Part shown: piece after piece, positions 1 through 64,000 of the stretch
How positions within the stretch are numbered: position 1 is the first letter of the stretch
Layout of the letters: each line of letters opens with the position of its first letter
IMG/VR virus record: IMGVR_UViG_3300019776_000324
Span: 280,245-344,244 of that record
DNA: 64,000 bases
Reading direction: 5' to 3' (one strand)
The notes under the pieces: generated by a model
The model's database searches: none
The model's input: only the letters and a program-made list of their open reading frames with translations
Told to the model about the DNA's origin: nothing
Position numbers and translations under genes: made by a program

Positions 1-1
1 A

Positions 2-1141
2 TATTATACTCGCGAAGCGCCTGGTAGTATCATTATTTACATTGTGGATCCTAACAAGCCAGCTGAGCAACGAGATAATAAAAATGATATTATTGTAGCC
101 ATGTTAAGTTTAGATAAATGTCAATGGATTCCTGGTGCCTATACAGTTAATTCAGTCACTACAGACGAGGCGTATCGAGGTCGTGGACTTGGACATAGTT
201 TGTATGGTATAGCATTATCAATCTTAGGTCTTACATTAGTTTCTGGAACCGAACAAACATCTAGTGGTAGAAGTATGTGGAAAACAATAAGCAATTTTCC
301 TGGAGTAGACATTAAAGGTTATACCAAAGCAACAGATAATCAAGCAAAACAACTATTAAAACAAAATGGTGCTCAACCACTTACCGGAGACTATTGGACT
401 TTTCCTATCAAACAAGGTAAACACGAACTTAAAAGCACCATACCGGATGTGCCAACATATCATACTCAATTTGCTAAAGATGTGCCGTACCACAAAATCT
501 ATAGAACTGGTCTAATTGCCAAGTGGAATCCAGGTCGAACTAATACTGTAAATGAAATAGCCCGCATACCACAAAGCGAACTAGGTGACTGGGGAGAAGA
601 AGGAACTATTGTTCCACCAGAACATCCAGTAGAAAAGAAGCCATTGCCTGGCGGCAGTAAGTTTACCTATGCTGTAGATAAAAACAGCCAGGGCAATCTA
701 GAAATACTAATATTCGATGGCGAAAAGTTAGCTGCCGAATTAGACTTGTTTGAAACAGGTGATGTGCTGAACACTTGGGGTGTAGAAACTATTGTAGTTG
801 AACGCCCATATCGTGGACAGGGGTTGGGCAAAGCCTTATATGGTATTGCCTTAAGCATACTAAAACTTACCATAGAAGCTGGCTCAACACAAACACGACA
901 TGGCCAACAGATGTGGTTAATGCTTAACAGTATTCCAGGAGTAGAAGTCAAAGGCTACACTATGGTTCCTACTGCCAAGTATCAACCTAACAAGAATGAT
1001 ACCATTGTCAAGCAAGACAAAGACTGGACTCGTTATACATTCCCGGTTCATCCAGGAAAACAAAGTATGCGTAGTGGTCGCCCAGGTGCTGGACTTTATA
1101 CTAGTCAAGCAACTATGATAGCTAAATGGACAGGTAAATGA
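2..1141 (+). CDS. Tandem GNAT-like acetyltransferase domain protein (5' partial; frame open from window start)
   Basis: Two copies of an acetyl-CoA-binding motif A (YRGRGLGHSLY and YRGQGLGKALY), each followed by GIALSIL..G..QT..G..MW; no stop between position 2 and the GTG at 44. Confidence 0.7.
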   Translation, partial: YYTREAPGSIIIYIVDPNKPAEQRDNKNDIIVAMLSLDKCQWIPGAYTVNSVTTDEAYRGRGLGHSLYGIALSILGLTLVSGTEQTSSGRSMWKTISNFPGVDIKGYTKATDNQAKQLLKQNGAQPLTGDYWTFPIKQGKHELKSTIPDVPTYHTQFAKDVPYHKIYRTGLIAKWNPGRTNTVNEIARIPQSELGDWGEEGTIVPPEHPVEKKPLPGGSKFTYAVDKNSQGNLEILIFDGEKLAAELDLFETGDVLNTWGVETIVVERPYRGQGLGKALYGIALSILKLTIEAGSTQTRHGQQMWLMLNSIPGVEVKGYTMVPTAKYQPNKNDTIVKQDKDWTRYTFPVHPGKQSMRSGRPGAGLYTSQATMIAKWTGK

Positions 1142-1869
1142 CAACAGTTACCGGTGGCGTAGTAACAACTGATGGTGCATATACTGTACGCACTTTTGAA
1201 ACCTCTGGCACATTAACTGTGTCTGGCGGAACATTAACTGATGTGCAATACTTGTTGATTGCTGGCGGCGGTCGTGCCGCAGTTCCAACTAGTTCCTATG
1301 TGGCCGGTGGAGGTGCTGGTGGTGCTCTAACAGGCAACATTACTCTTAATGCTGGTACATATCCTGTAGTCATAGGTGAAGCTACAATAAGTAGTGCTTT
1401 TAATGATCTTGTAACTATACCCGGCGGCACAGGAGGATTTTATGGTAATGGATTCTCAGGTGGTTCAGGTGGTGGTGGTGGAGTAATAGGTGTTACTCAT
1501 ATAAATTTTCAGAACTTTGTTGCTGGCAATGGCACACCCGGACAAGGACATGCAGGGGGCAATCCCTATGGTGGTGGATATCCACCATTTGGCCCAGGTG
1601 GCGGTGGTGGTGCATCAGGACCCGGTGGACAAGGCAGTGCTGACGGAGTTGGTGGTGCAGGTGGCCCAGGCTTAGCCAGCGATATAACTGGTAATACTGT
1701 TTATTATGCAGGTGGCGGTGCTGGCAAAGGACCCAAAGGTATTGGGAATAATAGCCCCGGATACGACAACTACGGAGCTGGCGGTGGTTACTCAAGCACG
1801 GTAAATAATAACTACGGAGAGTTACTATCTCCACAACCCGGAGTGTTGATTTTAAGGTACCTAACATGA
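1138..1869 (+). CDS. Glycine-rich virion/tail-fibre-associated domain protein
   Basis: YTVRTF..SGT / YLLIAGGG / GGSGGG / YYAGGGAG / GVLILRY pattern typical of phage Gly-rich domains. Confidence 0.6.
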   Translation: MTTVTGGVVTTDGAYTVRTFETSGTLTVSGGTLTDVQYLLIAGGGRAAVPTSSYVAGGGAGGALTGNITLNAGTYPVVIGEATISSAFNDLVTIPGGTGGFYGNGFSGGSGGGGGVIGVTHINFQNFVAGNGTPGQGHAGGNPYGGGYPPFGPGGGGGASGPGGQGSADGVGGAGGPGLASDITGNTVYYAGGGAGKGPKGIGNNSPGYDNYGAGGGYSSTVNNNYGELLSPQPGVLILRYLT

Positions 1870-2078
1870 GATTTCAAGAAATAGTCGAAGCTAAAAACAC
1901 AAATCCTATTGTAAATTACAATTTGTGGACAGCACAGGTACAGATCAAACAACCTAACTATGTTGGCCGTATTGATGTTACTGTAACTGCTGCCAACGCA
2001 CAAGATGCTCGCTTGTTAATGAAATCACAGTATGGTGTTGAATTTTGGCAAATTGGCAGTGTTAAACAAGTAAAATGA
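1866..2078 (+). CDS. Small hypothetical protein with MRFQEIVE N-terminus (capsid-targeting-like)
   Basis: ORF with ATGA coupling on both sides. Confidence 0.6.
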   Translation: MRFQEIVEAKNTNPIVNYNLWTAQVQIKQPNYVGRIDVTVTAANAQDARLLMKSQYGVEFWQIGSVKQVK

Positions 2079-2437
2079 GACTCAAAGAATTCGAACAAAA
2101 AGGCACTGATGCTGAACATGTGCTTGCTTATGTAAACAGCATACATCACGGCTTCAATATTCCTGATACTATTTTAAATCACCCACAATGGCGCAAGACT
2201 CGTGTGCCACTAAACAAGCTACATATTCCCGACGAAGAAGGCGAAGACCTAGAAGATCCGTACAATCGAGTACAGTGGATTGACTATGATCAAGTTAAAA
2301 GCGTTGATCGCCAATACATTGAAACACATCCTATTGTAGTAGACACCAATGGGCATATTATCGACGGTAATCACCGTGCTATAGCCGCTAAACTAGGCGG
2401 CATGTTTGACATTCCGGCATACATACCCACCAAATAA
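2075..2437 (+). CDS. ParB/Srx N-terminal-like domain protein
   Basis: PIVVD..GHIIDGNHR motif; MRLKEF N-terminus. Confidence 0.65.
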   Translation: MRLKEFEQKGTDAEHVLAYVNSIHHGFNIPDTILNHPQWRKTRVPLNKLHIPDEEGEDLEDPYNRVQWIDYDQVKSVDRQYIETHPIVVDTNGHIIDGNHRAIAAKLGGMFDIPAYIPTK

Positions 2438-2455
2438 TATACAGCTAAATACAGC

Positions 2456-2749
2456 ATGGATAAGAAATTTGTGCGAGTATTAGCTGATGTACATTGCGAA
2501 TGGGAAGGCCTAGATCCTATCTATCGTTTGTATGTTAATGACGAACTATTTGCCGAGCGCACATGGACATGGGCCAGTGCTTATCTTGAAGAAAATCTAC
2601 AAATTGAAGCTGAACCCGGCGAATATACTATACGCTACGAATTAGTACAGCCGCATCTAGCTGAATTAAAAGTAGAAAATATCCGTGTTGATTTTGGACC
2701 CGGAGTTATAGAAAATAATGTACTAAGGATTACCAATGAGACTGTATGA
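2456..2749 (+). CDS. Hypothetical protein
   Basis: ORF preceded by the late-promoter motif CTAAATA at about 2445. Confidence 0.6.
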   Translation: MDKKFVRVLADVHCEWEGLDPIYRLYVNDELFAERTWTWASAYLEENLQIEAEPGEYTIRYELVQPHLAELKVENIRVDFGPGVIENNVLRITNETV

Positions 2750-2936
2750 ATTTGTTAACTTGACTGAAGAAGCAAGTGCTTGTAGCACCACAGCAGGCAG
2801 TATTGCTCCGGTAAGTTCACCCATTGGTGGAATGGTCGCAAGAAATGCAGGATCTTTCTTTGCTGGTAAATACACTACTGACGATGCAACGCCTAATACG
2901 CCTGCAGAGTACAAAAAGTATAAACGGAAGAAATAA
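2736..2936 (+). CDS. Small hypothetical head-associated protein (MRLYEF..LTEE)
   Basis: ORF overlapping both neighbours; capsid-targeting-like N-terminus. Confidence 0.55.
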   Translation: MRLYEFVNLTEEASACSTTAGSIAPVSSPIGGMVARNAGSFFAGKYTTDDATPNTPAEYKKYKRKK

Positions 2937-3376
2937 TGTTAGCTGATTTATTAAAAACTTACTTGGCCAGTACATTTTCGTACTATTTAAAAGCCCACAT
3001 GTTCCATTGGAATGTGGAAGGTCCAGACTTTGGCGAACTACATGGTTTCTTTTCACAAATTTATGAAGATGCGTTTGATGCAGTAGATCCTATTGCTGAA
3101 TTTATCCGTACTGCAGAAGAATATGCCCCAGGAAGCCTAACCCGCTTTCATGAATTAACACAAATACAGGACCAAACCAAGGTCCCTCGTGCCCGATTAA
3201 TGTTAGAAGAATTACTCGCAGATACACAGACCATGAAAGATCTAAGCAAACAAGTGTTTGATGTTTCAACCCAAGAAGGTCGTGATGATGTTGCAAACTT
3301 TGCCGCAGATAGACTAAGCCAACACGGCAAGTACATGTGGCAACTTAAGAGTTATTTGAAAGACGCTAGGGCATGA
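2936..3376 (+). CDS. dps: Dps/ferritin-like protein
   Basis: KAHMFHWNVEGPDFGELHGFFSQIYED..D.IAE.IR ferroxidase signature. Confidence 0.9.
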   Translation: MLADLLKTYLASTFSYYLKAHMFHWNVEGPDFGELHGFFSQIYEDAFDAVDPIAEFIRTAEEYAPGSLTRFHELTQIQDQTKVPRARLMLEELLADTQTMKDLSKQVFDVSTQEGRDDVANFAADRLSQHGKYMWQLKSYLKDARA

Positions 3377-3379
3377 TCA

Positions 3380-4000
3380 ATGCAAGACCATAACGATATA
3401 TACTCCATTGTAGAACGCCTCCGTATGTTGGAGGAAGGTCTTGACAAGAATCAAAAGAGTGTCAATCAACTCAGTGCCACATTTAAACCAAAAACAGTAG
3501 CAGTACTCACAGCCAAAACAGATCCTAAAAATCCTCTAGCCGGCAAGCTGGTTGGTGGCGCAGAAGAAAGCGTAGAGTCCGACGAAGAGCCATTGGAAGA
3601 AGCTATTACTAGCGAAGATGTGCTGGACAAAGTTAAAAAATCATTTGCTGATTATCTAAGTAATATAGCAGATGAAATCAAACAAGATTCCGATCTCAAA
3701 GACAAGAAAAAAGAAGATACTGATCTAAAGCAAAAAGAAAAGAAGGATCGTGATCTTGTTTCTAAACAAATCGATGAACATGGTACTAATCTTCCAGAAG
3801 CAGTCAAATGTGTCACTATGGAAGATGGTCGCGTTTGTGAAATACACGGCGATGACAACTCTGGGTTTGAGATCCACCACGGTAACCGTAGTTTACCAAC
3901 AAGATTTAAAGATTTAGCTGAAGCCGAAATGGCTTTAGAAATGTTTATGAGTCGTCGTCGTAAGACTGACGAAGCACAAGATTATATTGAAGAAGCTTAA
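3380..4000 (+). CDS. Hypothetical acidic/charged protein, probably virion-associated
   Basis: 206-aa ORF with LEE/xEE motifs. Confidence 0.6.
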   Translation: MQDHNDIYSIVERLRMLEEGLDKNQKSVNQLSATFKPKTVAVLTAKTDPKNPLAGKLVGGAEESVESDEEPLEEAITSEDVLDKVKKSFADYLSNIADEIKQDSDLKDKKKEDTDLKQKEKKDRDLVSKQIDEHGTNLPEAVKCVTMEDGRVCEIHGDDNSGFEIHHGNRSLPTRFKDLAEAEMALEMFMSRRRKTDEAQDYIEEA

Positions 4001-4012
4001 GGAAAAAAAGAA

Positions 4013-6514
4013 ATGAATTTGTTAAACCTATTTGAAGGACGCGAACCGCATCAACAAGCTATTGACAAGCTGGAACAGGCTCGTATTGATCACTTAAAAG
4101 AAAAAATGGATTACTATGCTAAACACGGCATGGTAGAACAATTCAAAAAAGCCAAAGCTGAACACGACAGTTATTTTAAAGTTCAAGATGAGTGCATGGG
4201 ATATGGTAGTGTTGTTGGCGAACAAGGCATTCCTGGTTCAGTACCAACAGAAAAGATTCCTGGCAAAGAAGACTTACTCCGAGGCAAGGGTCGTAGCTAC
4301 TACGAATCAGTCGAAGAAGTTAATCCAAGTAAAAAAGTATTCAAAGACAAAGCTGGTAAACCAGTAGGAGAGATTGGTATTGATCCTGAATCAAGTCCTG
4401 GCAATAGCGAATGGTATGTATATCATTACGGCACAGGTTATAGTGTTGTTGGATTCGATAGTGCCGCAGAAGCTAAACGCGAATTAATGTATGTTCACAA
4501 GCATCCAGAAGCGGTCGAAGGGCACGAATCAACATTTGACGAAGCTGGTATTCCTGGTAATGTTCCAGTTGAAAAGATTCCAGGTAAAGAAGATTTGCTA
4601 AAGGGCAAGGGTCGTAGCTACTACGAAGCCCAAGACCAAAAAAAAAATTCTGAAGAAGTAGATAAGCTACAAACAGCTGCAAGAGAGTTTATAGAATTAA
4701 TAAACGATCGCACTGGTCCTATCTATAAAGCATATTATCGTAGTTTTCCAAAAGGTTCTGCACTAGAAGCAGAACTGCGTAAACGCATTGCCGCCAAGTA
4801 TGGCGTTGCAGAAAAAGAACTTGCTAACGCCGAAGCTGGCGATCGTGCTCGTCGCATGTTTGGTAATAAACTCAATGAAGATCAAAAGTTACATGTAGGT
4901 GATCCTATCATTGTTACAGCTCCTAATGAGTTTGAAGGCAAGACTGGTGAGATTGCAGAGTTCAGCCCAAGTGGCGCATTTGTTGTTGTAAACTTATACA
5001 ACCACGGTGAACACAGCATGCACCTGAGTGATGTTGAGTTTAATCAATATGCCGCAGATCAAGAAGATGAAGATGACTGGTACGACGACGGTGCAGAAGA
5101 TACATTAGAAGAAGAACAAAAAGAATTCCTGTACACAGTTGAATGCGATGGCTACAACAAAGGTAACTTTGTTAATAAAAACGACGCAATCTTTAGTGCT
5201 CAGTACATGATCTACTATGGCGAAAAAGAATATAACAAGATTGAAGTTATTGAACTTAAAACAGGTGATGTAATCTGGGAATGGCATGGCAAGAAAGCAG
5301 ACAACGATGTTGCTCCTACAGAAGTAGAAGTAGGTGAAGGTTGGAGCAACAAGATGGTTGCTCAAAGAACCGGTCAAGCTCCAACACCATATTCAGTTTA
5401 TATCAAAGGTAAAGAATGGAAGAGCTTTGCTGACGATGATCATGCTGAAAATGTAGCTAACAAGTTAAGAGCTAAATTCAAAGCAGAAGGTAAAGATCCT
5501 AGTGTTATTACTATTGCACCTACTGACTACGATAAAGATCTTAAAGAATTCGCACCAGGTGGCGGATATCAAGAACCACCTCCACCAGTATTAAAGAAAA
5601 AAGATCCGTTTGATGACGATGATCGTAGTATCTATCCACGCAAGATTCAACAACTATTAACCAGTGGTGCTAAAGTAGATAGCCGTGTTCCTGGTGCTAT
5701 GGGACACATTATTGCAGCTAATGGCGAAATGATTAGAATGAAGCCATTGAACAAGCCATACAGCCAAAAGAAATATGCTTGGTATATTGATCAAGAGCGT
5801 GATGATAAACTTTTATTAAAGCAAGTTGAACCTAACCATTATGTATTGTATGATCGTGATTGGTTGCCACAAGGCACAACAGAGGCTGCTAATCCAGCAC
5901 AACAGGCCGCTATTGCCGTTGCTATGAAGAAGGCTGGCAAGAAACCTAAGAGTGTTGATGAAGGTATCATGGATGTTGTTAAACAAACATTCAACGACAA
6001 TGTAGTAGGTTGGCCAATGGGCACTTCTACTGAACAGTTTATACAAGGTTGGGCTAGAGATATTAAAAATCGCACAGGAAAAAATGTTCCAGTAGAAAAG
6101 TTAACACAGTTGTACAATAACTATGTTAAGCGTTCTGGTGAACTTATGCAATCACATGGCACCACTAACGAAGCTGAAACAGATTATTCTAAGCGTCGCC
6201 AGCGTGAGCGTGATGTAGATGCAGGTAAGCCCGTAGCAAAACAGCGCCAACCCAAGATGACTGATTATCAAAAGCGCCGTGCTCAGCAGAAGAAAGAAAT
6301 GGAACTAGGCGAGGATCAAGACACTAGTGGTGTTGAGAGCGCAATTATTCGTCGTATTATGGTAGCACACACAGACTTGTTACAACAGTTTGGCCCAGAA
6401 AAAGTCATGCAGGCCGCAGAAGAAGTTGCTTACAATGTAGGCGATGTTGACGAAATTGGTACCAGTGATGTCAGTGCTTGGGTACACGAAGTCAAACAAA
6501 TCCTTGGTGCCTAA
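4013..6514 (+). CDS. Modular polyprotein-like head protein (modules bounded by x-x-E sites; includes a KOW-like module)
   Basis: 833 aa; SD AAGGA; internal repeat; GDPIIVTAPNEFEGKTGEI resembles a KOW motif. Confidence 0.6.
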   Translation: MNLLNLFEGREPHQQAIDKLEQARIDHLKEKMDYYAKHGMVEQFKKAKAEHDSYFKVQDECMGYGSVVGEQGIPGSVPTEKIPGKEDLLRGKGRSYYESVEEVNPSKKVFKDKAGKPVGEIGIDPESSPGNSEWYVYHYGTGYSVVGFDSAAEAKRELMYVHKHPEAVEGHESTFDEAGIPGNVPVEKIPGKEDLLKGKGRSYYEAQDQKKNSEEVDKLQTAAREFIELINDRTGPIYKAYYRSFPKGSALEAELRKRIAAKYGVAEKELANAEAGDRARRMFGNKLNEDQKLHVGDPIIVTAPNEFEGKTGEIAEFSPSGAFVVVNLYNHGEHSMHLSDVEFNQYAADQEDEDDWYDDGAEDTLEEEQKEFLYTVECDGYNKGNFVNKNDAIFSAQYMIYYGEKEYNKIEVIELKTGDVIWEWHGKKADNDVAPTEVEVGEGWSNKMVAQRTGQAPTPYSVYIKGKEWKSFADDDHAENVANKLRAKFKAEGKDPSVITIAPTDYDKDLKEFAPGGGYQEPPPPVLKKKDPFDDDDRSIYPRKIQQLLTSGAKVDSRVPGAMGHIIAANGEMIRMKPLNKPYSQKKYAWYIDQERDDKLLLKQVEPNHYVLYDRDWLPQGTTEAANPAQQAAIAVAMKKAGKKPKSVDEGIMDVVKQTFNDNVVGWPMGTSTEQFIQGWARDIKNRTGKNVPVEKLTQLYNNYVKRSGELMQSHGTTNEAETDYSKRRQRERDVDAGKPVAKQRQPKMTDYQKRRAQQKKEMELGEDQDTSGVESAIIRRIMVAHTDLLQQFGPEKVMQAAEEVAYNVGDVDEIGTSDVSAWVHEVKQILGA
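4220..4627 (+). repeat. Two 87-nt in-frame direct repeats (4220-4306 and 4541-4627)
   Basis: EQGIPGSVPTEKIPGKEDLLRGKGRSYYE versus EAGIPGNVPVEKIPGKEDLLKGKGRSYYE. Confidence 0.9.
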
Positions 6515-7134
6515 TGAGAGCAGAAGAGTTCACAGTTAGTCTAGACGAAAAATTAGATGAAATTCTAGTTCGTCTCTGTGAACTTGTAGTTCAAGGTCAA
6601 AAAGAAAATCAAGACCTAGGCATGGTGGCTGCCGCTGTATTAGATCCCGATGATAATTGTGTAACAGGTATTAACTATCCTGCACGAGATGGTAAGCGTG
6701 TTCATGCCGAGCGTGCCGCTATAAACAACTATATTGATCGTTTTGGCCCTGTTCCTCCTGGCAGTATTGTTATTACAACATTAAGTCCATGCAATCAAGA
6801 TATGGATAGTCGAGCAGGAGAAAGTTGTCAAGCGTTATTAGATCAACACGGCATTGATTCAGTTTACTGTGGTTATGTTGATCCTACACAAGATAAGCAT
6901 CAAGTCGGCTTAACTGCTAATAAAAAAATACAAGCATTGTGTAAAGCATTCGCTGACACTTTTCTTAAAGACAAACTAGACGAACTTGAATTTTTAGGTA
7001 GCCCTTGCACCAAAGACTGTTCAGGTCATCGTGCCGGATATGCATGGGCACAAAGCAAAGGCGGTCGTGTTGCTAACAGTCCATTTAGTCCTAGCTTTAA
7101 TAACGGCAGTCAGCTTTATGTTGATGGTAAGTAA
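6514..7134 (+). CDS. Zn-dependent cytidine/RibD-type deaminase domain with a C-terminal Cys-containing module
   Basis: HAE..(TTLSPC)..C motif; likely start is the ATG at 6514 in a TAATG overlap (MRAEEF). Confidence 0.75.
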   Translation: MRAEEFTVSLDEKLDEILVRLCELVVQGQKENQDLGMVAAAVLDPDDNCVTGINYPARDGKRVHAERAAINNYIDRFGPVPPGSIVITTLSPCNQDMDSRAGESCQALLDQHGIDSVYCGYVDPTQDKHQVGLTANKKIQALCKAFADTFLKDKLDELEFLGSPCTKDCSGHRAGYAWAQSKGGRVANSPFSPSFNNGSQLYVDGK

Positions 7135-7139
7135 TAAAA

Positions 7140-7319
7140 ATGATTACAACTTTAATAAAACAAAAATATTTAACAATCGTACAGACACTTGACAGGAAAG
7201 GTCCGTGGATTAAGGAAAATTTTGATCGTAAAGCATTTATTCGACAAATGGCTGACGATCATAATACTACCACAGACATGATTGAGAAGTTACTTGAAAA
7301 TTGCGAATGGTTTAAATAA
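7140..7319 (+). CDS. Hypothetical protein, 59 aa (below ORF-track cutoff)
   Basis: MITTLIKQKY...ENCEWFK*, read manually. Confidence 0.5.
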   Translation: MITTLIKQKYLTIVQTLDRKGPWIKENFDRKAFIRQMADDHNTTTDMIEKLLENCEWFK

Positions 7320-7320
7320 A

Positions 7321-7395
7321 ATGAACGACTATCCGATTATTCCAGAACAACAAGGTGACGAGGATTATAAACTTAATCCTTACGCACCAGTATAG
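7321..7395 (+). CDS. Possible 24-aa peptide MNDYPIIPEQQGDEDYKLNPYAPV
   Basis: ATG directly after a TAAATAAA late-promoter-like motif. Confidence 0.3.
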   Translation: MNDYPIIPEQQGDEDYKLNPYAPV

Positions 7396-7396
7396 A

Positions 7397-7497
7397 ACAC
7401 CCCTTAGGATCGTTTAGTTACGGTTTGGTGTAGGCGGCTGCTGCCTGCAAAACATTTCGGAGTCGTGCCCGATCGCGTGTTTGGCCAAGTGAGCATT
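7397..7497 (+). ncRNA. Candidate structured RNA with a possible loop-loop interaction
   Basis: GC-rich intergenic region; three hairpins, loop GGCU complementary to loop AGUC. Confidence 0.4.
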
Positions 7498-7507
7498 ACC
7501 AAATTAC

Positions 7508-7535
7508 TTGCATTGTCTAGATAAACCTGTATAAT
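7508..7535 (+). promoter_or_regulatory. sigma70-type promoter
   Basis: TTGCAT-16-TATAAT. Confidence 0.55.
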
Positions 7536-7561
7536 TAATACATTACTAACAGGAGATTTAA

Positions 7562-7822
7562 ATGTCAGATCGCGTTTTTACATCAGAGCAAACCAACAAA
7601 CTTACACAAATTATCAATGAAGGCATTAGTGTAATGTCCGAAATTGAAACACTCACAGGCGGCCTCAACGACACAGTCAAAGCCATTGCTGAAGAATTAG
7701 AAATCAAACCAAGCATCTTGAAAAAAGCTATCAAGTTAGCACACAAAGCTGAGTTCGGTCGTGAACAACAGGATCACGAATTGCTTGAGCAAATTTTAGT
7801 ACAAGTAGGAAAAACACTGTAA
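7562..7822 (+). CDS. T4 DsbA/GapR-like small dsDNA-binding protein
   Basis: 86-aa helical protein (VKAIAEELEIKPSILKKAIKLAHK); SD AGGAG; upstream of the polymerase. Confidence 0.55.
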   Translation: MSDRVFTSEQTNKLTQIINEGISVMSEIETLTGGLNDTVKAIAEELEIKPSILKKAIKLAHKAEFGREQQDHELLEQILVQVGKTL

Positions 7823-8695
7823 TTGCAAGCAGATTTTAAATTTTTAAATACGAACGGCGAGATTGTAGATACAGTCAGTGTAGAGTTACTTGATACACCT
7901 GCATCACTAGCATGGCAGTACGCCGTTCATTTAAATAATAAAAATCGTAAGATCAGTTCTCGTAGTACCATAGGTGGTTATTCTAATATTATTAATCAAG
8001 CACATGTTGATTCTACCTTTGAAAAAATATGTGCTTGTATCGATCAACTAGCCGACACAGAGTTTCCATATACAGGGTCGTTGCCAGAAACTGCGTTAGA
8101 TATTGATCAGCAGTTTCTTAATCAATTACACAGATACTTTACTGATAGTTGTTTAGAAATTTGGAATTATAAATTTAGTGACTTTGCACTACAGATCACA
8201 CTAAATGAAATTTTTCAGCAACTAAACATTCTAATACACGCAATCGAAAATTACTTTCCAACTCCTCAAAAACAACAATGGCAAGGATGCGGAAAAGAAA
8301 TACACTTACACAGCAACGGTGACTCAACTAGCTACGATATAGCACCATTTCGTGGATGCCACAGTTACGAAAGAGCAGATCTAGTATTAGACTCTCATAT
8401 TTTAGGTAAAACTTTAATTGAAAGTTTCATGTGCAATGACAATCCTGCGCATTGGGATACTTCAGGGCATGTGCGTACCAGTGGTGGATGTGTGTTTTTA
8501 TTAACTGATCACCGCCAGCAAATTTACAACAGCAATGAATTCATTGAATGGTTATCTAGCCATCAAACTAGTAAACAAAAACAGTTTGCTGATTTGCCCT
8601 TGGGAAATTTAATTGCAGGGCACCGAGACCGCCTAGATACATTGTTAACTGACAACATGTTTAACAAGTATACATGTGAAATTGCCTTATTGTGA
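7823..8695 (+). CDS. Hypothetical protein (TTG start)
   Basis: 290-aa ORF coupled to the radical SAM gene. Confidence 0.55.
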   Translation: MQADFKFLNTNGEIVDTVSVELLDTPASLAWQYAVHLNNKNRKISSRSTIGGYSNIINQAHVDSTFEKICACIDQLADTEFPYTGSLPETALDIDQQFLNQLHRYFTDSCLEIWNYKFSDFALQITLNEIFQQLNILIHAIENYFPTPQKQQWQGCGKEIHLHSNGDSTSYDIAPFRGCHSYERADLVLDSHILGKTLIESFMCNDNPAHWDTSGHVRTSGGCVFLLTDHRQQIYNSNEFIEWLSSHQTSKQKQFADLPLGNLIAGHRDRLDTLLTDNMFNKYTCEIALL

Positions 8696-9741
8696 TTATA
8701 AAACCTCAATTCTTTGGTCACAAACAATATCAAGGCAAATATTGTCTAAGCCCTTTTTGTATGATACAAATAGAAACCAATGGACAAGTTCGTCTCTGCG
8801 GTTGTGCTGCATGGATGCCAGCTACTATCGGCAACATACTTGAAACGCCACTTTCTGAGTTGTTAGCTACACCGCTGGCGCAATCTATTCGTCAAAGTAT
8901 TATCAACGGCACTTATCAATTTTGTAATGAAAAAGTTTGCGGGGTCATTCAGAATAACGGTTTAAACACTATAGATACTGTTCCGGAAAATATCAAATAC
9001 CTACTAGAAGATTCAGCTAGATTTCAACTGCCATATGAAATCAGTATTCATGGCGACTTTACTTGTAATCTAAGTTGTCCTAGTTGTAGAACTAAAGTTA
9101 TTAAAGTTGACGACGACAAAGTTGAACAACAAAACAAGGTTGGCGAGATAATTTTTAATAATTTGTTAGGAGAGCCAACAGATCGCCGCATGCATTTGAT
9201 GTTAAGCGGCACCGGAGAAGTGTTTGCTAGCCCGATGTTATTAAATTTCATGAATAAAATAACACTTGATAAGTTTCCTAATGTAGCTTTTAGTATCGGC
9301 ACCAATGGGTTATTATGCGAAAAGCGATGGGAACGAATTGAGCACTTAGAATCAGCCATTGAAAAAATTACAGTAAGCATTGATGCTACTTGTGCAGATA
9401 CCTACGAAAAAATTCGACGAGGTGGCAACTGGGATCAACTATTAACAAATATGAATTTCTTAAAAAATAAGAAACAGTTAACTGGTATGAAGTTACACAC
9501 TCGCATGATTGTTCAAGATGGTAACTACTCTGAGATATTAAAATTTTATGAGTTTTCTAAACAGTTTGATGCAGATGTTGTTGAGTATTCTCGATTGATC
9601 AATTGGGGCACTTGGACTAACGATGAATTTAAATTGCATAATGTTTTTGATGTTGCTCACCCCAACAGAGATCAAGCACTAGAGTCAATAACAGAATTAA
9701 AAAGGTTAACCGATGTGTGGTTTGAAGGAAATTTTAGTTGA
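8692..9741 (+). CDS. Radical SAM protein with an N-terminal SPASM/twitch-like Cys cluster
   Basis: CNLSCPSC motif; SGTGEVF; N-terminal C..P....GQVRLC.C. Confidence 0.85.
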   Translation: MIIKPQFFGHKQYQGKYCLSPFCMIQIETNGQVRLCGCAAWMPATIGNILETPLSELLATPLAQSIRQSIINGTYQFCNEKVCGVIQNNGLNTIDTVPENIKYLLEDSARFQLPYEISIHGDFTCNLSCPSCRTKVIKVDDDKVEQQNKVGEIIFNNLLGEPTDRRMHLMLSGTGEVFASPMLLNFMNKITLDKFPNVAFSIGTNGLLCEKRWERIEHLESAIEKITVSIDATCADTYEKIRRGGNWDQLLTNMNFLKNKKQLTGMKLHTRMIVQDGNYSEILKFYEFSKQFDADVVEYSRLINWGTWTNDEFKLHNVFDVAHPNRDQALESITELKRLTDVWFEGNFS

Positions 9742-9778
9742 TTTTTAAACAAAATAAGTATATCATAAACAATGAATC

Positions 9779-9825
9779 GCTCACATTACGAGCATGAATC
9801 ATGGCTTACCGGCCATAAACGGAGA
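9779..9825 (+). promoter_or_regulatory. Tandem hairpins abutting the polymerase RBS (putative translational operator)
   Basis: GCUC-ACAUUAC-GAGC and AUGGC-UUACCG-GCCAU, then AAAC GGAGA. Confidence 0.45.
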
Positions 9826-9830
9826 AAAAT

Positions 9831-12488
9831 TTGAGTTATATAGATGCACTATTTGATCGTGAACACGATCGTATTCATGTTGTAGAACGACGAGATGGAA
9901 AGAGATGTTATCAAGAATATCCAGCCAACTATGTGTTCTACTACGAAGACCCTCGCGGTAAATTCCAAAGTATTTTTAACACACCTGTAAGTAGATTCTC
10001 TACTCGCAACAACAAAGAATTTCGCAAAGAGATTCGCATACAGTCAGGCAAGCAATTATACGAGTCGGATATCAATCCAATCTTTCGTTGCCTAGAAGAA
10101 AACTACAAAGGACAAGACGGTCCTAAATTAAATGTAGCGTTCTTCGACATTGAGGTGGACTTTGATCCTGATCGCGGATTTAGTCCACCAAGTGATCCGT
10201 TCAATGCTATCACTGCTATTTCAGTTTACTTGCAGTGGTTAGATCAGCTAGTCACTCTAGTAGTTCCACCCAAACATATGAGCACAGAAACTGCTCAGGA
10301 AATTGCCAGCGAGTTTGAAAACACCATTATCTTCCAAGACGAAGGTGAAATGTTAAAAACATTCCTGGACTTGATTGAAGATGCTGATGCACTGTCAGGT
10401 TGGAACAGTGAAGGCTTCGATATTCCGTACACAGTTAATCGTGTTACTCGTGTGTTAAGCAAAGACGACACACGGCGCTTCTGCTTGTGGAATCAATATC
10501 CTAAAAAGCGTATGTTTGAACGCTTTGGTAACGAACAAGAAACATATGACTTGATTGGCCGTGTGCATATGGACTATATGCAACTGTATCGCAAATACAC
10601 ATATGAAGAGCGTCATAGTTATAGCTTGGATGCTATTCTTGAATACGAAGGTCTGGAAGGCAAGACCAAGTTTGAAGGCACACTGGATCAGCTTTACAAT
10701 CAAAACTTCAAGACATTTATTGAGTATAACCGACAAGACGTTAACGGGTTGGCACAGATGGATAAGAAGTTAAAGTTCTTGGATCTTGCCAATACACTGG
10801 CGCATGAAAACACAGTGTTGCTACAGACTACCATGGGTGCTGTGGCTGTAACAGAACAGGCTATTATTAATGAAGCACACGAGCGTGGCATGGTTGTTCC
10901 AAACCGTAAGGAACGCTATTCGGATGAAGACACTCAAGCGGCGGGTGCGTATGTTGCGTATCCACGCAAGGGCGTTCATGAATATGTCGGGTCGATAGAC
11001 ATTAACTCACTGTACCCTAGTGCGATTCGTGCGCTTAACATGGGACCTGAAACTATTGTTGGTCAACTTCGACCAGTAATGACTGATCGCTATATTGCTG
11101 ACAAGATGCGTAGCGGTAGTAGTTTTGCTGCGGCATGGGAAGGCTTGTTTGGTTCATTGGAATTCACAGCAGTAATGGAAATGCAAACAGGCACAGAAAT
11201 TACTATTGATTGGCAAGGCGGAGAAGAATCAGTTCACAGTGCCGCAGAAGTATGGAAGATTATCTTTGACAGTAATCAACCTTGGATGATCAGTGCCAAC
11301 GGAACAATCTTTACCTATGAGCGTGAAGGTGTTATTCCCGGACTATTAAAACGCTGGTATGCCGAGCGTAAAGAAATGCAGGCTAAACTTAAACAATGTA
11401 CAACGGCAGAAGATGAAGAATACTGGGATAAACGACAACTCGTTAAAAAGATTAACCTTAATAGTTTGTATGGCGCAATTCTTAACCCTGGTTGCCGCTT
11501 TTTTGATAAGCGCATTGGACAATCTACCACACTAACTGGTCGTGCTATTGCCAAGCATATGGATGCGTATGTAAACGAATGTATTACAGGCAAGTATGAC
11601 CATGTGGGCGAATCAATCATCTATGGTGATACTGACTCTTGTTACTTTACTGCTTGGCCTGCTGTCAAGGAAGCAGTAGAGAAGGGCGAGATGGAATGGT
11701 CTAAAGATATTGCTGTCCAACTTTACAACAGTATAGCTGATCAAGTCAATGCTAGTTTCCCAGGATTTATGGAACAGTCATTCCATGTGCCTAGAGAGAT
11801 GGGCAGTGTGATTAAAGGTGGCCGCGAGATTGTAGCAAGCAAAGGCTTGTTTATTACCAAGAAGCGTTATGCTGTCCTGTATTATGACAAAGAAAACAAG
11901 CGTGTGGACACACATGGCGAACCAGGCAAAGTAAAAGCCATGGGCTTGGACTTGAAGCGTAGTGATACTCCTAAGGTTATTCAAGAATTCTTAAGCGAGA
12001 TCTTAAACGATGTACTGACTGGTAAAACTCGTGAAGAAATCATTGAAAAGATTCGAAACTTTAAATATGAATTCAAAGAGCGACCAGGTTGGGAGAAGGG
12101 TAGTCCCAAGCGTGTAAACAACTTGACCAAGTATGGCAAGGAAGAAGAACGCCTAGGTAAAGCCAATATGCCAGGACATGTCCGTGCTGCACTTAACTGG
12201 AATAATTTGCGTAGAATGAACAGCGACAAGTATAGTTTACAAATTGTTGATGGAATGAAAACTATTGTATGTAAACTAAAGCAAAATCCCCTGGGTTGGA
12301 CCAGCATAGGCTATCCTACAGATGAATTGCATTTACCACAGTGGTTCAAAGAATTACCATTTGACGATAGTGAAATGGAAGCAACAGTGGTTGATCAAAA
12401 ATTAGACAACTTATTAGGTGTGCTAGAATGGGATTTAAAGTCGGCCACTAATACTGAAAACACCTTCCAAAGTTTATTCGAGTTCTAA
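9831..12488 (+). CDS. Family B DNA polymerase (T4 gp43-like), TTG start
   Basis: ExoI FDIEVD; DINSLYPS; KINLNSLYG; YGDTDS; KKRYA. Confidence 0.97.
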   Translation: MSYIDALFDREHDRIHVVERRDGKRCYQEYPANYVFYYEDPRGKFQSIFNTPVSRFSTRNNKEFRKEIRIQSGKQLYESDINPIFRCLEENYKGQDGPKLNVAFFDIEVDFDPDRGFSPPSDPFNAITAISVYLQWLDQLVTLVVPPKHMSTETAQEIASEFENTIIFQDEGEMLKTFLDLIEDADALSGWNSEGFDIPYTVNRVTRVLSKDDTRRFCLWNQYPKKRMFERFGNEQETYDLIGRVHMDYMQLYRKYTYEERHSYSLDAILEYEGLEGKTKFEGTLDQLYNQNFKTFIEYNRQDVNGLAQMDKKLKFLDLANTLAHENTVLLQTTMGAVAVTEQAIINEAHERGMVVPNRKERYSDEDTQAAGAYVAYPRKGVHEYVGSIDINSLYPSAIRALNMGPETIVGQLRPVMTDRYIADKMRSGSSFAAAWEGLFGSLEFTAVMEMQTGTEITIDWQGGEESVHSAAEVWKIIFDSNQPWMISANGTIFTYEREGVIPGLLKRWYAERKEMQAKLKQCTTAEDEEYWDKRQLVKKINLNSLYGAILNPGCRFFDKRIGQSTTLTGRAIAKHMDAYVNECITGKYDHVGESIIYGDTDSCYFTAWPAVKEAVEKGEMEWSKDIAVQLYNSIADQVNASFPGFMEQSFHVPREMGSVIKGGREIVASKGLFITKKRYAVLYYDKENKRVDTHGEPGKVKAMGLDLKRSDTPKVIQEFLSEILNDVLTGKTREEIIEKIRNFKYEFKERPGWEKGSPKRVNNLTKYGKEEERLGKANMPGHVRAALNWNNLRRMNSDKYSLQIVDGMKTIVCKLKQNPLGWTSIGYPTDELHLPQWFKELPFDDSEMEATVVDQKLDNLLGVLEWDLKSATNTENTFQSLFEF

Positions 12489-12489
12489 C

Positions 12490-13425
12490 ATGAAATTAAG
12501 TCAACTTGTCTCTTTTAAAAACGAACTTGAAAAACTTTCAGCAATACCAGCACATCAAACAGCTGATCTGGAAGTTAAAAAAATTACACATTTGGTTGAA
12601 TCGTTTCCAACAACAGCTTCTCAATTTGATAAATTTGAACAGGCTAGACTTTCTATTACAGAAAAATTTGTTGAACTCGAATCTCAACTTGATGAATTAA
12701 AGCAATCGATTAAGAAACAAATTGAAGATGCTGAGCGTCCTTGGTTTGCTGAAAGTTATCGTTTGTACGAGAAGGAGATGGTCTTTGAATCAGTTGACTA
12801 CATTTTAAATCGTCAACCTGCTATATTAGATGAAACCAACGAGTTCTATAAAACTCGTATCACAAGATATACAAACTGGAAATATCCAGCTATGATTATT
12901 CGTCCTGGACTAGAAACACATAGCAACTATATGGTTGACTGCGATCCATTATATCTAGTTGATGAACAATACGATTTATTAACTCCGGTTATAAATCAAC
13001 ACAGCGAAGTTTACCAAAAAAGATTGCGCCCTTATGTTATCAACGAAAGACAGGATGGCGAAATACTTACTCGTTTGCCCAACAACCAATTTGGATTAAT
13101 ACTTGCTTATAACTTTTTTAATTTTAGACCGTTAGAAGTTATTCGAAAATATCTTACTGAACTTTATGAAAAATTAAGAACAGGCGGAGTATTGATCATG
13201 ACCATAAATGACTGTGATCGGGACAAAGGTGTAATGCTAGTAGAACAACATTTTGCTTGTTATACTCCTGGAAACATGATCATCGATCTGGCAAAGAGTA
13301 TCGGGTATGAAGTAGAGTTTGTTTGGGACGACCAAGGACCATCTACCTGGATCGAATTCCGCAAACCGGGCGAGTTGATTAGTCTTAGAGGCGGTCAAAC
13401 TTTGGCAACAATTGTACCAAAATAA
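12490..13425 (+). CDS. Class I SAM-methyltransferase-like protein with N-terminal coiled coil
   Basis: C-terminal LILAYNFFNF..LYEKLRTGGVLI pattern. Confidence 0.5.
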   Translation: MKLSQLVSFKNELEKLSAIPAHQTADLEVKKITHLVESFPTTASQFDKFEQARLSITEKFVELESQLDELKQSIKKQIEDAERPWFAESYRLYEKEMVFESVDYILNRQPAILDETNEFYKTRITRYTNWKYPAMIIRPGLETHSNYMVDCDPLYLVDEQYDLLTPVINQHSEVYQKRLRPYVINERQDGEILTRLPNNQFGLILAYNFFNFRPLEVIRKYLTELYEKLRTGGVLIMTINDCDRDKGVMLVEQHFACYTPGNMIIDLAKSIGYEVEFVWDDQGPSTWIEFRKPGELISLRGGQTLATIVPK

Positions 13426-13436
13426 ATCAAAAACAG

Positions 13437-13465
13437 TTGCAAAATCTAAATAAACCAGTTATAAT
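13437..13465 (+). promoter_or_regulatory. sigma70 promoter with an embedded late TAAATA motif
   Basis: TTGCAA-17-TATAAT. Confidence 0.6.
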
Positions 13466-13484
13466 CAACAACAAGGAGAATTAC

Positions 13485-14207
13485 ATGAGAGATCACTTAT
13501 TAGACTTAGTAGAACACACGCACGACTTAGGTTGCATTGACCTAGTTAAAATTACAGGAACTGCCCAAGAGACAGATATCTTTGGTATTGCCGAAGATCG
13601 TAGCGTTATTGTAGAAGGCAAGTATGCTGGCCCAGTGGGAGAATTTGTTGGCTTATTTGGTATGCCAAACTTGGCAAAACTTAAGGTATTGTTAAACTTG
13701 CAAGAGTACAAAGAAGATGCCAAACTCAGTATCACTAACAAAGCTGATGGCACATTAGATGGCATCAACTTTGAAAACAAATCAGGCGACTTTAAAAACA
13801 ACTATCGTTTCATGACAGCGGCTGCAGTTAACGAAAAGGCTAAGACAGCTAAGATGCGCCCAGTTACATGGCAAGTTGAGTTTACTCCTACTGTAGGATC
13901 AATCCAGCGTTTAAAAATGCAAGCACAGGCCAATGCCGAGGAACCAACATTCCAAGTTAGCACTGATGGTAGTGATTTAAAATTTGCATTTGGTGATCAT
14001 TCAACTCACAGTGGTAACTTTGTATTCCAATCTGGTGTAGGCGGACAACTCAAACGAGCATGGTCATATCCAATTGCTCATGTCATTAGTATTTTAAATT
14101 TAACTGGTGACAAGACTATGCGTTTCAGTGATGACGGTGTTGCAGAGATTACTGTTGATTCTGGCTTGGCTGTTTATAGTTACAAGATTCCAGCGCAGTC
14201 TAAATAA
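13485..14207 (+). CDS. DNA polymerase sliding clamp (gp45-like)
   Basis: SD AAGGAG before ATG 13485; about 240 aa; clamp-like alternating beta/alpha pattern; near the polymerase. Confidence 0.7.
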   Translation: MRDHLLDLVEHTHDLGCIDLVKITGTAQETDIFGIAEDRSVIVEGKYAGPVGEFVGLFGMPNLAKLKVLLNLQEYKEDAKLSITNKADGTLDGINFENKSGDFKNNYRFMTAAAVNEKAKTAKMRPVTWQVEFTPTVGSIQRLKMQAQANAEEPTFQVSTDGSDLKFAFGDHSTHSGNFVFQSGVGGQLKRAWSYPIAHVISILNLTGDKTMRFSDDGVAEITVDSGLAVYSYKIPAQSK

Positions 14208-14210
14208 TCA

Positions 14211-14831
14211 ATGGGGGCTCCTTATACTATCCTGGATCACATTCAACTTGACTGTGATTCAGCTACTGACATTGTTGTTGAAATTGGTAGCGAAAATGGA
14301 GAGGGGAGCAGTCGATGGTTATATCAGTGGTCTAGTAACCGTGATGTAAAATTTTATAGTATAGATGTAGAGCACAGTGAAAGAGAAATAAGTTATCCAG
14401 AAATACCTTGGGTAGTATCGGAATCTGGATCATTGTGGTGTAAAAACATATTACCAACTCTAAATAAAGCTATTAAAGTATTATACTTAGATAATTTTGA
14501 TTACATGTACAACACTAACAACCCATCGGTATTGGAACAGTATGCTCGTCAAGTAACCTTGTATGCGCAACGAGGAGTAGTTATGAATAATCAAAATTGC
14601 ATGGAAGAACATCGATTACAAGTTGAATATTGTTTACCGTACATGGCAGAACAATCTGTAATTATAATGGATGATACTTATTATGACCCAGCATTAGAAT
14701 TTCAACCAGCAAACGAACTTCCACAATGGTATGGTAAATGTGCTACTGCTATGCCACTAATGATCGAAGCTGGATATTCTATAATTAGAGACCAAGAACA
14801 CAATATAAATTATGCCATTAAATCAAGATAA
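14211..14831 (+). CDS. SAM-dependent methyltransferase-like protein
   Basis: VVEIG, YSIDVE, LYLD and IIMDD motifs. Confidence 0.55.
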   Translation: MGAPYTILDHIQLDCDSATDIVVEIGSENGEGSSRWLYQWSSNRDVKFYSIDVEHSEREISYPEIPWVVSESGSLWCKNILPTLNKAIKVLYLDNFDYMYNTNNPSVLEQYARQVTLYAQRGVVMNNQNCMEEHRLQVEYCLPYMAEQSVIIMDDTYYDPALEFQPANELPQWYGKCATAMPLMIEAGYSIIRDQEHNINYAIKSR

Positions 14832-16449
14832 CTTAACAGCCAAACAAAACGATTACGCTGTATTCTTACCAGCTATCAGTGGCTTCTATGCTACTTTTGT
14901 CGGTAAACAACGAGATCCAGTAAATGGACCTTATGTAGATCCAGCTCGCTTGCCAGCTGGCATTCCGGACATGGAAATGCTTAACTGGCTTAATCCACAG
15001 AAAGGTATGTTTCCGTACAAGTGGTCTTTGTACTCAGGCGGACATGCTAACTTAGATCTTAACAAACAAGACTGGTCCGAAGACATGGTTCGCAATCGCG
15101 ATCCGGGTTCAGTTATCCTTGGCGACTCGGGTGGATTCCAGATTGCTAAAGGCTTGTGGGAAGGTGACTGGAAGGCTAACAGTGGTTGTCCTAAAGCGCA
15201 GAAGAAGCGTGATGCTGTACTTAAATGGTTAGATGGTGTTGCTGACTATGGCATGATTCTTGATATTCCAACTTGGGTTATCCACGATAAGAAAGCCAGT
15301 GCCGCTTGTCAAATTACCACACTTCAAGAAGCTGTGGACGCTACCAAGTACAACAACGACTACTTTATGAAGCATCGCAAAGGTGTTAAGAATGGTGGTG
15401 CCAAGTTCTTAAATGTTTTACAAGGTGCTAATCATGCTGACGCAGATCGTTGGTATGAAACAATGAAACACTATTGTGATCCTAAAGTATATCCAGACAC
15501 ACATTTTAATGGCTGGTCCATGGGTGGTCAGAACATGTGTGATGTACACTTGGTACTTCGTCGGTTGGTAGCACTTAGACACGATGGCTTGCTACAAGAA
15601 GGTGTTCACGATTGGATGCACTTCTTGGGCACAAGCAAACTAGAGTGGGCAGTATTATTAACAGACATTCAACGAGCTGTTCGCAAATATGTTAATCCTG
15701 CATTTACTATTAGTTTTGACTGCGCTAGTCCATTCTTAGCCACAGCTAACGGACAAGTATATCATCATATTGACTTGCCACACAATGACAAGTGGTGTTA
15801 TCGAATGAGTCCTATTGTGGACGATAAGAAATATGCCACAGACACTCGTCCATATGGTCCTACAGTAGTTCAAGAAGGCTATGTTGATCACTTTGATGAA
15901 AGTCCAATCAGCCGAGAGCTTAAGATGAAAGACATTTGCATCTATAAAGCAGGTGTTCGTAAAACTGATGCTGAACTAAACGGAGAAACATTTGATCCCA
16001 ACAACATGAATCATTTCCATGTTGCTCCAGACTTAAACAAAATTGGTAAGAATGGCAAGACATCATGGGATAGTTTCAGTTATGCATTGTTAATGGGCCA
16101 TAATGTTTGGATGCACTTGGAAGCAGTACAACGAGCCAACCGTGAATACGATGCTGGATCTTGGCCCAAGATGATGTGGAACGAAAACGGTGACCATGCC
16201 CGCTTTAAAGACATTGTGGATGCTATCTTTGCCACATCTGATCGTGCAGAAGCTGAAGCTATCATTGAACACTATGATCGCTATTGGATGGACATTGTTG
16301 GTACTCGTGGATTCAAAGGCAAGAAAGCCAAGAACGCACACAGTCAGTTTAATGCCTTGTTTGAAGTTGATGACAATGACGGAGTCGACGGCGACGAAGT
16401 GGAATTTGATGAGTCAAAACTGGATCACTTGGGAGACCAAATTGTTTAA
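14812..16449 (+). CDS. tRNA-guanine transglycosylase fold protein (DpdA/TGT-like base-exchange enzyme)
   Basis: DSGGFQ, ILDIP, VLQG, MGG, HFLG and FDCASP align with TGT catalytic residues; no CxCxxC zinc motif seen. Confidence 0.8.
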   Translation: MPLNQDNLTAKQNDYAVFLPAISGFYATFVGKQRDPVNGPYVDPARLPAGIPDMEMLNWLNPQKGMFPYKWSLYSGGHANLDLNKQDWSEDMVRNRDPGSVILGDSGGFQIAKGLWEGDWKANSGCPKAQKKRDAVLKWLDGVADYGMILDIPTWVIHDKKASAACQITTLQEAVDATKYNNDYFMKHRKGVKNGGAKFLNVLQGANHADADRWYETMKHYCDPKVYPDTHFNGWSMGGQNMCDVHLVLRRLVALRHDGLLQEGVHDWMHFLGTSKLEWAVLLTDIQRAVRKYVNPAFTISFDCASPFLATANGQVYHHIDLPHNDKWCYRMSPIVDDKKYATDTRPYGPTVVQEGYVDHFDESPISRELKMKDICIYKAGVRKTDAELNGETFDPNNMNHFHVAPDLNKIGKNGKTSWDSFSYALLMGHNVWMHLEAVQRANREYDAGSWPKMMWNENGDHARFKDIVDAIFATSDRAEAEAIIEHYDRYWMDIVGTRGFKGKKAKNAHSQFNALFEVDDNDGVDGDEVEFDESKLDHLGDQIV

Positions 16450-16804
16450 TCCAATTTTTATTCCGTTGGTGTTGTTGTTTATTAAACATTGGTATGTTGA
16501 TTTTGTCAATCAAACACAGGACGAAATTGACAGCAAAGGTACCTACGGTGGACTGGATGGCATGTCACACAGTGCCAAACACGGATTAGGAACTATATTT
16601 GTATTTTTATTAGTAGGATTAGATCCAGCACTATCTGTAACACTAGGTGCAATTGATATGGTTGTACACTATCACATCGATTGGATCAAAATGCGGTTTG
16701 GTACTCGTGATGTTGCTACTAAGGAATTTTGGAACCAATTAGGGTTAGATCAGTTAGCACACGCTCTAACCTATATTGGACTTGTTTGGTTATTATGGAT
16801 ATAA
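16442..16804 (+). CDS. DUF3307-like membrane protein (TTG start)
   Basis: KHWYVDF..Q, HSAKHG, HYHIDW.K and LDQLAH motifs; hydrophobic segments. Confidence 0.65.
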   Translation: MFNPIFIPLVLLFIKHWYVDFVNQTQDEIDSKGTYGGLDGMSHSAKHGLGTIFVFLLVGLDPALSVTLGAIDMVVHYHIDWIKMRFGTRDVATKEFWNQLGLDQLAHALTYIGLVWLLWI

Positions 16805-16806
16805 AA

Positions 16807-17013
16807 ATGATTGATAAATTACAGCACAGACTCAACCACTTAGAAAACGATCATGCTGCACTTAACAAGCGTATTGACGGAATGGAATCAACTGGTGTCT
16901 TTGAAGATGCTACCTTAGAGGTTTTGAAGAAGCAAAGGTTGCATTTGAAGGACGAAATCTCTAAAATAAAACTTCAACTTGCATACGAAGCTGGACAACA
17001 GGAAAACGATTAA
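16807..17013 (+). CDS. DUF465/YdcH-like small coiled-coil protein
   Basis: H..L...I.......LKKQRLHLKDEI. Confidence 0.7.
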   Translation: MIDKLQHRLNHLENDHAALNKRIDGMESTGVFEDATLEVLKKQRLHLKDEISKIKLQLAYEAGQQEND

Positions 17014-17546
17014 TGATTAGAGATGGGCACGATGATGTAAGTTTCTTTGTAGGAACTGAAGTAGAACACACTCCTGCATTTGGACAAATTACATTATTTG
17101 TAGTAGGCTTACAGTCTATAGCAGATATTAAGAACGCACTTAAGACACACCGTGCTCTAGGCGGATACCTTGTTACCCATATATATTTTGGTGCTAACCA
17201 AAGTTTTCCTAACCCAGAATATAGTGATGCTCCTACCTGGCGTGATTGGGAAGGAATGATTAATACATTCTTGCAAGACGGATACTTATGCACACTTGAT
17301 ATTGATGTAAAGTGTGTAGAAGGCCTGCTTGAATCTCCGTTGGTGGAATACCACAACTTTATTCCAATGATTTCTATTAAACTCCCTTATATTAACCAAC
17401 TTGGATACAATGCAACTATTAAACTTGATGACAAAGATTTTAAAGCAACCAACCCGGGCGTCTGGTGCCACTCGCTACACAGCTTACAAAAGCGCGAGGT
17501 GTTTACTGACTGGTCTAAATACACAAAGGACGAAGTAATTAAATGA
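17013..17546 (+). CDS. Hypothetical protein in the TGT-like block
   Basis: 177-aa ORF coupled to both neighbours. Confidence 0.65.
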   Translation: MIRDGHDDVSFFVGTEVEHTPAFGQITLFVVGLQSIADIKNALKTHRALGGYLVTHIYFGANQSFPNPEYSDAPTWRDWEGMINTFLQDGYLCTLDIDVKCVEGLLESPLVEYHNFIPMISIKLPYINQLGYNATIKLDDKDFKATNPGVWCHSLHSLQKREVFTDWSKYTKDEVIK

Positions 17547-18007
17547 TACAAGAACAACGAGAAACAATAGAGAGAATTAAATCCGCAGCCAATCGTAAGA
17601 TATGGGTTACTTTCCAGCGAGAAGGTATTCACTGCTATCCTGCGGCAGCAACAGATCCTGCGTTAAATACTAACGATGAATACAATGTTGCGTTCCTTGC
17701 TAGCCCTCACCGTCATATCTTTCACTTTAGGGTGTCAATCAATGTCTTCCACAATGACCGAGACATTGAGTTCATCCAGTTCAAACGCTGGCTCGAGAAC
17801 TTATACAGTGGGACCGGTCCCTATAATGAAAATCGAGTTTTAGAACTCAACTACAAGTCCTGCGAAATGATTGCAGACGACTTGTACTTACAAATTGCAG
17901 GCCGCTATCCTGGTCGTGCTGTAGAAATCGAAGTGTCCGAAGACGGCGAGAACGGATGCTTGATTAGTTATAACCTTACTCGTCCAACACAATCAATTGT
18001 AATTTAA
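17543..18007 (+). CDS. QueD/PTPS-like T-fold protein (second, divergent copy)
   Basis: H.Y..A...HRHIFHFRV..DRDIEF..K..L and C-terminal SCEMIA..EV.EDGE pattern. Confidence 0.6.
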   Translation: MIQEQRETIERIKSAANRKIWVTFQREGIHCYPAAATDPALNTNDEYNVAFLASPHRHIFHFRVSINVFHNDRDIEFIQFKRWLENLYSGTGPYNENRVLELNYKSCEMIADDLYLQIAGRYPGRAVEIEVSEDGENGCLISYNLTRPTQSIVI

Positions 18008-18019
18008 AAAGGAAATAAA

Positions 18020-18247
18020 ATGGGAAAGCCACAACATCGTGTAAACCCTAGAGCTTTGCAAGCATTGGAAGATTTGTCAAACTATTTGGAATTCTGTGTA
18101 GACTACGGTTACAGATATCGCGAAGAAGATTTGTATAACTTCAAAGCGTATGCTTGGCAACAGTACAACAAGTTTAGCCAGGGTAAAAATGCCAAGAACA
18201 TGTGGGATGAAGATTCACGCAGATTCTCAGGATATCGCCGTGCGTAA
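18020..18247 (+). CDS. Hypothetical protein
   Basis: SD AAGGA; 75 aa. Confidence 0.6.
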   Translation: MGKPQHRVNPRALQALEDLSNYLEFCVDYGYRYREEDLYNFKAYAWQQYNKFSQGKNAKNMWDEDSRRFSGYRRA

Positions 18248-19445
18248 GTTATTCTACATGGGCTTAGAGAGTTATGAGGCTCGCTATACCTTACAACTAA
18301 CTGAATGGAATCGGCGTGTGTTTGATCGTCGCGGACTAGATGTGGTATATGTTCCAGGCCAAACCATTGACGACACTCAGGCTATCTGTGTAGGACAAGT
18401 ATTAGATGCACATGGTCGTAGTTACTTTGGTATGAGTCAGATGATGAATCTGGTTCAAATGATGCGTAACGGAGAAGTTACCAGTGAAGATGTTATCTAC
18501 TTCGAAGACATGTTCCAGCCTGGCATTGAAAGTTTGCCATACATCATGGATCAAGTTCCAGTAACACATCGTCCGCGTGTGTATGTACGCTGTCTAGCAC
18601 AAGCTATTGACCCAGATGACTTTGTTCATGTATGGGGCATGCAAAAGTGGATGGACTTGTACGAAAAGATGGTCAATGAGTTTGTTACAGGCGTACTAGC
18701 TACTAACGAAGAGATGGTAGCTCATATGCGTATTGCAGGCTGGTCGGCTCCAATTTACAATATTAGTGGACTAGCATTTGGCAAAGAAGAAGTTCTAGAG
18801 CGTATAGGTGGCTCGCAAAATATTAAACCGTTTGACCAACGCAAGATGCGTGTGGGCTTTGCCGCTAGGTTTGACCAAGAGAAGCAACCAGACTTCTTTA
18901 TGGACTTGATTGATATGTATCACGATCAGGGCAAACACAAGGATGTAGAGTTTGCTATATTCCAAGGTGGCCCGTTGCGTAGTAACAATCAAAAGTATAT
19001 CGATCGTGCTCGTCAGTTAGAGCGTGAAGGTAAACTTAAAATTTATGAGAACCTAAAGAAAAATGATTATTATAATCTCCTTAATGATACTCGTGTGCTT
19101 TTCAATTGCGCTTTACAAGACTGGGTATCAAACACAGTATCCGAAGCAGATACACTTGGATCGAATGTTCTATTTCCTGCTTATCGTTCTTTTCCTGAAA
19201 CTTTCGCAGATGATCCTAACAGGCTTTACATTCCTTGGTCAATAGATGATGCTTATCACAAGTTAGAAAACTTGCTAGGTGAACTACATCATAACACAGG
19301 ACTTATTAGTGACTGGACCGATGGTACTGTGGATCGTGTTGTAGACATTTTAGAAGGCAAAGGCGAACAATGGAATCGTGCAGGTAATCGCTATCGTGAT
19401 CATGTAAGCCAAGCCAAGTATCATGTAAGAAAGATCGAAGGATGA
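18240..19445 (+). CDS. GT-B glycosyltransferase (GT4-like), GTG start
   Basis: FAARFDQEKQP and SNTVSEA..LG..VLFP..SFPE donor-binding motif. Confidence 0.75.
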   Translation: MRKLFYMGLESYEARYTLQLTEWNRRVFDRRGLDVVYVPGQTIDDTQAICVGQVLDAHGRSYFGMSQMMNLVQMMRNGEVTSEDVIYFEDMFQPGIESLPYIMDQVPVTHRPRVYVRCLAQAIDPDDFVHVWGMQKWMDLYEKMVNEFVTGVLATNEEMVAHMRIAGWSAPIYNISGLAFGKEEVLERIGGSQNIKPFDQRKMRVGFAARFDQEKQPDFFMDLIDMYHDQGKHKDVEFAIFQGGPLRSNNQKYIDRARQLEREGKLKIYENLKKNDYYNLLNDTRVLFNCALQDWVSNTVSEADTLGSNVLFPAYRSFPETFADDPNRLYIPWSIDDAYHKLENLLGELHHNTGLISDWTDGTVDRVVDILEGKGEQWNRAGNRYRDHVSQAKYHVRKIEG

Positions 19446-20392
19446 GAGTAATAGTAACTGGTGGTGCCGGCTATATTGGCGGCACAACTGTTCTTAAATT
19501 GCTTGATGCTGGACACAGTGTTTTGGCAATTGATCGTCAAATGCCTCCAAAACATTTAGTTGACTGTGGTGCTAAATGGCATACTGGTGACTTTTCTAGT
19601 GAAATTGGATTAGACTGTATAAGATTGTTTGCACCAGATGCTATTATACATTGTGCTGGTACTAGTTTAGTTGGACCCAGTATGACAAATCCTGGCGAGT
19701 ACTACGACAATAATTTTGTTAAGACTTTAAGTATGGTTAACTATTTGGTTAACAACAAGATGACTAACATTAGAGTTATTTTCAGTAGTAGTGCTGCAAC
19801 TTATGGCAATCCAGTAATGACGCCTATACAAGAAGTTGATCCAACTGAACCAATCAGTCCATATGGTCAGAGCAAGCTCATGATTGACTGGATGTTGAGT
19901 AGCTATCGCAATGCTTACGGTCTGGACTTTGTAAGTTTTAGATACTTTAATGCTTGTGGTGCAGAGAGTCAAGCTAGAAATGGACAACTTCCTGGTGCCA
20001 CGCATATTATTGCTAGAGTATTAGAAGCCATGCGAGATAAAAAACCATTTACTCTTAATGGCACAGACTATCCTACCAAAGACGGTACCTGTGTTCGAGA
20101 CTACATTCATGTTGAAGATTTAGCATTGGCACATATTTTAGCAATTGATAAATCTATTCCTAGTGACATTTATAATCTTGGCACTTCTGAGGGAACAAGC
20201 AATGCCGAAATTATTGACACAGCTAGAATTGTCACAGGACAGAAAATAGAAGTTGTAGTTGGACCGCAACGCCCAGGTGATCCTGCTATCCTTACTGCTG
20301 ATGCTGGCAAGTTTATCAAGGTCAGCAATTGGCAACCACAATTCAAGTTAAATGATATTATTCAACATGCATGGGCTTGGTATAATAGATGA
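19442..20392 (+). CDS. galE: UDP-glucose 4-epimerase
   Basis: TGGAGYIG; FSSSAATYG; YGQSK; RYFNACG; VRDYIHVEDLA. Confidence 0.88.
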   Translation: MRVIVTGGAGYIGGTTVLKLLDAGHSVLAIDRQMPPKHLVDCGAKWHTGDFSSEIGLDCIRLFAPDAIIHCAGTSLVGPSMTNPGEYYDNNFVKTLSMVNYLVNNKMTNIRVIFSSSAATYGNPVMTPIQEVDPTEPISPYGQSKLMIDWMLSSYRNAYGLDFVSFRYFNACGAESQARNGQLPGATHIIARVLEAMRDKKPFTLNGTDYPTKDGTCVRDYIHVEDLALAHILAIDKSIPSDIYNLGTSEGTSNAEIIDTARIVTGQKIEVVVGPQRPGDPAILTADAGKFIKVSNWQPQFKLNDIIQHAWAWYNR

Positions 20393-20979
20393 GCTTTCAA
20401 GCCTTATTTGATTTTGAATCTACTCTAGCTGAATATACCGGTGCACCATATGTTGTATTAACAGATGGTTGCACCCATGCTCTTGAACTTTGTTTTAGAC
20501 ACGACAATATCAAACAAACAGCGTTTACTCCATATACCTATCTGAGTGTTCCTATGCTTATGCATCACTTGGGAATCAAATACGATTATCACACTCAAGA
20601 ACATAGACAACAATGGGTCGGGGAATACAAGTTTGAAGGTACTCGTATTTGGGACAGTGCCCGCAGACTTGAGCGCAATATGTATCGCCCAGGACAGTTT
20701 CAATGTTTAAGTTTTGGTTGGTCTAAACCTTTGCAACTAGGCAAGGTTGGTGCTATACTGTTAGACGATGAGCTAGCATACAAAAAGTTCAGTCGACAAC
20801 GAGCAGACGGTCGCGATCTACATGTTGCTTGGGAAACTGAAACAGACCTAATACTAGGTTATCATTACTGCCCAACATTAGAATTGTGTGCTAAGGGATT
20901 AGAATTGTTACCAACTGTAGAACCAAAATCACAACCTGGAGTTTATCCTGATTGCAGAAATATTTCATTTGCCTCTTGA
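20389..20979 (+). CDS. Short DegT/DnrJ/EryC1/StrS-like PLP aminotransferase
   Basis: LTDGCTHAL, WDSA, SFGWSKPL..G..GAI; only 196 aa. Confidence 0.65.
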   Translation: MSFQALFDFESTLAEYTGAPYVVLTDGCTHALELCFRHDNIKQTAFTPYTYLSVPMLMHHLGIKYDYHTQEHRQQWVGEYKFEGTRIWDSARRLERNMYRPGQFQCLSFGWSKPLQLGKVGAILLDDELAYKKFSRQRADGRDLHVAWETETDLILGYHYCPTLELCAKGLELLPTVEPKSQPGVYPDCRNISFAS

Positions 20980-21004
20980 TAAAACTCTAAATAACTGTTA
21001 CAAT
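20976..21004 (+). promoter_or_regulatory. sigma70-like promoter with an embedded CTAAATA
   Basis: TTGATA-17-TACAAT upstream of folE. Confidence 0.5.
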
Positions 21005-21049
21005 AGAAGTAAGACTGGTCATCCACGACTATAACTCGGAGAAAAAGAA

Positions 21050-21847
21050 TTGACAACATTTACATCAGAAGATCGAAACAACGCTACTAAACTAGTAGAT
21101 GAAGCACCGTTCCATCCTGGATACGAAGATGCCGCAGTAAATCCTAACGAAAGCGGTCGTCCACTTAGCGTGGTAATTCGCGAACAAATGAAGCTTAGAG
21201 GCAAACGCTTTTGGGCAGGTGATAATGTATCTGAATACATTACACAAGAATCAGACAAAGAAATGCTTATCAACGAAGCTACACAGGCTTTTGAAAAGGT
21301 ATTAGACACCTTGTTGATTGATCGTGAAAATGATCCTAACAGTAAGGGCACAGCTCGTCGTTTGGCTAAGATGTATTATAATGAAATTATGGCAGGTAGA
21401 TATGAGAAGGCACCAGATGCTACTGCTTTTCCAAATGATAGTGAGGATAGATATGAAGGTATGTTGGTTGTACGCAGTGAATTGCGTTCTATGTGTAGTC
21501 ATCATCATCAGCCAGTTAGCGGGGTGGCCTATATTGGCATCATCGCAGCAAACAAACTCATTGGTCTTAGCAAGTATACTCGCATTGCTCAATGGTGTGC
21601 TCGCCGTGGCACTTTACAAGAAGAGTTATGTAACGACATCGCAAGAGAAATAATGAAGGCTACAGATTCACAGAATGTTGGCGTGTATATTCAAGCAACA
21701 CATGGTTGCTGTGAGAATCGCGGCATTATGGCACACAGTAGTTTAACACAAACTACAGTACTTAAAGGTGTGTTCAACACAGATCCAGCAACTAAGAAAG
21801 AGTTTATGGACAATATTAAATTACAACAGGAGTTTGCCCCAAGATGA
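21050..21847 (+). CDS. folE: GTP cyclohydrolase I (TTG start)
   Basis: SMCSHH, GLSK..R, LQE, HGC..RG motifs. Confidence 0.95.
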   Translation: MTTFTSEDRNNATKLVDEAPFHPGYEDAAVNPNESGRPLSVVIREQMKLRGKRFWAGDNVSEYITQESDKEMLINEATQAFEKVLDTLLIDRENDPNSKGTARRLAKMYYNEIMAGRYEKAPDATAFPNDSEDRYEGMLVVRSELRSMCSHHHQPVSGVAYIGIIAANKLIGLSKYTRIAQWCARRGTLQEELCNDIAREIMKATDSQNVGVYIQATHGCCENRGIMAHSSLTQTTVLKGVFNTDPATKKEFMDNIKLQQEFAPR

Positions 21848-22173
21848 GAACATGGTTAAGACAACGATTAATTAACTTATTAGTAAACGACGATAATAGC
21901 GGTAATAAAGTATCTCGTTCGACGCCCTCTGTAGGAAGCATAAGTGTTAGGTTAGCTCGAGAACAAGATATTTGCGTTAGTGACGGCAATATCGATCTTC
22001 CAGATCCTATCAACTTCCGTGTGCAGACAGTGTCGGGTGGCACAGTGGTCGAATCACGCTGGTATGATCACAAGAAGGATGAACATCGCACTAAGCTACA
22101 CATCATTACTCCAGATGAAAGTTTATCCGAGTCTATCGGTAAAATTGTAACTATGGAATTGTTACAACGATGA
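21844..22173 (+). CDS. Hypothetical protein
   Basis: Coupled ORF. Confidence 0.55.
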   Translation: MRTWLRQRLINLLVNDDNSGNKVSRSTPSVGSISVRLAREQDICVSDGNIDLPDPINFRVQTVSGGTVVESRWYDHKKDEHRTKLHIITPDESLSESIGKIVTMELLQR

Positions 22174-22535
22174 TCAAGACCATCAGCACCGGACATTCAC
22201 AGTGGCTTAATATAAATTCGCCACCACCACCGTCAGTTTATGGCAATATGACAAATGGTGTAGATGGTCAAATAAGATTTAATGCTTCCACACAACAGTA
22301 TGAAGTATTTGCCAGTGGTGTGTGGAACCCTACAGGAGCATTTGCTACAGTGGATCCAAGTCAAAGAATGATTCAAATATTAGAGTGGGCAGAAAGTAAA
22401 ATGCACATGGAACGAGAGGTTATGGAATTGCTTGCAAAGAATCCCACTGTAGCTGACTCGTACAACAACTATAAACAAGCTGAAGCCCAGCTTAAAATGG
22501 TAATGACCCTGGTGAAAAAAGATTCTGTAGCATAA
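22170..22535 (+). CDS. Hypothetical protein
   Basis: Coupled ORF; GQIRFN..Q.YEV motif. Confidence 0.55.
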   Translation: MIKTISTGHSQWLNINSPPPPSVYGNMTNGVDGQIRFNASTQQYEVFASGVWNPTGAFATVDPSQRMIQILEWAESKMHMEREVMELLAKNPTVADSYNNYKQAEAQLKMVMTLVKKDSVA

Positions 22536-22554
22536 AAACAACACTTTTTACCGT

Positions 22555-22584
22555 TTGACCTAAAAATCCGTTTCGCTGTATAAT
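22555..22584 (+). promoter_or_regulatory. sigma70 promoter
   Basis: TTGACC-18-TATAAT. Confidence 0.5.
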
Positions 22585-22615
22585 ACTAGTATTGTTAATT
22601 AATCTAGGTTATACG

Positions 22616-25030
22616 ATGAAGCGGATTTTGCTTTTAGCAACAGTAGTTCTACAACTAGCGGCCTGTGCTGGTGGAGGTGGTGGAGGTGGCGCAAATAATC
22701 CTGGCGGTAGTGCTCCACCAACCCCAAGCAGTGGGCCAACTTATCTTCGATCAGAAGTACCCTTTTCAACTCCGACCAAGGTAGCTACAGTTGATCCATT
22801 GGTAGCTATTACAACTTCAGCCGCAGTGGTTGATACCTTTACTGCAAATATTTCTGGGTCAGGCGAAGATGTTATTATTGCCGGCCGTCAAACTCAACCA
22901 ACTAGTATTGCCAATTGGAGCAATAGTAAAATTAGTATGCTAAGTTGGTCAAATGGTACATTGGTTGATCGAACAGCGCAATGGTTCACAGGAGACTCTA
23001 ATGTAATACTAGGAGCAGATCCTAATATTAAATTTGCTGACTTCTTTAAGAGCGGGCGCACTGATATGTTTGTGGCACCTAGTACCGATGCACAAAATTA
23101 TGGTCCAGCATACCTTTATCAAAATACAGGAACTACATTCAATCGCATTACAATTCCGTTGTCCAATGTATGGGGACACGATACTGCTGTAGCTGATTTA
23201 AATGGCGATGGATATAAGGATTTTGTAATTACCGACTATGGTCCTAATATGACTGTCGGTATCAATAACCGAGTTAACGGTTTTAAAACTTATACCTCTG
23301 CGTTTGGGCCTGGGCCTAGTGCCGCATCAGTTGCAGTTGCAGATTTTATGGGCAACGGAACTACCACTATGGTATTAACTGATACCGACACTAATATTGC
23401 TAACAGCACAAAATTATACAAGTGGGCTATTGACGGCGCAGATCAATTAAAGTTTGACATGGTCAGTGTATTGCCTGCTCCTAGGCCTGGTATTAATCAT
23501 AATATTAGAAGTTTGGTGTATGACTTTGATTCAAGTGGCGCCAACAGCTTGTTAATCTTTGGAACCAACACCGCAACAAAATATTCTGACATACAATTTT
23601 TAAAAAATAACGGAAGCGGAGCATTTACAGATGTTACAGATACTACTCTAGTAGGGTATAATCACAACACATACAGTAGCTACAATCCAAAAATTGTTGA
23701 TGTCAATGGAGATGGATTAACTGACATTTTAGTTAGTGGACAGGACTTTTCTGGTAATAACAACAGCACTCAAGTCTTGTTGCGTAGTCGAGATAACAAA
23801 TATGTGGCGGCCTATCAAAATTTATTAACTGATTTTGCCACACAATCAAATCAAATACAAGGAACAGACAATTCCTCCAACACCGTAAATGTTGTAAAGG
23901 GGCCTAACGGAAAAATGTATCTGGTTACTGCTACTAGTTTTATGAATGGTGCAGACCGTCAACTAGCAGTATATCTTAGTAATATCAGTGACTCAACTAG
24001 TGTAGTGACTCCAAAGTTGGCCTTGGACTTGATTAAATCCAAATGGCCATACATGACTGATATTCAAGCCAACACTGCACTGGCCATGACTTCGTCTACA
24101 TACATGACTAATGCAGGCACTGGGCTAGTAATCAATCCAGATTCATTGCTACAACCAATTGGGTCGTTGTCCTTGATGACACAAAATGGATTAACACCGA
24201 TCAAAGGATATATTGCAGGTGCAGACATTGGTGACGGTAATACACTAGTGCTAGATAGCATAGGGCGTGGGTTTACTACTAGTCTTAAAGCAATGAATGT
24301 ATCTGGATTAAACAGTTTTGGTTATAACACCGAGCATGTTGACCAACACAACTTAACTAGTCATGCAGAATATCTAGTCAACGGTAGTCCAATGACCTAT
24401 GGTAACATGCGTATTGCTACTGAAAATCGTAATGCCTTGTTTGGTAACGATCAAGGTCCGGGTATGTTGCAGAAACCCACACAATATTCCATAGGTATTC
24501 CCGAAGCATACAGAAATGGTAAGTTTAGTTATGGTATGCAGTACACCAACTTGAACACCAATCCGTGGATAGCATTTGGTGGAGCATGGGGTAGCATTAC
24601 TAATTCTGGTATTATGGATAATGTGGCCACTTACAAAGATGGTGGATTTAGTGCCCAGGCCAGCATGATGCATGTTACCACTAATGTTACTCCTGGATTG
24701 ATTACTAAAGTTAATAATATAGTTGGTGGCTGGGCCGAAAGTGGTTATCGTTATACTGAAGATCAGTTTGGTGATATTGGAGTTTATGCTGGTGTTAAGC
24801 CCGTGGTACTGTCAGGCAATGTTGAAGCAAGAATGCCAACTAGTGTTGACAGCGCAGGCAATATAGTGTACACTAACAAGAAATTAGCGATACAAAATCA
24901 AGTCACCCCTTATGTTAGAGCACTATATACTAACATGATCGATAAGAAGACCATGTATCGTTTTAGTGTAATGGGTACACAGCAAGGTCAATATCGACTC
25001 ATGCACGAACTTAGATTTTGGATAGATTAA
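22616..25030 (+). CDS. Lipoprotein with FG-GAP-like repeats and a C-terminal beta-barrel-like region
   Basis: MKR-hydrophobic-LAAC lipobox; DLNGDGYKD and DVNGDGLTD; amphipathic beta-strand C-terminus ending LRFWID. Confidence 0.65.
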   Translation: MKRILLLATVVLQLAACAGGGGGGGANNPGGSAPPTPSSGPTYLRSEVPFSTPTKVATVDPLVAITTSAAVVDTFTANISGSGEDVIIAGRQTQPTSIANWSNSKISMLSWSNGTLVDRTAQWFTGDSNVILGADPNIKFADFFKSGRTDMFVAPSTDAQNYGPAYLYQNTGTTFNRITIPLSNVWGHDTAVADLNGDGYKDFVITDYGPNMTVGINNRVNGFKTYTSAFGPGPSAASVAVADFMGNGTTTMVLTDTDTNIANSTKLYKWAIDGADQLKFDMVSVLPAPRPGINHNIRSLVYDFDSSGANSLLIFGTNTATKYSDIQFLKNNGSGAFTDVTDTTLVGYNHNTYSSYNPKIVDVNGDGLTDILVSGQDFSGNNNSTQVLLRSRDNKYVAAYQNLLTDFATQSNQIQGTDNSSNTVNVVKGPNGKMYLVTATSFMNGADRQLAVYLSNISDSTSVVTPKLALDLIKSKWPYMTDIQANTALAMTSSTYMTNAGTGLVINPDSLLQPIGSLSLMTQNGLTPIKGYIAGADIGDGNTLVLDSIGRGFTTSLKAMNVSGLNSFGYNTEHVDQHNLTSHAEYLVNGSPMTYGNMRIATENRNALFGNDQGPGMLQKPTQYSIGIPEAYRNGKFSYGMQYTNLNTNPWIAFGGAWGSITNSGIMDNVATYKDGGFSAQASMMHVTTNVTPGLITKVNNIVGGWAESGYRYTEDQFGDIGVYAGVKPVVLSGNVEARMPTSVDSAGNIVYTNKKLAIQNQVTPYVRALYTNMIDKKTMYRFSVMGTQQGQYRLMHELRFWID

Positions 25031-25031
25031 A

Positions 25032-25214
25032 ATGTTAGCACTTACCGCACTGATGTGTGCCTTGTTAGGATACCAGGTAACTATGCCTGCTGTAGACAAT
25101 GCCAAGTACACCTTTACTGTTCACAAAGAACAAATTGTTCGCATGAATACTCAAAATGGTTCATTTGAAGTGTGCGATGAGCATCTGAAGTGTACACCAG
25201 TTGAGAATAAATAG
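25032..25214 (+). CDS. Small secreted/membrane hypothetical protein
   Basis: Hydrophobic N-terminus. Confidence 0.5.
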   Translation: MLALTALMCALLGYQVTMPAVDNAKYTFTVHKEQIVRMNTQNGSFEVCDEHLKCTPVENK

Positions 25215-25218
25215 TAGT

Positions 25219-25290
25219 CCAGCGGCCTTTCGGCGTCATCCCGCTTTACAAATTCTGCCGCCTATGCTATAATCTAACATAGGAGAATAA
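25219..25290 (+). promoter_or_regulatory. Candidate riboswitch-like leader (pseudoknot competing with an SD-sequestering hairpin)
   Basis: AGCGG/CCGCU stem; loop GGCG pairs with CGCC; CCUAUG/CAUAGG hides the SD; follows ATAAATA. Confidence 0.45.
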
Positions 25291-25292
25291 TC

Positions 25293-25430
25293 ATGGCAAA
25301 ACAAATTTATGTATTTCATATCTTACACGAAGGTAAGAATCGTATCGAATTCCTTAGAGCCGAAACCGAAGACCAAGCTCGTGCTCAATTACCAGACGGT
25401 TGTACAGTAAACAAGGTTGAGGTGAAATAA
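25293..25430 (+). CDS. Hypothetical 45-aa protein
   Basis: SD AGGAG; MAKQIYVF...KVEVK*. Confidence 0.55.
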   Translation: MAKQIYVFHILHEGKNRIEFLRAETEDQARAQLPDGCTVNKVEVK

Positions 25431-25937
25431 ATGAACTACACCGGATCAAGACCTTACAAATATACAAGTACTAAAGAATATCACGATGCATTTCCTTGCG
25501 CTTATCGTCAATGGAGAGCAGATAGTCACTGCAACTTGATTCATGGCTACTCATTTAGCATGAAGTTTTACTTTGGCACAGACGACTTAGATGTGCGTAA
25601 CTGGGCTGCTGACTACGGCGGACTCAAAGAACTCAAAGGTATCCTTGAAAGTCAATTTGATCATACCTTACTAGTAGCAGAAGATGATCCTGAACTAGAA
25701 ACATACAAGTTATTACAAGAAAAGAATCTTGCTAAACTAACTATACTACCTAAGCTAGGTTGCGAAGGTCTAGCAGATCAATTGTACAAGTTTGTAAATG
25801 GTGTTTATATTCCAGACATGTGGGGTCAATCAGAAGCAGATCGCTTGTGGTGCTATCGTGTGGAAGTTCGCGAAACAATGTCTAACATGGCATATCGCGA
25901 AGGACATCGTGAATGGAATGAAGATCTCTTCGAATAA
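25431..25937 (+). CDS. queD: 6-carboxytetrahydropterin synthase
   Basis: HCNLIHGYS, DYGGLK, FDHTLL motifs. Confidence 0.85.
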   Translation: MNYTGSRPYKYTSTKEYHDAFPCAYRQWRADSHCNLIHGYSFSMKFYFGTDDLDVRNWAADYGGLKELKGILESQFDHTLLVAEDDPELETYKLLQEKNLAKLTILPKLGCEGLADQLYKFVNGVYIPDMWGQSEADRLWCYRVEVRETMSNMAYREGHREWNEDLFE

Positions 25938-26199
25938 AGTTAACGAAATCCTTGACATACTTCAGGAGGAGTGTGGAGAGGTTATTGTTGCTATCAGCAA
26001 GTGTCGTCGCTTTGGTATGGATAACTCCTACAAAGACGGCGGCACACAACGCGAACATTTAATCCAAGAACTTGGCGATGTTACCTTGTTGATCGAATTA
26101 CTTCACGCACATCAAGTTTTTACTGAACAAGAATTACATCAAGCACAAGTAAGAAAAAGTCAAAAGTTAGTCAAGTGGTCAAAAATCTATGAAGAATAG
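25918..26199 (+). CDS. MazG-like NTP pyrophosphohydrolase
   Basis: LQEECGEV..K..RFG..ELGDV. Confidence 0.75.
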   Translation: MKISSNKVNEILDILQEECGEVIVAISKCRRFGMDNSYKDGGTQREHLIQELGDVTLLIELLHAHQVFTEQELHQAQVRKSQKLVKWSKIYEE

Positions 26200-26243
26200 A
26201 AATTTATTTTGACTAATAATATACGCATATAAATATTCGCACT

Positions 26244-27062
26244 ATGTCAAATGAATACAAAATATCTATTTTATTGCCCACACGAGGGCGCACAAAAGCA
26301 CTGGATCGAAGCCTAATAGGTTTATTAGAAAAAGCCTCGGACCTCAGCAGTATCCAGTTACTGTTAGGATTGGATTCCGACGACTCTATAGGAGTTGAAC
26401 ATTTTCAAAATGAACTACAACCTAAATTAGATGACATGGGCATTGATTACACTGCCATGTTGTTTAGTCCAATGGGTTATGGTCGCCTGAATGAATACAT
26501 TAACAAACTAGCTGAAAATTCTTCTGCTGATTGGTTATTCTTTTGGAATGACGATGCAATCATGGAAACCACGGATTGGGATCTAGAGATTACCAAGCAC
26601 ACTGGCGAATTTAAATTATTAGCTGTACATACTCACAATGATCATCCATACAGCATTTTCCCAATCGTACCTAAAGAGTGGTTGGATGTCATTGGTCATT
26701 TAAGTTTACACTCAATGACTGATGCTTGGTTGAGCCAAATTGCATACTGTGTGGATATTTGGGAACGAATTGATATTGATGTATTACACGACCGTGCAGA
26801 CTTAACTGGCAACAATCAAGATGCTACCTACAAACAAAGAGAACTGCTCGAAGGCAATCCTAATAATCCTAGAGACTTCCATCACCCTGCACAGACCATG
26901 TTGCGTATGAAAGAATGCGATATACTAGACAACTATCTTAAAAGCATCGGAAAAGGTAGCGATTGGTGGGATCGTGTTAAATCAGGAGATCAAGATCCTT
27001 GGGACCGATTGAAAGAAAACGACATTAATAAACAAATGGTTCAGTTCCAATTAAAAAAATAA
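26244..27062 (+). CDS. Glycosyltransferase family 2 (GT-A)
   Basis: ISILLPTRGR, DSDD, FFWNDD. Confidence 0.8.
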   Translation: MSNEYKISILLPTRGRTKALDRSLIGLLEKASDLSSIQLLLGLDSDDSIGVEHFQNELQPKLDDMGIDYTAMLFSPMGYGRLNEYINKLAENSSADWLFFWNDDAIMETTDWDLEITKHTGEFKLLAVHTHNDHPYSIFPIVPKEWLDVIGHLSLHSMTDAWLSQIAYCVDIWERIDIDVLHDRADLTGNNQDATYKQRELLEGNPNNPRDFHHPAQTMLRMKECDILDNYLKSIGKGSDWWDRVKSGDQDPWDRLKENDINKQMVQFQLKK

Positions 27063-27065
27063 CTT

Positions 27066-28115
27066 ATGACTAACAAACAAAAAACTATACTTGTAACAGG
27101 CGGTGCTGGATTTATCGGACACCATATGATTCGTCGTTTACTCAAGCACGAAGAATATCGAATTATCTCAATGGATCGACTAGACTTTTCTGGCAATCTT
27201 AATCGCTTGCACGAACTAAGTCAAGAGTTTGGCACCGATGCAATGAGTCGTTTGCGTGTGATTTTTCACGATCTTCGTGCAGAAATTAATCCACAACTAG
27301 CACATCAGATTGGTCCTGTGGATTACATTATTCATATGGCCGCTGGTAGTCATGTCACACGATCAATTGAGAATCCCATGTTGTTTGTACAGGACAATGT
27401 GGTTGGTACTTGTAACCTATTAGAATATGCTCGTAAGTATTTGCCCAACTTGGAAAAGTTTATTAACTTTGGCACCGACGAAGTGTTTGGATCGGCTCCA
27501 GAAGGTGTAGAATACAAAGAATACGATCGTTACAACAGTCGTAGTCCTTACAGTGCTACTAAAGCTGGCGCAGAAGAATTATGTGTATGCTACGAAAATA
27601 CCTATAACATGCCTATCTACTGTACACACACAATGAATGTGTTTGGTGAGCGTCAATTACCGGAGAAGTTTATTGGTATTGCTATGCGCAAGATACTTGC
27701 TGGGGAAGAAGTTACTATCCACTGTGATGAAGAAACAGGAACCAAGAGTGGATTGCGTCACTGGGTTCATGCTGCCGATGTTGCTGATGCTACTATGTTT
27801 ATCATGGACTTGCCTCATAAAGGCTTTCCACTTGCTGATGACTTTGGCGGTGCTACATGTCCTAAGTTCAACATTGTAGGGCAACAAGAAGTTTCTAACT
27901 TTGATGTAGCACAAAAGATTGCCGACATCCTGGGCAAGGAATTAAAGCACACAATGATTGGCTACGATACACAACGCCCAGGGCATGATTTCCGTTATGC
28001 ACTCAGCGGAGAGTATATGAAGAAGTTAGGTTGGGAACCCAAGTACGACTTTGAAACACGCATTGAACAAATGGTTCTTTGGACATTGAAGAATGATCGC
28101 TGGTTAAAAATATGA
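27066..28115 (+). CDS. NDP-hexose 4,6-dehydratase (RmlB-like)
   Basis: TGGAGFIG, AAGSHV.RS, TDEVFG, YSATK, RPGHD.RY. Confidence 0.85.
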   Translation: MTNKQKTILVTGGAGFIGHHMIRRLLKHEEYRIISMDRLDFSGNLNRLHELSQEFGTDAMSRLRVIFHDLRAEINPQLAHQIGPVDYIIHMAAGSHVTRSIENPMLFVQDNVVGTCNLLEYARKYLPNLEKFINFGTDEVFGSAPEGVEYKEYDRYNSRSPYSATKAGAEELCVCYENTYNMPIYCTHTMNVFGERQLPEKFIGIAMRKILAGEEVTIHCDEETGTKSGLRHWVHAADVADATMFIMDLPHKGFPLADDFGGATCPKFNIVGQQEVSNFDVAQKIADILGKELKHTMIGYDTQRPGHDFRYALSGEYMKKLGWEPKYDFETRIEQMVLWTLKNDRWLKI

Positions 28116-29323
28116 AACATGTAACAGAAAATACACATTGCCTAGCGTGTGGGTCAGGCGACATACACACAGCACTAGATTTAGGCAAGCAACCTTTAGC
28201 AAACAGTTATAAAGATTCAGCAGACGAGCCAGAAGCACGATACCCACTGGGTGTTAGGCTATGTCGTAAGTGCTATCACTTGCAACTGAGTCACACTGTG
28301 GATCCCGAAATCATTTATAAAAACTACCTGTATGCTACTGGTACTAATCAAACTATCAAAGATTACTCAGCGTGGTTTGCTAACTTTTGTTTAGAGTCAT
28401 GTAATCGTGCCGGTACAGTGTTAGACATTGGTTGTAATGATGGTACTCAACTTGATTACTTCAAAGCACTTGGTGTCAAGACATATGGAATTGATCCTGC
28501 GGAAAATTTGCACTCTAGAAGTGGTGCCAATCACAATGTAGTATGCGATTTCTTTGGCCCGCAGGCTGTGGAAAAATTAAACACGGTCTACTATGATCTT
28601 ATCATAGCACAAAATGTATGTGCTCATAATCCAGATCCACGGGCATTTTTAGAATCATGCTATCAATTAATGGCCGATCATACTGTGTTGTTTGTACAGA
28701 CTAGCCAGGCTGACATGGTTCTACACAATGAATTTGATACTATCTATCACGAACATGTAAACTTTTTCAATGCTAATAGCATGAACGAACTGGCCAAACG
28801 AGTTGGTTTGCATCTGATTGATGTTATTAAAGCTCCTATTCATGGCAACAGTTATATTTTTATTTTAAGTAAACAGCCGTTTAACAAAAATCGTATTAGC
28901 AACATTATCGGACTTGAAGCGGCCTATGGACTGCTTGATGTAGAAACATATATCAAGTGGGAAAAGTATGTGCAGTCACTTGTTCGTAAATTAAAAGCAC
29001 AGATTAATGCTTATCGCAAAGATGGTTACGCTATTGCAGGTTATGGTGCTGCGGCCAAGGGTAATACCTTGCTGAATTTTACTGATATCAAACTTGATTT
29101 TATCATTGACGACAATCCGCTCAAGCAAGGAAAGTTTACGCCAGGTACTAGTTGTCCTATTGTTAGTATTGATCATCTTACAAAGTTTAAAAAGAAAGAC
29201 AAGATTTTGTTTATGCCCTTGGCTTGGAACTTCTTTCCAGAGATCAAGTCAAAAATTCAATCTGCTAGAAGCAATCCTAACGATCTCTTTATTCGTTATT
29301 TTCCACAGGTTGATGTACAATAA
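28112..29323 (+). CDS. NDP-hexose C-methyltransferase family protein
   Basis: N-terminal CxxC..CxxC zinc site; DIGCNDG; YHEH; GYGAAAKG.TL; DDNPLKQG. Confidence 0.85.
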   Translation: MKHVTENTHCLACGSGDIHTALDLGKQPLANSYKDSADEPEARYPLGVRLCRKCYHLQLSHTVDPEIIYKNYLYATGTNQTIKDYSAWFANFCLESCNRAGTVLDIGCNDGTQLDYFKALGVKTYGIDPAENLHSRSGANHNVVCDFFGPQAVEKLNTVYYDLIIAQNVCAHNPDPRAFLESCYQLMADHTVLFVQTSQADMVLHNEFDTIYHEHVNFFNANSMNELAKRVGLHLIDVIKAPIHGNSYIFILSKQPFNKNRISNIIGLEAAYGLLDVETYIKWEKYVQSLVRKLKAQINAYRKDGYAIAGYGAAAKGNTLLNFTDIKLDFIIDDNPLKQGKFTPGTSCPIVSIDHLTKFKKKDKILFMPLAWNFFPEIKSKIQSARSNPNDLFIRYFPQVDVQ

Positions 29324-30090
29324 TGAAAAATTATCTAATCAAAGGCCTGCATCGTATTGGTAGTACTCAGTGGTGGCCTGGGCGTGATCGTGCCGACGAA
29401 GGTGACTTATTTTATTACTATACAAAGATGGCCGAACTAAGCGAAGCCAGCTTCTTTCACAACTTACAAGGCGATTGGGAATACATCAAGCTAGAGTCTG
29501 AAGCTACCGATGTAAACCATGTGTTCCGTCAGCAATTTGCTGCCATTTGGGATATTTGGAAATCAGAACCTTGTAACATTTATTACTGCGGCAGTGATGT
29601 ACAAGTGTTAAAACCTGTGGAAGTGTTTGGTCGATACAAGCATTTCTTGATGTTTAATTATACCGATCCAAAGAGTTTGGATGAGCATGCTCATTTCTTG
29701 AACGCTGACATACGCTATTATCCTGCCGAAATGGATCGAGACATGTTTGAACAAGCAACTCGAGATGTTGCTCAAGCTACAGAATGGAACAATGATCAAA
29801 AGCTGTATAATCGCATGGTGTGGTCGCAAGGGCTCGCTCCAGACGAAGTAATCGATCCAACAATGGCCTATCAGGGTCCTTGGTTGCCAGGGCCGCAAGA
29901 AGCCAGAGACTTTACAGATAAGTGGAACGGATGCCGATTAGAAGATGCCAACATTGTACACTGGCATGGTAGCCGAAATGCCAATGGTAAATTACAACTT
30001 ATGCAATCGGTAAATGATCAATTGGGCATACCAGCTGTTCCGGTTAATCCTAGACCAACAAAGACCTTAGATATCTCACATTATCCTTGA
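29323..30090 (+). CDS. Nucleotide-diphospho-sugar transferase-like (GT8-like) protein
   Basis: YCGSD, FLNADI, DQ.LYN, IVHWHG. Confidence 0.5.
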   Translation: MKNYLIKGLHRIGSTQWWPGRDRADEGDLFYYYTKMAELSEASFFHNLQGDWEYIKLESEATDVNHVFRQQFAAIWDIWKSEPCNIYYCGSDVQVLKPVEVFGRYKHFLMFNYTDPKSLDEHAHFLNADIRYYPAEMDRDMFEQATRDVAQATEWNNDQKLYNRMVWSQGLAPDEVIDPTMAYQGPWLPGPQEARDFTDKWNGCRLEDANIVHWHGSRNANGKLQLMQSVNDQLGIPAVPVNPRPTKTLDISHYP

Positions 30091-30115
30091 CAAGACTGCT
30101 AATAAGTGTTAAAAT
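30087..30115 (+). promoter_or_regulatory. sigma70 promoter
   Basis: TTGACA-17-TAAAAT. Confidence 0.6.
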
Positions 30116-30121
30116 AGTAAT

Positions 30122-30658
30122 ATGAAAAAAGTATATTACACTTGGCAGGATGTTGAAAATCAAACACAAGAAATTCTGCGTCAACTACAGCGTGATGCAT
30201 GGATGCCCGATTATGTTGTAGGGCTTACTAGAGGCGGACTTGTTCCAGCTAATCTTATTAGCCAATACTTAGAAGTGCCAATGGAAACACTCAAAGTAAG
30301 CCTGCGTGACGATGCTAGCCAACCCGAATCAAACTTATGGATGGCCGAAGATGCATACGGTCATGTAGATTATGATCCAATGTCAGGTGGTGATGGGCGT
30401 CAAAAGATTCTTATTGTAGACGACATCAATGATTCGGGTGCTACACTTAATTGGATTAAACAAGACTGGATGAGTAGTTGTATGCCTGGCGATCTAGAAC
30501 GCTGGAATCATGTATGGAACGATAATGTTCGTGTTGCTGTACTAGTTGATAACGAAGCCAGCGCCAGTGAATTAAATGTTAGATATTCAGCCATTGACCT
30601 AAATAAAGCTGAAGAAGATTGTTGGATTGTGTTTCCTTGGGAAGATTGGTGGAAGTGA
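30122..30658 (+). CDS. Type I phosphoribosyltransferase (purine PRTase-like)
   Basis: VVGLTRGGLVPA; ILIVDDINDSGATL PRPP loop. Confidence 0.85.
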   Translation: MKKVYYTWQDVENQTQEILRQLQRDAWMPDYVVGLTRGGLVPANLISQYLEVPMETLKVSLRDDASQPESNLWMAEDAYGHVDYDPMSGGDGRQKILIVDDINDSGATLNWIKQDWMSSCMPGDLERWNHVWNDNVRVAVLVDNEASASELNVRYSAIDLNKAEEDCWIVFPWEDWWK

Positions 30659-31335
30659 AAAGTATAGTATCTTTTGGCGATAGCTTTGTATTTGGCAGTG
30701 AACTAGCTGACAACAACGATGGCTCCAAGGCCTGGCCTGCGCTGGTGGCCAAAGAACTAGGATATTCTTATAATACATCTGCGGTTCCAGGGTGCGGCAA
30801 TGATCATATTGCTAGACAAATTTATACATGGTTTTCTAATAACTCACCTGAAAATACTCTAGCAGTGATCAACTGGACTTGGATGAGTCGTTGGGACTTT
30901 TATATTGTTGAGCACGAAACATGGATTACCTTAGGACCAACTTGTGTTCCAGAAAAACTCAAAGATTTAGTTGATCGTACACAAGCCGAAGACATGATTG
31001 ATTTTTATAAGACTCGAGCCAATAGTAGCTTGCTATGGAACAAGTTTAGAAACTTACAAACCATTTGGGCTGTGCAACAATACATGAATCACAAGGGTAT
31101 CAAGTCTGTACAAACTTACATGGACTATGAGTTGTTTGATCAAACCTTTCACGCACCGGATTATATTAAAGAACTACAACAATTAGTGTTACCAAAATTA
31201 CAATTATTTGATGATAAAAACTTTGTTGATTGGTCGCATGAACATGAATATCCTGTTACAATACAAGGGTGGCATCCGCTGGAACAAGCACATCAAGCGG
31301 CAGCAGAATATTGGAAAGATATTTACAAAATCTAA
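30655..31335 (+). CDS. SGNH/GDSL-like hydrolase paralog 1
   Basis: FGDSF..G; WP; A.PGCGND.I.R; HP...H. Confidence 0.55.
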   Translation: MKSIVSFGDSFVFGSELADNNDGSKAWPALVAKELGYSYNTSAVPGCGNDHIARQIYTWFSNNSPENTLAVINWTWMSRWDFYIVEHETWITLGPTCVPEKLKDLVDRTQAEDMIDFYKTRANSSLLWNKFRNLQTIWAVQQYMNHKGIKSVQTYMDYELFDQTFHAPDYIKELQQLVLPKLQLFDDKNFVDWSHEHEYPVTIQGWHPLEQAHQAAAEYWKDIYKI

Positions 31336-31343
31336 ATACTATT

Positions 31344-31550
31344 ATGAACATATACTATAGAGAATCAACATTGTTAGAACAAATAAATGATGCTATTAGC
31401 GACTGCGCTACTAGTAAAAAGCACATTGACTATTTTGAATTAACCAGCGAAGAACTTGCTTCTAATTGGACCAGTTTTGATAGAACCACAAATAATGGTA
31501 TCGATGTTAGATATTCCTATAAAGGTATTCCTATAAAGGTTAAAGAATGA
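31344..31550 (+). CDS. Hypothetical protein
   Basis: ATG after a CTAAATA motif. Confidence 0.5.
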   Translation: MNIYYRESTLLEQINDAISDCATSKKHIDYFELTSEELASNWTSFDRTTNNGIDVRYSYKGIPIKVKE

Positions 31551-32404
31551 AAATTAAAGTATCAGAATTATTTTATAGTTTACAAGGCGAAGGTCGCTTT
31601 GTTGGTGTGCCAAGTGTGTTCTTGCGTACATATGGATGTAACTTTAAGTGTGCAGGCTTTGGTTGCAAGCCAGGCGAAAAGTCAACAGGCGCAGATGAAG
31701 TTGCTAAAGAAGTCAGCAAGTATGATACATTCTTAAGTTTGCCATTGGTTGAAACTGGCTGCGATAGCTATGCTAGTTGGCATCCTGCATTTAAACATTT
31801 GAGTCCTACTGTTACTACAGAAGATCTAGTGGACCAGATGTTAGCATTAACTCCAAACAATTGTTGGGTACAGAACAACGGCAACGATGTACACTTGGTT
31901 ATCACAGGAGGCGAACCATTGCTAGGCTGGCAACGAGCTTACAAAGAGTTATTAGAGCATCCACGCATGGCAGACTTAAAGAACATTACATTCGAAACCA
32001 ATGGCACTCAAGAATTGCACGAAGATTTTAGACTGTATTTAGACTATTGGGCAAGCGATGGCGGACGAGAAGTTACATTTAGTGTTAGTGCTAAACTAAG
32101 TGCAAGTGGTGAAAAAGAAGAAGAAGCTATTCGCCCAGAGATTGTGCGTGTATATCAAGACTATGGACACACATATCTTAAGTTTGTTGTTGAAACCGAA
32201 GATCATGTCAACGAAGCTGTTCGTGCTGTAGATAAATTTCGTGCAGGCGGATTCGAAGGTGTTGTATATTTGATGCCACAAGGTGGAGTTGTTACTCCAT
32301 ATGATGCAAACAAATTAAACATTGCCAATATCTGTTGCGAGCGTGGATTCAACTATAGTCCTAGATTGCATGTGGATCTTTGGGGCAATGGCTGGGGCAA
32401 GTAA
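31547..32404 (+). CDS. queE: 7-carboxy-7-deazaguanine synthase (radical SAM)
   Basis: SELFYSLQGEG..G.PSVFLR..GCNFKC; CD; ITGGEPL; FETNG; PRLH..LWG. Confidence 0.85.
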   Translation: MKIKVSELFYSLQGEGRFVGVPSVFLRTYGCNFKCAGFGCKPGEKSTGADEVAKEVSKYDTFLSLPLVETGCDSYASWHPAFKHLSPTVTTEDLVDQMLALTPNNCWVQNNGNDVHLVITGGEPLLGWQRAYKELLEHPRMADLKNITFETNGTQELHEDFRLYLDYWASDGGREVTFSVSAKLSASGEKEEEAIRPEIVRVYQDYGHTYLKFVVETEDHVNEAVRAVDKFRAGGFEGVVYLMPQGGVVTPYDANKLNIANICCERGFNYSPRLHVDLWGNGWGK

Positions 32405-32661
32405 TGTTCCCACAAGGTTTATACGGAATGAACATAACAGGAATGTGGATGGACGAACAATACGACCCGTTTAATACTCGTGCAGAGTTTAAATCAGTTT
32501 ACTTAGTATGGCCAAGGCGTTGCCACATAACAGGTCGGCGATTATGGTTAACTCGCGCTTACAAAGGTACCGCAGTATGGACTGGTCCTGGCACACCTGT
32601 AGAAGAACATCGTTACTACGACGAAGTAGAATACTTAATAGAAAAGTTAAAAGGAAACTAA
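32404..32661 (+). CDS. Hypothetical protein
   Basis: TAATG-coupled ORF. Confidence 0.5.
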   Translation: MFPQGLYGMNITGMWMDEQYDPFNTRAEFKSVYLVWPRRCHITGRRLWLTRAYKGTAVWTGPGTPVEEHRYYDEVEYLIEKLKGN

Positions 32662-33414
32662 ATGTCATTGCAAGATCAAATTACAGCATGGATTAAAGAA
32701 TACGCCCACAAGGCTAATATGAAAACACTAGTAGTAGGCATTAGTGGTGGCATTGATAGTGCTGTAGTTAGTGCATTATGCGCACGAACTGGTCTGGATG
32801 TTGTTGCAGTGACCATGCCTATTCGTCAGCGTCCAGACTTGCACGATCTTAGTTTGCGTCAAGGATACTGGTTAAAGGCAAACTTTACCAATGTAAAACA
32901 CGAAGTGATTGATCTCACTGATGTGTTTGATACATTTGAAAATCGCATGGGCGAGTATAATGACCTGTTGGGATTTGCCAACAGTCGCAGTCGTTTGCGT
33001 ATGGTTACCTTGTATCAGATTGCACAAAGTACCGCAGGACTAGTAGTAGGTACAGGCAACAAGGTAGAAGATTTTGGTGTAGGATTTTATACCAAGTACG
33101 GCGATGGTGGTGTAGATATCAGTCCTATCGCTGACTGCTATAAAACTGAAGTATGGCAAATGGGCCGTGAGATGGGTGTGTTAGACGACATTATCAATGC
33201 CGCTCCTACAGATGGATTATGGGACGACGGACGCACAGATGAGGATCAAATTGGCATGAGCTATGCTGACTTAGAAATGGCCATGCGTATGTGTAACGGT
33301 GAAATGACTCCGTTAGGTGAGCCAACCGTAGTGGCAAAAATCAACAAGTTCCTTGAATTAAATGCCCGTAATGCACATAAAATGAATCCTATTCCTGTGT
33401 TTAAAAAATCTTGA
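32662..33414 (+). CDS. nadE: NH3-dependent NAD+ synthetase family protein
   Basis: SGGIDS; N.RSRLRM; GTGNK.E; GFYTKYGDG; DISPIAD.YKTEV; PTDGL. Confidence 0.85.
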   Translation: MSLQDQITAWIKEYAHKANMKTLVVGISGGIDSAVVSALCARTGLDVVAVTMPIRQRPDLHDLSLRQGYWLKANFTNVKHEVIDLTDVFDTFENRMGEYNDLLGFANSRSRLRMVTLYQIAQSTAGLVVGTGNKVEDFGVGFYTKYGDGGVDISPIADCYKTEVWQMGREMGVLDDIINAAPTDGLWDDGRTDEDQIGMSYADLEMAMRMCNGEMTPLGEPTVVAKINKFLELNARNAHKMNPIPVFKKS

Positions 33415-33475
33415 GGCCAGGCTAAAAACCAGATAAATTAGTCTGTAGCACTCAAATATTATTCCAAGGATTAAA

Positions 33476-34732
33476 ATGAAAAAAATAGGATTTATCGGTA
33501 TTGGCAAACTCGGTCTTGATTGTGCCGAAGTGTTTGCAGAAAAACATGAAGTACGCGGTTACGACATTTACCCACGCACCAGCGACACAGTAAAAGTATG
33601 CAGTATCGAAGAATTAGTCAATGAAAGTGAGTGGATCTTTATTGCTGTTCCTACTCCACACTCAGAAGGCTATGATGGATCAGTTCCAAGCAGTCACATG
33701 ACTCCTAAGGACTTTGGCCACGATGCTGTTATTGATGCTATTAAAAATGTAAACAAATATGCAACCACACCTAAAAAGATAGTACTTATTAGTACAGTGT
33801 TGCCAGGAACTACTCGTAAGAAGTTTATTCCTTTGTTAGATACTAAACACGAATTCGTTTACAATCCTTATTTGATTGCTATGGGCTCAGTTAAGTGGGA
33901 CATGGTTAATCCAGAAATGATTATGTTGGGCACTGAAGACGGCAGCTTGACTGGTGTTGCTGGAGAACTCAAATCATTGTATGAAACAATCATGCAGAAC
34001 AATCCACGCTATGAAGTTGGCACATGGGACGAGTGCGAAGCAATTAAGATCTTCTATAACACATTTATCAGTGCCAAAGTTGGCATGGTAAACATGATTC
34101 AAGACTTTGCTCTTAAGATTGGCAATATCAATGTTGATGTGGTCACAAACGCATTGGCTCGTAGTACCATGCGTATCATGGGACCTAAGTACATGACAGC
34201 AGGTATGGGCGATGCCGGTGCTTGCCATCCACGCGATAATATTGCGTTGCGTTGGTTAGCTAGTGAATATGATATTGGTTACGACTTGTTTGATACTATC
34301 ATGCATGCTCGTGAAATCCAAGCAAAGAACTTAGCCGAGTTCCTGGTAAAGCAAGCAGAAAGTCAAATTACAGGCCGTAGTGTTCCTATTGCTATTCATG
34401 GTAAAGCATACAAACCAGATGTGCCTTACTGCATTGGGTCATACTCGACCTTGGTAGGACATTATGTTAAAGAGATGGGTCACAATGTAGTCTATCTTGA
34501 TCCGCTTGCTGATGATCAAACTGATGTAGTTGAAAAACTCAACGACGAATGCTATGTTGTATTGTGGGCACACAATCGTAAGATCACTTACGAATACACG
34601 GGTGACCAACAAGATACACAACCATACTGTGAAATTCCACAGGGTAGTGTAATCGTTGATCCTTGGCGTCAACTTGGCCTAACAGGCAAGCATACAATTA
34701 TTCACTACGGTAATACTAGAAACAATAGATAA
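33476..34732 (+). CDS. UDP-glucose/GDP-mannose dehydrogenase family protein
   Basis: GIGKLG; IAVPTP; STVLPGT; IKIFYN; GACHPRD; AYKPD. Confidence 0.85.
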   Translation: MKKIGFIGIGKLGLDCAEVFAEKHEVRGYDIYPRTSDTVKVCSIEELVNESEWIFIAVPTPHSEGYDGSVPSSHMTPKDFGHDAVIDAIKNVNKYATTPKKIVLISTVLPGTTRKKFIPLLDTKHEFVYNPYLIAMGSVKWDMVNPEMIMLGTEDGSLTGVAGELKSLYETIMQNNPRYEVGTWDECEAIKIFYNTFISAKVGMVNMIQDFALKIGNINVDVVTNALARSTMRIMGPKYMTAGMGDAGACHPRDNIALRWLASEYDIGYDLFDTIMHAREIQAKNLAEFLVKQAESQITGRSVPIAIHGKAYKPDVPYCIGSYSTLVGHYVKEMGHNVVYLDPLADDQTDVVEKLNDECYVVLWAHNRKITYEYTGDQQDTQPYCEIPQGSVIVDPWRQLGLTGKHTIIHYGNTRNNR

Positions 34733-34742
34733 GGAAATAGAT

Positions 34743-35123
34743 ATGGGAATGTTTGATTTTTTAAAGAAGAAAAAGGAACCGGTCAAGAAAGAAGCACCGA
34801 AGCCTAAGAAATCTGAAAAGGAAATTGCTACAGAAAAGGGCGAGCCTTATATCAATGTTCTCAGTATGGAGTTAGATCCTACAGACCTAAGTCAAGGTGC
34901 ATTTGAATTAGATTGGAATGATAAGTTTATATCCAATCTAATTCGTGCCGGCTACAAGATGAAAGATACCGACACAGATGCTGACTTGGTTGATCGTTGG
35001 TTTCAAAATGTTTGTCGTAATGTAGTGCTTGAAACTTGGGAACAAGAACAAGCCATGCATCCAGAGCGTGACCGTGTTATTAAGAGCCGCAATATTGGTG
35101 ACGGTCGTTCTGAGGTTAGCTGA
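34743..35123 (+). CDS. Hypothetical protein
   Basis: SD AAGGA; 126 aa. Confidence 0.6.
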   Translation: MGMFDFLKKKKEPVKKEAPKPKKSEKEIATEKGEPYINVLSMELDPTDLSQGAFELDWNDKFISNLIRAGYKMKDTDTDADLVDRWFQNVCRNVVLETWEQEQAMHPERDRVIKSRNIGDGRSEVS

Positions 35124-35362
35124 TGGCTAAACCGTTATTAGTCGAACCATTTATCAAAGTCTACATGTTGTTAAAGCAAGATGGACTTTATTTGTATCCA
35201 GCTGGGTTCGATGCTAATAACAACATGGGCAGTGGTTTCTTTCCTACTCAAAATGTTGCAGAACTGATGCGTACAAAAGAGCTACTAGCACAAAAGCCAG
35301 ATAGTACAACACAGTATCACATATTTGAATTAGAGATCCCGAATCCAGCATATACACAATGA
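35123..35362 (+). CDS. Hypothetical protein
   Basis: Coupled ORF. Confidence 0.55.
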   Translation: MAKPLLVEPFIKVYMLLKQDGLYLYPAGFDANNNMGSGFFPTQNVAELMRTKELLAQKPDSTTQYHIFELEIPNPAYTQ

Positions 35363-35997
35363 TATTGTATGTAAACGGTGATAGCAACAGTTGTGGTGTA
35401 GAGCTAACTGATAAAAACTTGTCGTGGCCTGTTGTTCTTTCAAATCAACTTGATTTAAAATTAATCAATCAAGCTAAAACTGGTGCTAGTAATCCTAGAA
35501 TACTTAGAGTAACACAAGAATTTATTGAACAAAACTATAACAACTTGCAAGATTACTTTATAGTAATAGGGTGGACTGGTTGGGAACGAGAAGAGTGGCT
35601 ACACAATGGTGTATATTATGATGTTAATTCCAGCGGTCGTAGTGCGGTACCCAAAGAACTAGTAGATCAATACAAGGAATGGGTTGTAAATCAAAATCAA
35701 GAGTTGCGAGAATATAAATCTCTCGTGCTACAAGAAAACATTTTTAAATTACACCAAGAGCTTTGTAGTTTAAAAGTAAAACATTTATTTTTTAATGCAT
35801 TGATGCCGTTTTTACACAATACTAAAGTTTCGTGGGAGAAAAATTATCTAGGTCCATACACTAACGAATTAAGTTATTATTGGTATCTAAAAAATCACGG
35901 ATGGCATCCAACAAAAAACAATCACTATTTAGAAGATGCACAAATTATTTGGGCCAGCGTGTTAAAAAATTATATAGGAGATAACAAGTTACTATGA
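35359..35997 (+). CDS. SGNH/GDSL-like hydrolase paralog 2
   Basis: MILYVNGDS; ASN.RI.R; HP....H. Confidence 0.55.
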   Translation: MILYVNGDSNSCGVELTDKNLSWPVVLSNQLDLKLINQAKTGASNPRILRVTQEFIEQNYNNLQDYFIVIGWTGWEREEWLHNGVYYDVNSSGRSAVPKELVDQYKEWVVNQNQELREYKSLVLQENIFKLHQELCSLKVKHLFFNALMPFLHNTKVSWEKNYLGPYTNELSYYWYLKNHGWHPTKNNHYLEDAQIIWASVLKNYIGDNKLL

Positions 35998-36695
35998 TAT
36001 TATATGTAAACGGCGACAGCCATTCTGCTGCTGCAGAAGCAGTAAATCCACATGCGTTTGCCGAAGACGATGGGCAATTGTTTTACATGGGCCGTGCACC
36101 ACACCCAGAAAATTTAGCAGTAAGCTGGGGTAAGTTGCTGGGACTGGCACTAAACTGTGGATTCCATTGTGCTGCCGAAAGTGCAAGCAGTAACACTAGA
36201 ATACTTAGAACCACACGAGAATATATCAACACATCAACTGGCTACGACGATTCATTGATTATTATTCAATGGTCAACTTGGGAGCGTGAAGAGTGGTTGC
36301 ACAACGGCACATACTATCAAGTTGGCAGTAGTGGCATTGATGATGTTCCACAAGAGTTACAAGAAAAGTATCGACACTTTGTAATCGGCACTGACTGGGA
36401 ACTAAAAACCCAACAAGCTCACACGGAAATTTGGGAGTTCCATAAAGAGCTAGAAGCAAAAGGTATCAAACACATTTTCTTCAATGGTAATAACCATTTT
36501 AGTTCTATACAAGATCAAAAGGACTGGGGTCGTAGTTATATCGGCCCATATGATCCTGCCCTAACCTATGATTCGGTAATTCGGGCCAAAGGTATCAACA
36601 CAGTAGCACCCAATTCATGGCATTTTGGTAAAGATGGCCATAGCTATTTCCACCGTTTTATGTTACAATACATTATTGACAACAAATTTATCTAA
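35994..36695 (+). CDS. SGNH/GDSL-like hydrolase paralog 3
   Basis: MILYVNGDS; SSN.RI.R; WEREEWLHNG shared with paralog 2. Confidence 0.55.
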   Translation: MILYVNGDSHSAAAEAVNPHAFAEDDGQLFYMGRAPHPENLAVSWGKLLGLALNCGFHCAAESASSNTRILRTTREYINTSTGYDDSLIIIQWSTWEREEWLHNGTYYQVGSSGIDDVPQELQEKYRHFVIGTDWELKTQQAHTEIWEFHKELEAKGIKHIFFNGNNHFSSIQDQKDWGRSYIGPYDPALTYDSVIRAKGINTVAPNSWHFGKDGHSYFHRFMLQYIIDNKFI

Positions 36696-36704
36696 GGCGG
36701 TTAT

Positions 36705-37706
36705 ATGAAGTATGTACTGATTGATACGGCAAATATGTTTTTCCGTGCAAGGCATGGTGCTTTCCGTGCTAGCGACACTTGGGAAAAGATTGGCTTTGCA
36801 CTACATATTACATTGATGGCTGCCAATAAAGTAGCCCGCAGATTTGAAGCAGATCATGTGGTATTTGCCCTAGAAGGTCGTAGCTGGCGCAAGGACTACT
36901 ACAAGCCATATAAAAATAACCGTGCTGTAGCCCGTGCGGCATTGACTGAAGCAGAACAAGATGAAGATAAAATGTTCTGGGAAACCTATGATAATCTGAC
37001 TAAATACTTGGCTGAAAGAACTAACTGTAGTGTTGTTAGATGTCCTACAGCAGAAGGCGACGATATCATAGCTCGCTGGATTGCACTTCACCCACAAGAC
37101 GAACATATTATTATCAGCAGTGACACTGACTTTGTACAATTGCTTGCAGAAAATGTTAAACAATACAATGGTATCACTGACGAATTACACACTATAGAAG
37201 GAATATTCGATGCGAAAGGTAAACCGGTTCTCGACAAGAAAACAAAGGAACCTAAAACAATTCCGGACCCACAGTGGTTACTTTTTGAGAAGTGCATGCG
37301 AGGCGACTCGTCTGACAATGTTTTTTCAGCGTTTCCGGGTGTTAGGACAAAAGGGACAAAGAATAAAGTTGGCTTACAAGAGGCGTATGCTGACAAGGAC
37401 AAAAAAGGATATAACTGGAACAATATGATGTTGCAACGCTGGACTGATCCAGATGGTGTTGAACATCGTGTGTTGGATGATTATGAACGCAACCGCGAGT
37501 TAATTGACTTAACAGCACAGCCAGAAGATATTAAAGCAGTAGTCGATGCTTGCATCCGCGAACAAATTAGTCACAAAGATATTGGACAAGTAGGTGTGCG
37601 CTTTATGCAGTTCTGTGGCAAGTATGAATTAAACAAGTGTAGCGAATCAGCTGACAGCTTTGGTCGTTGGTTGAATGAAACTTATAAAGGTGTACTCAAT
37701 GGCTAA
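36705..37706 (+). CDS. rnh: T4-type RNase H / 5'-3' exonuclease
   Basis: LIDTAN; YK.NR; EGDDII; SSDTDF.QL; GDSSDNV. Confidence 0.88.
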   Translation: MKYVLIDTANMFFRARHGAFRASDTWEKIGFALHITLMAANKVARRFEADHVVFALEGRSWRKDYYKPYKNNRAVARAALTEAEQDEDKMFWETYDNLTKYLAERTNCSVVRCPTAEGDDIIARWIALHPQDEHIIISSDTDFVQLLAENVKQYNGITDELHTIEGIFDAKGKPVLDKKTKEPKTIPDPQWLLFEKCMRGDSSDNVFSAFPGVRTKGTKNKVGLQEAYADKDKKGYNWNNMMLQRWTDPDGVEHRVLDDYERNRELIDLTAQPEDIKAVVDACIREQISHKDIGQVGVRFMQFCGKYELNKCSESADSFGRWLNETYKGVLNG

Positions 37707-37878
37707 AGATATGTTTTGGACCACTGTAACATTTGTTATTATTTTTAGTGTTTTGATTTTGGCCTTTTGGCCTACGACACCTCATGTAACAGTAGTATAT
37801 GATTGTCGTATAGCAGAGATTAGTCCAGACTATCCTGTAGCAGTAAAAGAAGCATGTAGAAAAAGGAGTGTTAAATGA
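37699..37878 (+). CDS. Small membrane protein
   Basis: One hydrophobic helix; YDC..AEISPD.P..VKEACR. Confidence 0.5.
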   Translation: MAKDMFWTTVTFVIIFSVLILAFWPTTPHVTVVYDCRIAEISPDYPVAVKEACRKRSVK

Positions 37879-38327
37879 CACTAGTAGCTAAACCCGTAGT
37901 AGATAAACAATATTGGATTTTACAAAAAGACAATCAAAAAGTTGGCAATGTAGAAGCATGTGCAGGTGGTTATCAAGTTAAAATTAATAATCAAGTTGCA
38001 CAGTTTAAAACTATTAAAATGGTTGAACAAAGAGTCAACATTCAGTTCCAACATTTTCCCAAGCCTATCAAAACAAAGCCCGCAGTAAATTTAGTACACG
38101 GATATCCAACTAGTGGTCGTGTGTACAATCCCATGTGGGACCTGCAACAAAAGCTACCTATCTATACAAAGACAAACAAATCAAAATCATGGTTTGCCGC
38201 TGGCTGGTATCGTGTCAAGAAAGGTCGCAATTGGGCCACAGTTCAAGATCCAAAATTAATTGTAGTTCAACGATATCCATACCAAGGCCCATACTATACC
38301 CGAGAGGAAGCAGAAAACAATGACTAA
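37875..38327 (+). CDS. Hypothetical protein
   Basis: Coupled ORF. Confidence 0.6.
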   Translation: MTLVAKPVVDKQYWILQKDNQKVGNVEACAGGYQVKINNQVAQFKTIKMVEQRVNIQFQHFPKPIKTKPAVNLVHGYPTSGRVYNPMWDLQQKLPIYTKTNKSKSWFAAGWYRVKKGRNWATVQDPKLIVVQRYPYQGPYYTREEAENND

Positions 38328-38682
38328 CCCATTTCGCGATCAAGAGAAGTTTATGAAGGCCTGTGATCAATCAGTAGGCAACATAAATCTAGAACAGTAT
38401 CAACTTTATTGTAATTTGATCAAAGAAGAATTTGACGAACTATGTGCCAGCGACAACATTGTTGATGACCTGGATGCACTAATTGATATCTTAGTTGTTA
38501 CTATTGGTGCTATTCATAGCTTGGGTGCAGATGGCGAAGGCGCATGGAAAGAAGTAATGCGTACCAACTTTGCCAAGATCGACAGCGAAACTGGCAAGGT
38601 GCGCAAGCGTGAAGATGGCAAGGTCTTAAAGCCTGTAGGCTGGACACCACCTAACCTGGAACCGTTTACCAAGATCAAATGA
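38320..38682 (+). CDS. All-alpha NTP pyrophosphohydrolase (MazG/PRA-PH-like)
   Basis: LIKEE..E; DALID; N.AK; DGKVLKP. Confidence 0.75.
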   Translation: MTNPFRDQEKFMKACDQSVGNINLEQYQLYCNLIKEEFDELCASDNIVDDLDALIDILVVTIGAIHSLGADGEGAWKEVMRTNFAKIDSETGKVRKREDGKVLKPVGWTPPNLEPFTKIK

Positions 38683-38891
38683 GTTTACACTTACAAAAAT
38701 TTGTAGATCGTGTTCGCGGACATGAAGCTCGTGGGTCTAAAGACTTTATTATGAGCATGGCTGATGCCAAGGACTTGCATGCAGATATCACAAGATTGCT
38801 CATAGACCTACAAAATCTTCGCGAACAAGCTGCTAATACCGCCACAGAACAGGCGATTACTGTACGAATGGACGGCGGATCCTTTAAATAA
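38679..38891 (+). CDS. Hypothetical protein
   Basis: Coupled ORF. Confidence 0.55.
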   Translation: MSLHLQKFVDRVRGHEARGSKDFIMSMADAKDLHADITRLLIDLQNLREQAANTATEQAITVRMDGGSFK

Positions 38892-38922
38892 TATAGGTAT
38901 ATTTTGGCATAAATAATATACC

Positions 38923-39210
38923 ATGAGTAGACCTAAACCAACGGTACTTGCCGAGCTCACTAACAAATCCACATACAAAACTGAACAAGTATTAGCGTCA
39001 GAAGGTATTTGGGCAGTGTTCTATGACAGCAAACCAATCAACCTTAAAACCTCTAATTTATTAGTTCAGTATCCTGGACCAAAATATAAAAAGGTTAGTT
39101 TCTCTAATCCAGGGCATGCTAAGAATTTAGCTAAAAAACTTAATACACAATTCAAGACTGACAAGTTTACAGTTGTGTTATTGAATGCCGGCGATCGAGT
39201 CTATCCTTGA
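38923..39210 (+). CDS. Hypothetical basic protein
   Basis: Follows a CATAAATA late motif. Confidence 0.6.
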   Translation: MSRPKPTVLAELTNKSTYKTEQVLASEGIWAVFYDSKPINLKTSNLLVQYPGPKYKKVSFSNPGHAKNLAKKLNTQFKTDKFTVVLLNAGDRVYP

Positions 39211-39574
39211 TGTGCGAAACAAAAAGAAACTCACTGAGGTACTAGTTCAACAGTTAGATCCTGAGCTGGGCATCACTGTGGAAACAGCACTTAATCTATG
39301 GTGGCATAATTTACGATCCGGTGGTGGCATGCGACTTACTCGTGCAGGATACGAAACATTTACACAGCTACTAAAGCTCGAACACTACGATTACAATTTA
39401 AAACCATTTGATTTGGATTCAAAATTAATTATTCAGATGGATCGTAGATTGCAACACCCTTATTATATTGTAACTAAAAAAATGATGCCGGTACAAGTTA
39501 TATTTTTTAATAGTAAGGAAGCAATGATGGTTAATTTATACGGGAATTTAAAAAAATTTATTGAGAGTTATTAG
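39185..39574 (+). CDS. Hypothetical protein (start may be the GTG at 39212)
   Basis: ORF overlapping the previous stop. Confidence 0.55.
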   Translation: MPAIESILDVRNKKKLTEVLVQQLDPELGITVETALNLWWHNLRSGGGMRLTRAGYETFTQLLKLEHYDYNLKPFDLDSKLIIQMDRRLQHPYYIVTKKMMPVQVIFFNSKEAMMVNLYGNLKKFIESY

Positions 39575-39596
39575 AATTTCAATAAATATTGTTAAC

Positions 39597-39752
39597 ATGG
39601 AAAAGTCCACAAATCCAGTAAAAATTTTCTACTATTCAGAAAAAGAATGGGATCGCTTAGGGTGCGGTGCACTGCCTCCAGAGCGAGATTTATCCCGTAT
39701 GATTACTGAAAATCAGAGTAATACCCCTAACACACCCAACGCTGATAAATAA
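39597..39752 (+). CDS. Hypothetical 51-aa protein
   Basis: ATG after an ATAAATA motif. Confidence 0.4.
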   Translation: MEKSTNPVKIFYYSEKEWDRLGCGALPPERDLSRMITENQSNTPNTPNADK

Positions 39753-39818
39753 TAACATCAGTCGTGCTTCCTGCACTAATATTTGATAAATATACTTTAA
39801 GAAATCCGGAGATTCTAA

Positions 39819-40817
39819 ATGTCTAAACGCACAGTAAAATGGCTTATCGCGCATCAACCAGAAGAGTTGTTTGTTCGTACAGCTACAGCCTTCTCACAAG
39901 AATTAAACAAACTTATTGGAGATGAGCTTGAGATTGAAATTTTAACTTATCCTAGTTACGCCGCAAAATACGGCGAAATCAAAGATCTAGAAAAATTGGC
40001 TTATTTTGATGAGCCAGAATACACTAATCACACAGCCGAAGGTAGTCTATGGGCCAAAGGCATTGATGCTTTTTGGAACGCTATGACAACCGGCGAGATC
40101 GAAATGAGCCAAATGCAAGTTGGACAGATCAGCAAATTTAACTATGACTTTGCTGCTTTAGATTTGCCATTCTTATTTGACGACCACGAGCATGTTAGCC
40201 GTGTTGTTGATGGAGAAATTGGTGCTGAACTTTGCCGTCAATTAGGCGAAAAGAGTTCTATCAAAGGCCTAGCATTTACATACTCAGGTGGATATCGTGT
40301 TATTGGTAGTAACGAATCTATCTGCTCATTAGAAGAGTTAGAAGGTCGTAAAGTTATTATTGAACAACCATTGAGTCTTGGTTATGCAATTGAAAAAATT
40401 GGAGCTGAAACTGTAGAGTTGGCACCAAACTTATGGCGTAAACTAGATCCAGTTGGCAATGGCCAAGCTGACGCAGTTGAAACTACCTATTTGCGTTTTA
40501 ATGGTAGCCATGTTCTCAAGACAAACCACAGCGTGTTTATGACTACTATTGTTGTAAGTAACCAGTTCTGGAATACATTGACAGAAGTACAACAAGCTGC
40601 ATTCCAAGCTGCTGCTCGTGTTGCTAGTCAAACTGAAAGACAGTGGGCATTGGATGATGCAGATCGTTATGAAGCTGAAGCTCAAGCTAAAGGTATTACT
40701 ATTACTGACATCAGTGAACAAGATGCTGCTCGTTTAAAGAAAGCTAGTCAACAAACTTATCTTCGCGTAAACGATATGTTTAGCAAGGGCTTGTTGGGTC
40801 GTATTCGTAAAGCCTAA
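39819..40817 (+). CDS. TRAP transporter solute-binding protein (DctP-like)
   Basis: DLPFLFDD.EH; G.R.I; LEGRK; H; VS..FW..L...QQ; no obvious signal peptide. Confidence 0.75.
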   Translation: MSKRTVKWLIAHQPEELFVRTATAFSQELNKLIGDELEIEILTYPSYAAKYGEIKDLEKLAYFDEPEYTNHTAEGSLWAKGIDAFWNAMTTGEIEMSQMQVGQISKFNYDFAALDLPFLFDDHEHVSRVVDGEIGAELCRQLGEKSSIKGLAFTYSGGYRVIGSNESICSLEELEGRKVIIEQPLSLGYAIEKIGAETVELAPNLWRKLDPVGNGQADAVETTYLRFNGSHVLKTNHSVFMTTIVVSNQFWNTLTEVQQAAFQAAARVASQTERQWALDDADRYEAEAQAKGITITDISEQDAARLKKASQQTYLRVNDMFSKGLLGRIRKA

Positions 40818-41974
40818 GGTTCTAAACAGTAAGCATTAACGGCCCCGAGTACCCCTCGGGACCAATCATTATTATTATTCAACCAGCCAAGTTTAGCGTA
40901 TCGTGAATATACTTCAGTTACACCATTCTTGGCATTCTTCAAATTAACATCATCACCTGGTGTCTTTTTCCAAAACCAATCATCTCGTTCACTTAGCATT
41001 AAATTAATTGGTTTGGCTGCTACCAAGGTTGATGGGTTCCATCCAGGATAAATGGTTGTGTGATAGATATCATTGTTAAGATATCTTCCATGTGTTTTAC
41101 TTTTCACAGCATGACTATATTGTTTCTGATCTGTGAACCAGGGTTGATCAGCAGTACCTTTTAGTTTGTTCATCAATAGATGACATTGTTTGATTATTAT
41201 TTGTGCAGAGTCCGGGCCCCAGAAGAACCATTCATCGTAGTAACCTTGATTGGCCAGCTCTTGAATACGAATATTTGTTTCACTGAATGCGTCAATTAGA
41301 TATGTGTGATATTTGCCGTCTTTGTCAAATATGCGTGGCTTGTCTGTACCCCAGATAAAACATAATTTTTTACCAGCATTGATAAGGTCTTGGTAATCTT
41401 GAATGTAGTCGCGCATGTATGCTCGAGCAAAACTGTTGGCACTTGCAATACCTTTAATGTTGTAAATAAAATCAAATTTAACATCGGGTCGTAAATATAC
41501 CTTAGGAATGATGTCGCTAAGATCTACTGTACGATGTTTTATATGTGGATGTTGTTCTAGAATTTTTTTAGTTTCAGGAACAGCAGTGAAGAATATTTCT
41601 TCATTCATGTTGTTGTGTTTGTCGCCATCGGCACCGTAAGAGTGGAATTGAGCAATTTCATCAACTTTAATGTTGTTATCGATAAAACTATCAAGTACGC
41701 ACCACGAGTCTGGACCGCCTGAATACCAAACAACAATGTAATCATAGTTGTCTCGTATTTGTTGTGCTCGTTGGCGATATAGTTCTTTTAAATTGGCACT
41801 GGGTTCTTGAGTCCAATTGTGTGATTGGTATTGTGGTTGATTAAAGTGCCACTCTAATTGTATGCCAGTACGATGCATTTCTTCTACAGCAAGCAATTTA
41901 CTGTAGGTTTTGAAAGTAGGACCAACGGTGTAATAGCCAAATTGGTCCCCAGAGTAGGGAGTAGTAGTAATCAT
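40814..41974 (-). CDS. PP-loop (adenine nucleotide alpha-hydrolase-like) protein
   Basis: VWYSGGPDS; likely start MITTTPY at 41974. Confidence 0.55.
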   Translation of the reverse strand: MITTTPYSGDQFGYYTVGPTFKTYSKLLAVEEMHRTGIQLEWHFNQPQYQSHNWTQEPSANLKELYRQRAQQIRDNYDYIVVWYSGGPDSWCVLDSFIDNNIKVDEIAQFHSYGADGDKHNNMNEEIFFTAVPETKKILEQHPHIKHRTVDLSDIIPKVYLRPDVKFDFIYNIKGIASANSFARAYMRDYIQDYQDLINAGKKLCFIWGTDKPRIFDKDGKYHTYLIDAFSETNIRIQELANQGYYDEWFFWGPDSAQIIIKQCHLLMNKLKGTADQPWFTDQKQYSHAVKSKTHGRYLNNDIYHTTIYPGWNPSTLVAAKPINLMLSERDDWFWKKTPGDDVNLKNAKNGVTEVYSRYAKLGWLNNNNDWSRGVLGAVNAYCLEP

Positions 41975-42080
41975 GTATGTGTAGTGAAATGGAAAATATT
42001 GTTTATAAAAGTATTGTAACACAGATAGTTTTATAGTACAATAGTGAAAGTAATATTTATTAACCAAGGAAAAACAACTT

Positions 42081-42971
42081 ATGAAACGAGTATTAATAGC
42101 GTTAGGCATTGTCCTAGCTTCTAACACAGTATCAGCCGATACTATTAAAATTACATGGCCATTTGGTCCTGATGTGGCTAGTCAACCCATGCGACTCATG
42201 GCTGATCAAGCCAACAAGCTACAAAAAAATGATACCTATGTTTTAGAATTTAAAACTGGGGCCGCAGGAGTCGTAGCCGTAAATGCAGTATCAAGCGATA
42301 AAAACGATGCAATCTTGGCACATTCTGGATCATTCTTTATTGTACCAGAAGCAATCGATCCTCCTGGATACAATGTTAACGACTGGCAGATGATTGATGC
42401 ATTATGCGATCTTCCGTTTGTTATTGCTAGTAAAAAGTACAAGTCTTTCAAAGACATTCCTCGTAACGAGATCGTAAGTATTGGCCACGCTGGTAATGGC
42501 ACAACTACGCATCTAATTGCTGAAGCAATAAGAAAAAAATATCCTAACTTGTTACTTGTTCCTTACAAGTCAGTTAGTGCTGCAGGGCTTGATTTAATGG
42601 GCGGACATGTTGACCTTATCGTAAGTTTACCAGGCGACACATTCACACACGAAAAAGATGGCAAGATGACTGTACTAGCAGTTACAGGAACAAACAAAGT
42701 CAATGGCGTTCCTAGCTTGGGCAGTCTAGGCGTACCGGCAGGCGATCAACTGATCACTGGATATTTCTATTTTGCTTCAAAGTCAGCTAACGAACAAAAA
42801 GTTAAGAACTGGATGAATGTACTTGGCCAAACCAAGACCAAAGAAGTAACCGACTTAATGAATCAAAATTATTGCAAGCCTTCAACACTAAAGCCAAGTC
42901 AATATGATGCAAGATTCAATGAATTGCGTGACTTCTGGAAGAAGGAAGTTTCTGCCATCAAGCCAAAATAA
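42081..42971 (+). CDS. Bug/TctC tripartite tricarboxylate transporter solute-binding protein
   Basis: Signal peptide; PF.P; GAAG; S.GHAG.G...HL; VPYK; DLMGGHVD. Confidence 0.8.
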   Translation: MKRVLIALGIVLASNTVSADTIKITWPFGPDVASQPMRLMADQANKLQKNDTYVLEFKTGAAGVVAVNAVSSDKNDAILAHSGSFFIVPEAIDPPGYNVNDWQMIDALCDLPFVIASKKYKSFKDIPRNEIVSIGHAGNGTTTHLIAEAIRKKYPNLLLVPYKSVSAAGLDLMGGHVDLIVSLPGDTFTHEKDGKMTVLAVTGTNKVNGVPSLGSLGVPAGDQLITGYFYFASKSANEQKVKNWMNVLGQTKTKEVTDLMNQNYCKPSTLKPSQYDARFNELRDFWKKEVSAIKPK

Positions 42972-42987
42972 CTTATAAGTAATTATA

Positions 42988-43340
42988 GTTTCGCATTTTA
43001 GTAAAAATGCGTGGTGGGTCGGGCTTTAAAGAATTGTTGTAATTCCTTCGTAGGGAAGGCGCTGTGGACCCGGGTTCGATACCCGGCATCTCCACCGAAA
43101 GGTATTAGGTTAGTATTTTTCGGTGGGGATGAAATGGATTCGACATGGTGAGATACTGAAAGAGGCAACACGGTAGGCGATGACCGTAAATCAAGCAAAT
43201 CTCGTAAATGCAAAAGCATCTACAGGCGAAGTAACTGTTTCAGGCAAGAGCGTTAAGTTCTCTGCTCGTACAGCGAAAGCTTCTTTAGCAGTTTAATCAC
43301 TGCTTAGGGTAGGAAATACCTCGTAACAGAAACAACCTAA
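42988..43340 (+). ncRNA. ssrA: Circularly permuted (two-piece) tmRNA; tag AKASTGEVTVSGKSVKFSARTAKASLAV* at 43210-43296
   Basis: T-arm and CAUCUCCA (43070-43094) lie before the 5' end GGGGAUG (43125); acceptor stem with G3-U70; GGAUUCGAC; UAAAU-GCA resume context. Confidence 0.88.
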
Positions 43341-43366
43341 AACGGCACTTAATTGTGCCGTTTTTC
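43339..43366 (+). terminator. Intrinsic terminator after tmRNA
   Basis: AAAACGGCAC-TTAATT-GTGCCGTTTTT. Confidence 0.8.
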
Positions 43367-43411
43367 TTGACAAAAACATTTTATAGTATATACTTAGACA
43401 GTATAAATAAT
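43367..43411 (+). promoter_or_regulatory. sigma70 promoter followed by a TATAAATA late promoter
   Basis: TTGACA-16-TATACT; TATAAATA at about 43403. Confidence 0.5.
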
Positions 43412-43602
43412 ATCTAGCAACGCCAGCGGAGTTCTAGCTGACGTCGGTTTCTTAGGACGCTTTGGGTTCCCCCATTTATCAGTTTACTGTAACGCCCTTC
43501 CGTGTGTGAATCCTTCACTAGCATATTTTTTACGCATACAGTTTACTTCACTAAGTAGTTTACTGTATTATGTCACAATTTTTATATAAGGAAAAATCAA
43601 GC

Positions 43603-44772
43603 ATGAAAAAGCTATTATTAGCATTAACCGCAGTACTGGGAGTGAGTGTTGCTCATGCCCAATCTAGCGTTACCATTTACGGTCTATTAGATGTAGGCTA
43701 TATTGGTACTAGCTACAAAGGTGTTGGAACTTCAGCAACCAATAAACAAACTACTAACACATTTGGCCAGAGTGCTGAAAGTCCAAGTCGTTTAGGTTTT
43801 AAAGGTAGTGAAGATTTAGGTGGCGGCAAGTCTGCTTTCTTTACAATTGAAACAGGTTTAACTCCGTCCAACTCAACAGCATCAACTTGGAACAACCGTC
43901 AAAGTTTTGTCGGTCTTAAACAAAATGGCCTCGGCGAAGCTGCTATCGGTACTCAGTATACTCCAATTTTTAGTGCTGTAGCTAGAACAGGTGCTAACCA
44001 AGCAAACGACCTAGTAGGCGATGTAATCATGGGTGGTAATCCTCAGTTGTTCGGCAACAATGGATCTGGAACTTATGGTACTACTGCTTCTGCTAACGGT
44101 ACAGATTCTGGTTTCACTGTTCGTACATCAAACACTTTAACTGTTAAATCCGAAGACTTCAAAGGATTTGTAGGTAAAGGTTTTGTAGCAATGAACAACC
44201 AAAATACTACACAAACTAACTCAACCACAGGTGGCACAAATAATGCGTCCGGTTGGGGCTTAGGTGTTGATTACACTTGGAACAAGTTGTTAGTAACAGC
44301 AAACTACCAAGCATTGAAGAGCTTGCAAACAGCTGCTACTCCTACTAACCCTGCTCCAGCTTACTGGAACACTGCTAGTGGTGGTACAAACACACAAGAC
44401 AATCAAACATACATCGGTGGTGTATATGACTTTGGTATCTTGAAGGGCTATGCTCAGTATATCAACCGTAAAGCAACTGATACATTGAACACTGGCTACT
44501 TTGCTCAGCGCCGTGCTGAACAGATTGGTGTTCGTGGATTCTTTACTCCAACTATCGAAGGTTGGGCAAGTGCTGGTGTTGGTAAAGTAACAGCATTCGG
44601 TGCTGGTCAACCAACAGCTAACTTCACTGGCTATCAGTTAGGTTCAAACTACTGGTTAAGCAAGCGTACAAACTTGTATGCTATGTACGGTCAGACACAA
44701 ACTGCAAGCACTTCTGCTGCTCCAGCGTTAGCTGCTAGCAACTATGCAGTAGGTCTTCGTCACACATTCTAA
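43603..44772 (+). CDS. Gram-negative trimeric porin (betaproteobacterial type)
   Basis: Signal peptide; SSVTIYGLLD; SRLGFKGSEDLG; WNNRQSFVGL; LSKRTNLY; C-terminal GLRHTF. Confidence 0.92.
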   Translation: MKKLLLALTAVLGVSVAHAQSSVTIYGLLDVGYIGTSYKGVGTSATNKQTTNTFGQSAESPSRLGFKGSEDLGGGKSAFFTIETGLTPSNSTASTWNNRQSFVGLKQNGLGEAAIGTQYTPIFSAVARTGANQANDLVGDVIMGGNPQLFGNNGSGTYGTTASANGTDSGFTVRTSNTLTVKSEDFKGFVGKGFVAMNNQNTTQTNSTTGGTNNASGWGLGVDYTWNKLLVTANYQALKSLQTAATPTNPAPAYWNTASGGTNTQDNQTYIGGVYDFGILKGYAQYINRKATDTLNTGYFAQRRAEQIGVRGFFTPTIEGWASAGVGKVTAFGAGQPTANFTGYQLGSNYWLSKRTNLYAMYGQTQTASTSAAPALAASNYAVGLRHTF

Positions 44773-44788
44773 TTTTAAATTAGAGTTC

Positions 44789-44813
44789 AACAAAAGGGCT
44801 TAGGCCCTTTTGT
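44789..44813 (+). terminator. Intrinsic terminator
   Basis: AAAAGGGC-TTAG-GCCCTTTT. Confidence 0.75.
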
Positions 44814-44830
44814 GTTTTAAGGATATTAAA

Positions 44831-45394
44831 TTGAAAAAATTATTAATTATTTTATTAGCAACTATGTCATCTGCGGTGTTTGCTAGCGATAACTGGCAAA
44901 GCGGCGATGGCCAGTTGCAATGGCGTAACGGAGATGGTACACTATGTTGGCGTGATGCTAATTGGACACCAGCTACTGCCGCTAAAGGTTGTGATGGCGC
45001 ATTAGTTGCTTCTCCAGCAAAACCTTCAGTATCACAAAGCAAAATCACTTTGCAAGCTGACACACTTTATGACTTCAACAAGTCTGACTTGAAACCAGAA
45101 GGTAAAGCTACATTGGACAAGATTGCCAAAGAGTTGAGTAAAATCAAATTGGAAGTAATCGTTGCCGTTGGTAATACTGACAGCATTGGTACTGATGCTT
45201 ACAATATGGCTTTGGGTCAGCGTCGTGCGCAGTCTGTTAAGACCTACTTGGTAAGCAAGGGTGTTGACGGTAGCCGCATCTACACAGAATCAAAAGGCAA
45301 ATCTAATCCTGTAGCGTCTAACGCTACAGCAGATGGTCGTGCCCAGAATCGTCGTACCGACATTGAAGTTGTTGGCATGGTTGATTCTAAGTAA
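44831..45394 (+). CDS. ompA: OmpA family peptidoglycan-binding protein (TTG start)
   Basis: CWRD..WTP..A..GCD; FDF/YDFNKS; GNTDSIG; N..L.QRRA; NRR.DIEV. Confidence 0.9.
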   Translation: MKKLLIILLATMSSAVFASDNWQSGDGQLQWRNGDGTLCWRDANWTPATAAKGCDGALVASPAKPSVSQSKITLQADTLYDFNKSDLKPEGKATLDKIAKELSKIKLEVIVAVGNTDSIGTDAYNMALGQRRAQSVKTYLVSKGVDGSRIYTESKGKSNPVASNATADGRAQNRRTDIEVVGMVDSK

Positions 45395-45409
45395 TTGAAC
45401 AACACGCAT

Positions 45410-45435
45410 AAAAAGCTCCTGCGGGGGCTTTTTTT
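45410..45435 (+). terminator. Intrinsic terminator
   Basis: AAAAAGCTCC-TGCG-GGGGCTTTTTTT. Confidence 0.75.
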
Positions 45436-45449
45436 GTGGTAAGTAAATC

Positions 45450-46262
45450 ATGACAGATATTATCACTGTAGCATTTCGAGAAGAACTTCCGGTATTAAAA
45501 TTACAAGCAAAAAGTATAGAACTTTATTGTCAAGACTTGGATATTGGCAACATCATTGTTGTTGTCAATGATGACAACTTGGATCCGTCCGAACTTGATC
45601 GTAGTTGGTGGGGTCAACTCAGTGACCGAGTTGTATTTGTTCATCGCAGAGCATGGAATATTGACTACGCAGAAAATGGATGGTTAACTCAACAACTATT
45701 AAAAATTTTAGCCACCGGTATGGGCAAAGGTGAATGGTCAATTGTACTTGATGCTAAAACAATATTTGTTCGTCCAGTAAAAAACCTTGCTCAACGGCCT
45801 GTTGTTGGTGATTTACAAATAGATTCTGTGTTTGGCCCTAGCCGACAAATAGTTAATAATCTGTTTAACATTGACTTACAAAGACAGTTAGGCCCGGGTG
45901 GTGTACCATTCATATTTAACAATCAACTAGTTCAAGAGATGATCAGTGAAGTTGAAAAACTAACTAACTGTTCTTCGTTTAGTAAGTGGTTTCAAGATCA
46001 AGGAATGATTACAGAATTTATTTTATACTCTGGATATGTAGTGTATAAATTTGGATCATATAATACCATGTACAATACTGATACTTCAATTGAGATTAGT
46101 CCGTGTAACTTATGTCATAGTGAAGTTGCTATCTTTGATCGTAAATTTGCAGAGATGGCTGATACACATACAGTCAGTGTACATAGACGAGCATGGAGTC
46201 AACTAAGCAACGAACAACAGTCCAAATATACAAATTTTTTAAAAAGCAGAGGTATTGAGTGA
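45450..46262 (+). CDS. Putative nucleotide-sugar transferase-like protein (DUF6492-like)
   Basis: GW..QQL.K; VLDAKT.F; TEF.LY. Confidence 0.45.
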   Translation: MTDIITVAFREELPVLKLQAKSIELYCQDLDIGNIIVVVNDDNLDPSELDRSWWGQLSDRVVFVHRRAWNIDYAENGWLTQQLLKILATGMGKGEWSIVLDAKTIFVRPVKNLAQRPVVGDLQIDSVFGPSRQIVNNLFNIDLQRQLGPGGVPFIFNNQLVQEMISEVEKLTNCSSFSKWFQDQGMITEFILYSGYVVYKFGSYNTMYNTDTSIEISPCNLCHSEVAIFDRKFAEMADTHTVSVHRRAWSQLSNEQQSKYTNFLKSRGIE

Positions 46263-46792
46263 AGGCTATGGCTCTAGTTGCTCACCCTGACGATTGTGTT
46301 ATCTTTGCATATAGTTTCATGCATCATTATAAACACTTGGACTGGACAGTATGCTATCTTACACACACTGCTGAAGATGCTAGAGGGAACGAATTTGCTA
46401 ATTTTTGGAGCAAGAGAAACATCTCTACTAAATTTTTAGGATTCAACGATGATTGGAATTATGTCAAGGAAGGTCAACTAGGGTTTGATCCTGTTGATGC
46501 TGAACAGGCAATTAAAGATGCAATACTTGGACAAGATTTAATTTTAACACACGATCATAACGGCGATTATGGTCATATACATCATAAATTTATACACCAA
46601 GTAGTCTGCAATAATCATACACACACGGTATGTTTTGCAGGGCGTGGTCAAGGAAATGTTAAGTATAGTATAGACGCAAGTGTATATGATCTTAATGAAT
46701 TCCCATTGCATCAAGATGTTGTTTCTAGTTTTCATCAACAACAACATTCAAATGAATATACTGTATCTGTGAGAGTAGAAAATATATTATGA
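46259..46792 (+). CDS. PIG-L/LmbE family deacetylase
   Basis: AHPDD; THD..GDYGH.HH. Confidence 0.75.
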   Translation: MKAMALVAHPDDCVIFAYSFMHHYKHLDWTVCYLTHTAEDARGNEFANFWSKRNISTKFLGFNDDWNYVKEGQLGFDPVDAEQAIKDAILGQDLILTHDHNGDYGHIHHKFIHQVVCNNHTHTVCFAGRGQGNVKYSIDASVYDLNEFPLHQDVVSSFHQQQHSNEYTVSVRVENIL

Positions 46793-47610
46793 CAAAACAT
46801 TTAATGATAGCTGGTTGCAGCTTTTCAGCACCAAGTAAAACATTGCCTGGTACTAGTTGGAGCGAGGTTATGGCCGATCAGTTGGGTTGGCGATTAACTA
46901 ATCTTGCTAGACAAGGTTGCAGTAACGGCGGTGTAAGAATTCAAATTGATGAAATACTTCGTCAACGACCAGACTTTGCAATAGTCAGTGGCACTTTCTG
47001 GGATCGTATGGAAATACCTGCTAGAGCAGCTCCGTATGTTGCTCCTAAAAATGAAAACAAAGGTTGGAACAGTGATTTACAACAGCATTTACAAGATCGT
47101 ACTATCAAGAATGGTTATGATCGTGCTGACGGAATCAACAATGTCAATTACGGCGACAACAACTACAATATGATATGTGAAACTATTTTTAGTTTAGCAG
47201 AAAACTATGATCATCCATATCGTTCAACTAAAATTGACAAACACACTCAACAAGGCATTAAATCATTTATTGATACCATATATGATAGCGAGTGGAAAAA
47301 GCAACAAGACGAGTGGATCATCAGAGAAGGTGTATTACAATTATACTTGAATGGTATTAAGTTTTTATTTTTGCCTAACTTACTATGGCCATTCGATCCA
47401 AACCATCCTACTCAATGGAGAGATGCGTTTCCTAGTTTAATACCTGACCATTACTTACAACTAGATCCAGTAAAGACTCCTCAGGTTGCCTGTGGTGAAC
47501 ATCCGTGCGATCCTAAAAACGATCCTGGGTATCATGGAGACAACGAAAGTCAAAAACTAATTGCCAAGTGGCACTTAGAATATATGAAAAATGGATTTGA
47601 TTTAGAGTAA
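46789..47610 (+). CDS. SGNH/GDSL-like hydrolase paralog 4
   Basis: AGCSF; W; LARQGCSN; GYH. Confidence 0.5.
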   Translation: MTKHLMIAGCSFSAPSKTLPGTSWSEVMADQLGWRLTNLARQGCSNGGVRIQIDEILRQRPDFAIVSGTFWDRMEIPARAAPYVAPKNENKGWNSDLQQHLQDRTIKNGYDRADGINNVNYGDNNYNMICETIFSLAENYDHPYRSTKIDKHTQQGIKSFIDTIYDSEWKKQQDEWIIREGVLQLYLNGIKFLFLPNLLWPFDPNHPTQWRDAFPSLIPDHYLQLDPVKTPQVACGEHPCDPKNDPGYHGDNESQKLIAKWHLEYMKNGFDLE

Positions 47611-48210
47611 CTGCGTTCTATGCCACAACGCAAGTTTTCTATTATTGCCTTGTTCAGACTCTAATAGTACATCAGTGGGCTCAGGAAAATTCCAAGGCGA
47701 AACTCTCCAATTTACTTGAGACTCTGGAAACTCTGAAAAATTGTATTTGAAATCAATGTTTTCTATTCTGTCATCTTGAGTTGTGAGAATCCACGGTATG
47801 CCGCTGGATAACCAATTTGAAATCAATCGTTGTTTGTCCTCTTCAATCAAGTGTATAGCAACATCTCTCACAAACAACAAGTCCACTGCAGGCAAAGGAT
47901 CTGTAGTAACATCGTGCCAAATAATATCAAGTGTAGGATTGTGTTTTTGTAAATGTTCAACTATATTGCGACTAATGTCGCCGCCTTGATATTTAAAATT
48001 TTCTACTAAGGTAGACATCCAATGACAGTCACAACAGCCTGCATCAAAAATACTAGTAATATTGTGTTTTTTAAAAAACGCAGGCAAGTTTTTTCTTAGA
48101 TAGTCTGTACCCTGCATAGTACTGCCAGGGCCAGCAATAGTACCAAGCTCAGGTAACAAATATTCAATCTGGTATGCTTCTGAAAATATATCAGCTAGGT
48201 TATTATTCAT
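47602..48210 (-). CDS. Class I SAM-dependent methyltransferase
   Basis: GPGS; SIFDAGCCD; GGDIS; DLLFVRDV.IHL. Confidence 0.7.
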   Translation of the reverse strand: MNNNLADIFSEAYQIEYLLPELGTIAGPGSTMQGTDYLRKNLPAFFKKHNITSIFDAGCCDCHWMSTLVENFKYQGGDISRNIVEHLQKHNPTLDIIWHDVTTDPLPAVDLLFVRDVAIHLIEEDKQRLISNWLSSGIPWILTTQDDRIENIDFKYNFSEFPESQVNWRVSPWNFPEPTDVLLESEQGNNRKLALWHRTQLL

Positions 48211-48211
48211 G

Positions 48212-49243
48212 TTACAATGTTTGTGGAGTTTTAGACATTTCCCAGTTGCCACAAGTATCTACACAAGTGTAAATTCGACCATCAGCAATTGAATCTTTGC
48301 TCCAAGACTCTTCAACTTGATTAAACCATGCAATACAATGTTCTAAGCTGTAGTCAAGTGCATTGTTTTCTTTAACAATATCTACTAGTTGTTCATTGCC
48401 AGGATGATGCATTGTAGTAGGATAAAATCCAAGATAACAACAAGGGTAAACTGTACCATCTGCGGCCAGATATAGTTCTTTCTGTCGCTTATGATTACAT
48501 CCGATGGTAAGTGTTGGTGTGTCTTTTGCATGTTTAATAGTGTTTTTATCAAACCAAGTTATATGGCTTTCTAACATGGCACTAACTGGAGGTGGTGACA
48601 AATGTTCTTCCGGAGTTCTATTACCAATCCAGTGACTAAATGTTCCATCTCGATTGTACACTGGTCCACGATCTCGCCCTTCATTGATATTATCAAATGC
48701 CCAGAAGCCTAATTCTTTGGCCAGTCTGCGGCACTCTTGTTCTTGATGTCGATTGTGATCAAATGGAATCCAACGCCATATTGCCTGGCCACCTGCACGA
48801 ATAAATGCCTGTGCGTTTTCAATGATGGTATGCCAGTTGGTGTCTTGTCTGTACAAATGATGAGTGTCGGCTAGTCCATCCAAAGCAAACCCTACTTTAA
48901 CTCCAGGTAATGCTAGCTGAGCCCACCAATCTGGTGTACGCATACTACCATTGGTGCAAATGTTTATTGTTGGAACTTGGTTTTCGACCAGATACTTGAC
49001 AATCTCAACCCCATCTTTGGCCAGACCAAAATCTCCTAGGTTACCATTGAACAATATTCTTTTAATTTGTTTTAAAAATTCTGGAGTTAATATTTTTTTA
49101 ATGTTGTCTAAGCTAAGTTCAGTTACAGGATAGCCACTGTTATAGTCTATTCCTCGGTAGTTCCGCATACACATCGGGCAACGGGCATTACATCTTGTAG
49201 TTAATTCTATTTGTAGTTGTTCTATTTCTGGCAATGTAAGCAT
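48212..49243 (-). CDS. Radical SAM protein
   Basis: CNARCPMC; C-terminal PCCYLG..C.DTC SPASM-like motif; likely start MLTLPE. Confidence 0.85.
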   Translation of the reverse strand: MLTLPEIEQLQIELTTRCNARCPMCMRNYRGIDYNSGYPVTELSLDNIKKILTPEFLKQIKRILFNGNLGDFGLAKDGVEIVKYLVENQVPTINICTNGSMRTPDWWAQLALPGVKVGFALDGLADTHHLYRQDTNWHTIIENAQAFIRAGGQAIWRWIPFDHNRHQEQECRRLAKELGFWAFDNINEGRDRGPVYNRDGTFSHWIGNRTPEEHLSPPPVSAMLESHITWFDKNTIKHAKDTPTLTIGCNHKRQKELYLAADGTVYPCCYLGFYPTTMHHPGNEQLVDIVKENNALDYSLEHCIAWFNQVEESWSKDSIADGRIYTCVDTCGNWEMSKTPQTL

Positions 49244-49354
49244 GGAATATTTATAGGTCATAAACAGGTTGACTAAGTATTGTGCCTTTGTTATACTTAG
49301 ATCATAAGTTAAAAAATATTTTAAGAAAAAGGCAAAAATTAGTAAAACTAGGGG

Positions 49355-49383
49355 TTGACAAGGTATAAATAAACCTATACAAT
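49355..49383 (+). promoter_or_regulatory. sigma70 promoter with an embedded TATAAATA late promoter at the head of the tRNA region
   Basis: TTGACA-17-TACAAT. Confidence 0.7.
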
Positions 49384-49394
49384 AATACTTTATT

Positions 49395-49529
49395 ATGATA
49401 CATTTAAACACATATTCTTATTGCGTAGCAAATTCAGGGAAACAGCCCGTGCCAGCCAATTGGCTCCACACAGCGGCATCCTTTAGCATTCGCGGCAATA
49501 TGGATTTATCAGAGGGTTGGGATGATTAG
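49395..49529 (+). CDS. Putative 44-aa attenuator leader peptide
   Basis: MIHLNTYSYCVANSGKQPVPANWLHTAASFSIRGNMDLSEGWDD*; its 3' end overlaps the antiterminator 5' strand. Confidence 0.5.
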   Translation: MIHLNTYSYCVANSGKQPVPANWLHTAASFSIRGNMDLSEGWDD

Positions 49530-49589
49530 ACAGTAATATTATTATAGTTTAATCATACAACCCTGGAACTAAACACTCCGGGGTTTTTT
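49513..49589 (+). terminator. Mutually exclusive antiterminator/terminator (attenuator-like)
   Basis: AGGGUUG/CAACCCU plus AUGAUUA/UAAUCAU competes with CCCUGGA/UCCGGGG-U6. Confidence 0.7.
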
Positions 49590-49607
49590 ATTTAGAGAAA
49601 AGGATTT

Positions 49608-49784
49608 ATGCAGACAGATTATACAAAATTGAACGATCGTATTGTAAAACAGGCTTACGAAGTTAGTAACTTAATATTAACAGAAGCCATGAAAACAAGA
49701 CTGTTTCAGAATAAGATTGATCGAGCTCGTGAAATGATTGAAGCAAGGAAACTTAGCCCAGCATTTTTTAACGATAGCTTCTAA
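49608..49784 (+). CDS. Hypothetical 58-aa protein
   Basis: SD AAGGA; MQTDYTKL...FNDSF*. Confidence 0.5.
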   Translation: MQTDYTKLNDRIVKQAYEVSNLILTEAMKTRLFQNKIDRAREMIEARKLSPAFFNDSF

Positions 49785-49892
49785 GATCAAGTAGCAAGTG
49801 TTATAGGAAACGAGATCCTGTACTACACTATAACTAGTACAAATGGGCGGCCTATCGGATGAAACTCCTTGTGTGGAGCGAAAAATGGTAGC

Positions 49893-49959
49893 GTAATAAA
49901 GCACACTGACTATAGGCGTGCCTAACTGTTTTGATCAAACAGATAGTGTGCTTTATTAC
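49893..49959 (+). repeat. Long-stem hairpin element A
   Basis: GTAATAAAGCACACT...AGTGTGCTTTATTAC. Confidence 0.6.
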
Positions 49960-50017
49960 ACGCATTCAGGAACCAAATGGGAGTGAAACATCCGTGGCAG
50001 AGTGCGTAACAAATAAT

Positions 50018-50101
50018 GGAGTGGAAGCATCAATGGTGATGCACTGGACTGTAAATCCGGCGCCTACGGCACGACTGGTTCGATCCCAGTACACTCCACC
50101 A
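50018..50101 (+). tRNA. tRNA-Tyr(GTA)
   Basis: Cloverleaf with long variable arm; CCA. Confidence 0.9.
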
Positions 50102-50109
50102 ACAGATAA

Positions 50110-50188
50110 CTCGGTGTAGGAAAGTCTGGTTTAATCCGCCTGCTTTGGGAGCAGGAGAGCGAAGGTTCGAATCCTTCTACCGAGACCA
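50110..50188 (+). tRNA. tRNA-Pro(TGG)
   Basis: Cloverleaf; CCA. Confidence 0.9.
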
Positions 50189-50194
50189 AAATTT

Positions 50195-50270
50195 GGGGTT
50201 GTAGCTCAGCTGGGAGAGCAACTGCTTTGCAAGCAGAAGGTCAGGGGTTCGATCCCCCTCTTCTCCACCA
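50195..50270 (+). tRNA. tRNA-Ala(TGC), two U-U mismatches in the acceptor stem
   Basis: G3-U70; CCA. Confidence 0.85.
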
Positions 50271-50393
50271 AATTGTAGTTGTGACGATGGTACTAAGTTG
50301 CTAGAAGCTTAGTCTGACGGCTGGTTAGGGATACACGGTGTCCGCGGTATAAGTGAACCAGAACTTCGAGTGCTGATAGGTAAGCTATCTACT

Positions 50394-50496
50394 ATATTGA
50401 AATACATTATTAAAGAGTGCTCTTGTCGGAGACACACTCTTATCTGGACCGACAACTTCCGGGCGTAGCGCCGTTACGTTTAGTGTGTTTCAATAT
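50394..50496 (+). repeat. Long-stem hairpin element B
   Basis: ATATTGAAATACATTA...TAGTGTGTTTCAATAT, 16 bp with G-U pairs. Confidence 0.6.
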
Positions 50497-50504
50497 GGTA
50501 ATAT

Positions 50505-50581
50505 GTATCGCATCGTCTAAGGAAGGATACGGGACAGCACGAGCCCTAGATGTAGGTTCAAGTCCTACTGTAGATACACCA
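50505..50581 (+). pseudogene. Degenerate tRNA-like element (anticodon unclear, possibly Arg ACG)
   Basis: Intact T-arm and ACCA end; disrupted anticodon and acceptor stems. Confidence 0.5.
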
Positions 50582-50752
50582 TACACATAAACATTCCAAC
50601 AACAAACGGTAAGAGCAAATTAAAATTCCGTTGAGTTGTGCGAGGTCAATGTATTTGCTCTCCGATACCTCTGAGTGTTTAGTTGTATGGTATGACTCTG
50701 CTGGGTATGAATCAGATTCTCCGGTGGGTAAGTTACTGCCATACAATATTAT

Positions 50753-50830
50753 GCAACGGTGGCAGAGAGGCCCAATGCAAGGGACTGCAAATCCCTAAAA
50801 CCGTAGGTTCAAATCCTACCCGTTGCTCCA
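50753..50830 (+). tRNA. tRNA-Cys(GCA)
   Basis: Cloverleaf; U73; CCA. Confidence 0.9.
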
Positions 50831-50832
50831 GG

Positions 50833-50861
50833 TTGACATAGACACTAAAAGTCTATATAAT
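50833..50861 (+). promoter_or_regulatory. Consensus sigma70 promoter within the tRNA array
   Basis: TTGACA-17-TATAAT. Confidence 0.8.
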
Positions 50862-50870
50862 AGTTTTATT

Positions 50871-50947
50871 GGTTTGTTAGATCAGTTGGTTAGATTGCCG
50901 CACTGTCACTGCGGAGGCCACGGGTTCGAGTCCCGTACAGACCGCCA
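50871..50947 (+). tRNA. tRNA-Asp(GTC)
   Basis: Cloverleaf; CCA. Confidence 0.92.
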
Positions 50948-50954
50948 AGTTTTT

Positions 50955-51030
50955 GCTCTCATCGTCTAGAGGCCTAGGACACCGCCCTTTCACGGCGGGT
51001 ACACGAGTTCGAATCTCGTTGAGAGCGCCA
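50955..51030 (+). tRNA. tRNA-Glu(TTC)
   Basis: Cloverleaf; CCA. Confidence 0.92.
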
Positions 51031-51037
51031 GTACTAT

Positions 51038-51111
51038 CGCGGGTTGGAGAAGGAGTATCTCGAGGGTCTCATAAGCCCTAGTCTCTGGTGCGATTCCAGA
51101 ACCCGCAACCA
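51038..51111 (+). tRNA. tRNA-fMet(CAT), initiator-type
   Basis: C1:A72 mismatch; CAU anticodon. Confidence 0.85.
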
Positions 51112-51119
51112 GTATCAAT

Positions 51120-51194
51120 TCCCCGTTAGCTCAGCGGTAGAGCAGCAGACTGTTAATCTGTTGGTCCCTGGTTCGATCCCAGGATGGGGAGCCA
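51120..51194 (+). tRNA. tRNA-Asn(GTT)
   Basis: Cloverleaf; CCA. Confidence 0.92.
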
Positions 51195-51201
51195 GTATTA
51201 C

Positions 51202-51291
51202 GGAAATGTGGCAGAGCCCGGTTGATTGCAACAGTCTTGAAAACTGTCGACTGTAAAAGGTCCGTGAGTTCGAATCTCACCGTTTCCGCCA
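51202..51291 (+). tRNA. tRNA-Ser(TGA)
   Basis: Long variable arm; G73. Confidence 0.9.
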
Positions 51292-51380
51292 AGTTTCGCC
51301 CATAACGGATTTGACTAACTCGCCTCTCTAGCCTTGTGCAATATGATTGGAAGTGATCGAAGGAGTAAGTCACAGAATTT

Positions 51381-51468
51381 GGAAAATTGGCCGAGCGGTT
51401 AAGGCATCAGTTTGCTAAACTGACACTGAGTAATCGGTGGATAGGTTCGACTCCTATATTTTCCGCCA
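51381..51468 (+). tRNA. tRNA-Ser(GCT)
   Basis: Long variable arm; G73. Confidence 0.9.
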
Positions 51469-51474
51469 AACAAT

Positions 51475-51549
51475 GCAGGATTAATTCAGTGGTAGAATGT
51501 TTCGTTGCCAACGAAAATGTCATCGGTTCGAACCCGATATCCTGCTCCA
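51475..51549 (+). tRNA. tRNA-Gly(GCC)
   Basis: Cloverleaf; U73. Confidence 0.9.
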
Positions 51550-51553
51550 ATTT

Positions 51554-51629
51554 GGGTCTTTAGTGAAATGGATATCATATCGGTCTTCGAAACCGTAAGT
51601 TAGGGGTTCGAATCCTCTAGGACCCACCA
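51554..51629 (+). tRNA. tRNA-Arg(TCG)
   Basis: Cloverleaf; CCA. Confidence 0.88.
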
Positions 51630-51645
51630 TAACATAAGTAAAGGT

Positions 51646-52266
51646 ATGAAACAAGCACTAATATTAGGTTGTAGCCACGCTGCCGGAACCGAGATATTCC
51701 CAGATCCTGTTGATACTAAAAATCATAGTTATCCTGCAATAATAGCACAACACCTAGGATACACTGTCAACAATCAAGGAATAGCAGGTGGTAGTAACGA
51801 TGCTATGTTTCGTATCTTCGAAGAACAAAGATTAACACTCAACGAAAATGATATTGTTATAGCCTGCTGGTCTGGTTATACCCGAACAGAAATTTGGAAT
51901 GACGCAACTAATCGTTGGCAAGCTATTGCTCCTGGTAAGTCTGATGTTTATCCCGAGGAATACTTGAAGTATCAAGAACAATGGATAGTATATCATACCG
52001 ATTACCGTATTGGAAGATTGAATAAAATTAAAAATATTCTAGCGTTAAACTGCTTGGCCAATCAACAAAATATCAAAGTTATTAACATTGATAGTTTTTG
52101 GCCAGTTACAGATATGGTTTGGCCAGACGACATTTATTGGCCAGTTACAGATAACTTTTATAATTGGTGCAGTGAACAAAATTACCCTCACACAGACTGG
52201 GGACATTATTTTGAATCAGCACATGAAGAATTTGCAAAATTTGTAGTTAAGCATTTGCCCCGATAG
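51646..52266 (+). CDS. SGNH/GDSL-like hydrolase paralog 5
   Basis: LGCSH..G; YP; GIAGGSND...R; GHY. Confidence 0.55.
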   Translation: MKQALILGCSHAAGTEIFPDPVDTKNHSYPAIIAQHLGYTVNNQGIAGGSNDAMFRIFEEQRLTLNENDIVIACWSGYTRTEIWNDATNRWQAIAPGKSDVYPEEYLKYQEQWIVYHTDYRIGRLNKIKNILALNCLANQQNIKVINIDSFWPVTDMVWPDDIYWPVTDNFYNWCSEQNYPHTDWGHYFESAHEEFAKFVVKHLPR

Positions 52267-52283
52267 CTCAGTTGGTTAGAGCA
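52257..52283 (+). pseudogene. 5' fragment of a tRNA truncated at the HNH gene
   Basis: GCCCCGA-TA-GCTCAGTTGGTTAGAGC-A, then TAAATA; no 3' half found. Confidence 0.65.
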
Positions 52284-52310
52284 TAAATACATGCATACGG
52301 AGGTCTTACC

Positions 52311-52694
52311 ATGCCAATATCAACTTGTAAAAATTGTAGTGAAGAATTTAAGCACGGCTACACAAGCACAGGAGTCTATTGTTCTATAAAATGCACTAAA
52401 GAAGGACAACGCAAAGACAGACGACAAAATTTTCTCGAAGGGAAAATGGTTAATCGTGGACTAATGAAAGCGCATCTAGTAGACATATACGGATGGCAAT
52501 GTGCATGCTGTAAGGGGAAGACCTGGCAAGGTCAACTAATTCCACTAGAGCTAGATCATATTGACGGAAATGCTGGTGATAACAGGCCTGAAAATTTGAG
52601 ATTGTTATGTCCAAATTGCCATTCGCAGACGCCAACACATAAAGCAAAAAATAAAGGAAACGGAAGAGGCAGTAGAGGACTTCCGTGGTATTAA
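52311..52694 (+). mobile_element. Free-standing HNH homing-type endonuclease gene
   Basis: C..C zinc motifs; LELDHIDG...DN..ENLRLLCPNCH; SD GGAGG. Confidence 0.85.
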
Positions 52695-52695
52695 C

Positions 52696-52769
52696 AGCCG
52701 GTTAGTTAAATGGTATAACGGACGCTTGATAAGCGTTTATTACAAGTTCAATTCTTGTACTGGCTACCA
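52696..52769 (+). tRNA. tRNA-Ile(GAT)
   Basis: Cloverleaf; CCA. Confidence 0.85.
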
Positions 52770-52786
52770 GTAGTAAACAGCAATAT

Positions 52787-52860
52787 GAGTCTCTGGTATA
52801 ATGGCATTACATCGGTCTCCAAAACCGCAGATCGGGGTTCGATTCCCTGGAGATTCGCCA
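52787..52860 (+). tRNA. tRNA-Trp(CCA)
   Basis: Cloverleaf; G73. Confidence 0.88.
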
Positions 52861-52878
52861 ACTTAAAGAAAGAAGAAA

Positions 52879-53352
52879 ATGAAGTTCAATATTCCACACA
52901 TTAAACAATTTATAGAAGCGCAAGGTCCAAACACTCGTATCTATATTGGTGTGGATAGTGAACGAGTTCGAGGCGCTGACAAGCAATGGTATGCTGTATA
53001 TACTGCCGCTATTGTTGTACACATCAATGGTAACAATGGTTGTAAGTTATTTGGCGAAGTATCTCGTGAGCGTGACTATGATCGTGTAGATCGTCCTAAC
53101 ACTCGCTTGATGACCGAAGTGTATAAAGTAAGCGAACTATACTTGAAACTAGCAGAAGTATTGGAAGGCCGTGCTGTGGAAGTTCACTTGGATATTAACC
53201 CAGATGATCATCACGCTAGTAGCAATGTAGTGGCGCAGGCTATCGGTTATATTCGTGGCACTTGTAATGTAGAACCTTTGGTTAAGCCTCGTGCATTTGC
53301 CGCAAGTTATGCCGCAGACAGAATGAGAAGTTTGAAGGTTGCTAACGGCTAG
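52879..53352 (+). CDS. RNase H-like protein (YkuK/DUF458-like)
   Basis: IYIGVDS; RLMTEV; VEVHLDIN; AASYAAD. Confidence 0.7.
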   Translation: MKFNIPHIKQFIEAQGPNTRIYIGVDSERVRGADKQWYAVYTAAIVVHINGNNGCKLFGEVSRERDYDRVDRPNTRLMTEVYKVSELYLKLAEVLEGRAVEVHLDINPDDHHASSNVVAQAIGYIRGTCNVEPLVKPRAFAASYAADRMRSLKVANG

Positions 53353-53375
53353 CAACAGTGTTATAATAGTAGCAC

Positions 53376-53452
53376 GGGCCGGTAGCTCATTCGGTTAGAG
53401 CAGAGGACTCATAATCCTTTGGTGGAGTGTTCGAATCACTCTCGGCCCACCA
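53376..53452 (+). tRNA. tRNA(CAT), probably Ile2 (lysidine type)
   Basis: Body resembles bacterial Ile2 (GAGCAG..ACUCAUAAU..UUGGU). Confidence 0.8.
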
Positions 53453-53459
53453 GTATTAT

Positions 53460-53542
53460 GCCCCGTTGGTGGAATTGGTAGACACGCTGGTCTTAGAAGC
53501 CAGTGCTTAGGCGTGCGAGTTCGAGTCTCGCATGGGGCACCA
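53460..53542 (+). tRNA. tRNA-Leu(TAG)
   Basis: Leu-type D loop; variable arm. Confidence 0.9.
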
Positions 53543-53549
53543 GTAGCAT

Positions 53550-53635
53550 GCGAGTGTGGTGAAATAGGTAGACACGACAGACTTAAAATCTGTTCCTATA
53601 ACGGGGTGCCAGTTCGATTCTGGCCATTCGCACCA
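53550..53635 (+). tRNA. tRNA-Leu(TAA)
   Basis: Leu-type D loop; variable arm. Confidence 0.9.
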
Positions 53636-53703
53636 ATAATTTAGGAGTTGTTATGTACAAAAATGAAAAGGCCTTCCATCGATCGTAAATGATCGGAGGA
53701 AGT

Positions 53704-54030
53704 ATGAGCAGAACAAAAAGATTTAAACATGATAAATGGTTAATTAAAGAAAATCGTTTATTACAGGATTTTGAAAGAGTGAGCGGCACTTACACTTGGG
53801 TTTATGTTGACATAGATCCTACTAGTAAGGAAGCTCGTAAGCGTATAGCAAAACTACACAGTGATGCTAAAAAGGGAGTGATGCGTTGGCGTGGGCCAGG
53901 TTGGTTTGTCCACGAATATCATCAAGTTCCTTATCGCCAACAAGCTCGGCGTGAACTACATAAGTTCATGAAAAATCCTGATTATGAAGTACAAATACCG
54001 CGTAAGCCACATTTGACTTACTGGTATTAA
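53704..54030 (+). CDS. Hypothetical basic protein
   Basis: SD GGAGG before MSRTKRF. Confidence 0.6.
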   Translation: MSRTKRFKHDKWLIKENRLLQDFERVSGTYTWVYVDIDPTSKEARKRIAKLHSDAKKGVMRWRGPGWFVHEYHQVPYRQQARRELHKFMKNPDYEVQIPRKPHLTYWY

Positions 54031-54040
54031 CAGTTTCAAA

Positions 54041-54114
54041 GCGGGATTCGTAAAATGGTATTACCTTAGATTTCCAATCTAAAGTCAGGAGTTCGATTCT
54101 CCTATCCCGCTCCA
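54041..54114 (+). tRNA. tRNA-Gly(TCC)
   Basis: Cloverleaf; CCA. Confidence 0.9.
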
Positions 54115-54152
54115 CTACTCCGTCTTAAGGTTGGACGAAAACTAACCCCTAT

Positions 54153-54226
54153 TGAGCTATGGTGTAATGGCAACACTACGGATTTTGATTCCGTCATTCT
54201 AGGTTCGAGTCCTAGTAGCTCTGCCA
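54153..54226 (+). tRNA. tRNA-Gln(TTG)
   Basis: Cloverleaf; G73. Confidence 0.88.
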
Positions 54227-54279
54227 AACAACACGGCTCCCTTCTGTTGCTTAATTGAACAGCTAGGGAGTTCTTTTAT

Positions 54280-54354
54280 GCCTCGTTAGCTCAGGAGTAG
54301 AGCAGGACTCTTACAAAGTCAAGGTCGGTGGTGCGAAACCATCACGAGGCACCA
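54280..54354 (+). tRNA. tRNA-Val(TAC)
   Basis: Cloverleaf; atypical T loop UGCGAAA. Confidence 0.85.
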
Positions 54355-54370
54355 CTTATAAAGGAACTAT

Positions 54371-54601
54371 ATGTTTAAAGTATATTGGACGGATCACAGT
54401 AACACACCGCAGGGTATTTACACAAATACCTTAACAGGTGCGTTGCGACTTACTGAAGAAAAGCGTCAAGCTGGTTATACTTTTGTAACAATGGTTTCAG
54501 AAGATCCTAACAGTGTAGGTAAATCTGGAGTTGATAGTGTAGTAGATGGTAAGTTGCCCGATGGCGAAGATTATACTTGGATGATGAGGAGAACACAATG
54601 A
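54371..54601 (+). CDS. Hypothetical protein
   Basis: SD AAGGA. Confidence 0.6.
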   Translation: MFKVYWTDHSNTPQGIYTNTLTGALRLTEEKRQAGYTFVTMVSEDPNSVGKSGVDSVVDGKLPDGEDYTWMMRRTQ

Positions 54602-54978
54602 AGATAACTGAAGATCAATTTAGATACGAATGGTTTTCTGGCACCGGTAAAGGAGGACAGCATCGTAACAAGCATCAAAATTGTTGTCGTTGCGTTCATG
54701 TGCCTACTGGAATTACTGCCAACGGCACTAATAGTCGCAGTCGCGAAGACAATAAGGCAAATGCCCGAGCAGTATGTCTAGCTCGTGTTGGGCGCTACTT
54801 CCACAAAGATACAGAACGATTCCGTGCTACAAACGAAAGAGTGAGAACTTATCATGCTGTTGACAACATAGTATATGATCATGCCAGTGGCGAGAAAGAT
54901 ACCTATCAAAATGTTGTTACCAAAGGCAACATTGATCACTTAATCGAGGCAAGAGCAAAGACCGTAGGAGGCAAATAA
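54598..54978 (+). CDS. GGQ peptidyl-tRNA hydrolysis domain protein (ArfB/PrfH-like)
   Basis: FSGTGKGGQHRNK..C.R..HVPTGI....SRS..DN; no codon-recognition domain. Confidence 0.85.
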   Translation: MKITEDQFRYEWFSGTGKGGQHRNKHQNCCRCVHVPTGITANGTNSRSREDNKANARAVCLARVGRYFHKDTERFRATNERVRTYHAVDNIVYDHASGEKDTYQNVVTKGNIDHLIEARAKTVGGK

Positions 54979-55370
54979 TGAGATTTTATGCGGTAGGTAA
55001 CATGTACCTAAGTTCAATACAACAAGGAATACAGGCTGCACACTGCGTGGGCGAAATGGCCTTGAAGATTCTTGGCAACAAGTTAGTCAGTGAATGGTTA
55101 CATACACACAAGACATTAATTTGTCTTAACGGTGGCAATAACAAATCACTAAATGACTTTTATGATTTAGTAAGATATCAAAGTCAATTCCCTGTGGCTA
55201 AGTTTCATGAAGATGAAGAAAGTCTTGGCGGTGTATTGACTTGTGTTGGTATTATTGTACCCAAAGAGATTTATGAAGCAGATTTAGATGATCCTTATCT
55301 TGTAGATAGACTAGGATCAGATGGATTTGAAATTGCTAGAGCACTGAAATCAATGCCCTTAGCAAGATAA
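54978..55370 (+). CDS. Peptidyl-tRNA hydrolase 2 (Pth2)-like protein
   Basis: QQGIQAAH; W....K.LICL.G; F.ED...L....T.VG. Confidence 0.65.
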   Translation: MRFYAVGNMYLSSIQQGIQAAHCVGEMALKILGNKLVSEWLHTHKTLICLNGGNNKSLNDFYDLVRYQSQFPVAKFHEDEESLGGVLTCVGIIVPKEIYEADLDDPYLVDRLGSDGFEIARALKSMPLAR

Positions 55371-55446
55371 GCACCCTAAGCTAACCTGGTGGAAGCGTAT
55401 GCCTGAAGAGCATGAGGGCTTGGTTCGAAACCAAGAGGGTGCACCA
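55371..55446 (+). tRNA. tRNA-Phe(GAA)
   Basis: Cloverleaf; CCA. Confidence 0.88.
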
Positions 55447-55448
55447 AA

Positions 55449-55538
55449 GCCCGGGTGGCGAAATCGGTAGACGCACTTCTCTCAAAAGGAAGAAGGAAAA
55501 ACACCTAGTTGTGAGTTCGAATCTCATCCCGGGCACCA
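55449..55538 (+). tRNA. tRNA-Leu(CAA)
   Basis: Leu-type D loop; variable arm. Confidence 0.88.
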
Positions 55539-55539
55539 C

Positions 55540-55613
55540 GCTCTCATAGTATAATGGCATTACACTACATTGGTAATGTAGAAACTCTGGATCGTAACCA
55601 GGTGAGAGCACCA
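55540..55613 (+). tRNA. tRNA-Thr(GGT)
   Basis: Cloverleaf; atypical T loop AUCGUAA. Confidence 0.8.
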
Positions 55614-55619
55614 AACAAT

Positions 55620-55695
55620 GGTGCAGTTAGTGTAGAGGTTAGCACCCCGGATTGTGATTCCGTTAGCATGGGTTCGAATCCCATACAGCACCCCA
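55620..55695 (+). tRNA. tRNA-His(GTG)
   Basis: Encoded G-1 opposite C73. Confidence 0.88.
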
Positions 55696-55697
55696 GA

Positions 55698-55726
55698 TTG
55701 ACAAATAAACCCATTTCGGGTATAAT
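55698..55726 (+). promoter_or_regulatory. Consensus sigma70 promoter (copy 1)
   Basis: TTGACA-17-TATAAT; near-identical to 57361. Confidence 0.85.
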
Positions 55727-55754
55727 GTAGTATAAACTAAGAAAGGAGCAAGCA

Positions 55755-56054
55755 ATGAAAGTAGTCAAATTAGACAAGCGTCATCGCTTGTTTCGTCGAG
55801 GTATGACCCATGCTTTTCGATTTGAAAACGATTGGATTAACCAACGCCTAGTAGAAAATACTCTAACTGATATGTATGGCTGGGGATATGGTAATCGTAA
55901 CTGGGATACCTTCCGCGGTAAAGTTAAAATCAATCGCGATAGTCGTGGATTGTACGACAGCCGTGTTCATACCTATTGGATAGGTGTTCGTAATGAAGCA
56001 GATCTAACCATGATCATGCTTCGAGTTAATTTACAAGACAAGGAGATATCGTGA
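55755..56054 (+). CDS. Hypothetical protein
   Basis: SD AAGGAG. Confidence 0.6.
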   Translation: MKVVKLDKRHRLFRRGMTHAFRFENDWINQRLVENTLTDMYGWGYGNRNWDTFRGKVKINRDSRGLYDSRVHTYWIGVRNEADLTMIMLRVNLQDKEIS

Positions 56055-56497
56055 GTGAGTTGAATAAACTTATTGGAAAACGCATTAACGGCATTTTCCT
56101 AAACGAAGACAATACTGTGGTAGTGTTTCGCACTATTGAAGACGAACGCATTGCCTTCTATACTCACGGTGATTGTTGCAACACTGTGTACATCAATCAC
56201 TTTCAAGGGCGTGATGTAGTCGGTGAAGGCAATGCTTTTGATTTGTTGCGTGGTGCTCTTGTTACTGCGGTAGAAGAAAAAGAGTGGGTAGCAATTGATG
56301 ACGACGAAACTGAGTATGACGATGATTCATATGGTGGTGGTTGTGTAGAGGATGGTTTCTTTACCATACGCACTAACCGCGGCTACATTGATTTTGAAGT
56401 GCGTAACGAGCACAATGGCTACTACAGTGGTCACTTGAGTGATTGGGATGATGAGATAGATTTGGCTACTCTGCGTCCATTAACAGAAGATTTTTAA
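56051..56497 (+). CDS. Hypothetical acidic protein
   Basis: SD AAGGAG; DCC..YI; EHNGYYSG. Confidence 0.6.
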   Translation: MSELNKLIGKRINGIFLNEDNTVVVFRTIEDERIAFYTHGDCCNTVYINHFQGRDVVGEGNAFDLLRGALVTAVEEKEWVAIDDDETEYDDDSYGGGCVEDGFFTIRTNRGYIDFEVRNEHNGYYSGHLSDWDDEIDLATLRPLTEDF

Positions 56498-56507
56498 GGA
56501 GATAACG

Positions 56508-56858
56508 ATGTCATTATATAATATGTTGTTTGGTATGAATCCAGACGCAGACAAGCTATTGTCTCTTTTGGATGCTACACAGGAGGACTTTGGTCGCTTT
56601 CGTAATGTTTACATGGAAGATGGTTATATCGTTGTTCACACTCGTTGTGGTGGTGGCAATCGAGAAGATTACTTTCCAGACTGGGTCGAGGACCATCCGT
56701 GGTATAGTCATGACGCAGATCAAGATTTTGACTGCACTTATGCAGACATCTACTTCAAGTTGCCCGAGGACAAGTATAAGACTTTTGCGTCTTTGCTTGA
56801 CCCAGGTGCTAATCCAGAAGAGCAATGGAGTAGTTTGCTAAAAGAGTTGAAGACTTAA
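56508..56858 (+). CDS. Hypothetical protein
   Basis: SD AAGGAG; HTRCGGGNRE. Confidence 0.6.
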   Translation: MSLYNMLFGMNPDADKLLSLLDATQEDFGRFRNVYMEDGYIVVHTRCGGGNREDYFPDWVEDHPWYSHDADQDFDCTYADIYFKLPEDKYKTFASLLDPGANPEEQWSSLLKELKT

Positions 56859-56920
56859 AACAGACCCCGCTTTGTCTAGTGTGCGATAACACTAGCACCA
56901 ACTAACTAAGGAGAAGTAAA

Positions 56921-57103
56921 ATGAAGCAAAGAAACATATATGCCGTATTGGCAAGTAAGAGGAAGGCGGGCTCGCACCGCAAGAGCAATAAAGCTCTAAG
57001 AAAATTAGCTAAACAGACGGGGTATGGTGAAAAGGTATCACATGGCACTTTTAATGCTTCGTTCAAGGTTCAAGTCCTTGTGCCCCGACCAAGTTTATAT
57101 TAA
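56921..57103 (+). CDS. Small basic peptide whose frame runs through tRNA-Lys
   Basis: SD AAGGAG; MKQRNIYAVLASKRKAGSHRKSNKALRKLAKQ; first stop lies after the tRNA. Confidence 0.55.
   Translation: MKQRNIYAVLASKRKAGSHRKSNKALRKLAKQTGYGEKVSHGTFNASFKVQVLVPRPSLY
57018..57091 (+). tRNA. tRNA-Lys(TTT)
   Basis: Cloverleaf; CCA. Confidence 0.85.
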
Positions 57104-57201
57104 AACACACTAAAATACATGGTCCGTCTTATTGGGCATCGCGGATCGAAGACATGGCATGTAAATGCAAAAATGGTTGCCTTAGTGTGTTTTAATATAA
57201 A
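57094..57201 (+). repeat. Long-stem hairpin element C
   Basis: TTTATATTAAAACACACTAA...TTAGTGTGTTTTAATATAAA, perfect 20-bp arms. Confidence 0.7.
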
Positions 57202-57276
57202 CTGCCCTTAGTACAACGGATAGTACAATCGGCTTCTACCCGATAAATGTGAGTTCGATTCTTGCAGGGCAGGCCA
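57202..57276 (+). tRNA. tRNA-Arg(TCT)
   Basis: Cloverleaf; CCA. Confidence 0.88.
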
Positions 57277-57281
57277 AATAC

Positions 57282-57358
57282 GGAAATGTAGCATAGTGGC
57301 TTAATGCAGTTGCTTCATACGCAACCTACCGTAGGTTCGAATCCTACCATTTCCACCA
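57282..57358 (+). tRNA. tRNA-Met(CAT), probably elongator
   Basis: Paired G1-C72; CAU anticodon. Confidence 0.82.
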
Positions 57359-57360
57359 GA

Positions 57361-57389
57361 TTGACAAATAAACCCATTTAGGGTATAAT
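57361..57389 (+). promoter_or_regulatory. Consensus sigma70 promoter (copy 2)
   Basis: TTGACA-17-TATAAT. Confidence 0.85.
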
Positions 57390-57419
57390 GTTTTATTAAC
57401 TTAGAGAAAGGAGCACGAT

Positions 57420-58607
57420 ATGGAAAATGTAAAAATGTGGGTAGGCGACATGGAAGTTGAGCGTGCTGCCTTGGATCAAATTCGCAATATTAGTCAATTA
57501 CCGATACTAGCCGGGCATATGGCTGTCATGCCAGATGTGCATATGGGCAAAGGTGCCACTGTGGGCTCGGTTATTCCTACTCGTGGTGCAATTATTCCTG
57601 CAGCAGTTGGTGTTGACATTGGGTGTGGTATGTGTGCTGTTATGACCAATTTGGTCGCCAGTGACCTGCCAGATTCTCTACACTCATTACGAAACTCTAT
57701 CGAGCGTGGTGTACCTGTTGGGTTTAACGAACACTCTCGTAGTTCTGTCAAGGTTAAAGGTGCAACTGCTGATAAATTGCGTCAAGCCGAAACCAAAATG
57801 TTTCAACGCTGGGAAAAACTGGCACTACGAGACAAATTGGGTCGTGCTGACCCATACAAAATTGCCAATCAAATTGGTACATTGGGCGGCGGCAATCATT
57901 TCATTGAAATCTGTTTAGATTTGGAAGATCGTGTTTGGGTTATGTTGCATTCGGGTTCGCGTGGTATCGGTAATCAAATCGGTACTGTGGCCATTAATAT
58001 GGCTAAAGAAATTGCTGTTCGCGAACAACGCAAGTTGGTTGACATGGACCTGGCATGGTTAGATGAAGGTACTGCTGAATTTAATGCTTATATCGAAGCC
58101 ATGCACTGGGCTCAGGATTATGCTATGCTTAATCGTGACACCATGATGCAGATTGTTTTACAAAACTTACGCCATATGTTTCCTAAGATGAAAACACTTG
58201 GTGAAATCGTAAATGCTCACCATAACTTTACTAACTTTGAGCAACACTTTGGTGAAGGTATGTGGATTACTCGTAAAGGTGCAGTATCTGCTCGTGAAGG
58301 ACAGATGGGTATTATTCCTGGTTCAATGGGTGCTAAATCATTCATTGTGCAAGGCAAGGGCAATGCTGACTCTTACTGTTCTTGTAGTCACGGTGCTGGT
58401 CGCAAGTACAGCCGCACAGGTGCTAAAAAGTTTTTCAACTTGGACGACTTAGCAACACAGACCGCCGGTGTTGAGTGTCGTAAAGATGAAGGCGTACTGG
58501 ACGAAATTCCGGGCGCTTACAAAGACATTGACCAAGTCATGGCAGCCCAGGCTGATCTAGTTAACATCGTACATACCTTGAAACAAGTTATGTGCATCAA
58601 AGGATAA
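57420..58607 (+). CDS. rtcB: RNA 3'-phosphate/5'-OH ligase RtcB
   Basis: MPDVH.G.G; VGVDIGCG; GTLGGGNHF; HSGSRG; HN; RKGA; PGSMG; HGAGR. Confidence 0.95.
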   Translation: MENVKMWVGDMEVERAALDQIRNISQLPILAGHMAVMPDVHMGKGATVGSVIPTRGAIIPAAVGVDIGCGMCAVMTNLVASDLPDSLHSLRNSIERGVPVGFNEHSRSSVKVKGATADKLRQAETKMFQRWEKLALRDKLGRADPYKIANQIGTLGGGNHFIEICLDLEDRVWVMLHSGSRGIGNQIGTVAINMAKEIAVREQRKLVDMDLAWLDEGTAEFNAYIEAMHWAQDYAMLNRDTMMQIVLQNLRHMFPKMKTLGEIVNAHHNFTNFEQHFGEGMWITRKGAVSAREGQMGIIPGSMGAKSFIVQGKGNADSYCSCSHGAGRKYSRTGAKKFFNLDDLATQTAGVECRKDEGVLDEIPGAYKDIDQVMAAQADLVNIVHTLKQVMCIKG

Positions 58608-58622
58608 TAGAAAGGAGGCACT

Positions 58623-59210
58623 ATGCCTAGTGTTTGGCTTACAAGCGATACGCACTTTGGTCACGAAGGTGTGTGCCGGTTTTTACAAGCAGATGGTGTG
58701 ACAAAACTTCGCCCGTGGACAGATCCAGCGGAGATGGATGAAGCCATGGTTGCGGCATGGAATGAACGGGTAGGACCAAAGGATAAAGTATATCACCTTG
58801 GTGATGTGGTTATTAATCGTCGGGCACTACCTATCCTAAACAGGCTTAACGGTGACAAAGTTCTTATCCGTGGTAATCACGATATTTTTAAGGACGAGGA
58901 TTACACTCCTTACTTTAGAAGTCTCAGAGCCTACCATGTCATGAATGGAATGATCCTCAGTCATATTCCTATTCATTCAGCTAGTCTCGGTCGTTTCGGA
59001 GTTAACATCCACGGACACTTACACGAAAAGCGTGTCATGCGTGATCTAGCTGTATGTGGGCGTTTGGATGTAGTTGATACCAGATACCATTGCGTATGCG
59101 TGGAGCAAACTCCAGACTTTGCACCTATCCTTTTTGAAGATGTTATCCAAAGAATCAAGGACGAAGGTGGTGTAGTTGGTTTTCAAAACGGTAATGGCCC
59201 TGCGATGTAG
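58623..59210 (+). CDS. Calcineurin-like metallophosphoesterase
   Basis: SDTHFGH; HLGD; GNHD; H.P; HGHLH. Confidence 0.9.
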   Translation: MPSVWLTSDTHFGHEGVCRFLQADGVTKLRPWTDPAEMDEAMVAAWNERVGPKDKVYHLGDVVINRRALPILNRLNGDKVLIRGNHDIFKDEDYTPYFRSLRAYHVMNGMILSHIPIHSASLGRFGVNIHGHLHEKRVMRDLAVCGRLDVVDTRYHCVCVEQTPDFAPILFEDVIQRIKDEGGVVGFQNGNGPAM

Positions 59211-59240
59211 TTGACAAACATGGCAGGGTCATGCTATAAT
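59211..59240 (+). promoter_or_regulatory. sigma70 promoter
   Basis: TTGACA-18-TATAAT. Confidence 0.65.
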
Positions 59241-59260
59241 ATACTTTTACAGGAGAAATC

Positions 59261-59485
59261 ATGAAACCAAGAATTGCAAGTCGTGGCCCAGGTATTGATA
59301 CTGAGGAATGTGTTCGACAAGCTGGTGGTGGCCGTTACGATCTAGTGTTAATTGGAGCCCAACGACTGCGCGAACTTAAACGCCAGCATCGCGAAAGTGG
59401 TCGCTATGTTACTCCTGTTGATGCGTTAATTGAGATTCAAGCAGGGCAAGTTAACCTAGCTGATTATCTAGCTAAAGTAAAATAA
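59261..59485 (+). CDS. RNA polymerase omega subunit-like protein
   Basis: RYDLVL.GAQR.REL..ALIEIQAG. Confidence 0.65.
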   Translation: MKPRIASRGPGIDTEECVRQAGGGRYDLVLIGAQRLRELKRQHRESGRYVTPVDALIEIQAGQVNLADYLAKVK

Positions 59486-59489
59486 GTTC

Positions 59490-60164
59490 ATGTACGATAT
59501 CTATGCTCTAGCTAGAGAGCGTAACGATTACTTAAAATTTACCACTACTGGCGATCATAAGATTGAAGTGTTTTATAAGATCGAACTAGACGGCGGTGGT
59601 ACTACTTTTGGGCAAGATTATTTGCCTGTAATTAAGGATCGTTACCCTGGCAGAGTTTTTGATAGAGCGTACGAGTGGTGTTCTGGTCCTGGATTCATTG
59701 GCTTTTCGTTACTGTCGCACGGAATATGTCGAACTGTTTGTTTGAGTGATTTGTATGATCCGTCAATCACAGCCGCAGAAGTTACTATTAACTTTGAACC
59801 AAACCAGTGCCAGGATCTAGCTACAGCGTATCTGTGTAAGGACCTGGGTCTTATACCCGAATATGAACAATTTGATTTAGTGGTCGCTAATCCGCCGCAC
59901 TTTAATGATGTTACTATGAATGACTACACTGGTATTAGAATTTCTAAAGATATCAACTGGACAGCGCATAGAAACTTTTTTAATAATATCAAGCGACATC
60001 TCGCCAAGGATGGTGTAATTTTATTACAAGAACATATCCATGGCGCTACAGTAGATGATTTGGCAGATATGATTAGTAACAATGGTTTAAAAATCACTGG
60101 CAATTTTCGTAGACCCAATGTTGACGAAACTGCTATGTATTATATTGAAATACAACATGCATAA
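59490..60164 (+). CDS. PrmC/HemK-like or N6-type methyltransferase
   Basis: EWCSGPGFIG; LSD; DLVVANPPHF. Confidence 0.7.
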   Translation: MYDIYALARERNDYLKFTTTGDHKIEVFYKIELDGGGTTFGQDYLPVIKDRYPGRVFDRAYEWCSGPGFIGFSLLSHGICRTVCLSDLYDPSITAAEVTINFEPNQCQDLATAYLCKDLGLIPEYEQFDLVVANPPHFNDVTMNDYTGIRISKDINWTAHRNFFNNIKRHLAKDGVILLQEHIHGATVDDLADMISNNGLKITGNFRRPNVDETAMYYIEIQHA

Positions 60165-60175
60165 GGAAAATTAAA

Positions 60176-60340
60176 ATGGCACAACCAAAACAAACAGCAA
60201 CAGAATTAAGTCGTACATTGGCAGGACAATGGTCTAAGAGTGAAAAGCGAGCAAAGGCAAGCCGTAGTATTATGGACTCTAATAAACGCACTCATGCCAT
60301 CAACAAGGCATTCAAACAGAATCAACTGTTAAATAAATAA
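60176..60340 (+). CDS. Hypothetical 54-aa basic protein
   Basis: SD AAGGA; MAQPKQTA...LLNK*. Confidence 0.5.
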   Translation: MAQPKQTATELSRTLAGQWSKSEKRAKASRSIMDSNKRTHAINKAFKQNQLLNK

Positions 60341-60347
60341 TGTAATA

Positions 60348-60440
60348 GGAGGGCTGGCCGAGCGGTCGAAGGCACCCGCCTACTAAGCGGGCATGGGTCT
60401 TAACAACTCATCTGGGGTTCGAATCCCTAGCCCTCCGCCA
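60348..60440 (+). tRNA. tRNA-Ser body with ACT anticodon
   Basis: CCCGC-CU-ACU-AA-GCGGG; long variable arm; G73; CCA. Confidence 0.85.
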
Positions 60441-60494
60441 AAATATTTCTTGTTGTAGCAGGCAAAATAAGTAGTAGACAACACAAGGAATATT

Positions 60495-60692
60495 ATGGCA
60501 ACCAAAAAAACATTACAAAGAAAAAAACCAGGCTTTACCAAAGCTGGTGTGGCTAAGATTGTTAGTATGAGCGTTAAACAACTAGTTACCGAATTAGATC
60601 GTACACAAAAGAACAAAGTCAAAGCCAAGATTCAACGCAGATTAAATCATTTTGGTTATGTAGCACCAGTAGTAGAAGCGGTAGCAGAATAA
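60495..60692 (+). CDS. Small basic hypothetical protein
   Basis: SD AAGGA. Confidence 0.55.
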   Translation: MATKKTLQRKKPGFTKAGVAKIVSMSVKQLVTELDRTQKNKVKAKIQRRLNHFGYVAPVVEAVAE

Positions 60693-60699
60693 GTTTCAA

Positions 60700-60775
60700 G
60701 CCCTTATAGCTCAGTTGGTAGAGCAACTGCTTTGTAAGCAGAAGGTCCGCGGTTCGAGTCCGTGTGAGGGCACCA
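60700..60775 (+). tRNA. tRNA-Thr(TGT)
   Basis: Cloverleaf; CCA. Confidence 0.92.
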
Positions 60776-60782
60776 CAAATAT

Positions 60783-61100
60783 ATGGCAACAAAGAAAAAC
60801 ATAGACCCAGGCAGGCCCATTAGTCGCCCAATGGCACCCATTAAAGCCGATACCACCTGGGGCAAGACTCTTAGTAAAGCAGAACTACTGGGTCTAATAG
60901 ATCGTATATACAAAAAACAAGAGGAAGAAAAAATGTCAAAACTTTCTGACACCCTAGCCAAAGCACTGGCAAAGAAACAAGGTAAAACTCATGTGGATGG
61001 CAACGATGCTGGTGCCACAGTAGAGAAGAAAGCTAAAGTTAAACCTTCAGCTGGGCCAGCTAAAAAGCCGCCAACTCGTAGTGCCGGCCGTGGCAGATGA
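60783..61100 (+). CDS. Basic hypothetical protein (possibly two fused ORFs; internal SD before MSKLSD)
   Basis: 105-aa Lys/Arg-rich ORF. Confidence 0.55.
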   Translation: MATKKNIDPGRPISRPMAPIKADTTWGKTLSKAELLGLIDRIYKKQEEEKMSKLSDTLAKALAKKQGKTHVDGNDAGATVEKKAKVKPSAGPAKKPPTRSAGRGR

Positions 61101-61195
61101 CCTTAATAGAATTTACCATAATGATAGTGCTGTACTGCATTTTGGTATGGGCCACTGCCTATGTGCATAAAAAATATTCTGATCCAGAAGAATGA
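61097..61195 (+). CDS. 32-aa single-TM peptide
   Basis: ATGA coupling on both sides; hydrophobic. Confidence 0.45.
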   Translation: MTLIEFTIMIVLYCILVWATAYVHKKYSDPEE

Positions 61196-61782
61196 GCTAT
61201 CAGCAAAAATACTTTCATTTATACAACGGTCCATATGGATTGGTTGACATAGCTCATCGCGGTATTTGGATCAACCTAGGCGAAGAGCAGTTGGTTCATC
61301 GCATCAAACAAGTTTTTAATTCAAAAATAACATCAGTAGTTGTTGATCTCTCAACATTCGTTAACTACTCTGAAAATTTAATAGATAGTGAAGTCTGTTT
61401 AAACTGGACAGTGCCGTACACTAAAAAACTATTATTATCAAGCCACTCACTAAACTATCACGATTTTAAAAAAACACAATTGGATTACAATTTAGTCGAC
61501 CCGTTGCTTAACACTCCTCCTAACATACTATTATCAAAAGATCAACAACTAGAATTGCAAGATCAAATTTTCTTTTATATAAAACTCAGTCGTTTTGACA
61601 CACAGTTTTCAGAAGATTCGTTGGCTACTAAATTTATAAAAATGCGAGATCATATTTTCTTAACGGAAATTGCAATTAGCGATATTGAAGAAAAAATGTA
61701 TAACTTATGTGATCAATATTTTTCAGTAGCGCCAATGGTTGCTAGTCAATACATATCAGTCATAGGTAAACTGTATGAATAA
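61192..61782 (+). CDS. Hypothetical protein
   Basis: Coupled ORF. Confidence 0.55.
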   Translation: MSYQQKYFHLYNGPYGLVDIAHRGIWINLGEEQLVHRIKQVFNSKITSVVVDLSTFVNYSENLIDSEVCLNWTVPYTKKLLLSSHSLNYHDFKKTQLDYNLVDPLLNTPPNILLSKDQQLELQDQIFFYIKLSRFDTQFSEDSLATKFIKMRDHIFLTEIAISDIEEKMYNLCDQYFSVAPMVASQYISVIGKLYE

Positions 61783-62887
61783 CTTAATTTTCTTTAATAG
61801 AATTTCTCTAGCAGCCTGGGATACATTTTTAAAACGCCCCGAGTACGAACTACACAAGTGGTTTAATCTTGAAGCTGACTTATGGCCGGCGCACACTACA
61901 TCTCGTGTACATCAACTTGAAACGCCGTGGAATTTAGCACCCACTGTTTGTCCTATACCAGAAATAACAAACAACAATTTAGATTTTGAACAAGTTATGG
62001 ATAGTATAGCACATCGACAGTGTAAGGAAATTGAAGAGTCTGGACTAACTCCATACTTGGCATGGTCTGGCGGTATTGACAGTACTTGTATATTGGCTAG
62101 TATTTTACGAAATGCCAGTAAGGAATTTTTAGAAAAACTAGTTATTCTACACGATGACAAGTCCATAAAAGAGAATGCATATTTTTTCTCTCGTTTCATT
62201 GATAAAAAATTAACTTGCCAAGACAACAATACCTTTGTACTTGACGCATCTAATTATGACAAGATTGTGTTGTTGGATGGTGAAGCCGGGAATCAAACCA
62301 TGGGCTTCAGAGCCATTAACATACTTCGCTACTATGATAGACTTGATTTGTTTGCCAAGCCTTGGAGAGCACAGCGCGATCTTAAAGAAACTATTCCAGG
62401 CAGTACTGATTTTACTATAGATCTCATCAAGGAATCTATACCACATGCGCCAATTGACATTACAACTTGTTACGATTTTATTTGGTGGGCTAATTTTAAC
62501 TACAAGATAGACGAAGTTCTTATAAGAAAAATTGTTGGGTTAACTAGAAATTTAACTCCAGCACAGTGTCGCACTTTTTGGAATCAAGGCCTAAGAAGAT
62601 TCTTTGTAGATCCAGAAATGCAGATATGGAGTATGAATAGTTCAGATCTGCGCAGAGAAAAAACTAAATTGTTTAGTAAATATTTTCCTAAAACATACAT
62701 TTTTAACTTTGATAAAAATGCGTTGTACTACAGTAACAAACGAGAAGAAGCTAGCAATAGCAACTCTACTCTTAAACATGGCGACAGTCTTTCGCCTGTG
62801 TTTGCAATCGACCAAGACTGGAACAAGTATAGCATGGCCAATCGAGCCGATCGAATCCAGCTAGGTAAAATTTTAAAAAGAGTTTAA
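61775..62887 (+). CDS. PP-loop / asparagine synthase C-terminal-like protein
   Basis: AWSGGIDST; LDGEAGNQ. Confidence 0.55.
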   Translation: MNNLIFFNRISLAAWDTFLKRPEYELHKWFNLEADLWPAHTTSRVHQLETPWNLAPTVCPIPEITNNNLDFEQVMDSIAHRQCKEIEESGLTPYLAWSGGIDSTCILASILRNASKEFLEKLVILHDDKSIKENAYFFSRFIDKKLTCQDNNTFVLDASNYDKIVLLDGEAGNQTMGFRAINILRYYDRLDLFAKPWRAQRDLKETIPGSTDFTIDLIKESIPHAPIDITTCYDFIWWANFNYKIDEVLIRKIVGLTRNLTPAQCRTFWNQGLRRFFVDPEMQIWSMNSSDLRREKTKLFSKYFPKTYIFNFDKNALYYSNKREEASNSNSTLKHGDSLSPVFAIDQDWNKYSMANRADRIQLGKILKRV

Positions 62888-62890
62888 CAT

Positions 62891-63577
62891 ATGAAAAAAT
62901 GGCTTGAGTATCAATTCAAAAATCAAATTAAAGAATGGGATTGGGATTATGCCCAACATCCTGTTGCCAATCTAGCAGACAAGTTGGCTCCGCACTTTGA
63001 TTATGTTATCAAAGGTTTCCATGACGAAACTTTGCCAGCATTTTTTGAAAATGTGTTTATACGGCCCGACTACATTGCTCGCACAGCCGCTACAACAGAT
63101 GGCGAAGTAAGTGAAACGCAGTTTAAGGCATGGTTAGCTGAATACTTTGATTTGGTCAGTGGACACGGGCACAAGTACATTCGCAGTTTTGGTGAAAGCA
63201 ATGATGCTATCCATGACATCATCAGTACAGAATTGGACTTGGATCCTGCAACTACAAGAATTCGTGTGCAGGTAGAAGAGCCTGGTCATTACTTTATGAT
63301 GCACTTGGATAGACACAAGTATCAAGAGTGGGAAGTAGATGATCCTAAAAAGTATGTCTACGATAAAAATACAGACTTTCACAAACACAGCATTTACATT
63401 ATTTTCTTCAAGGACTGGGCTCATGGGCAAGCATTCCAAATGGGCGATAACTTCTTAAAGTGGAAATCTGGAGATGTGTTTAATTGGAACTTCCGTAATG
63501 TACCACACGGAACAAGCAACTTTGGTTACGAAACTAATTTTGTCATGGTTATAACTGGAAACAAAAAGGGACAATAA
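62891..63577 (+). CDS. 2OG-Fe(II) oxygenase/cupin-like protein
   Basis: PG....HLD..distal HG motif; W.SGDV..W. Confidence 0.55.
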   Translation: MKKWLEYQFKNQIKEWDWDYAQHPVANLADKLAPHFDYVIKGFHDETLPAFFENVFIRPDYIARTAATTDGEVSETQFKAWLAEYFDLVSGHGHKYIRSFGESNDAIHDIISTELDLDPATTRIRVQVEEPGHYFMMHLDRHKYQEWEVDDPKKYVYDKNTDFHKHSIYIIFFKDWAHGQAFQMGDNFLKWKSGDVFNWNFRNVPHGTSNFGYETNFVMVITGNKKGQ

Positions 63578-64000
63578 TGTTAGAATTATCAACTGTAATA
63601 TTTTTAATGATCGCATACTTTGTGATCTGCGGCGGACTTACATACAAGTTTAGTGCAGGCGCAGACAAAAGCAAAGAAAATTATCTACTTGCCAATCGCA
63701 AATTTGAAACCTTTCGAGGTATGTTTAGTATCAGTGCTGCTTGGACCTGGGCCACAGCACTGTTCCTAGCGCCACAGCTGAGCTATCAATTCGGCTTTAC
63801 TGGGTTCTTCTGGATCCTGGGAATGAATACATTGACTCTGGCTATCTTTGGTTTTGCTGCTTATAAGATTCGACAGTTATACCCTGCTGGATTTACATTT
63901 GCCGAACATATCAAGAATCATTACGGACGCTGGGCACACAATACCTACATCCTGGCCTTTACACTTGTTACTATTACAGCACTAAGTTTAAATATCTACG
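63577..64000 (+). CDS. Sodium:solute symporter family permease (3' partial)
   Basis: YLLANR; SISAAWTWA..L; Y..G..G; TFAEHI...YG; multiple TM helices. Confidence 0.75.
   Translation, partial: MLELSTVIFLMIAYFVICGGLTYKFSAGADKSKENYLLANRKFETFRGMFSISAAWTWATALFLAPQLSYQFGFTGFFWILGMNTLTLAIFGFAAYKIRQLYPAGFTFAEHIKNHYGRWAHNTYILAFTLVTITALSLNIY

What the first reader, a model, noticed from the sequence alone, without database searches (positions are those of the whole stretch)
42974..43366. Phage-encoded circularly permuted tmRNA with a 28-residue non-canonical tag
Seen: the acceptor piece (T-arm, CAUCUCCA) precedes an intervening segment whose ends pair (ACCGAAA/UUUCGGU), followed by the coding piece starting GGGGAUG. 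It has G3-U70, inter-piece helices CAUGGUG/CGCUGUG and GCAACA/UGUUGU, its own TATAAGTA late promoter and a terminator. The tag is AKASTGEVTVSGKSVKFSARTAKASLAV. Known: two-piece tmRNAs occur in alphaproteobacteria and a few cyanobacterial and betaproteobacterial lineages, and typical tags are about 10 aa ending in LAA. Inference: the phage supplies ribosome rescue with a tag that may change or avoid ClpXP/SspB degradation. No smpB is seen, so it would use the host's.
Basis: partly seen in the sequence, partly recalled or inferred. Interest (0 to 1): 0.85.

Follow-up and report, generated by a model that had tools for sequence, protein, structure and literature searches.

The report
Jumbo-phage two-piece tmRNA, long tag
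A giant uncultured phage carries a genuine split (two-piece) ribosome-rescue RNA whose built-in peptide tag is about three times the usual length and lacks the usual degradation ending; phage tmRNAs are already known, but this long-tag lineage, shared by dozens of uncultured phage contigs, appears undescribed.

Summary
ARAGORN calls a permuted tmRNA at 43005-43387 with exactly the reported 28-residue tag. Two Rfam models score far above threshold: beta_tmRNA 129 bits (threshold 84) and tmRNA_permuted 127.5 bits (threshold 47). The window comes from a 344-kb IMG/VR contig of a Rak2/Atu_ph07-like jumbo phage.

I found about 80 related loci, some of them duplicates, with 41 distinct tags of 22-34 residues, all starting A(K/N/T)AST. 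Across them the acceptor stem, T-arm and inter-piece helices covary and G3-U is invariant. The tag frame is under purifying selection (pN/pS 0.40, against 1.2-1.4 in the wrong frames).

The closest bacterial tmRNAs (Dechloromonas/Azonexus) share the architecture but carry the 10-residue tag ANDEHFAIAA. Most phage relatives keep such an ending after an inserted segment. The window's subgroup has lost it and is basic, ending in AV.

Not supported: the "own TATAAGTA late promoter" (1 match, 3.35 expected; not conserved in relatives). Not new: phage two-piece tmRNAs and huge-phage tmRNAs are already published. No SmpB was found in the window, but 280 kb of the phage was not examined. Function and the fate of the tag remain inferred.

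Verdict: a real gene and a new variant of a known kind, of moderate interest.

The parts
42974..42981 (+). I do not count it as a supported part of the gene.
   Evidence: Single occurrence in 64 kb against 3.35 expected. The T4 consensus TATAAATA is not enriched either. It is not conserved upstream of relatives.
42992..43011 (+). Leader hairpin (CGCATTTT/AAAATGCG) between the upstream ORF's stop codon and the tmRNA. It has no U-run, and its role is unknown (possibly a processing or stability element).
   Evidence: Folds at -7.3 kcal/mol, z = -3.9, 0 of 200 shuffles as good. Not conserved in relatives.
43034..43096 (+). Acceptor piece. It holds the P2b strand TGTTGT (43035-43040), a local hairpin CCTTC/GAAGG (43045-43059), the P2a strand CGCTGTG (43060-43066), the T-arm (43070-43086), the acceptor 3' strand CATCTCC (43087-43093), discriminator A and CC (43094-43096). 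The terminal A of CCA is not encoded (the next base is G).
43097..43124 (+). Intervening segment of 28 nt, presumed to be excised. Its ends pair and prolong the acceptor stem into a 21-bp hairpin.
   Evidence: All 16 unique relatives form the same kind of hairpin although their segments range from 24 to 156 nt; across the family the range is 24-166 nt.
43125..43209 (+). 5' part of the coding piece. It holds the acceptor 5' strand GGGGATG (G3 pairs with U), the P2a strand CATGGTG (43144-43150), the P2b strand GCAACA (43165-43170), the PK1-region hairpin CGGT/ACCG (43171-43186) and the conserved GTAAAT just before the resume codon.
   Evidence: The alignment to Dechloromonas tmRNA is colinear up to the resume codon.
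43210..43296 (+). Tag reading frame: resume codon GCA, 28 codons (AKASTGEVTVSGKSVKFSARTAKASLAV), stop TAA.
   Evidence: ARAGORN. The resume codon aligns with the consensus GCc/GCa of both Rfam models. Purifying selection acts on this frame.
43287..43321 (+). Hairpin that places the stop codon in its loop (AGCAG/CTGCT, 43287-43304), followed by a small covarying hairpin (GGGTA/TACCT, 43307-43321).
   Evidence: MFE fold. The 3' hairpin is paired in 74/80 cells, with U-A changing to C-G. The alignment of the stop-codon hairpin across tag groups is poor.
43339..43368 (+). Intrinsic terminator: a 10-bp stem (AAAACGGCAC/GTGCCGTTTT) and a T-rich tail. This is the 3' end of the coding piece.
   Evidence: All 16 unique relatives have a hairpin plus U-run here, built from different stem sequences.

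Best explanation
This is a functional two-piece (circularly permuted) tmRNA gene of the betaproteobacterial type, carried by a roughly 344-kb jumbo myophage as part of its translation-support island (29 tRNAs and RtcB lie 7-15 kb downstream).

Likely mechanism:
1. The gene is transcribed as one precursor. The promoter is unknown, and read-through from the upstream gene is possible.
2. tRNA-processing enzymes cut out the 28-nt hairpin loop, and the CCA-adding enzyme supplies the missing terminal A.
3. The two RNAs stay base-paired through the acceptor stem and helices P2a/P2b.
4. Host AlaRS charges the RNA through the G3-U pair.
5. With SmpB, which is the host's unless the unexamined part of the phage encodes one, it enters stalled ribosomes. 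Translation resumes at GCA (43210) and adds a 28-residue tag.

The tag is selected as a peptide. In this subgroup it has lost the ancestral acidic ...ANDExFALAA degron, is basic (+4) and ends in LAV. Rescued chains are therefore probably handled differently from host-tagged ones: degraded more slowly, or by another route.

Shown here: gene identity, architecture, covariation, conservation of the tag as a peptide, and phage context.
Inferred: expression, processing, charging, the SmpB partner, tagging, and the fate of tagged proteins.
For: - Detection: ARAGORN and two Rfam covariance models far above threshold.
- Structure: covariation in every helix of the tRNA-like domain, with G3-U invariant. 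Of 83 family loci, 74 resolve as two-piece genes with G3-U; 7 are cut by contig ends and 2 were not resolved. The precursor hairpin is conserved despite 24-166-nt intervening segments. A terminator is always present. Precursor fold z = -5.7.
- Tag as a peptide: pN/pS is 0.40 in the tag frame against 1.40 and 1.22 in the wrong frames. Differences by codon position are 167/154/351. A stop occurs in 47 of 47 and 40 of 47 tag sequences in the two other frames. Ser switches between TCN and AGT, and the core S-G-K-x-V-K is kept between subgroups with different codons.
- Homology: colinear with Dechloromonas/Azonexus two-piece tmRNA up to the resume codon.
- Phage context: T4-type DNA polymerase 43-50% identical to Phosso, Atu_ph07, CBB and GAP32; 28 tRNAs plus one tRNA-Tyr, and RtcB; even GC of about 40%; a conserved phage backbone orf95-orf129-tmRNA-orf273 in relatives.
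- Tag fate: most relatives end ...FALAA, while this subgroup ends AV and is basic. AAV/ASV tags are weaker degrons than LAA/LVA in E. coli (PMC9097571), and Val is depleted at the final degron position (PMC10862746).
Against: - There is no expression, processing, aminoacylation or tagging data, and the phage is uncultured.
- No SmpB was found in the window or in about 1 Mb of related loci, so dependence on host SmpB is assumed.
- No supported promoter.
- The terminal A of CCA is not encoded.
- The host is unknown, so the host tag and host proteases cannot be compared directly.
- The pairs used for pN/pS are phylogenetically non-independent.
- Nucleotide conservation of the first five tag codons may reflect an RNA constraint (a weak hairpin around the resume codon) rather than selection on the peptide.
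Confidence: 0.7

Rival explanations
1. The tag is not a degradation signal at all. It is a phage-specific functional module, for example a handle for a phage-encoded adaptor or protease, or a stabilising or sorting peptide, so the phage re-routes trans-translation products instead of simply clearing them.
For: - A conserved 12-20-residue insertion follows A-x-A-S-T in all 41 tags, with an alternating hydrophobic/polar pattern.
- The subgroup containing the window has lost the canonical ending and has switched from acidic to basic.
- The peptide is under purifying selection.
- Tag modules are exchanged between tRNA-like-domain backbones.
Against: - No candidate adaptor or protease was found near the gene. 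orf95 could not be modelled, and orf129 has no structural match.
- The C-terminus is still small and hydrophobic (LAV), which is compatible with a weaker ssrA-like degron.
- Most relatives keep a fully canonical ending, so the insertion coexists with ordinary degradation signals.
Confidence: 0.18
2. The RNA acts mainly as a competitor or decoy. It titrates host SmpB, or displaces host tmRNA, to blunt host trans-translation or host sensing of stalled ribosomes. Tagging would be incidental.
For: - No phage SmpB was found locally.
- There is a precedent: the tRNA-like-domain-only tmRNA of mycobacteriophage DS6A inhibits endogenous tmRNA when expressed in E. coli (PMC4131195, PMC11915505).
Against: - A decoy needs no reading frame, yet the frame is intact in all 79 loci whose tag region is not cut by a contig end, and it is under purifying selection.
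- The resume-codon context and the stop-codon hairpin are retained.
Confidence: 0.07
3. The 'tag' is translated conventionally as a 38-residue small protein from the in-frame AUG at 43180 (inside the PK1-region hairpin loop), and the tmRNA-like features are secondary.
For: An in-frame AUG lies 10 codons upstream of the resume codon in most members, and 11 codons upstream in subgroup B, giving 38-39-codon ORFs in nearly all relatives.
Against: - There is no usable Shine-Dalgarno sequence (AGG lies only 2 nt upstream).
- The AUG overlaps the 3' strand of an invariant hairpin.
- The Dechloromonas homologue has no in-frame AUG.
- All defining tmRNA features are present and covary.
Confidence: 0.03
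4. The gene is not the phage's own: either a bacterial fragment in a chimeric assembly or bin, or a leftover attachment-site fragment of host ssrA.
For: The immediate neighbours look cellular: DctP- and TctC-type binding proteins, a porin and OmpA. Many temperate phages carry ssrA fragments.
Against: - The gene is complete, with both pieces.
- GC content is flat at about 40% across the region, whereas the bacterial homologues are GC-rich.
- The same gene sits in a conserved phage backbone in many independent contigs of 100-344 kb, beside tRNA arrays.
- The conserved P2b-PK1 pattern, which does not constrain the tag, matched only 11 loci among genomes of 185,579 bacterial species, and all 11 carry the short canonical tag.
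Confidence: 0.02

Closest known systems
Betaproteobacterial two-piece tmRNA (Rfam RF01850), e.g. Dechloromonas/Azonexus ssrA
   Same: - Same gene order: acceptor piece, intervening loop, coding piece.
- Same helices, and near-identical sequence from P2b through the PK1-region hairpin to the ..TAAAT-GCN resume context.
- The terminal A of CCA is likewise not encoded.
   Different: - The bacterial tag is 10 residues (ANDEHFAIAA), against 28 basic residues ending in LAV here.
- The phage 3' domain is shorter: a hairpin plus terminator replaces the GC-rich 3' pseudoknot region.
- 45% GC rather than GC-rich.
- Carried by a phage.
Published phage two-piece tmRNAs (Methylophilales phage Melnitz, pelagimyophages, cyanophages; PMC9004378)
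   Same: A complete permuted ssrA carried by T4-related or large myophages from aquatic samples. Its function is unproven. The proposed roles are upkeep of the hijacked translation machinery or selective tagging.
   Different: - Melnitz's tmRNA is alphaproteobacterial-type and is linked to a glutamine riboswitch.
- No long-tag lineage is described there.
- The window's gene has no relative among 50,697 deposited phage records.
One-piece tmRNAs of mycobacteriophage cluster C (Bxz1 etc.) and Bacillus phage G; tmRNA/SmpB in huge phages (PMC4131195, PMC7162821)
   Same: Large phages with many tRNAs also carry a tmRNA. Huge phages were reported to encode tmRNA and sometimes SmpB.
   Different: Those are standard (unpermuted) genes, or were not analysed at the level of the tag. 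No SmpB was found here.
Long Lon-specific ssrA tags of Mycoplasma/Mesoplasma (PMC9097571; the roughly 27-residue length is from my own knowledge of Gur and Sauer 2008)
   Same: A natural precedent that a long, divergent tag goes with a switch of the protease that reads it.
   Different: The sequence is unrelated, the tmRNA is bacterial and one-piece, and nothing here links the tag to Lon.
Engineered ssrA variants ending in AAV/ASV (Andersen 1998, as cited in PMC9097571)
   Same: A C-terminal Val in place of Ala gives a weaker but still active degron in E. coli. The window's tag ends in LAV and its closest relatives end in FAV.
   Different: Those are 11-residue E. coli tags that retain the SspB-binding part. 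Behaviour in the unknown host has not been tested.

Membership tests
Permuted (two-piece) tmRNA, beta type (RF04321 / RF01850) | Score above the curated covariance-model thresholds | tested here: met
   129.2 bits against 84, and 127.5 bits against 47. ARAGORN calls a permuted tmRNA.
Permuted (two-piece) tmRNA, beta type (RF04321 / RF01850) | A 7-bp acceptor stem formed between the 3' end of the upstream piece and the 5' end of the downstream piece, with the G3-U AlaRS identity pair | tested here: met
   CATCTCC pairs with GGGGATG. 112/112 cells are paired across 16 unique sequences, three positions covary and U-G is invariant. 74 of 83 family loci resolve this way.
Permuted (two-piece) tmRNA, beta type (RF04321 / RF01850) | T-arm with a GGTTCGA-type loop | tested here: met
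   CCGGG-TTCGATA-CCCGG. 77/79 cells are paired, with several compensatory changes.
Permuted (two-piece) tmRNA, beta type (RF04321 / RF01850) | Discriminator A plus a 3' CCA | tested here: inconclusive
   ACC is encoded and followed by G (43094-43097), so the last A must be added after transcription. The same holds in Dechloromonas, L076 and L082, while other relatives encode ACCA.
Permuted (two-piece) tmRNA, beta type (RF04321 / RF01850) | Inter-piece helices that hold the two RNAs together (P2a, P2b) | tested here: met
   P2a 102/112 and P2b 96/96 cells paired, with U-A changing to C-G. RNAalifold recovers both helices.
Permuted (two-piece) tmRNA, beta type (RF04321 / RF01850) | An intervening segment whose ends pair, making a precursor processed into two pieces | tested here: met
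   A 21-bp hairpin in the window, and the same design in all 16 unique relatives despite 24-156-nt segments. The processing itself cannot be tested with these tools.
Permuted (two-piece) tmRNA, beta type (RF04321 / RF01850) | An Ala resume codon in a conserved context, and a short open frame ending at a stop codon inside a hairpin | tested here: met
   GCA at 43210 aligns with the model consensus and with the Dechloromonas GCC. The stop TAA lies in the loop of the AGCAG/CTGCT hairpin. The frame is under purifying selection.
Permuted (two-piece) tmRNA, beta type (RF04321 / RF01850) | A tag ending in a canonical hydrophobic degron (x-L/I/V-A-A) | tested here: not met
   The window ends ...ASLAV. 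29 of 41 family tags end in AA, but this subgroup ends in AV. This is typical of the family rather than strictly defining, since natural tags vary.
Permuted (two-piece) tmRNA, beta type (RF04321 / RF01850) | An SmpB partner is available | tested here: inconclusive
   tblastn with E. coli SmpB finds nothing in the window or in about 1 Mb of loci. Pfam gives no SmpB hit for the neighbouring ORFs. 280 kb of the contig and the host were not examined.
Permuted (two-piece) tmRNA, beta type (RF04321 / RF01850) | Alanylation, ribosome entry and tagging of non-stop products | not testable with these tools
   This needs experiments.
T4-type late-promoter-driven gene | A TATAAATA-like late promoter that is recurrent in the genome and conserved upstream of the gene | tested here: not met
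   TATAAGTA 1 match against 3.35 expected, TATAAATA 4 against 5.3 expected. There is no conserved motif upstream in relatives.

The most novel reading that the evidence does not exclude
A clade of jumbo phages has re-engineered trans-translation. An exchangeable tag cassette is inserted after A-x-A-S-T. In the window's subgroup this cassette has lost the ClpXP/SspB-type degron and become basic, and it marks rescued nascent chains for a phage-chosen fate: protection, a different protease or adaptor, or localisation. This would amount to a viral takeover of the host's protein quality-control labelling rather than simple ribosome recycling.
Probability: 0.2. Interest if true: 0.75.

Novelty: new variant of a known kind. 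Interest (0 to 1): 0.5.

Why it matters
What phage-encoded tmRNAs do is essentially untested; the searchable literature only speculates. This lineage offers a natural experiment.

- On nearly the same RNA chassis, tags range from short canonical endings to 22-34-residue peptides.
- One subgroup has dropped the degradation ending.
- Because the tag is selected as a peptide, tagging itself, and not only ribosome release, appears to matter to the phage.

This makes a concrete question testable: do phages change the fate of rescued proteins? The tags could also serve as orthogonal degradation or stability tags. In addition, the relatives show that the excised loop of a permuted tmRNA gene can host small protein-coding genes, which I have not seen described.

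Tried and rejected
1. Close relatives among deposited phages. blastn of the gene gave only a 95-nt, 76% match in an Acinetobacter phage, and megablast of 10 kb gave nothing. No annotated relative could be used.
2. SmpB.
   - tblastn with E. coli SmpB against the window and all loci found nothing.
   - The search for related loci with the same protein returned only E. coli-like genes at prophage borders. This is uninformative for the 344-kb contig.
3. A cryptic SmpB-like neighbour.
   - orf95 (38923-39210) gave a poor AlphaFold model (pLDDT 44) and was not searched further.
   - orf129 gave a good model (pLDDT 82.5), but no PDB match at E <= 0.001 and no SmpB among the hits.
   - Pfam and PHROGs were silent on both, apart from a weak PHROG hit of unknown function for orf129.
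4. The late-promoter motif is not enriched and not conserved.
5. The AGTTTACT repeat downstream of the gene has three clustered copies but is not significantly enriched in the window (7 matches, 3.5 expected; 9 of 100 shuffles reach 7).
6. A hairpin around the resume codon is weak (-6 kcal/mol, z = -2.0), and the Dechloromonas equivalent is not significant. I make no claim about it.
7. The 73-codon antisense ORF at 42998-43219 varies from 33 to 85 codons in relatives, so it is spurious.
8. The tag has no similarity to anything else encoded in the window; it hits only itself.
9. A tree to name a donor lineage. With 152 columns most branches are unsupported. It only shows that the Azonexaceae form their own clade and that tag type does not follow the backbone.
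10. My first helix script picked the wrong motif occurrences for the T-arm, the PK1-region hairpin and H5. This was corrected. The alignment of H5 across tag groups remains poor.

Full report

Yes. Rfam's beta_tmRNA model scores 129.2 bits (gathering score 84) over 42983-43242. The general tmRNA_permuted model scores 127.5 bits (gathering score 47) over 43035-43296.

Reading the sequence gives this layout:
- Acceptor piece 43034-43096, with the T-arm CCGGG/CCCGG and the 3' acceptor strand CATCTCC followed by ACC.
- A 28-nt intervening segment at 43097-43124.
- A coding piece that starts with GGGGATG at 43125.
- Resume codon GCA at 43210, which aligns with the consensus resume codon of both models.
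- Stop TAA at 43294-43296.
- A terminator hairpin at 43339-43364 followed by a T-run.

The third acceptor pair is G-U. The helices CGCTGTG/CATGGTG and TGTTGT/GCAACA are present. The ends of the intervening segment pair, so the precursor carries a perfect 21-bp hairpin. The precursor folds at -115.2 kcal/mol, z = -5.7, and the minimum-energy fold reproduces these helices.

**2. Where is it?**

The window is identical to a stretch of IMG/VR contig IMGVR_UViG_3300019776_000324, which is 344,244 bp long. Evidence that this is a phage:
- A T4-type family-B DNA polymerase is 43-50% identical to those of Sinorhizobium phage Phosso, Agrobacterium phage Atu_ph07, Pectobacterium phage CBB and Cronobacter phage GAP32.
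- The window also holds an exonuclease and RtcB. ARAGORN finds 28 tRNAs at 50-61 kb, and Rfam adds one tRNA-Tyr that ARAGORN missed.
- GC content is flat at about 40%.
- No deposited phage is close at the DNA level.

The immediate neighbours look cellular: DctP- and TctC-type solute-binding proteins upstream, and a porin, OmpA, DUF6492 and a PIG-L-type protein downstream. Synteny explains them. Relatives share a compact backbone of orf95, orf129, a tRNA-Met (seen in several relatives), the tmRNA and orf273. In the window the cellular-type genes are insertions on both sides of the tmRNA.

**3. Relatives and what they show**

Pattern scans of IMG/VR and of JGI/ENA metagenomes recovered 83 loci of one lineage, counting the window. 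Some loci are the same contig held in both collections.

- *Tags.* There are 47 unique tag sequences encoding 41 distinct peptides of 22-34 residues. All begin A-(K/N/T)-A-S-T.
- *Contig size.* Many loci lie on contigs of 100-344 kb.
- *Architecture.* 74 loci resolve as two-piece genes with G3-U; 7 are cut by contig ends and 2 were not resolved.
- *Helices, in 16 unique sequences*:
  - Acceptor stem paired in 112/112 cells, with three covarying positions.
  - T-arm paired in 77/79 cells.
  - P2a paired in 102/112 cells.
  - P2b paired in 96/96 cells, with U-A changing to C-G.
  - Every member ends in a terminator built from a different stem.
- *Independent check.* RNAalifold predicts 35 pairs, 17 of them with compensatory double changes.
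- *Intervening segment.* Its length varies from 24 to 166 nt, and in all 16 folded members it forms a hairpin that continues the acceptor stem.

This is strong evidence for a functional RNA with the standard two-piece design.

**4. The tag is selected as a peptide**

- Within the window's subgroup, variable sites fall 4/3/9 on codon positions 1/2/3, and Ser switches between TCN and AGT.
- Between subgroups A and B, the core S-G-K-x-V-K is kept with different codons.
- Over 77 equal-length pairs across the family, pN/pS is 0.40 in the tag frame, against 1.40 and 1.22 in the two wrong frames. Differences by codon position are 167/154/351.
- The two other frames contain stops in 47/47 and 40/47 tag sequences.
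- The pairs are not phylogenetically independent, but the contrast between frames is clear.

**5. Origin and what is unusual**

A pattern for the P2b-PK1 region, which does not constrain the tag, matched only 11 loci among genomes of 185,579 bacterial and archaeal species. Most are Dechloromonas or Azonexus, with a few unclassified or differently binned MAGs. All of them encode the canonical ten-residue tag ANDEHFAIAA. Two odd ARAGORN outputs were resolved by reading the sequence. The phage gene is colinear with these up to the resume codon and then diverges.

Most phage relatives have an inserted segment of roughly 12-20 residues followed by a canonical ending of the ...ANDExFALAA kind. 29 of the 41 tags end in AA.

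Two subgroups have lost that ending:
- The window's subgroup ends ...AESFAV, or ...ASLAV in the window itself.
- A sister subgroup ends ...REAVMA or ...REAVLA.

Both are basic (net +2 to +5). Tags with a canonical ending are acidic on average, with a mean net charge of -1.4.

Tag type does not follow the tRNA-like-domain backbone:
- L075 carries a subgroup-A tag but groups with members of subgroups C and D (support 99/98).
- L036 carries a long subgroup-B tag but pairs with the short-tag L047 (support 98/99).
- L076 combines a subgroup-B-like backbone with a subgroup-A tag.

The tag region therefore behaves as an exchangeable cassette.

**6. What is not supported**

- *The 'own late promoter'.* TATAAGTA occurs once in 64 kb against 3.35 expected. 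The T4 late consensus TATAAATA occurs 4 times against 5.3 expected. The sigma-70 scan finds nothing on the + strand between 42343 and 43367. Upstream regions of relatives share no motif, and the gene often starts within a few bases of the upstream ORF's stop codon, so co-transcription and processing are at least as likely. The window does have a leader hairpin at 42992-43011 (z = -3.9), of unknown role.
- *'No smpB'.* This holds for the window and for the flanks of relatives. The other 280 kb of the contig could not be examined, because the only route available returned E. coli-like genes. Huge phages are reported to encode SmpB in some cases (PMC7162821).
- *The conserved neighbours.* They give no hint of an SmpB substitute. 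orf95 could not be modelled, and orf129 has a confident model with no structural match.

**7. Mechanism**

The best-supported reading is a working two-piece tmRNA. In outline:
- It is made as one precursor.
- tRNA-processing enzymes cut it at the acceptor-stem junctions.
- The CCA-adding enzyme completes it, because the last A is not encoded.
- AlaRS charges it through G3-U.
- It is used with SmpB to rescue stalled ribosomes during infection.

It sits with the phage's tRNA and RtcB repair set. This fits a role in keeping translation going when mRNAs or tRNAs are damaged, by phage nucleases or by host defence.

Because the tag is conserved as a peptide, tagging itself appears to matter. The subgroup's loss of the acidic canonical ending, together with its terminal Val, suggests slower or differently routed proteolysis. 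E. coli data point the same way: AAV/ASV variants are less destabilising than LAA/LVA (PMC9097571), and Val is depleted while Ala is enriched at the last position of selected degrons (PMC10862746). All of this is inference.

Rival readings are given separately:
- A pure decoy for SmpB.
- Conventional translation from the in-frame AUG at 43180.
- Contamination or an attachment-site remnant.

They are disfavoured by the selected frame, the lack of a ribosome-binding site, and the conserved phage context.

**8. Comparison with what is known, and novelty**

The gene meets every testable defining feature of a beta-type permuted tmRNA except two. The canonical tag ending is not met. The encoded CCA is inconclusive, a state it shares with its bacterial relatives.

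Phage tmRNAs are not new:
- One-piece genes in mycobacteriophages and Bacillus phage G (PMC4131195).
- 79 phage entries in the current tmRNA database (PMC11915505).
- 53 ARAGORN-permuted ones among deposited phages, mostly aquatic (PMC9004378).
- tmRNA and SmpB in huge phages (PMC7162821).

I found no description of a phage lineage with conserved 22-34-residue tags, of the loss of the degron in a subgroup, or of cassette-like exchange of tags. Long tags exist elsewhere: in Mycoplasma and Mesoplasma, and in other phage tmRNAs seen here such as L003 and L016 with 24 residues.

I therefore rate it a new variant of a known kind, with interest about 0.5.

Noticed in passing
Relatives: L195, L201, L233, L194, L206, L225, L242, L061, L065, L060, L213, L220 (intervening segment of the tmRNA gene; coordinates derivable): In members with long intervening segments (89-166 nt), the presumably excised loop carries an ATG ORF of 23-56 codons. 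It starts 7-16 nt after ..CCACC, in most cases behind a Shine-Dalgarno-like AAGGAG/AAGGA/AGAGGA. Several are hydrophobic single-helix peptides, and homologous pairs are conserved (L201/L233, L194/L206, L225/L242). The window's 28-nt loop has none.
   Followed up: partly
L067:4413-4619 (intervening segment): The intervening segment of L067 contains TTGACA-17 nt-TATACT, a near-consensus sigma-70 promoter pointing at the coding piece. In some relatives the two pieces might therefore be transcribed separately.
   Followed up: no
window 39819-42971 and 43570-46792: Cellular-type genes are inserted on both sides of the tmRNA, relative to the backbone shared by relatives. They are DctP-like and TctC-like solute-binding proteins, a Porin_4 porin, an OmpA-domain protein, DUF6492 and a PIG-L-type deacetylase. 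The porin cassette has its own near-consensus sigma-70 promoter (TTGACA-16 nt-TATACT, 43367-43394, 11/12 matches) directly after the tmRNA terminator.
   Followed up: partly
window 38923-39210 (+): orf95 is a small basic protein with no Pfam or PHROGs match. It is 85-91% identical across relatives whose neighbouring genes are only 41-60% identical, and it always lies just upstream of the tmRNA. The AlphaFold model was poor (pLDDT 44), so its function is unknown.
   Followed up: partly
L077:3274-3347; also L066, L069, L071, L073, L081: Several long-tag relatives with canonical tag endings carry a tRNA with a CUA anticodon (amber-suppressor type; ARAGORN labels it tRNA-Pyl). In L077 it directly abuts the tmRNA. 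Suppressor-driven read-through could raise the demand for ribosome rescue. The window has no such tRNA.
   Followed up: no
window 60348-60440 (+); L067:9214-9303: A class-II tRNA-Ser with the unusual anticodon ACU (loop CTACTAA). It is conserved in a relative and occurs alongside a normal tRNA-Ser(GCU).
   Followed up: no
window 50018-50098 (+): A tRNA-Tyr (GUA, long variable arm) found by Rfam at 36.5 bits and missed by ARAGORN. It brings the window's tRNA count to 29.
   Followed up: yes
L076, L075, L068 against L036, L060, L065, L047: The gene is mosaic: the same tag type occurs on different tRNA-like-domain backbones, and the same backbone carries different tags. One backbone is shared between a long-tag member (L036) and a short-tag member (L047, ANDESFRIAA). 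This implies recombination within the gene.
   Followed up: partly
window 43481-43564 (+): Three copies of AGTTTACT lie within 84 nt, in the leader of the porin gene. The motif is not significantly enriched in the window as a whole (7 matches, 3.5 expected). TTTACT-containing repeats also occur in the intervening segments and flanks of relatives (L075, L063).
   Followed up: partly
L080, L082, L060, L061 (ORF ending just upstream of the tmRNA): By eye, the upstream ORF in these relatives ends with a cold-shock-protein-like C-terminus (..QGPKGKQASNI..). This would put a Csp-type gene directly before the tmRNA. It was not checked with a profile search.
   Followed up: no
window 43180-43296 (+): An AUG inside the PK1-region hairpin loop is in frame with the tag, 10 codons upstream (11 in subgroup B despite a 3-nt indel). 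It has no usable ribosome-binding site and is probably coincidental.
   Followed up: partly

What the first reader, a model, noticed from the sequence alone, without database searches (positions are those of the whole stretch)
49355..49607. Leader-peptide attenuator in front of the tRNA array; the leader contains all 20 amino acids
Seen: promoter, then a 44-codon ORF (49395-49529) that uses all 20 amino acids. Its last codons form the 5' strand of a long hairpin (49513-49564) that sequesters the 5' arm of a strong U-tailed terminator (49561-49589). Known: in trp/his attenuation, ribosome position decides between antiterminator and terminator. Inference: complete translation terminates transcription, while stalling from depletion of almost any tRNA, for example by host anticodon nucleases, allows read-through into phage tRNA genes. 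That would make it a general translation-stress sensor. Caveats: the leader has no SD (near-leaderless), and an internal promoter at 50833 serves the later tRNAs.
Basis: partly seen in the sequence, partly recalled or inferred. Interest (0 to 1): 0.8.

Follow-up and report, generated by a model that had tools for sequence, protein, structure and literature searches.

The report
Translation-sensing switch before phage tRNA genes
A giant freshwater phage and dozens of relatives place a tiny translated reading frame and an either/or RNA hairpin switch in front of their tRNA gene clusters. This probably lets the phage transcribe more tRNA genes whenever ribosomes slow down.

Summary
It consists of a near-consensus promoter, a 44-codon ORF holding all 20 amino acids, a hairpin (49513-49564) and a U-tailed terminator (49559-49589). 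Hairpin and terminator share 49559-49564, so they exclude each other.

Relatives turn this into a conserved element. A scan for the terminator motif gave 98 unique viral copies. Seventy-three have a promoter and an ATG-started ORF of 20-49 codons. In 68 the ATG lies 5-11 nt after the -10 box, which implies a leaderless mRNA. In at least 4 others a 5'UTR with a Shine-Dalgarno precedes the ORF. In all 68 leaderless copies the stop codon lies 27-36 nt before the terminator.

Both helices covary. All 41 copies with enough flank have tRNA genes within 2 kb, some 8 nt after the U-tract; 0 of 15 non-leader terminator copies do.

Eleven of 23 leaders of at least 40 aa hold all 20 amino acids (about 0.5 expected). 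Leader codons modestly match the downstream tRNAs.

No conserved anti-antiterminator exists, so read-through is the default and a ribosome reaching the stop codon causes termination.

The function is inferred, not measured. No such element was found in Rfam or in the searched papers. It is a new variant of leader-peptide attenuation.

The parts
49355..49383 (+). Sigma-70-type promoter: -35 TTGACA at 49355-49360, 17-nt spacer, -10 TACAAT at 49378-49383. The predicted transcription start is about 49390-49392.
   Evidence: scores it 11 of 12. GGTTGACA and the -10 box align across 18 relatives. All 68 leaderless copies were picked by a promoter pattern of this type.
49395..49529 (+). Leader ORF of 44 codons plus TAG, with no Shine-Dalgarno and an ATG 11 nt after the -10 box (leaderless or nearly so). 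It holds all 20 amino acids. The presumed sensing zone is about codons 1-35. The last 9 codons overlap or abut the antiterminator 5' arm.
   Evidence: The ORF is kept in 73 of 73 leader-type copies. Third codon positions vary most (301/316/467). Frames +1 and +2 are stop-free in 0 and 11 of 68 copies.
49513..49564 (+). Antiterminator hairpin: outer helix 49513-49519 with 49558-49564, inner AT-rich stem 49522-49556. The stop codon (49527-49529) lies in its 5' strand.
   Evidence: z = -3.1; 63 of 68 relatives sequester the CCC; 24% do so in shuffles; 90.1% paired, 52 double-change cells against 22.7, 0 of 500 shuffles reach the observed score.
49559..49589 (+). Intrinsic terminator: stem 49559-49567 with 49577-49585, conserved 9-nt loop 49568-49576, T-run 49584-49589. 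Its 5' arm (49559-49564) is shared with the antiterminator.
   Evidence: It is 99.8% paired, and the free positions covary with no C:A or A:C combination. The same module ends an unrelated gene of about 135 aa in other viral contigs.
49608..49784 (+). First gene after the terminator: a 58-aa helix-loop-helix protein of unknown function (AAGGA at 49600-49604). It belongs to a family with invariant L32, K36, R39 and A40.
   Evidence: No hit in Pfam, PHROGs, PDB sequences or PDB folds. It is absent in lineages where a tRNA follows the terminator directly.
50018..50830 (+). The tRNA genes that lie before the next consensus promoter: Tyr 50018-50098, Pro 50110-50188, Ala 50195-50270, Cys 50753-50830. 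The array continues to 60775.
50833..50861 (+). Internal perfect-consensus promoter directly ahead of tRNA-Asp. It gives attenuator-independent expression of later tRNAs.

Best explanation
This is a ribosome-mediated (leader-peptide) transcription attenuator that gates a phage tRNA gene cluster.

Proposed mechanism:
1. Host RNA polymerase starts at the strong promoter. The transcript begins at or a few bases before the AUG, so a ribosome can load without a Shine-Dalgarno.
2. As the polymerase moves on, the RNA by default folds into the antiterminator hairpin. This hairpin locks up the 5' arm of the terminator, and transcription reads through into the 58-aa gene and the tRNA genes.
3. If the ribosome keeps pace and reaches the last codons or the stop codon, it covers or unwinds the 5' strand of the antiterminator. 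The shared segment is then free to form the terminator, and transcription stops.

Fast translation therefore shuts the tRNA operon down. Slow, stalled or absent translation opens it. That makes a negative feedback from translation capacity to tRNA supply.

What is shown and what is inferred:
- Shown from sequence: the anatomy, its conservation and covariation, the coding signature, and the invariable tRNA context.
- Inferred: the start site, translation of the ORF, terminator activity, and the direction of the switch.
For: - Anatomy in the window.
- Conservation: the terminator motif alone retrieved 98 unique viral copies. Of these, 68 have a consensus promoter and an ATG 5-11 nt after the -10 box (54 of them at 6-7 nt). 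Their ORFs run 20-48 codons, and the stop lies 27-36 nt before the terminator motif.
- Second start mode: five further copies keep an ORF without a leaderless start. Three of them clearly encode the same peptide family. Four have a 5'UTR of about 50 nt with AAGGAA or AGGAA 6-8 nt before the ATG. Translation signals are thus kept in two ways.
- Coding signature: differences by codon position are 301/316/467. Synonymous changes make up 47% of single-base codon changes, against 22% expected. Frames +1 and +2 are open in 0 and 11 of 68 copies.
- Antiterminator: the CCC is sequestered in 63 of 68 copies (60 of 68 in full-leader folds), against 24% in shuffles. The partner GGG lies 3-13 nt before the stop in most copies and 20-26 nt before it in 8 copies. 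Covariation is 90.1% paired, 52 against 22.7 double changes, score 0.349 against 0.204, 0 of 500 shuffles, and slid registers reach at most 59%.
- Terminator: 99.8% paired. The free Y:R position shows T:A 40, C:G 30, T:G 28 and never C:A.
- Energies suit a switch: median -17.4 (antiterminator) against -14.3 kcal/mol (terminator).
- Context: 41 of 41 copies have a same-strand tRNA within 2 kb, against 0 of 15 non-leader copies. In eight listed loci the tRNA starts 8-35 nt after the motif's T-run, leaving no room for another promoter.
- Sensor content: 11 of 23 leaders of at least 40 aa hold all 20 amino acids, against 0.5-0.6 expected, in 6 of 10 families.
- Match to the array: leader codons are read by the first 8 downstream tRNAs more often than by other families' arrays (0.336 against 0.257, p = 0.0017). 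They are also read more often than codons of long ORFs in the same locus (0.341 against 0.265, p = 0.006).
Against: - No experimental or transcript data were available. The start site, translation, termination efficiency and direction of regulation are all inferred.
- The terminator loop (9 nt) is long for an efficient intrinsic terminator.
- The peptides are under moderate purifying selection. This could mean the peptide itself has a function.
- In 8 copies the GGG arm lies 20-26 nt before the stop. A terminating ribosome would not cover it directly.
- In this window the ATG is 11 nt from the -10 box, so the mRNA may carry a 3-5-nt leader, which is poor for leaderless initiation in E. coli.
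- Perfect internal promoters at 50833, 55698 and 57361 mean much of the downstream tRNA region (the sub-arrays and the genes between them) does not depend on read-through.
- The window's own family shows no codon-level excess match to its tRNAs.
- The copies are phylogenetically related, in about 12 peptide families, so the counts overstate independence.
Confidence: 0.72

Rival explanations
1. The ORF is an ordinary, independently functioning micro-protein gene with its own promoter and terminator. The preceding hairpin only stabilises the mRNA. tRNA genes follow because this unit happens to mark the start of the tRNA region. A dual role as both peptide and attenuator is also possible.
For: Purifying selection acts on the peptide: 47% synonymous changes against 22% expected. 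Motifs recur across families, such as a mid-peptide Trp, QP, and G/E/D-rich ends.
Against: - Peptide length (20-48 aa) and sequence vary widely, while the geometry of stop codon, hairpin and terminator is fixed.
- The hairpin shares six bases with the terminator and covaries with it.
- tRNAs start 8-35 nt after the T-run in several lineages, so they need read-through.
- No Pfam or PHROG family matches.
- The G/E/D-rich ends are explained by the G-rich RNA arm.
Confidence: 0.12
2. The terminator is a constitutive or temporally controlled partial stop. A phage- or host-encoded factor, for example the 58-aa protein or a factor that recognises the conserved loop, would relieve or enforce it independently of leader translation.
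For: The 9-nt loop is conserved even where the module follows an unrelated gene. A conserved small helical protein is the first downstream gene in most lineages.
Against: - This does not explain the conserved ORF, its two modes of translation start, or the fixed position of the stop codon inside the antiterminator.
- The small protein is absent where tRNAs follow directly.
- The module after the roughly 135-aa gene has no antiterminator.
Confidence: 0.08
3. The leader is a translation-independent RNA switch (riboswitch-like, T-box-like or protein-binding), and the ORF is incidental.
For: Terminator/antiterminator pairs are typical of riboswitches. The regulated genes are tRNAs, as the T-box logic might suggest.
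Against: - There is no Rfam hit at E <= 1.
- The region before the hairpin varies from about 45 to 130 nt and shows a coding signature rather than a conserved fold.
- The ORF is open in all 73 leader-type copies. Frame +1 is never open over that span in the 68 tested.
- Variants with a Shine-Dalgarno exist.
Confidence: 0.05
4. The 44-aa peptide is a RiPP precursor for the divergently transcribed radical-SAM/SPASM enzyme (48215-49243, minus strand).
For: The neighbouring gene hits Radical_SAM (2e-10) and weakly hits SPASM, which are domains typical of peptide maturases. It starts about 150 nt from the leader on the opposite strand.
Against: - Only 6 of 61 leader copies with enough upstream DNA have the enzyme next to them.
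- Only 9 of 80 radical-SAM loci carry the terminator motif.
- By contrast, the link to tRNA genes holds in 41 of 41 copies.
Confidence: 0.02

Closest known systems
Leader-peptide transcription attenuators of amino-acid operons (trp, his, leu, thr, pheA, ilv of enterobacteria; established knowledge)
   Same: A short ORF close to the promoter. An intrinsic terminator whose 5' arm can instead pair in an antiterminator. Ribosome position on the leader chooses between the two structures. A ribosome at the stop codon favours termination, and a ribosome stalled earlier favours read-through.
   Different: - There are no runs of one regulatory codon. The leaders are unusually diverse, often holding all 20 amino acids.
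- There is no conserved segment 1 (anti-antiterminator), so an untranslated leader should read through rather than terminate.
- Initiation is leaderless.
- The regulated genes are tRNAs in a phage, not biosynthetic enzymes.
uORFs and attenuators that sense general translation stress (toiL of E. coli, PMC12121999; antibiotic-induced attenuators such as vmlR, PMC9226507, and msrD, bioRxiv 10.1101/2021.11.29.470318)
   Same: A short ORF reports ribosome slowing of many causes rather than the lack of one amino acid. The output is more expression of a downstream gene.
   Different: toiL acts through occlusion of the ribosome-binding site and Rho-dependent termination. The known cases control resistance or toxin genes in bacteria. 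Here the output is an intrinsic terminator in front of phage tRNA genes.
Leaderless polycysteine short ORFs of mycobacteria (Cys 'ribulon', bioRxiv 10.1101/834739)
   Same: A sensory short ORF on a leaderless mRNA, placed as the first cistron of an operon. Ribosome pausing remodels the downstream RNA structure.
   Different: Those ORFs are Cys-specific and act on translation by sequestering the ribosome-binding site. This element acts on transcription termination and is not specific to one amino acid.
T-box riboswitches (established knowledge)
   Same: A terminator/antiterminator switch that couples tRNA status to genes of the translation supply chain.
   Different: A T-box binds uncharged tRNA directly and needs no translation. 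No T-box or other Rfam model matches here, and a translated ORF is conserved instead.
Inducible tRNA L-array (trn operon) of Anabaena PCC 7120 (PMC8421152)
   Same: A horizontally spreading tRNA gene array whose transcription rises when translation is impaired.
   Different: It is bacterial. A term search of that paper found no 'attenuat', 'leader peptide', 'terminator' or 'uORF'.

Membership tests
Ribosome-mediated (leader-peptide) transcription attenuator | A short ORF close to the promoter, with a credible translation start | tested here: met
   In 68 copies the ATG lies 5-11 nt after the -10 box (leaderless). Five more copies keep an ORF without a leaderless start, four of them with a 5'UTR and a Shine-Dalgarno. 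A coding signature is present.
Ribosome-mediated (leader-peptide) transcription attenuator | An intrinsic terminator between the leader ORF and the regulated genes | tested here: met
   A 9-bp GC-rich stem followed by T6 at 49559-49589. It is 99.8% paired across 62 relatives, with covariation. Terminator activity itself was not measured.
Ribosome-mediated (leader-peptide) transcription attenuator | An alternative antiterminator that is mutually exclusive with the terminator | tested here: met
   The segment 49559-49564 is shared by both helices. The CCC is sequestered in 63 of 68 copies, against 24% in shuffles. Covariation: 0 of 500 shuffles reach the observed score.
Ribosome-mediated (leader-peptide) transcription attenuator | An ORF placed so that ribosome position decides which structure forms | tested here: met
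   The stop codon lies inside the hairpin's 5' strand, 27-36 nt before the terminator motif, in 68 of 68 copies. The GGG arm lies 3-13 nt before the stop in most copies.
Ribosome-mediated (leader-peptide) transcription attenuator | Leader codons related to what the operon supplies | tested here: inconclusive
   There are no codon runs. Diversity is above chance (11 of 23 leaders hold all 20 amino acids). There is a modest codon match to the downstream tRNAs (p = 0.002-0.01). The window's own family shows no excess, and Asp/Glu lie outside the sensing zone.
Ribosome-mediated (leader-peptide) transcription attenuator | Read-through depends on translation of the leader | not testable with these tools
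   This needs reporters, Term-seq or ribosome profiling.
trp-type four-segment attenuator | A segment 1 that pairs with segment 2 (anti-antiterminator), so that an untranslated leader terminates | tested here: not met
   The best pairing between the ORF and the 5' arm is no better than in shuffles: median p = 0.68, mean -6.7 against -7.3 kcal/mol. Only the window and its closest relative have a candidate, at p of about 0.04-0.05.
T-box or other curated RNA family (Rfam 15) | A match to a covariance model | tested here: not met
   No match at E <= 1 within 49355-49607.
RiPP precursor with a radical-SAM maturase | Conserved co-occurrence of the peptide gene and the maturase gene | tested here: not met
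   Found in 6 of 61 leader copies and 9 of 80 radical-SAM loci.

The most novel reading that the evidence does not exclude
The leader peptide is a tRNA-supply meter tuned to the tRNA genes it controls. Its codons sample the isoacceptors encoded downstream: all 20 amino acids where the array covers all 20, and a restricted G/E/L/D/N/A/V/T/P set where the array holds only those. Each phage would then autoregulate transcription of its own tRNA array through the speed at which those tRNAs decode the leader. Loss of tRNAs, for example through host shut-off or anticodon nucleases, would automatically switch the array on.
Probability: 0.35. Interest if true: 0.9.

Novelty: new variant of a known kind. 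Interest (0 to 1): 0.8.

Why it matters
Why phages carry tRNA genes has been debated for decades. The main ideas are codon compensation, replacement of degraded host tRNAs, and escape from tRNA-cleaving defences (PMC10264068, PMC11555353). How phage tRNA arrays are regulated is essentially unknown.

A conserved switch that couples array transcription to ribosome progress makes a clear prediction. The arrays should be induced when decoding slows. Reporters, starvation or tRNA-cleaving nucleases can test this directly.

The element would also extend classical attenuation in three ways:
- to a new output, namely tRNA genes;
- to a new kind of sensor, a leaderless leader that samples many or all amino acids rather than one;
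- to a simpler two-state logic with no anti-antiterminator.

It is compact, about 235 nt, and could serve as a portable reporter of translation speed.

Tried and rejected
- GenBank phages: megablast and blastn found no relative of the leader. Only tRNA genes matched.
- Rfam at E <= 1: nothing in the element.
- Contiguous-run test for arm complementarity, own against other copies: weak (5.4 against 4.5). Many helices have bulges, and G/U-rich arms pair promiscuously. I replaced it with fold-based and column-based tests.
- Anti-antiterminator search: negative.
- RiPP-precursor idea: rejected on co-occurrence.
- Bacterial genomes: of 89 stretches with the motif, nearly all are unrelated GGAG...CUCC terminators. 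The phage-type loop appears in only four loci (L221, L230, L252, L257). Of those, L221 and L230 have tRNA genes downstream and look like mis-binned phage contigs. No host was identified.
- The 58-aa protein: no hit in Pfam, PHROGs, PDB sequence search or Foldseek. The model is a helix-loop-helix with pLDDT 81.
- The roughly 135-aa gene that precedes the non-leader terminator copies: no informative PHROG.
- Literature: five of the seven searches looked for an attenuator before phage tRNA genes and found none. The other two were for background.

Full report
**The observation**

The window is part of IMG/VR contig IMGVR_UViG_3300019776_000324, a 344-kb phage (100% match). It has no close relative among GenBank phages.

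- Promoter: TTGACA-17-TACAAT at 49355-49383 (11 of 12).
- ORF: 49395-49529, 44 codons plus TAG. It contains all 20 amino acids (p of about 0.03).
- Hairpin: outer helix 49513-49519/49558-49564 and an AT-rich inner stem. The stop codon lies in its 5' strand (-23.6 kcal/mol, z = -3.1).
- Terminator: 49559-49567/49577-49585 plus T6.

Six bases (49559-49564) belong to both helices, so only one of them can form. In the window the antiterminator region is the more stable: -21.5 against -13.1 kcal/mol (row L081).

A 58-codon gene with AAGGA before its ATG follows at 49608-49784. Then come tRNA-Tyr (50018-50098; Rfam and BLAST), Pro, Ala and Cys. Then comes a perfect consensus promoter at 50833, followed by the rest of a tRNA array of about 29 genes.

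**Relatives**

Proteins flanking the element retrieved 94 viral loci. nhmmer found the leader region in 25 of them.

The alignment shows several things:
- a conserved promoter;
- an ATG just after the -10 box;
- a variable ORF;
- a hairpin of variable sequence;
- a very conserved terminator, including its loop.

Together with the loci fetched earlier, this gave 98 unique copies with enough flank.

None of the upstream features were part of the search pattern, yet 68 copies share the following:
- A TTGAC-type promoter.
- An ATG 5-11 nt after the -10 box, at 6-7 nt in 54 copies. This is where transcription should start, so the mRNA would be leaderless.
- An ORF of 20-48 codons.
- A stop codon 27-36 nt before the terminator motif.

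Five more copies keep an ORF without a leaderless start. In L141, L142 and L200 the peptide is clearly of the same family. Those three and L106 have a 5'UTR of about 50 nt with AAGGAA or AGGAA 6-8 nt before the ATG. In L185 the promoter is unclear.

Keeping a start signal in two different ways is hard to explain unless the ORF is translated. No leader-type copy lacks the ORF.

**Coding signature**

Among 65 gap-free pairs of leaders, differences fall 301/316/467 on codon positions 1, 2 and 3. Synonymous changes make up 47% of single-base codon changes, against 22% expected. Frames +1 and +2 are stop-free in 0 and 11 of 68 copies.

**RNA switch**

- In 63 of 68 copies the CCC of the terminator's 5' arm is paired in the fold of the transcript made before the terminator's 3' arm exists. 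The figure is 60 of 68 with the whole leader and 24% in shuffles. The median z-score is -2.9.
- The partner GGG lies 3-13 nt before the stop in most copies and 20-26 nt before it in 8.
- On a 62-sequence alignment (A1) the outer helix is 90.1% paired. It has 52 double-change cells against 22.7 in shuffles, and a covariation score of 0.349 against 0.204 (0 of 500). Slid registers reach at most 59%.
- One caveat applies. The 5' ends of the aligned pieces were set from single-sequence folds, which favours the helix somewhat.
- The terminator is 99.8% paired. Its two free positions covary and never give a mismatch: T:A 40, C:G 30, T:G 28, no C:A; and A:T 78, G:T 12, G:C 8.
- Median energies are -17.4 (antiterminator region) against -14.3 kcal/mol (terminator). 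Full-length minimum-energy folds split 42 to 26 between the two states. This is what a switch should look like.

**Context**

All 41 leader copies with at least 2 kb of downstream DNA have a same-strand tRNA gene within 2 kb. The median distance is 355 nt, and up to 26 tRNAs lie within 6 kb.

By contrast, 0 of 15 copies of the same terminator module that end an unrelated gene of about 135 aa have a tRNA downstream. Those copies also lack the promoter, the ORF and the antiterminator.

In L102, L134, L140, L147, L190, L205, L212 and L213 the first tRNA starts 8-35 nt after the motif's T-run. That leaves no room for another promoter, so those tRNAs can be made only by read-through. This is the strongest argument that the terminator is meant to be leaky or regulated.

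**Mechanism**

With the stop codon in its A site, a ribosome should cover about 15 nt upstream and 12-15 nt downstream. This footprint is established knowledge.
- In the window that span is about 49512-49540. It covers the whole 5' arm (49513-49519) and half of the inner stem.
- The terminator starts about 30 nt after the stop and stays free.
- A ribosome that arrives in time therefore forces termination. A late, stalled or absent ribosome leaves the antiterminator intact.

I looked for a trp-like segment 1 that would pair with the 5' arm and make untranslated leaders terminate. Own-sequence pairing is no better than in shuffles (median p = 0.68). Only the window and its nearest relative have a candidate (p of about 0.04-0.05).

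The family is therefore a two-state device whose default is read-through.

**What is sensed**

- There are no codon runs. Instead, the leaders are unusually diverse.
- Eleven of 23 unique leaders of at least 40 aa hold all 20 amino acids. The expectation is 0.5-0.6 under nucleotide shuffles, zone-restricted shuffles or windows of real proteins. The 11 fall in 6 of 10 peptide families.
- Leaders of 30-39 aa average 17.4 amino-acid types, against 16.0 expected.
- Leaders of 20-22 aa use only about 9-12 types. These sit directly before arrays restricted to Gly, Glu, Leu, Asp, Asn, Met, Ala, Val, Thr, Pro and Ile. In L102, 16 of 20 codons can be read by the 12 downstream tRNAs under strict wobble rules.
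- Across 12 families, 97-98% of the amino-acid types in the first 6-10 tRNAs occur in the family's own leader, against 85% in other families' leaders (p = 0.01-0.03).
- Leader codons are decodable by the first 8 tRNAs more often than by other families' arrays (0.336 against 0.257, p = 0.0017).
- They are also decodable more often than codons of long ORFs in the same locus (0.341 against 0.265, p = 0.006). That control addresses shared codon usage.

These effects are modest, and the window's own family shows none at codon level. Asp and Glu are missing from the presumed sensing zone in 44 and 38 of 56 leaders. They occur in the tail, where the G-rich RNA arm dictates Gly/Glu/Asp/Trp codons. The sensor is therefore broad but not universal.

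**Rivals**

- A RiPP precursor for the neighbouring radical-SAM/SPASM gene is rejected. The two co-occur in only 6 of 61 leader copies.
- A translation-independent riboswitch does not fit the variable length, the coding signature, the Shine-Dalgarno variants or the lack of Rfam hits.
- A free-standing micro-protein gene remains possible as a second role, given dN/dS of about 0.3.
- So does factor-dependent control through the oddly conserved loop or the 58-aa protein. Neither explains the geometry.

The 58-aa protein is a helix-loop-helix (pLDDT 81) with invariant L32, K36, R39 and A40 and no detectable relatives of known function.

**Novelty**

Rfam has no such family. Searches of the paper library aimed at an attenuator before phage tRNA genes found none.

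The nearest known systems are:
- classical leader-peptide attenuators;
- general stress-sensing uORFs such as toiL;
- leaderless Cys-sensing sORFs of mycobacteria;
- the Anabaena tRNA array induced by translation stress, for which no attenuator is described.

Among 185,579 bacterial and archaeal genomes the phage-type module appears in only four loci. Two of them (L221, L230) have tRNA genes downstream and look like mis-binned phage contigs.

I rate it a new variant of a known kind. The mechanism class is old. The output (tRNA genes), the setting (jumbo phages), the leaderless many-amino-acid sensor and the two-state logic are new.

**Limits**

- All functional statements are inferences from sequence.
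- The copies fall into about a dozen related families.
- In this window, internal consensus promoters (50833, 55698, 57361, 59211) mean the switch directly gates only the 58-aa gene and four tRNAs. It would add to, rather than solely control, the rest of the array.

Noticed in passing
window 49785-50017: The 233-nt spacer between the 58-aa gene and tRNA-Tyr folds very stably (-68.7 kcal/mol, z = -3.8, 0 of 200 shuffles). The fold includes a stem of about 16 bp formed by an inverted repeat near 49892-49907/49945-49960. There is no Rfam match. It may be an unknown structured RNA or a processing element within the regulated transcript.
   Followed up: partly
window 50018-50098: Rfam finds a tRNA here (36.5 bits), and BLAST matches the annotated tRNA-Tyr of Limnohabitans phage DC31 at 84% identity. 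ARAGORN missed it. It is the first tRNA after the attenuator.
   Followed up: partly
window 49568-49576, and loci such as L096, L126 and L201: The 9-nt terminator loop (A-C-T-A-A-A-C-A-C, or with A-A-A-A-A-C) is nearly invariant. The same hairpin module also ends an unrelated gene of about 135 aa, of unknown function, in other viral contigs. Such loop conservation is unusual for an intrinsic terminator and is unexplained. It might be a factor-binding or processing site.
   Followed up: partly
window 49608-49784: The 58-aa helix-loop-helix protein family (invariant L32, K36, R39, A40) is the first gene after the terminator in most lineages. It is absent where tRNAs follow directly. No homologue of known function or fold was found.
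   Followed up: partly
window 42983-43387: The phage encodes a tmRNA of the two-piece (permuted) betaproteobacterial type (Rfam 129 bits; ARAGORN gives a tag peptide). This hints at a betaproteobacterial host and at further investment in translation rescue.
   Followed up: no
window 43570-44772: A 400-aa ORF with a strong Gram-negative porin domain (Porin_4, E = 1e-35) lies in the phage genome.
   Followed up: no
window 50833, 55698, 57361, 59211: Four consensus or near-consensus sigma-70 promoters (three of them perfect 12/12) lie inside or after the tRNA region. Those at 55698 and 57361 share an almost identical 29-mer. Each is followed by a gene with a Shine-Dalgarno or, at 50833, directly by tRNA-Asp.
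   Followed up: partly
window 49361-49377 and aligned relatives: The spacer of the leader promoter carries a conserved A-T-A-A-A-T-A block across divergent relatives. The other strong promoters in the window lack it, which hints at an extra promoter-specific signal.
   Followed up: no
window 50271-50752: A gap of about 480 nt between tRNA-Ala and tRNA-Cys has no convincing ORF, tRNA or Rfam hit. I did not examine it.
   Followed up: no
window 52311-52694 and 52879-53352: An HNH endonuclease gene and an RNase H-like gene are interspersed among the tRNA genes.
   Followed up: no
L221 and L230 (contigs of a Haliscomenobacter MAG); L257 (a Usitatibacteraceae MAG): These are three of the four bacterial-genome records (with L252) that carry the phage-type terminator loop. 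L221 has 13 tRNA genes downstream and is probably a phage contig binned into the MAG. L257 has no tRNAs nearby and might hint at the host lineage.
   Followed up: partly

What the first reader, a model, noticed from the sequence alone, without database searches (positions are those of the whole stretch)
52257..52769. HNH endonuclease that truncated a tRNA and is followed by a divergent intact tRNA-Ile
Seen: a canonical tRNA 5' end (acceptor strand and D arm) stops abruptly at a TAAATA motif, followed by the HNH gene and, 1 nt after its stop, an AT-rich tRNA-Ile(GAU) of different sequence. No 3' exon follows, so this is not an intron. Known: free-standing endonucleases such as T4 SegB home within tRNA regions. 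Inference: the nuclease cuts the ancestral tRNA gene and carries a cleavage-resistant replacement.
Basis: partly seen in the sequence, partly recalled or inferred. Interest (0 to 1): 0.6.

Follow-up and report, generated by a model that had tools for sequence, protein, structure and literature searches.

The report
HNH homing cassette with tRNA stub
A selfish nuclease gene in the tRNA cluster of a 344-kb freshwater phage is always linked to an isoleucine tRNA gene and sits behind the dead front end of an older tRNA gene, a layout that recurs in related phages and suggests such nucleases drive turnover of phage tRNA genes.

Summary
Window 52257-52283 is a perfect tRNA 5' part (acceptor strand plus D arm). 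It runs into CATAAATA, then a Shine-Dalgarno site and an intact 127-aa HNH gene (52311-52694). One base later comes a complete AT-rich tRNA-Ile(GAU) (52696-52769). There is no intron core and no 3' half anywhere in the genome.

Relatives settle most of the interpretation. All 8 close HNH homologues, in 8 different neighbourhoods, are followed within 1-5 nt by a tRNA-Ile(GAU). All carry the same left end: a D-arm remnant plus GAG[CT]ATAAATAC inside a hairpin that ends at or over the start codon. Two of them (L087, L090) also carry 5' stubs of tRNA-Ile. In L087 the stub sits exactly where HNH-less relatives have the intact gene. The same stub-HNH-tRNA layout occurs for Asn, Leu and Ser tRNAs, some with other HNH families.

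So this is a free-standing homing-type HNH cassette with a T5 F-TflIV-like core that targets, or travels with, tRNA-Ile genes. The "cleavage-resistant replacement" idea is not supported. The AT-rich Ile also occurs without the HNH, and some homologues sit next to ordinary Ile alleles. It is a new variant of a known kind.

The parts
51554..51629 (+). tRNA-Arg(TCG), left anchor of the variable segment
   Evidence: ARAGORN and Rfam 61.8 bits. It is nearly identical in HNH-less relative L006, where the Ile gene follows after 2-3 nt. Metagenome contigs join its last base to the Ile gene.
51646..52266 (+). 206-aa ORF with a weak DUF6071 match. It is about 15 aa shorter at the C terminus than its homologues, and its last codons and stop lie inside the tRNA stub.
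   Evidence: PF19547, E 8e-5, below cut-off. Homologues in L022, L025, L029 and L062 run about 15 aa further.
52257..52283 (+). Dead 5' stub of a tRNA gene (positions 1-26/27: acceptor 5' strand plus D arm), most likely a former tRNA-Ile(GAU)
   Evidence: Sequence and Rfam truncated match to model positions 1-26. Among 1148 tRNAs of related loci, bases 8-27 are identical only in three Ile(GAU) genes, and the best relatives are 2 mismatches away. No 3' half exists in the genome.
52273..52311 (+). Predicted RNA hairpin. The 5' arm is the D-arm remnant. The loop holds the promoter-like box and the Shine-Dalgarno site. The 3' arm ends at the start codon.
   Evidence: -6.9 kcal/mol and z -0.5 in the window (weak). 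The same topology is strong in L085 (-15.5, z -4.9) and L087 (-14.5, z -4.4). Arm sequences differ compensatorily between loci.
52282..52289 (+). CATAAATA, a box like a T4 late promoter (7 of 8 to TATAAATA). This is the 'TAAATA motif' of the finding.
   Evidence: GAG[CT]ATAAATAC occurs once in the 344-kb genome and, across 90 loci, only upstream of the HNH homologues. Of 27 [TC]ATAAATA sites in the genome, 19 precede an ORF start within 30 nt, against 13.5% for permuted 8-mers. A gp55-like late sigma factor is encoded.
52299..52303 (+). Shine-Dalgarno site GGAGG, 7 nt before the ATG
   Evidence: Sequence. A purine-rich site of this kind (variants GGAG, AGGT, AGGA) lies at this position in the homologues.
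52311..52694 (+). HNH (His-Me finger) endonuclease gene, 127 aa, with an N-terminal CxxC...CxxxC zinc-ribbon-like part and an intact catalytic core
   Evidence: Pfam and PHROG HNH families down to 3e-23. C64, C67, D82, H83, N95, C100, C103 and H104 are invariant in 7 homologues. The core is 48% identical to T5 HegA. Amino acids are conserved while third codon positions vary.
52696..52769 (+). Complete tRNA-Ile(GAU), AT-rich allele (D stem GTTA/TAAC, T arm ACAAG/CTTGT), CCA encoded
   Evidence: ARAGORN and Rfam 64.9 bits. G+C is 39%. The nearest allele is in HNH-less L053. An identical copy lies in another context in a metagenome contig.
52787..52860 (+). tRNA-Trp(CCA), right neighbour. Ile-Trp-RNaseH-like gene synteny is shared with L006, L007 and L010.

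Best explanation
Window 52257-52769 is a free-standing homing-type HNH endonuclease cassette that lives in phage tRNA arrays and is specific for tRNA-Ile(GAU) genes.

**The unit.** It consists of a short D-arm remnant, a late-promoter-like CATAAATA box with a Shine-Dalgarno site inside a hairpin that ends at the start codon, the HNH gene, and a complete tRNA-Ile(GAU) gene that starts 1-5 nt after the stop.

**Inferred mechanism.** The enzyme breaks an HNH-less tRNA-Ile gene in a co-infecting relative. Repair copies the HNH gene together with the Ile gene downstream of it. The donor has little or no homology upstream of the HNH, so the left end of the break (tRNA positions 1 to about 18-30) is joined illegitimately, or through the short D-arm homology. 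It stays behind as a dead stub. The 27-nt piece in the window is such a scar.

**Regulation, by analogy with T4 I-TevI, segB and Aeh1 mobE.** Read-through transcripts of the tRNA operon would fold the hairpin and hide the ribosome site. Late transcripts that start just after the box would lack the 5' arm and be translated.

**Shown:** the anatomy, the intact catalytic motif, the linkage to Ile, the patchy distribution, the stubs, the in-situ stub in L087, and the motif statistics.

**Inferred:** cleavage of tRNA-Ile DNA, the repair route, and the timing of expression.

**Open:** whether the window's stub was made in this genome or came with the cassette, and whether the downstream Ile is immune.
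For: 1. HNH identity and integrity.
2. Eight of 8 homologues at 62-77% identity, and one at 42%, are followed by Ile(GAU) 1-5 nt after the stop. Upstream and downstream neighbours differ in every locus.
3. A cassette-specific left end, GAG[CT]ATAAATAC preceded by a D-arm remnant, occurs nowhere else in 90 loci or in the genome.
4. Stubs of tRNA-Ile lie upstream of the HNH in L087 (positions 1-27, continuing to about 30) and L090 (positions 1-18). Each differs from the intact Ile behind it.
5. The L087 stub lies 7 nt after tRNA-Gln(TTG). In HNH-less L014 the intact Ile of the same type lies 6 nt after that tRNA.
6. HNH-less relatives L006, L007 and L010 have Arg(TCG)-Ile-Trp with no stub. Metagenome contigs also show Arg joined directly to Ile.
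7. The same stub-HNH-intact-tRNA layout, with matching isotype, occurs for Asn (L154), Leu(TAG) (L163, L078) and Ser(TGA) (L028). L078 and L028 use other HNH families.
8. Within related arrays, the stub's bases 8-27 are found only in Ile(GAU) genes.
9. The hairpin is predicted in all homologues. The T4 precedent is described in PMC2988022. A late sigma factor is encoded and the promoter-like motif is enriched before ORF starts.
10. Endonucleases that cut tRNA genes and spread tRNA regions are known: SegB (PMC2330249), and the T5 F-Tfl HNH genes in the tRNA cluster.
Against: - No enzyme activity or cut site is known.
- The stub's isotype is inferred. The identical 27-mer begins Met(CAU) and Val(UAC) tRNAs in unrelated contigs.
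- No relative with the intact 'ancestral' gene at this position was found.
- The junction between the upstream ORF and the stub is itself a rearrangement, so the stub need not be in situ.
- The window's own hairpin is weak (z -0.5).
- The HNH body had no coverage in the four runs laid, so the window's junctions lack independent read support.
- ORFs in these arrays generally abut tRNAs, so close spacing alone means little.
- All relatives are metagenome assemblies.
Confidence: 0.6

Rival explanations
1. The cassette and nuclease are the same, but no replacement happened in this genome. The AT-rich tRNA-Ile was already resident next to tRNA-Arg(TCG). A block made of the truncated 206-aa ORF, the stub and the HNH was inserted in front of it. 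The stub is an old scar, or a left homology arm, carried along from an earlier locus.
For: - Contigs in freshwater runs join the last base of Arg(TCG) through 5-7 nt to an Ile gene of this AT-rich type (X5: same body, different acceptor 5' strand), with no ORF, stub or HNH between.
- The window's Ile is closest to the HNH-less allele of L053, not to the HNH-linked alleles of L085 or L090.
- All cassettes carry their own D-arm remnant.
- The junction between the upstream ORF and the stub is a rearrangement.
Against: - Arg(TCG) followed by a homologue of the 206-aa ORF is an old adjacency (L022, L025, L029). The ORF need not be an import.
- In L087 the stub is demonstrably in situ.
- The X1 joint rests on only 27 nt of the Ile side.
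Confidence: 0.25
2. The stub is ordinary decay of a tRNA array, a deletion remnant unrelated to the nuclease. The HNH gene merely sits in a permissive intergenic spot, and its neighbourhood with tRNA-Ile is inherited by descent.
For: - Orphan tRNA pieces occur elsewhere in these arrays without an HNH gene beside them, for example L004 4951-4976 and several 3' pieces.
- ORFs of all kinds abut tRNAs in these compact arrays.
Against: - In seven modules the stub lies 27-52 nt before an HNH start. In the six whose stub isotype is clear it matches the intact tRNA behind the gene.
- Linkage to Ile is kept while both flanks change in 8 loci.
- The HNH is absent from the closest relatives.
Confidence: 0.08
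3. The junctions are assembly chimeras caused by tRNA-like repeats in a metagenome-assembled genome.
For: - The record is a metagenome assembly.
- No contig in the four runs laid spans 52284-52557.
Against: - Sequence shared between the stub and other cassettes is at most 10-13 nt, too short to mislead an assembler.
- The same layout appears in independent assemblies from other samples (L087, L090, L154, L163, L028, L078).
- The ORF, hairpin and spacing are coherent.
Confidence: 0.03
4. It is an interrupted or split tRNA gene: a group I intron carrying the HNH, or a two-piece tRNA whose halves are joined in trans.
For: tRNA genes of phages and cyanobacteria can carry group I introns. Intron-like split tRNA-Leu(UAA) genes occur in some related loci.
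Against: - No intron model matched at E up to 10.
- The break is at position 26/27, not in the anticodon loop.
- No 3' half exists in the window or the genome.
- The downstream tRNA is complete and its acceptor stem does not fit the stub.
Confidence: 0.01

Closest known systems
T5 F-TflIV (HegA) and the other HNH genes of the T5 tRNA cluster (Akulenko et al. 2004, cited in PMC2330249 and PMC10644984)
   Same: - Same enzyme superfamily and sub-type. The catalytic core is 48% identical to T5 HegA over 75 aa (E 4e-19).
- The genes are free-standing and lie inside a phage tRNA cluster.
- In T5 (hegC, hegD) and Serratia phage Slocum (TflIV-like), the ORF end overlaps the 5' end of a tRNA gene by 10-23 nt. 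Many homologues found here do the same.
   Different: - The protein is shorter (127 against 227 aa) and has a different N-terminal zinc-ribbon-like part.
- It is strictly linked to tRNA-Ile(GAU).
- It has a conserved D-arm remnant and hairpin at the left end.
- It has 5' tRNA stubs upstream. These features are not annotated in the T5 or Slocum records viewed, and I found no description of them in the papers I could search.
T4 SegB (GIY-YIG homing endonuclease in the tRNA cluster; PMC2330249, PMC13096335)
   Same: - It works in the way proposed here. It is free-standing in the tRNA region, cuts tRNA genes of relatives that lack it, and drives inheritance of itself and neighbouring tRNA genes.
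- It has a hairpin that hides the ribosome site together with a late promoter (PMC2988022).
   Different: - It belongs to a different nuclease family (GIY-YIG, not HNH).
- It recognises the T-arm motif shared by many tRNAs, not one isoacceptor.
- No tRNA stub or same-isotype replacement is described.
Intronless homing and gene-splitting HNH genes of T-even phages (SegF, MobE; PMC2988022, PMC2790892)
   Same: These are free-standing endonuclease genes that spread by break repair with co-conversion of flanking markers. They leave rearranged host genes behind and are under tight translational control.
   Different: The targets are protein genes. The host gene survives as two working pieces or unchanged, not as a dead stub plus a full second copy.
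tRNA-gene fragments flanking integrated elements (integrase-mediated islands and prophages; own knowledge)
   Same: A mobile element next to a tRNA gene leaves a partial copy of the tRNA at one end and an intact gene at the other.
   Different: In those elements the duplicate is the 3' part, is identical to the gene, and is made by a site-specific integrase. Here it is the 5' part, differs from the intact gene, and lies next to an HNH nuclease with no integrase.
HNH genes in mycobacteriophage tRNA arrays (Pope et al. 2014, as cited in PMC5966550 and PMC6409571)
   Same: HNH genes next to tRNA genes were implicated in the diversity of tRNA repertoires.
   Different: I could not read the original paper, so I do not know whether stubs or isotype-specific linkage were described. 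The hosts and phage lineage differ.

Membership tests
HNH / His-Me finger endonucleases | Significant match to the HNH profile | tested here: met
   PF13392 at 29.0 bits (cut-off 24.8) and PF01844 at 25.1 bits (cut-off 21.4). PHROG HNH families score down to 2.9e-23.
HNH / His-Me finger endonucleases | Catalytic D-H...N...H residues and the two CxxC zinc pairs are present | tested here: met
   C64, C67, D82, H83, N95, C100, C103 and H104 are invariant in 7 homologues.
HNH / His-Me finger endonucleases | Metal-dependent DNA nicking or cleavage | not testable with these tools
   This needs purified protein.
Free-standing homing endonuclease genes | The nuclease ORF lies between genes, not inside an intron or intein | tested here: met
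   No intron model matched. No 3' exon exists. The ORF has its own Shine-Dalgarno site and start.
Free-standing homing endonuclease genes | Patchy presence among close relatives at a syntenic site | tested here: met
   The gene is absent from L006, L007 and L010, which share the same Arg-Ile-Trp-RNaseH-like synteny. HNH-less joints exist in metagenome contigs.
Free-standing homing endonuclease genes | Cuts the endonuclease-less allele near the insertion site | not testable with these tools
   The only evidence is indirect: stub end points at tRNA positions 18-30 in seven modules.
Free-standing homing endonuclease genes | Preferential inheritance in mixed infection | not testable with these tools
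   No cultured phage or host is available.
T5 F-TflIV/HegA-like HNH | Sequence similarity over the whole protein | tested here: inconclusive
   The core is 48% identical over 75 aa (E 4e-19), but the lengths are 127 and 227 aa and the N-terminal parts do not align. Slocum's TflIV-like gene was hit by tblastn.
SegB / GIY-YIG homing endonucleases | GIY-YIG catalytic domain | tested here: not met
   Pfam finds only HNH domains. SegB is a functional analogue, not a family match.
tRNA gene with group I intron carrying an endonuclease | Intron RNA core and both exons are present | tested here: not met
   The break lies at position 26/27, outside the anticodon loop.
tRNA (the stub at 52257-52283) | Complete cloverleaf | tested here: not met
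   Only model positions 1-26 match. ARAGORN and Rfam call nothing there.
tRNA (52696-52769) | Complete cloverleaf above the curated score, with anticodon GAU | tested here: met
   Rfam scores 64.9 bits against a gathering score of 29. ARAGORN calls Ile(GAU).
T4-type late expression with a hairpin that hides the ribosome site | TATAAATA-like box, a gp55-type sigma factor in the genome, and a hairpin whose 5' arm lies upstream of the box | tested here: inconclusive
   The box matches 7 of 8 and the motif is enriched before ORF starts. A late sigma factor is encoded. The hairpin is strong in L085 and L087 but weak in the window. No transcript ends are known.

The most novel reading that the evidence does not exclude
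Each lineage of these small HNH genes may be a gene drive aimed at one tRNA isoacceptor gene. It destroys the resident allele, leaving a 5' stub, and installs the allele it carries. Unusual alleles such as the AT-rich tRNA-Ile, with its re-paired D stem, would be immunity alleles that stay behind after the nuclease is lost. This would explain the extreme allele diversity and shuffling of tRNA genes in jumbo-phage arrays.
Probability: 0.25. Interest if true: 0.75.

Novelty: new variant of a known kind. Interest (0 to 1): 0.6.

Why it matters
Phage tRNA arrays are now seen as tools against host codon bias and against tRNA-cutting defences, yet little is known about how their gene content turns over. 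Homing endonucleases in tRNA clusters are known from T4 (SegB) and T5 (F-Tfl).

The layout found here is more specific. A nuclease lineage is tied to one isoacceptor. A complete tRNA gene starts at the nuclease's stop codon. The dead 5' end of a former tRNA gene lies in front. This recurs for Ile, Asn, Leu and Ser tRNAs and for more than one HNH family.

If the nucleases really cut the matching tRNA gene, they are a direct motor of tRNA allele replacement between co-infecting phages. The stubs would then be a readable record of past events. The stubs also matter for annotation, because they are neither genes nor introns. The enzymes may be a source of nucleases with tRNA-gene specificity.

Tried and rejected
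**Searches that found nothing useful**
- A search for relatives of the upstream 206-aa ORF, to find the intact ancestral tRNA behind it, found nothing in viral contigs or metagenome contigs.
- An exact search for the 27-mer gave 2 viral hits, both Met(CAU) in unrelated 60-80-kb phages. It gave 3 metagenome hits: Val(UAC) and two odd tRNA-like genes. None lies in a related array, so sequence identity alone cannot name the isotype.
- A DNA search of GenBank phages found only short HNH-core and tRNA-Trp matches.
- A profile search of the HNH against PDB sequences gave no hit.
- A sigma-70 promoter and terminator scan gave nothing above shuffles.

**Read mapping**
- The four runs hold mostly relatives. 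No contig covers the HNH body, so the window's junctions could not be confirmed and expression could not be assessed.

**Structure statistics**
- A formal covariation count on the hairpin was not made. The MAFFT alignment (A2) shifts the 3' arm by one column in half of the rows. I rely on the single folds and on arm sequences read.

**Literature**
- Pope et al. 2014 was not held. Akulenko et al. 2004, known to me only through citations, was not looked up. They are used only through citing papers.

**Readings rejected**
- The intron and split-tRNA readings.
- A simple "resistant D arm" rule. Four HNH-linked Ile genes have ordinary D arms, and L084's first 18 bases match the stub destroyed in L090.

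**Not run**
- No alternative genetic code was used.
- No structure prediction or complex prediction was run, because the family assignment did not need it.
Full report
**Setting.** The window is the last 64 kb of a 344,244-bp virus record with terminal repeats. It comes from a large family of freshwater jumbo phages: 317 related loci were found with the neighbouring RNaseH-like gene alone. From 50018 to 60775 the window holds an array of 29 tRNA genes. ARAGORN and Rfam adds a Tyr gene. The array is interspersed with small ORFs, an RF-1-domain protein, RtcB and a phosphoesterase. A tmRNA lies upstream.

- Bases 52257-52283 are a textbook tRNA 5' part: a 7-nt acceptor strand, U8 A9, a 4-bp D stem with loop AGTTGGTTA, and A26. 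Rfam aligns it to tRNA model positions 1-26 when the stretch is cut there.
- The similarity stops at 52283. CATAAATA (52282-52289), GGAGG (52299-52303) and the ATG of a 127-aa ORF (52311-52694) follow.
- The ORF passes Pfam's cut-offs for HNH_3 and HNH and matches PHROG HNH families down to 3e-23.
- One base after its stop begins a complete tRNA-Ile(GAU) (52696-52769; 64.9 bits). At 39% G+C it is the most AT-rich tRNA of the array.
- No intron model matches. No T arm plus acceptor strand fitting the stub exists in the window or the genome.
- The upstream 206-aa ORF (51646-52266) ends inside the stub, using its U8-A9-G10 TAG as stop.

**Relatives: linkage to tRNA-Ile.** Homologues of the HNH at 62-77% identity occur in seven other loci: L084, L085 (also fetched as L086 and L091), L087, L088, L089, L090 and L094.
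- In all of them, and in one at 42% (L112), a tRNA-Ile(GAU) gene starts 1-5 nt after the stop.
- Upstream neighbours differ in each case: Gln, His, Ile(TAT), Leu, Tyr, or ORFs.
- Downstream neighbours also differ: Trp, Asn, Arg, Ala, Ser, Asp.
- The conserved unit is therefore the HNH plus Ile, placed in different contexts.
- The protein is under selection. Catalytic and zinc residues are invariant. The last 21 residues are identical in the six closest homologues, L094 alone differing, while third codon positions vary as much as elsewhere.

**Relatives: a shared left end.**
- Every cassette has GAG[CT]ATAAATAC about 25-30 nt before the ATG. The motif occurs once in the whole genome and nowhere else in 90 loci.
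- The bases before it read like the 3' side of a tRNA D arm (GGTAAGAGCA, TGTAGAGCA and the like).
- This remnant forms the 5' arm of a hairpin whose 3' arm ends at or over the start codon. The loop holds the box, and the Shine-Dalgarno site lies in the loop's 3' side, in L088 partly paired.
- The arms change in a compensating way: AGAGCA/TGCTCT in L085 and L087, GTAGAGT/ACTCTAC in L090, GGTACGA/TCGTACC in L084.
- The fold is strong in L085 and L087 (z -4.9 and -4.4) but weak in the window (z -0.5).
- I could not run a formal covariation count. That part rests on single folds and on reading the arm sequences.

**The TAAATA motif.**
- [TC]ATAAATA occurs 27 times in the genome. Nineteen sites are followed within 30 nt by the ATG of an ORF of 60 aa or more, against 13.5% for the 55 permutations of the 8-mer.
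- The genome encodes a late sigma factor of the T4 gp55 type.
- In T4, the endonuclease genes I-TevI to I-TevIII, segB and (in Aeh1) mobE combine a late promoter with a hairpin that hides the ribosome site on earlier read-through transcripts (PMC2988022).
- The cassette has that layout. Its function here is inferred.

**Stubs elsewhere.**
- L087 has the first 27 bases (continuing to about 30) of a tRNA-Ile(GAU) before its cassette. L090 has the first 18. Each differs from the intact Ile behind the HNH.
- The L087 stub lies 7 nt after tRNA-Gln(TTG). In HNH-less L014 the intact Ile gene of the same type lies 6 nt after that tRNA. That is truncation in place.
- More distant homologues show the same layout: an Asn stub (positions 1-23), HNH and Asn gene in L154, and a Leu(TAG) stub (positions 1-24), HNH and Leu(TAG) gene in L163.
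- Two ORFs of other HNH types do so too. In L028 a Ser(TGA) stub (1-27) precedes an ORF at Pfam's HNH cut-off and a Ser(TGA) gene. In L078 a Leu(TAG) stub (1-29) precedes an ORF with weak matches to endonuclease models and a Leu(TAG) gene.
- That makes seven modules. The stub isotype matches the gene behind the nuclease in the six where it is clear.
- Orphan tRNA pieces also occur away from nucleases, so a full survey with controls is still needed.

**The window's stub.**
- Among 1148 distinct tRNAs of related loci, bases 8-27 of the stub are identical only in three Ile(GAU) genes. The two best overall matches among the related arrays (2 mismatches) are Ile(GAU).
- Outside the family, however, the same 27-mer begins Met(CAU) and Val(UAC) genes.
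- The closest HNH-less relatives (RNaseH-like protein 90, 83 and 76% identical) have Arg(TCG)-Ile-Trp with no stub and no 206-aa ORF. Their Ile genes differ from both the stub and the window's Ile.
- No relative with an intact gene of the stub's type at this place was found.
- The 206-aa ORF lacks about 15 C-terminal residues that its homologues have. Its junction with the stub is therefore a second rearrangement. The stub could have been made here or brought in with the cassette.

**The immunity idea.**
- The AT-rich Ile type is next to the HNH in three cassettes: the window, L085 and L090.
- It also occurs without any HNH in L053 and L078.
- In freshwater metagenome contigs, the last base of Arg(TCG) is joined through 5-7 nt to an Ile gene of this AT-rich type, and in X5 the acceptor 5' strand differs. 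One joint has only 27 nt on the Ile side.
- Four cassettes (L084, L087, L088/L089, L094) carry Ile genes with ordinary D arms. L084's first 18 bases match the stub destroyed in L090.
- So no simple sequence rule separates spared from destroyed alleles. Resistance is neither shown nor excluded.

**Comparison with known systems.**
- By sequence, the enzyme's core is closest to T5 HegA, which Slocum's annotation equates with F-TflIV (48% over 75 aa).
- In T5 and Slocum, HNH ORFs overlap the 5' ends of tRNA genes. Many homologues here do likewise, often ending on the tRNA's own TAG at positions 8-10.
- By mechanism, the nearest studied case is T4 SegB, a GIY-YIG enzyme that cuts tRNA genes at the T-arm motif and drives inheritance of the T4 tRNA region (PMC2330249). 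It is widely associated with tRNAs (PMC13096335).
- I found nothing in the searchable literature on isoacceptor-specific linkage, the conserved remnant-hairpin left end, or the 5' stubs with a complete same-isotype gene behind the nuclease. Two key papers could not be read.

**Verdict.** The finding is real and its core reading is right: a free-standing endonuclease that acts on tRNA genes and leaves a broken one behind. The "resistant replacement" part is unproven, and for this genome possibly wrong. I rate it a new variant of a known kind, of moderate to good interest. The recurrence across isotypes and nuclease families points to a general way in which phage tRNA arrays are remodelled.

Noticed in passing
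window 50018-50098 (+): A tRNA-Tyr(GUA) that ARAGORN missed. Rfam scores it at 36.5 bits and the anticodon loop reads CTGTAAA. With it, the array covers all 20 amino acids.
   Followed up: partly
window 60348-60440 (+): A 93-nt class II tRNA that ARAGORN calls Ser(ACT), an odd anticodon. ARAGORN makes the same call in relatives L034, L070, L075 and L076. I did not settle what it decodes and infer no code change.
   Followed up: no
window 42983-43387 (+): A phage-borne tmRNA. ARAGORN flags it as permuted, and Rfam matches both beta_tmRNA (129 bits) and tmRNA_permuted (127.5 bits).
   Followed up: no
window 54577-54978, 57420-58607, 58623-59210 (+): The tRNA array also holds an RF-1-domain protein (a ribosome-rescue type), an RtcB RNA ligase (E 7e-126) and a metallophosphoesterase. 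Together they look like a translation-repair island.
   Followed up: partly
whole genome; sigma factor at G000:C1:73389-74342 (outside the window): [TC]ATAAATA behaves as a gene-proximal motif of the T4 late-promoter type. Nineteen of 27 sites precede an ORF start within 30 nt, often by only 4-9 nt. The phage encodes a gp55-like late sigma factor (phrog_12791, 7e-72).
   Followed up: partly
window 51646-52266 (+): The 206-aa ORF has a weak DUF6071 match and no PHROG. It lacks about 15 C-terminal residues present in its homologues and borrows its last codons and stop from the tRNA stub.
   Followed up: partly
L126 1949-2219; L131 1940-2199; L157 746-1027; L158 1871-2152: The 5' and 3' halves of tRNA-Leu(UAA) lie about 200 nt apart, like a group I intron in the anticodon loop. 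Each lies about 50 nt upstream of a distant homologue of this HNH.
   Followed up: no
L087 3450-3560: A pile of 3' tRNA pieces (T arms with acceptor ends) lies directly after the cassette's intact Ile gene. This suggests repeated rearrangement at this spot.
   Followed up: no
L085 3468-3542 (= L086 3393-3467): A second Ile(GAT)-like gene lies directly after the cassette's Ile. Its anticodon loop is aberrant (C at position 33, T at 37). It may be a decaying resident copy.
   Followed up: no
L179 (phage T5, NC_005859 26000-46000); L177 (Serratia phage Slocum): In T5, hegC overlaps the 5' end of tRNA-Ser2 by 14 nt and hegD overlaps a pseudo-tRNA-Gln2 by 23 nt. In Slocum a TflIV-like HNH overlaps tRNA-Leu by 10 nt. 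T5 also lists several 'tRNA-like stable RNAs' in the cluster that may be old tRNA pieces.
   Followed up: partly
window 51038-51111 (+): An initiator-like tRNA (CAT anticodon, C1 opposite A72, GGG/CCC in the anticodon stem). ARAGORN calls it, but it is missing from Rfam's list at the gathering score.
   Followed up: no
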